Below, piece by piece: positions 1 through 13,849 of a stretch of 13,849 nucleotides of DNA. The DNA is from Candidatus Babeliales bacterium (GTDB lineage: Bacteria > Babelota > Babeliae > Babelales > Vermiphilaceae), in the NCBI GenBank assembly GCA_044451405.1, contig JBIOKB010000024.1, positions 1 to 13,849 on the forward strand, given 5' to 3'. Below the pieces are notes generated by a model. That model saw only the letters and a program-made list of their open reading frames with translations, was not told where the DNA came from and did no database searches. Every line of letters starts with the position of its first letter. The first letter of the stretch is position 1. Position numbers and translations under genes: made by a program.

Positions 1-273
1 AATCCGATCTATGTTGATGTTCTTCAACAGCATGGCTTGGTATTTTCTGGCTATCATGAACGGGAAGATGGCACGCGGCTTATGGAATTTTTGGAACTTC
101 CGGATCATCCATTTTTTGTGGCAACCCAAGCGCATCCTGAATTTAAAAGTAGATTAGGTAATCCGCATCCGATGTTTGTTGGATTTGTAAGCGCTGCACT
201 CAAGCGGCATGCGCAGGGTGTGCAGCCTGTACCAGTTACATCTGGCGTTCAAAAACAACACGTTTTTGTATAA
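1..273 (+). CDS. pyrG: CTP synthase, C-terminal glutamine amidotransferase domain (5'-truncated by window edge)
   Basis: Frame open from base 1 ([17 protein letters not shown]…); contains [21 protein letters not shown]…PHPMF, the typical PyrG end with the catalytic HPE; stop TAA 271-273. Confidence 0.96.
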
Positions 274-296
274 AAAAAGGCGCTCTTATGAGCGCC
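272..296 (-). terminator. Intrinsic terminator between convergent pyrG and 320..1174
   Basis: GGCGCTC-TTAT-GAGCGCC (279-296), a perfect 7-bp stem, preceded by A7 (272-278), which gives a U-tract on the minus strand. Confidence 0.8.
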
Positions 297-319
297 CGTA
301 CAGTTTCTTGTCTAGAGTG

Positions 320-1174
320 TTATCCACGATACGGTGGTGGGAATTGACCACGATCCCGCATATCATTTTGCAAGCGTCTCCAATTATCATCTTGGCGTGC
401 TTGCCACATGCCATCGCGACCATCTTTATTGTGCATCGTTTGTACTACGTTGTTGATCTGTTCTCTGGTGCGCTCACCTTCACTGCGTGATGCACGTGTT
501 GTATCTTTAAACATCGCTTCCATCCAAGAGCGGTTGTTTGTTTGCTCTTGTACAACGCCGCGCACTTCACTAGTCAGCGCTTGTAGTTGTTGTTGTGTAT
601 TTATTTCTGCATTAAAGCGCGCTTGCTGTTGGGCAATGGTACGATGGTGTTCAATTTGCTTGGTGATCTCTGCGCTGAGCAACAGATTTTTTTGTCGATG
701 TAGTTCTTTTATGTTGGTAAGCAGCGCATAGAAGTTTTCTTGTTCAGCAGGTTCAAGAGCACTGATGTTGACAGCAGCTAGTTTTGCCAGCGTTGCTTCA
801 AGCTCTTGATCGTAGGTAAAAAATTTAAGCTCTTTGTTACCATATTTGCCCGTGATGATGGTTACTAAGTCCCCCTTAGTAAGGGATTGTAATTGCCGTA
901 ATTCAGGAGCATATGATGCGTTGGTGTCAGCAATCAGGTGTTGTGCATATGCGCGATCACGCGCTTGTTGTGCAGCGATTTTTTGCGCAAGCTGCTCTTG
1001 GCGTTCCCGTTCCCATTTGCCTGTAATGGCAGGATAGATAAGATGTTCGATAGCAAGGATACCAAAAAAGGTTCCTGCTACGGCCACTCCAATTTTTTCG
1101 CCTTCAGTTAAACCCCGCGCAGAACTGGTAGCAATAAGAAGGAGCAGGGCGCACCTTTTAAAACGTTGGGTCAT
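320..1174 (-). CDS. Hypothetical exported/membrane-anchored coiled-coil protein with C-terminal PPPY
   Basis: 284-aa ORF with AAAGGA RBS; signal-like start (KRCALLLLIATSSARG), a second hydrophobic segment (IGVAVAGTFFGILAI), a long Q/E/A-rich helical region and its own terminator. Confidence 0.85.
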   Translation of the reverse strand: MTQRFKRCALLLLIATSSARGLTEGEKIGVAVAGTFFGILAIEHLIYPAITGKWERERQEQLAQKIAAQQARDRAYAQHLIADTNASYAPELRQLQSLTKGDLVTIITGKYGNKELKFFTYDQELEATLAKLAAVNISALEPAEQENFYALLTNIKELHRQKNLLLSAEITKQIEHHRTIAQQQARFNAEINTQQQLQALTSEVRGVVQEQTNNRSWMEAMFKDTTRASRSEGERTREQINNVVQTMHNKDGRDGMWQARQDDNWRRLQNDMRDRGQFPPPYRG

Positions 1175-1264
1175 ACAGATCCTTTACGTTAGAGACATGA
1201 TAGATACTACGTATAGTCTACCGTAGCTATGGGGAAAAGCTAGAAAAGTGCCGGTGGATACAAG

Positions 1265-1297
1265 TAAAAAGGCCCGTTGAAATAACGGGCCTTTTTA
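1265..1297. terminator. Bidirectional-type intrinsic terminator downstream of 1316..1840
   Basis: TAAAAAGGCCCGTT-GAAAT-AACGGGCCTTTTTA, a perfect 14-bp inverted repeat that includes the A/T tracts. Confidence 0.9.
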
Positions 1298-1315
1298 TTA
1301 TCTAATATTTAGAGC

Positions 1316-1840
1316 TTATGCTGCAGATGCAACTTCCGTATCTTGGAACTTAATGGTTGGTATCATGTCAGAAAATTGAAATGATTGCCAATCAGCGATC
1401 CCACCATTTATTTCTCTTACTGTTGAGCGCAAACCCGCTACAAAACCCAATGTTTTTAAGATTGGCTTTAAGTAGTAAGAATCAATATTGCCATAGAGAC
1501 CTTTAGCAGGAGCCTTTTTGGTTTCATCAACTATAACATAGCCATCTTTATCTACTTTGACTTTTGCATCTTCTTTTTTATGACCAATAAGACCATCAAT
1601 GATTAAGTATTTGAGGTTATGGAGTATGTTTTGGAAGCTAGCAAGTTCACAGATATTATAGCGAACAGGATCATTGTTAGGTGTAGTATTGCAATATTTT
1701 AAAATAGAAGCTGCAAATAATACACCAGCAGCATATTTAGGAGCATTTCTATAGGTTATTGTTATTGCATGTGTTGCAGTAGAGCTCGTAAGTACGAGTG
1801 CGGTAAGCGTTAATGCTGCTAATTTCATCGAAAATTTCAT
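1316..1840 (-). CDS. Hypothetical secreted/membrane protein
   Basis: 174 aa; Sec-type signal peptide (MKFSMKLAALTLTALVLTSSTATHA), AAAGG RBS, candidate promoter upstream and strong terminator downstream. Confidence 0.85.
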   Translation of the reverse strand: MKFSMKLAALTLTALVLTSSTATHAITITYRNAPKYAAGVLFAASILKYCNTTPNNDPVRYNICELASFQNILHNLKYLIIDGLIGHKKEDAKVKVDKDGYVIVDETKKAPAKGLYGNIDSYYLKPILKTLGFVAGLRSTVREINGGIADWQSFQFSDMIPTIKFQDTEVASAA

Positions 1841-1879
1841 CTATAAGCCTTTCTTAGTTAGAAAATGAGGATGCTATTA

Positions 1880-1907
1880 ATGATAAAAGTATTGAAAAAA
1901 AGGTCAA
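1880..1907 (-). promoter_or_regulatory. Candidate sigma70 promoter for 1316..1840
   Basis: Minus strand TTGACC (1907-1902), 16-nt spacer, TATCAT (1885-1880). Confidence 0.5.
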
Positions 1908-1943
1908 TAAATAACGGTATTGGTGCGCATAAAGCGCACTATT

Positions 1944-3116
1944 TTACGCCATTAGATAGCTGGTAAGAGCCCCAATAAAGGTAAGGGCTACGGGAAGTTT
2001 TACCGGGGTAAAACCACACGTTTTATAGGCAATATTACAGAATGTTAAGGCAATAAGAACCGGGTAGCCAACATAGGTTATAATGCCGCCAGTGAGTGCT
2101 AAGACCTGTGAAAGACCAGCTATCGATAATGGCAAGCATGATGCTAAAACGATGATAAGGGATGGAACATAGGAAATGCGCTTATGAAAGATTTCCCCAT
2201 GCAGATATTCAGCTACTACCGCTGCTAAGGCGATAGCAGTTGATAGGCACGCCATAAGCACGGCAGTTGCTATAATAAATGCGCCATGGGCACCAAGAAC
2301 TTTGAATGAAATAGCTCTAAAAAGTTCTCCTGCATTACCATCATGAAATGCTTGCCCATGGTATGCGCCTAACAGGCTCATGCCCACATAGATGCATCCA
2401 AGGAGTGATACGCCTATGATACTTGCTTGTAATGCCATAGTAACCGCCTTTTTTTGCTCATAGGAAGAACCTAAGGTGTTTTTAAGCAAGGTGATAATGA
2501 TGGAAGAGAAAAAGAGAGCGCCGAGTAAATCGAGGGTCTCATAACCGCGCGTCAGGTTGCTGGTAAAAATGAAGCATGATGATGCTGCTTGATGAAGTAG
2601 ATCATCCGGAAAGAGTAATCCCTTAGTTATAATAATGAGTAGTGCAGCAAGAAGGCTTGGGCTGATGATATACCCCAAAAGCTGCATAATGCGGCTTTCT
2701 TTATAGGTGAGCACAAAAGTAATGCTTAAAAAGCAGAGGCTAAATATAAGCGATGAAAGAAGTGTCGTGTGATTGAGTAATGACCAGGGAAGAAAGGGCG
2801 CAATCATGGTATGGGATAGCGTGGTAATACGCGGGAGCGCAATAGCTGGCCCTATGATCATCATGCAGATAAAAATCATACTTGAGCCTATAGGTTTGCC
2901 CAGACGATTAAAGAATGCTTGGTAATCGCCATTAAACAAGATCATGCCGATAAAACCTGCAATGGGTAAACATACGGCAGTTATAAGAAAGCCAATAATA
3001 CCAATCCAAGTTTTATCACCAGAAACCATACCAACTTGGAGCGGGTACATTAAATTACCGGCACCAAAGAGCATAGAAAAGATAGCAAGACCAAGAGAAA
3101 TAAGCTGTGTATTCAT
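1944..3116 (-). CDS. brnQ: Branched-chain amino acid:cation symporter (LIVCS/BrnQ family)
   Basis: GLAIFSMLFGAGNLMYP, IGPAIALPR, GYETLDLLGAL and ACLSTAIAL match BrnQ motifs; polytopic hydrophobic protein of 390 aa. Confidence 0.93.
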   Translation of the reverse strand: MNTQLISLGLAIFSMLFGAGNLMYPLQVGMVSGDKTWIGIIGFLITAVCLPIAGFIGMILFNGDYQAFFNRLGKPIGSSMIFICMMIIGPAIALPRITTLSHTMIAPFLPWSLLNHTTLLSSLIFSLCFLSITFVLTYKESRIMQLLGYIISPSLLAALLIIITKGLLFPDDLLHQAASSCFIFTSNLTRGYETLDLLGALFFSSIIITLLKNTLGSSYEQKKAVTMALQASIIGVSLLGCIYVGMSLLGAYHGQAFHDGNAGELFRAISFKVLGAHGAFIIATAVLMACLSTAIALAAVVAEYLHGEIFHKRISYVPSLIIVLASCLPLSIAGLSQVLALTGGIITYVGYPVLIALTFCNIAYKTCGFTPVKLPVALTFIGALTSYLMA

Positions 3117-3192
3117 AAAAGCCTTTAGAAACTATTGTTGTTCGATTCTTTTGCTTTGTATGATCAAGCATAAGCTAAAAGAAGGAATAGAT

Positions 3193-5583
3193 ATGAATTA
3201 TATTAAGAAATTTGAAGATATTCAATTGAAGGATATCCCACAAGTAGGGGGCAAGAATGCTTCACTTGGTGAAATGATACGGCATTTATCAGGACAGGGG
3301 CTACGTATACCTACTGGATTTGCAACAACCGCTGATGCCTACTGGCACTTTATTACGGCAAACAATCTGTTATCTGAATTAAAGCGGATCATGAATACAC
3401 TCCCAAAAACACCGGATACCAAAGCGTTAGCACAGGTAGGTAGTGCGGTGCGCGCGCTCATTCTTAATGCGCGTATGCCGGATGATTTGGCACGCGAAAT
3501 TGTACAAGCATACCAAGAGCTATCAGCGCACTATCAGGAACAAAATCTAGATGTTGCGGTACGTTCATCAGCTACCGCAGAGGATTTGCCAAACGCCTCA
3601 TTTGCAGGGCAACAAGAAAGTTATGTGCATATTCATGGCGAACAAGAATTACTTGACCGTTGGAAGCGTTGTATTGCTTCATTGTTTACTGATCGAGCTA
3701 TTGCATATCGCATTGATAAAGGGTTTGATCATTTTGCCGTCGCCTTATCAGTTGGTGTACAAAAAATGGTGAGATCAGATAAAGCATGTGCTGGTGTAAC
3801 ATTTTCACTGGATACTGAAAGCGGATTTAAAGATGTGGTTATTATAAATGGCTCGTATGGATTAGGTGAATCGGTGGTGGCTGGTGAAGTTACGCCCGAT
3901 GAATTTCGTGTTTTTAAACCGACATTAGCAGGTGGGCATGACGCGATCATTGGTAAAAAACTTGGCGTTAAAAATACTAAACGCATCTATAGTGATGACT
4001 CTAATAATCCCGTTGTTATGGTGCCAGTATCAGAACAGGAGCAACAACAGTTTTGTTTGACTGATGCTGAAATTCTTGAACTTGCACGCATGACCGTTAT
4101 CATTGAAACCTATTATACCGGGCTTAAAAAAGAGTGGAGCCCTATGGATGTTGAGTGGGCAAAAGATGGTAACGATGGATTACTCTACATTGTGCAAGCG
4201 CGGCCTGAAACGGTCTACGCACATCATGATTATCATGAATTAATTCGCTATGAGCTTGATACTTCTGTAAAGAAAACAGTTTTAGTCACCGGGCAAAGTA
4301 TTGGGGATAAAATTGTAAGTGGTCCTGCACGCATTGTGCGCTCTATTGCTGAGAGCAGCAAAGTACAACAGGGTGATATTTTAGTAACTGAGATGACCGA
4401 TCCCGATTGGGTTCCCGTGATGAAAAAAGTAGCGGGCATTGTTACGGTACGCGGTGGTAGAACGTGTCATGCAGCAATTGTCAGTAGAGAATTGGGCATC
4501 CCTGCCATTGTTGGTGCGAGTAATGCGTTAGATGTACTTGCTGATGGACAACAATTGACGCTTGATTGCAGTGCTGGTGCACGTGGCGTTGTGTACGCAG
4601 GAGCCATACCCTTTAAAAAAACGGCAATCAAACTTACTGAAATACCAAAATCTCCCGTTACTCTTATGATCACGTTAGCTGATCCTGATAGTGCGTTTGC
4701 ACTTTCATTTTTGCCCGTTGATGGCGTTGGCTTAGCGCGTATAGAATTTGTAGTGAGTAATGCGATTAAAGTGCATCCCATGGCACTTATTGAGCCTACT
4801 AAAATAACTGATGCCAAGATTAAAAAAGAAATTGATGCGCTTGCTGCTGCATATCCTGATAAAAAACAATTTTTTATTGATACGTTAGCCTATGGCATTG
4901 GTACTATTGCTGCAGCATTTTATCCAAAGCCAGTGATTGTGCGCACCTCTGATTTTAAATCAAATGAATATCGTAATTTACTTGGTGGTTCCTATTTTGA
5001 ATTGGAAGAAGAAAATCCTATGCTGGGCTTGCGTGGTGCGTCACGGTATATTGATCCTTCATACAAGCCAGCATTTGCTCTTGAGTGTGCCGCGTTGACC
5101 AAAGTGCGTGAACGCATGGGACTCACCAATGTGATTGTTATGCTCCCCTTTGTGCGTACGGTTGCTGAGGCGCGTGCTGTTATTGCACTGTTGGCTGAGC
5201 ACGGATTACGCACAGGAGCACATGATCTTAAACTGTATATGATGTGTGAGGTTCCATCTAATGTGTTACTCATGCAGGAATTTAGTACCTTGTTTGATGG
5301 CTTTTCTATCGGTTCAAATGATTTAACGCAATTAACGTTGGGTATTGATCGCGATTCACCACAATTAGCACCGCTGTTTGATGAGCGGGATGCTGCAGTA
5401 AAACAGATGATGCAATTAGCGGTTAAAGGCGCACACCAAGCGCAAAAGCCTATTGGTATTTGTGGACAAGCGCCGTCTGATTATCCTGAAATTGCTGATT
5501 TTTTAATCGATGCAGGCATCGATTCTATTTCATTGAATCCTGATTCGGTGCTGCCATTTTTAATGTCAACCCGGCGAAGCTAA
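3193..5583 (+). CDS. ppsA: Phosphoenolpyruvate synthase (pyruvate, water dikinase), 796 aa
   Basis: VGGKNASLGEM, AVRSSATAEDLP.ASFAGQQE, DVEWA, QARPET, phospho-His motif GGRTCHAAI, EENPMLGLRG, FSIGSNDLTQ, GICGQ. Start moved to ATG 3193 (AAGGA RBS 3182-3186), which removes the overlap with brnQ. Confidence 0.97.
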   Translation: MNYIKKFEDIQLKDIPQVGGKNASLGEMIRHLSGQGLRIPTGFATTADAYWHFITANNLLSELKRIMNTLPKTPDTKALAQVGSAVRALILNARMPDDLAREIVQAYQELSAHYQEQNLDVAVRSSATAEDLPNASFAGQQESYVHIHGEQELLDRWKRCIASLFTDRAIAYRIDKGFDHFAVALSVGVQKMVRSDKACAGVTFSLDTESGFKDVVIINGSYGLGESVVAGEVTPDEFRVFKPTLAGGHDAIIGKKLGVKNTKRIYSDDSNNPVVMVPVSEQEQQQFCLTDAEILELARMTVIIETYYTGLKKEWSPMDVEWAKDGNDGLLYIVQARPETVYAHHDYHELIRYELDTSVKKTVLVTGQSIGDKIVSGPARIVRSIAESSKVQQGDILVTEMTDPDWVPVMKKVAGIVTVRGGRTCHAAIVSRELGIPAIVGASNALDVLADGQQLTLDCSAGARGVVYAGAIPFKKTAIKLTEIPKSPVTLMITLADPDSAFALSFLPVDGVGLARIEFVVSNAIKVHPMALIEPTKITDAKIKKEIDALAAAYPDKKQFFIDTLAYGIGTIAAAFYPKPVIVRTSDFKSNEYRNLLGGSYFELEEENPMLGLRGASRYIDPSYKPAFALECAALTKVRERMGLTNVIVMLPFVRTVAEARAVIALLAEHGLRTGAHDLKLYMMCEVPSNVLLMQEFSTLFDGFSIGSNDLTQLTLGIDRDSPQLAPLFDERDAAVKQMMQLAVKGAHQAQKPIGICGQAPSDYPEIADFLIDAGIDSISLNPDSVLPFLMSTRRS

Positions 5584-5587
5584 AATA

Positions 5588-5602
5588 GTGTGCCTAGCAC
5601 AC
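5588..5602 (-). terminator. Small hairpin just after the ppsA stop; possible weak terminator for the minus-strand operon
   Basis: GTGTGC-CTA-GCACAC, 6-bp stem; followed by TATTTT on the minus strand. Confidence 0.35.
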
Positions 5603-5611
5603 CACACTCCT

Positions 5612-5664
5612 GCGCAGCCCGCCGTAGCCTGCCGAGTCTGAAAACCCGGATAGGCGAAGGCTGG
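5612..5664 (-). repeat. Dispersed GC-rich hairpin repeat, copy A
   Basis: Reverse complement aligns ungapped to 9613-9665 at 42/53; nested stem with a GTA/GAA internal loop on the plus strand. Confidence 0.85.
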
Positions 5665-5715
5665 GAGGTTCTACTTCGATAGCAAGAGCGGAGAGGGGCG
5701 GGGCAAAAAATAAAA

Positions 5716-6663
5716 TTACTGAATAATGCAACATGAAGGTGAAGGTGTTGTTAATGCCTCTTCTCGCTCTTTGTGCTTTCTTTGCAACTCGGCGTCTGCG
5801 TCTGCAAGAATTGTGTCTATAAAGTGTTCATGAGGATCTACTTGGTAATCAGCAACAATACCGGCAGGGTCTTTAAAAAGTCCTACCTCTTGCAATATGG
5901 TTGCCACTGCATGATGGCGTGTTGTTCTTACCGTTTCTACCTCTGTTTGTGCTTGTTGTACTGTTTTTTTGATAAGATTAGCTTCTTCAAGAGCACGTAT
6001 TCCATTGTCACATGCTCGTTTGAAATGTTCATCAAGGGGTGCGCCTGCTTTAATAAGAGTATCAATTACTGTGCAGTTTTGTTTTGTCTCAAGGTGGTGT
6101 CTTTCTAAAACAAATGTGCAGGGAGATAGGCCATCACAAGTGCATGTATCTAGTTTGACACCCGCCTTACATAGTAGTGCGATTTGTTTTGATTTAGTTT
6201 CAGGAGATCTAAAACAATACCTATCATCCAAGATGTAACGTAACGCCTCTTGCGTATTTCCACCATGAGGGTCTGCTTTGTAATCAAGAAGACATCGTGC
6301 TATAGCATACGTGGAGGCCATACAAATAGTTGGTAGACGATATCCGTTGGGGTGCAGTAGGGTGAAGTTAGGATTTGCTTTATGTTTTAATAAAAATTTG
6401 ACTCTTTCTAATTGTCCATCGGGATCATCTAAAATAGAGTCCTGTAGTGTAGCTATTAAAAATGTTCCATTTTCATCTATTTCATCGGCACGAAAATCAT
6501 GTTTTATACCGAATAGCATAAGCTCCCATCGTCTTATATAACTAGTTTGAGGGTTACGGAACTCTCCTTTGATGATGGTAAGGAGATAGGGTTCTCTCGT
6601 TAATTGGGCAGAGAATAATGATAGGGTGTATACAGAAAGAATGCATAAAAAAGGTATGCGCAT
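5716..6663 (-). CDS. Exported ankyrin-repeat-like protein with C-terminal CaaX motif (315 aa)
   Basis: Degenerate ankyrin second-helix motifs VKFLLKHKANPN, ARCLLDYKADPH, IALLCKAGVKLD…DGLSP and IDTLIKAGAPLD; ATG 6663 has a GGAG RBS and a signal-like N-terminus; ends SCCIIQ*. Confidence 0.8.
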   Translation of the reverse strand: MRIPFLCILSVYTLSLFSAQLTREPYLLTIIKGEFRNPQTSYIRRWELMLFGIKHDFRADEIDENGTFLIATLQDSILDDPDGQLERVKFLLKHKANPNFTLLHPNGYRLPTICMASTYAIARCLLDYKADPHGGNTQEALRYILDDRYCFRSPETKSKQIALLCKAGVKLDTCTCDGLSPCTFVLERHHLETKQNCTVIDTLIKAGAPLDEHFKRACDNGIRALEEANLIKKTVQQAQTEVETVRTTRHHAVATILQEVGLFKDPAGIVADYQVDPHEHFIDTILADADAELQRKHKEREEALTTPSPSCCIIQ

Positions 6664-6728
6664 AATATACTCCAAGAACAAAATGTTATTTGAATAGTAT
6701 AAAGAGATATGCGCTGATAATAAAGCGG

Positions 6729-7007
6729 TTATTTATTTCCGTACTTTTTTAACTCTGCAATATTAACAAGCTTAGTTGGATCAGTGGTTACAAACTGAAC
6801 CAGCACATCGTCACGCCGATGGCCACATTCGGTGCACGTACCATTTTTCATGAGCTCATACGCTTGTTCACAGTGACAATTGCATTGAACAAAATGGTAT
6901 TTTTTGTAATCAAAACGTTGTTCAAGATGCATGCTTTTATCAAGGCACCCAATGCGGGCATACACAGGGGTAACAATAAACGTGAGAGTTAGAAGCCACA
7001 CTTTCAT
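6729..7007 (-). CDS. Small secreted Cys/His-rich protein (CxCxC…CxxCxH), 92 aa
   Basis: Signal peptide MKVWLLTLTFIVTPVYA; GAGGA RBS; start overlaps the upstream stop (ATGA at 7007-7004). Confidence 0.8.
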   Translation of the reverse strand: MKVWLLTLTFIVTPVYARIGCLDKSMHLEQRFDYKKYHFVQCNCHCEQAYELMKNGTCTECGHRRDDVLVQFVTTDPTKLVNIAELKKYGNK

Positions 7008-7195
7008 GCTTCCTCCTCTACCATTGCATCTTCGTTGTCCTCTTGAATGGGAGCAAACGATTGATGATAGTGTTCATCATATTCTGCGCTGAAAAAAGGC
7101 GGCGTGTTTTTATCAAGACGCCCAATGCAGGTAGGGCATGCTTGGAGTAACGGATGCATAAGAATTATGCATAAGAGTAGACGAATAACCTTCAT
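7004..7195 (-). CDS. Small secreted protein with N-terminal CPTC motif and acidic tail (63 aa)
   Basis: ATG 7195 has GGGAG 6 nt upstream; signal peptide MKVIRLLLCIILMHPLLQA followed by CPTCIG; translationally coupled to 6729..7007. Confidence 0.75.
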   Translation of the reverse strand: MKVIRLLLCIILMHPLLQACPTCIGRLDKNTPPFFSAEYDEHYHQSFAPIQEDNEDAMVEEEA

Positions 7196-7196
7196 T

Positions 7197-7295
7197 TTTT
7201 CTCCCATTTTTTAACAAAAGCATTACCGCTTTCTACCCCTATAGTACTAAAAATTATTTACTATTAGCAATGTTAAATTAAAAAAAGGGAGAAAA
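7197..7295. repeat. 17/18-bp inverted repeat (7197-7214 / 7278-7295)
   Basis: TTTTCTCCCATTTTTTAA versus TTAAAAAAAGGGAGAAAA (reverse complement TTTTCTCCCTTTTTTTAA), 63-nt spacer. Confidence 0.6.
7241..7270 (-). promoter_or_regulatory. Candidate sigma70 promoter for the small Cys-rich gene pair
   Basis: Minus strand TTGCTA (7270-7265), 18-nt spacer, TACTAT (7246-7241). Confidence 0.4.
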
Positions 7296-7350
7296 TTATG
7301 GGGGGAAAAGATATGCGTAGTATCCTGCGTTAAGGTTGTAGGTGACGTCA

Positions 7351-7404
7351 GCCAGGCGTAGCTTAACAAACCTTCGATAGATATTCCCTAAAGCGAAGCG
7401 TGGC
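7351..7404 (-). repeat. Dispersed hairpin repeat, copy C (outer arms only), overlapping the galU stop
   Basis: GCCAGGCGTAGCTT (7351-7364) … AAGCGAAGCGTGGC (7391-7404); the left arm matches the reverse complement of copy B (GCCAGGCGAAGCTT) at 13/14. Confidence 0.65.

Positions 7405-13849: not shown

Follow-up and report, generated by a model that had tools for sequence, protein, structure and literature searches.

No bacterial machinery that recognises a CaaX box at the C-terminus is known to us, and the locus described here raises the question of why a bacterial gene should encode a protein that ends in one. The Dependentiae (order Babeliales) are a lineage of intracellular protist parasites, and the intracellular lifestyle of the source bacterium is deduced from its phylum. 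The gene lies in a window of 13,849 nucleotides, by which we mean the whole stretch of DNA analysed. A first-pass annotation had read its product, P0001, as an ankyrin effector with N-terminal export and host prenylation, and this reading is supported by the analysis presented below.

The gene and its ankyrin-repeat product

P0001 is encoded on the minus strand by a stop-free open reading frame that runs from an ATG at 6663-6661 to a TAA at 5718-5716, and the 315-residue product has the C-terminal sequence ...EEALTTPSPSCCIIQ directly before the stop. The features of the gene are as follows.

5716..6663, minus strand: coding sequence of P0001, TAA stop (5716-5718) included, from the open frame and its translation, with the start backed by relatives aligned from M1
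6670..6673, minus strand: GGAG Shine-Dalgarno sequence, 6 nt upstream of the ATG, read directly in the sequence
5585..5605, minus strand: terminator-like hairpin downstream of the gene, from a consensus scan only

The ATG at 6663 is taken to be the right start because relatives align from the same methionine (P0007 begins MRIPLIIF and P0005 begins MRIQLLIL) and because the GGAG stands 6 nt before it. Two alternatives, a longer form initiated at a TTG (6681) and the shorter M49 form entered in the protein collection (P0002), are less likely. The neighbours on the contig are bacterial housekeeping genes, namely those for PEP synthase, a GalU-type NTP transferase, PheS and tRNA-Phe (9541-9615 in a tRNA scan), together with what we presume, from its sequence alone, to be a DnaE fragment; apart from this tRNA, the Rfam, tRNA and terminator scans yielded nothing that bears on the finding. 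The nearest relatives of the PheS are found in Babeliales/Dependentiae metagenome-assembled genomes at 48-61% identity, and the source genome (G000) is itself a Dependentiae/Babeliales assembly of 1.02 Mb that is 95.7% complete. P0001 is rich in cysteine, with 12 among its 315 residues vs 1.4% genome-wide. Three regions can be delimited in the protein ahead of its tail.

6607..6663, minus strand: signal-like N-terminus, residues 1-19, with M-R, a hydrophobic core I3-F17 and S-A before Q20, by a hydropathy rule
5944..6585, minus strand: degenerate ankyrin-repeat domain, residues ~27-240, with ~5-6 helix pairs, from VIA-align, the family profile and phmmer
5749..5931, minus strand: conserved C-terminal helical region, residues 245-305, with a basic patch R295-R300 at its end, from the model and the alignment

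At the N-terminus, a stretch of 20 residues without charge (I3-T22) separates the initial M-R from an R-E, and a comparable layout ending in A-A-E, S-A-E or P-A-Q is present in seven full-length relatives (alignment A2). The AlphaFold model of P0001 places a separate helix of low pLDDT at residues 3-21. The signal-like N-terminus described in the first-pass annotation is called here by a hydropathy rule, one that flags 41% of all ORFs in G000, and a Sec signal peptide is accordingly putative. A lipoprotein reading was rejected, as P0001 lacks a lipobox and its C7 is not kept in relatives.

The Pfam ankyrin models considered (PF00023, PF12796 and PF13637) did not reach their cut-offs in P0001, with Ank at 14.5 bits vs 21.1 and Ank_2 at 14.5 vs 27.3, and none of five close relatives scanned with Pfam reached an Ank cut-off. 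The A2 family profile gave 165 matches at E <= 0.01 among PDB sequences, over query positions ~91-218, with solved ankyrin proteins from a DARPin (E 2.2e-19) to Ankyrin-2 (E 5.4e-12) among them, and the phmmer matches P0008, P0010 and P0012 are multi-ankyrin proteins. The model has a mean pLDDT of 84.7, and VIA-align superimposed its residues 27-239 on 3hra with a Z of 10.6 and an rmsd of 2.9 Å over 180 residues, a Z below ~13 being common for helical repeats; the 50 best rows were almost all ankyrin-repeat or DARPin-type repeat proteins. Since Foldseek returned nothing from the PDB at E <= 0.001 (1.2e-2 or worse), the assignment leans on VIA-align and the sequence profile. The core of P0001 is thus an ankyrin-repeat fold, below threshold in Pfam and backed by fold and profile searches. 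The earlier description of about four degenerate ankyrin units was right as to the fold, and the number is to be revised to ~5-6 helix pairs in the model. Beyond the repeats, the model helices of the C-terminal region span residues 225-260, 266-272 and 277-305; in alignment A2, I285, L286 and L293 do not vary, and A289-D290-A291 hardly does.

The CaaX tail in relatives and genomes

The C-terminal tail of P0001 follows directly on the helical region and comprises three elements.

5734..5751, minus strand: flexible linker T-T-P-S-P-S, residues 305-310, from the alignment and the model
5731..5733, minus strand: Cys311, the second cysteine, directly before the CaaX box, and a candidate for S-acylation, from the alignment
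5719..5730, minus strand: CaaX box C312-I313-I314-Q315, from the translation and the invariance of C312

The box, the cysteine just before it and the linker all read in the translation as they had been annotated. The tail, TTPSPS-CC-IIQ, has an aliphatic a2 and an X of the classes used by farnesyltransferase (FTase) or geranylgeranyltransferase I (GGTase-I). An X of Q directs FTase, and an X of L belongs to the GGTase-I (geranylgeranyl) class. Beyond residue 305 the model has no regular secondary structure, with a mean pLDDT of 73 for residues 301-310, and from the pLDDT below 50 at residues 311-315 the tail is predicted to be disordered and exposed.

Loss of the cysteine at -4 in homologues would have counted against the annotation, and it is largely kept. 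Nine of the ten aligned relatives in A2, whose full-length rows share 33-41% identity with P0001, end in C-a-a-X, with CCIIQ in five rows and SCIIL, PCVIL, CAIL and GCIIL in the others; the full-length P0056, cluster mate of the fragment P0011, has a CCIIQ ending too. The lone exception, P0006, is a sequence known without its contig and ends ...AEQEWP, and the distant relatives P0043 and P0048 (E 3e-4 to 6e-4) are likewise without a CaaX box. Only Q or L is found at X in the family, and the CC doublet is present in all six alignment rows ending -IIQ vs none of the four ending -L. The linker before the box varies in both sequence and length (0 to ~14 residues), and among the 12 cysteines of P0001, invariance across the seven full-length rows is limited to C124 and C312. 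The cysteine at -4, kept beside so variable a linker, appears to be under selection.

These relatives are metagenomic proteins, singleton clusters on contigs of 1-4 kb, and profile and sequence searches of genome and metagenome contigs for loci of the family recovered no neighbourhoods of relatives. P0001 as a query gave only a weak ankyrin match in 60 related genomes, and the A2 profile gave only ankyrin-core matches in 79 genomes of the family (best 5e-12) and no orthologue at E <= 1e-15 across 260 further genomes of the order, so the conservation of the tail rests on about nine short metagenome contigs of unsettled kinship. The family tree is star-like, with six of its eight inner branches below 80% support and one well supported, and for this reason independent origins of the tail types are not claimed. 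None of the ankyrin-core paralogues at 19 loci of related genomes has a CaaX ending.

The frequency of CaaX endings was also counted across whole genomes, with a strict pattern, C[VILMA][VILM][MSQACLFI]$, and a loose one that admits any a1; expected counts were derived from the internal rate of the pattern, and the ORFs were called crudely, such that a few matches are probably not genes. Arithmetic gives one to three chance matches per genome when CaaX is counted at the DNA level without ORF context. In G000, six of 1011 ORFs end in the strict pattern vs 0.75 expected (Poisson P 1.3e-4), and the P value is 1.0e-3 when P0001 is excluded; CaaX is therefore above chance in the proteome. With the pattern shifted by 1-7 residues, no match was found in G000 at any offset. 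The six proteins have no mutual BLASTP match at E 1e-3, and NCBIfam contains no match for P0001 or for the five others; a search for relatives of two of the other CaaX proteins, C34 and C6, returned each protein itself only, and C34 and C27b had no match in the 79 genomes of the family. Apart from P0001, four proteins of G000 end CVIL. The enrichment of CaaX among export-signal proteins of this genome, on which the annotation could be checked, was also borne out, with six of the seven loose-pattern ORFs signal-like vs 410 of the 1004 other ORFs (one-sided Fisher P 0.022).

The complete genome G033, of a relative in another genus, has 12 loose-pattern endings among 1004 ORFs vs 1.73 expected (P 3e-7), a result to be read as post hoc because the any-a1 pattern was picked after the tails of G033 had been seen. 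Its strict count is 3 of 1004 vs 0.6 expected (P 0.023), with 1, 0, 1, 1, 1, 0 and 0 matches at offsets 1-7, and its loose matches are not significantly enriched in signal-like N-termini (7/12 vs 417/992 others, P 0.20). The excess in G053, a Dependentiae genome of another family, is not significant (2/369 vs 0.78 expected in 400 kb). As a control, 1.2 Mb of the genome of the bacterial predator Peredibacter yielded no strict match in 1094 ORFs and two loose ones vs 1.0 expected. Conserved in relatives and in excess genome-wide, the CaaX tail is not a product of chance.

Proposed host lipidation and the competing readings

We consider it rather probable that P0001 is an exported effector lipidated by the farnesyltransferase of its host; the lipidation, the arrival in the host cytosol, the export route, the target membrane and the host partner are what we infer. 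P0001 would be made with a Sec-type N-terminal signal and exported over the inner membrane, and would then leave the bacterium through a secretin/T2SS-type apparatus or in vesicles. In the host cytosol, the disordered CaaX box C312-I-I-Q would be farnesylated by host farnesyltransferase, the host -aaX protease and methyltransferase would probably process the protein further, and the neighbouring C311 would probably be S-acylated. Together with the basic patch that precedes it, the lipidated tail may hold the ankyrin-repeat domain at a host membrane, where the domain would bind a host protein.

The gene content of G000 bears on this scheme in two ways. No protein prenyltransferase was found in this 95.7% complete assembly (PF00432 had no match and PF01239 nothing over its cut-off), and no Rce1-like protease (PF02517). 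Searches for T3SS, T4SS and T6SS markers found no FHIPEP, VirB4 or VipB in G000, which encodes two secretins and a T2SS-type ATPase, and the earlier remark that P0001 is Sec-exported rather than a T4SS substrate fits this inventory. In Chromulinavorax destructans, a cultured member of the Dependentiae, 44% of CDS are reported to carry signal peptides, and the bacteria are found in the cytoplasm of their host (PMC6561590). Against host lipidation it must be said that Sec export ends in the periplasm, with the onward route to the cytosolic prenyltransferases of the host being our supposition, and that a vacuolar lifestyle would separate P0001 from these enzymes.

The same considerations lend some weight to the idea, which we regard as unlikely though deserving of attention, that the Cys-hydrophobic tail serves the bacterium itself. 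P0001 would then be a periplasmic or surface protein, and there would be no host lipidation; its tail might sort or retain the protein, form a redox or metal site, or be modified by the bacterium in some way not yet described. The N-terminal signal would direct the protein to the oxidising periplasm, and the search for T3SS, T4SS and T6SS markers revealed none that might deliver it to the host cytosol. P0001 is rich in cysteine (12 in 315 residues vs 1.4% genome-wide), and a number of the G000 tails are clusters of cysteine and not plain CaaX boxes, with ORF C20 ending ...CCDDCCGCCCIPL and ORF C27 ending ...GCCAGCCSSCSPCCVIL. However, the eukaryotic rule is kept in register, with the cysteine exactly at -4 and no match at offsets 1-7, with a2 aliphatic and with only Q, L or M at X; prenyltransferase and Rce1-like protease are absent from the search results in G000, and Peredibacter, a predator rich in secreted proteins, has no strict CaaX among its 1094 ORFs. 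Less probable still, in our estimation, is that P0001 reaches the host and its CaaX box receives a geranylgeranyl group, or serves jointly with C311 in a different host lipidation such as S-acylation only, in which case both lipid and membrane would differ from those of the farnesyl-plus-palmitoyl scheme. Four relatives with L at X (CIIL, CVIL and CAIL) and the four other G000 proteins ending CVIL speak for this, and from the strict pairing of the CC doublet with -IIQ the two cysteines may act as a unit, whereas the textbook rule assigns an X of Q to FTase. Given that the family tree is unresolved, the association of CC with Q may also be one inherited state.

It would be surprising indeed if the tail were a chance ending or a functionless relic, or if the gene were mis-binned eukaryotic contamination. 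P0001 has no confident Pfam domain, its entry in the protein collection (P0002) begins at M49 only, and no orthologue was found in the 260 genomes of the order, all of which would suit such an origin. The tail is nevertheless kept at 33-41% overall identity, among relatives that are not near-identical copies, the genomic excess of CaaX over expectation comes with clean offset controls, and the gene has a Shine-Dalgarno sequence and stands among bacterial housekeeping genes on one contig. Farnesylation by the host is the reading that we carry into the comparisons below.

Known CaaX mimics and the biology of the Dependentiae

That hosts prenylate bacterial effectors is established in Legionella and Salmonella, for proteins injected by type III or type IV systems. 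P0001 resembles one of them, AnkB (CaaX box CVLC), in being a bacterial ankyrin-repeat protein with a C-terminal CaaX box, and AnkB too comes from an amoeba-associated intracellular bacterium. Legionella pneumophila AnkB is anchored through farnesylation of its CaaX box by the host, whose FTase, RCE-1 and ICMT all have AnkB as a substrate (PMC2916131). Homology to AnkB, an F-box/ankyrin effector, was rejected because no F-box was found among the Pfam matches of P0001 at E <= 0.1, and the two share no sequence relationship beyond ankyrin repeats. They also differ in delivery, since AnkB enters the host through the Dot/Icm type IV system, whereas P0001 has a Sec-type signal-like N-terminus and a source genome without a detected VirB4-type ATPase. 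Further differences are the CC doublet of P0001 and the conserved helical region of 60 residues that leads into its tail. CaaX mimicry is likewise reported as a means by which Legionella PelC and PelE and Salmonella GtgE and SifA reach host membranes (PMC13081727, PMC13423502, PMC4534788). These are type III or IV substrates of Pseudomonadota with no homology to the P0001 family, and none is from Dependentiae.

Within the phylum, the closest parallel is with the ankyrin proteins of C. destructans, which combine an N-terminal signal with ankyrin repeats, the architecture predicted for P0001; of the 98 reported, 78% have a signal peptide, and a role as secreted effectors that manipulate the host has been proposed for them (PMC6561590). 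In the passages of that account retrieved by a term search, in which CaaX was not a term, a lipidation motif is absent (PMC6561590). The literature searched contained no mention of CaaX or prenylation for Dependentiae.

The tail of P0001 is built like those of Ras-type proteins, in which a disordered linker and a palmitoylated cysteine precede a farnesylated CaaX box, and its CCIIQ differs only at X from the CCIIS at the end of yeast Ras2. Unlike Ras-type proteins, P0001 is of bacterial origin and lacks a GTPase domain, and its putative N-terminal export signal has no counterpart in eukaryotic CaaX proteins. A Rab-type CC motif was rejected for P0001, since it would need a Rab fold. P0001 would thus extend the known CaaX paradigm of Legionella AnkB and Salmonella, as a variant, to the Dependentiae, where the literature searched gave no mention of it.

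The Dependentiae are widespread and almost uncultured parasites of protists, about 40% of whose proteins carry signal peptides and whose effectors have no assigned mechanism. If P0001 is indeed lipidated by its host, CaaX mimicry would reach a distant phylum, and there would be a first concrete and testable handle on which of the Dependentiae proteins work inside the host cytosol, and at which membranes; it would also pose the question of how an exported protein meets cytosolic prenyltransferases without an injection apparatus. More tentatively, and with doubt outweighing conviction, the six unrelated CaaX proteins of G000 and the dozen or so (loose pattern) in G033, of another genus, raise the thought that Dependentiae may run a repertoire of fast-evolving Sec-signal effectors, host-lipidated by CaaX mimicry, in which a second cysteine would accompany the farnesyl tails and be lacking from the geranylgeranyl ones. 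Such a repertoire, if real, would imply an as yet undescribed route by which proteins in the periplasm of the bacterium enter the cytosol of the host, and would make the CaaX box a tag for the cytosol-facing effectors among the ~40% of proteins in this phylum that carry signal peptides.

Gene start and protein fold

The gene is encoded on the minus strand, running from an ATG at 6663-6661 to a TAA at 5718-5716, and its 315-residue product (P0001) ends in ...KHKEREEALTTPSPSCCIIQ. Re-translation reproduced the coordinates of the first-pass annotation and its description of the protein and the CIIQ end.

Features of the gene start and C-terminal tail (tail features from translation)
6 nt upstream of the ATG, minus strand: GGAG, read from the sequence
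5734-5751, minus strand: TTPSPS linker
5731-5733, minus strand: extra cysteine, C311
5719-5730, minus strand: CaaX box (Cys-aliphatic-aliphatic-X), C312-I-I-Q315

An alternative TTG start lies at 6681, and the deposited form (P0002, 267 residues) begins only at M49, which cuts off the signal-like N-terminus (window 6517-6663). Since metagenomic relatives align from M1 (MRIPLIIF in P0007, MRIQLLIL in P0005), ATG 6663 is taken as the start, leaving P0002 without the signal-like segment; the relatives and the GGAG before the ATG therefore favor the longer form over the M49 form. Residues 1-22 comprise M-R and 20 uncharged residues with a hydrophobic core (I3-F17), followed by R-E. This N-terminus appears signal-like by a hydropathy rule rather than a trained predictor, and seven full-length relatives share the layout, their segments closing in A-A-E, S-A-E or P-A-Q.

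An AlphaFold model computed from 10 aligned rows is confident (mean pLDDT 84.7, pTM 0.77) and all-helical apart from one short hairpin. Residues ~27-240 superpose on ankyrin-repeat structures (3hra, Z 10.6, rmsd 2.9 Å over 180 residues), and nearly all of the 50 best structural matches are ankyrin-repeat or DARPin-type repeat proteins; Foldseek matches are weak (E 1.2e-2 or worse). Pfam Ank models stay below cut-off for the protein and five relatives. By sequence, the family profile matches a DARPin (E 2.2e-19) and Ankyrin-2 (5.4e-12) among solved proteins, phmmer matches outside the family are multi-ankyrin proteins, and all named ESM Atlas neighbors are ankyrin clusters. Structure and profile thus bear out the degenerate ankyrin character proposed in the first-pass annotation, while its count of about four units gives way to five to six helix pairs in the modeled core. 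Residues 245-305 form conserved helices closing with a basic patch, R295-R300. Beyond them, the linker lacks regular structure, and pLDDT falls below 50 at residues 311-315; the model predicts an exposed C-terminal tail.

Conservation of the C-terminal tail

An exhaustive phmmer search with a limit of E <= 0.001 returned 51 proteins; ten, large ankyrin proteins included, reached E <= 1e-10. The protein was aligned with nine family members (33-41% identity to it), which lie on about nine short metagenome contigs. Retention of the cysteine at -4 by homologues had been named as a check on the CaaX reading, and it is kept in nine of the ten rows, all with C-a-a-X ends: CCIIQ in P0001, P0003, P0004, P0011 and P0013, and SCIIL, PCVIL, CAIL and GCIIL in the others. 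P0056, a full-length protein that clusters with P0011, has the same CCIIQ end. The apparent exception, P0006, from a 1445-bp contig, starts with V and ends in ...AEQEWP; it may or may not be a true loss. The preceding linker ranges in length from zero to about 14 residues, and of the protein's 12 cysteines only C124 and C312 stay unchanged across the seven full-length rows. A cysteine at -5 occurs in all six rows ending in -IIQ and in 0/4 rows ending in -L, a pairing that may be one inherited state, as the family tree is unresolved.

The distant relatives P0043 and P0048 have no CaaX box, ankyrin-core paralogues at 19 loci of related genomes carry none, and no orthologue was found in 260 reference genomes of the order Babeliales. 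In a third genus of the family, a 357-aa ORF beside an ankyrin-core paralogue (G063, L158 16-1089, plus strand) has a CaaX-like end, ...KSRYCFLQ.

CaaX ends in this and other genomes

ORFs of the window's own genome (G000) were called by a crude rule (longest ORF, 80 aa or more, overlapped ORFs dropped; n=1011), and C-terminal matches to a strict pattern, C[VILMA][VILM][MSQACLFI], were compared with the expectation from internal frequency. The first-pass annotation had asked whether CaaX frequency exceeds chance, and in G000 it clearly does: six ORFs match against 0.75 expected (Poisson P 1.3e-4; P = 1.0e-3 with the present protein left out), and shifting the pattern by offsets 1-7 gives 0 at every offset.

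Strict CaaX ORFs of G000
C6:12084-12686: CIIM
The present gene, in the window: CIIQ
C27:3195-5699: CVIL in three adjacent genes, preceded by CC or Cys clusters and basic residues
C34:5408-6325: CVIL; Ank_2 match below threshold

All six begin with a hydrophobic segment, and BLASTP found no match among them at E 1e-3. No relatives were found for C34 and C6 in the large protein collection, or for C34 and C27b in 79 family genomes. With a loose pattern (any residue at a1, chosen post hoc after seeing tails of the related genome G033), 6/7 matching ORFs are signal-like by a heuristic hydropathy rule vs 410/1004 others (Fisher one-sided P 0.022). Housekeeping proteins with Cys at -4 fall outside the pattern (MnmE ...CVGK, S8 ...CTVW, SecA ...CCGK). 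In several of the other five, CC doublets, clustered cysteines or runs of basic residues lie directly upstream of the box (for example ...KQSQRRCCVIL and ...GCCAGCCSSCSPCCVIL). Two more ORFs, C20:15700-16194 and C11:16586-17554, end in a CaaX-like or Cys-cluster sequence, ...CCDDCCGCCCIPL and ...NCLFA.

An excess is also likely in G033, a complete 1.09-Mb genome of a different genus in the same family: 3/1004 strict matches against 0.6 expected (P 0.023; offsets 1-7 give 1,0,1,1,1,0,0) and 12/1004 by the post hoc loose pattern against 1.73 (P 3e-7; offsets 1-10 give 1-5). Many of its Cys(-4) tails are C-T-[VI]-[QL] ends on signal-bearing ORFs; among the 12 loose matches, signal-like ORFs show no significant excess (7/12 vs 417/992, P 0.20). 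Two neighboring minus-strand ORFs of G033 (L130 16555-17349 and L130 17566-18294) have a tail region in common, ...NENLVQEEEPIMWACTVQ in one and ...NENLVSEEEDVIIGCPVQ in the other. Cys at -4 and -VQ are kept there although the intervening residues differ, which makes the pair an independent second instance of a conserved tail. The excess is absent from the negative control, 1.2 Mb of the genome of Peredibacter, a predator of bacteria (42% G+C; strict 0/1094, loose 2/1094 vs 1.0 expected). In 400 kb of G053, from another family, 2/369 ORFs match against 0.78 expected, a difference that is not significant. A 438-aa signal-bearing ORF there (L245 2206-3522, minus) ends in ...NSKKRTKKCHIM, a polybasic run plus CaaX box, which is the layout of K-Ras4B.

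Separately, a tripeptide of small residue, Met and acidic residue, [AGSC]-M-[DE], is unusually common directly after the signal-like segment: it occurs in 25/416 signal-like ORFs of G000 (for example C34:5408-6325, N-terminus MKKMYLLVLLGLAIIPKLQAMNM...), 37/424 of G033 and 4/356 of the control, with a background of about 1.1% per span. The tripeptide may mark cleavage or sorting in a way specific to this lineage.

Genomic setting and proposed lipidation

The assembly (1,023,543 bp, 89 contigs, 95.7% complete, 40.3% G+C; the window is its contig C24) belongs to the Dependentiae, known protist parasites. The nearest matches of the window's PheS (48-61% identity) are MAGs titled Candidatus Babeliales, Dependentiae or Babeliaceae; the best rows also include four labeled just 'bacterium' and one 'uncultured Pseudomonadota'. 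The gene is not contamination, because ordinary bacterial genes surround it: PEP synthase, a GalU-type nucleotidyltransferase, BrnQ (Pfam), PheS and tRNA-Phe. A further ORF we take, from sequence, to be a probable DnaE fragment. The PEP synthase ORF (2944-5583, plus) has an N-terminal extension of ~83 residues overlapping the opposite-strand brnQ (1944-3116); since its Pfam match begins only at residue 99, translation probably starts near 3193, at the Met of MNYIKKFEDI... Besides the present gene, six ORFs of the window combine a hydrophobic, signal-like N-terminus with the lack of any Pfam match at E <= 0.001, in keeping with the secretome-rich genomes reported from Dependentiae. The 92-aa ORF just upstream of the present gene is Cys-rich (CxC, CxxC) and shares 4 nt with the stop region of a 67-aa ORF.

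Other signal-like ORFs of the window
320-1174, 1316-1840, 6729-7007, 10837-11289: minus strand
9808-10770, 12316-12759: plus strand

Cultured Chromulinavorax destructans, whose cells sit in the host cytoplasm, has predicted signal peptides on 44% of CDS and on 78% of 98 ankyrin proteins, with the Sec system proposed as exporter (PMC6561590).

The gene encodes an ankyrin protein with a signal-like N-terminus and a conserved, exposed and over-represented eukaryote-type CaaX box, in a genome from a phylum of protist parasites without detectable CaaX-processing enzymes. Searches of G000 did not find the prenyltransferase beta-subunit family (PF00432), the Rce1-like protease (PF02517) or the type IV, III and VI markers VirB4, FHIPEP and VipB, and gave nothing over cut-off for the alpha-subunit repeat (PF01239); as the genome is 95.7% complete, these are read as 'not found', not 'absent'. 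Two secretins and a T2SS/T4P-type ATPase are encoded.

On this sequence evidence, the tail is probably a host-lipidation signal. X = Q, M or S favors FTase and X = L favors GGTase-I, and CCIIQ resembles the CCIIS end of yeast Ras2; a variant in which the CaaX box receives a different host lipid seems improbable. Somewhat less improbable, though still unlikely, is a bacterial use for the Cys-hydrophobic tail, which would accord with passage through the periplasm and with the cysteine clusters ending some G000 proteins, but accounts poorly for the precise register, the narrow choice of X, the undetected bacterial machinery and the lack of such an excess in the control. Chance, a relic or contamination is very unlikely, being contradicted by the tail conservation, the genome-wide excess and the bacterial neighbors including tRNA-Phe.

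Legionella AnkB is an ankyrin effector host-farnesylated at CVLC, and the same study reported CaaX proteins, identified in silico, for 20 pathogens that have type III-VII systems (PMC2916131). AnkB and the present protein are both ankyrin proteins with a CaaX box, lipidation being only proposed for the latter. Membership of the AnkB family was rejected, as Pfam finds no F-box. Legionella PelC/PelE and Salmonella GtgE and SifA are, with AnkB, the closest known proteins, and ours may work alike; it differs in phylum and in a putative Sec-type signal in place of their injection signal. The main text of openly accessible papers gave no mention of CaaX or prenylation in Dependentiae or of CaaX with 'candidate phylum TM6', and nothing relevant for Babela with farnesyl or for CCIIQ/CIIQ; the amoeba-symbiont papers, in the parts available, covered only Legionella, chlamydial and unrelated work.

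Under the host-lipidation reading, the protein would be exported by Sec, with cleavage near A19, and released into the host cytoplasm via a secretin pathway or vesicles, a route held with less confidence than the lipidation signal. Host FTase would farnesylate C312, followed by -IIQ removal and methylation, and C311 would be S-acylated. The lipid tail would then tether the ankyrin domain to a membrane, and the domain would bind some host protein.
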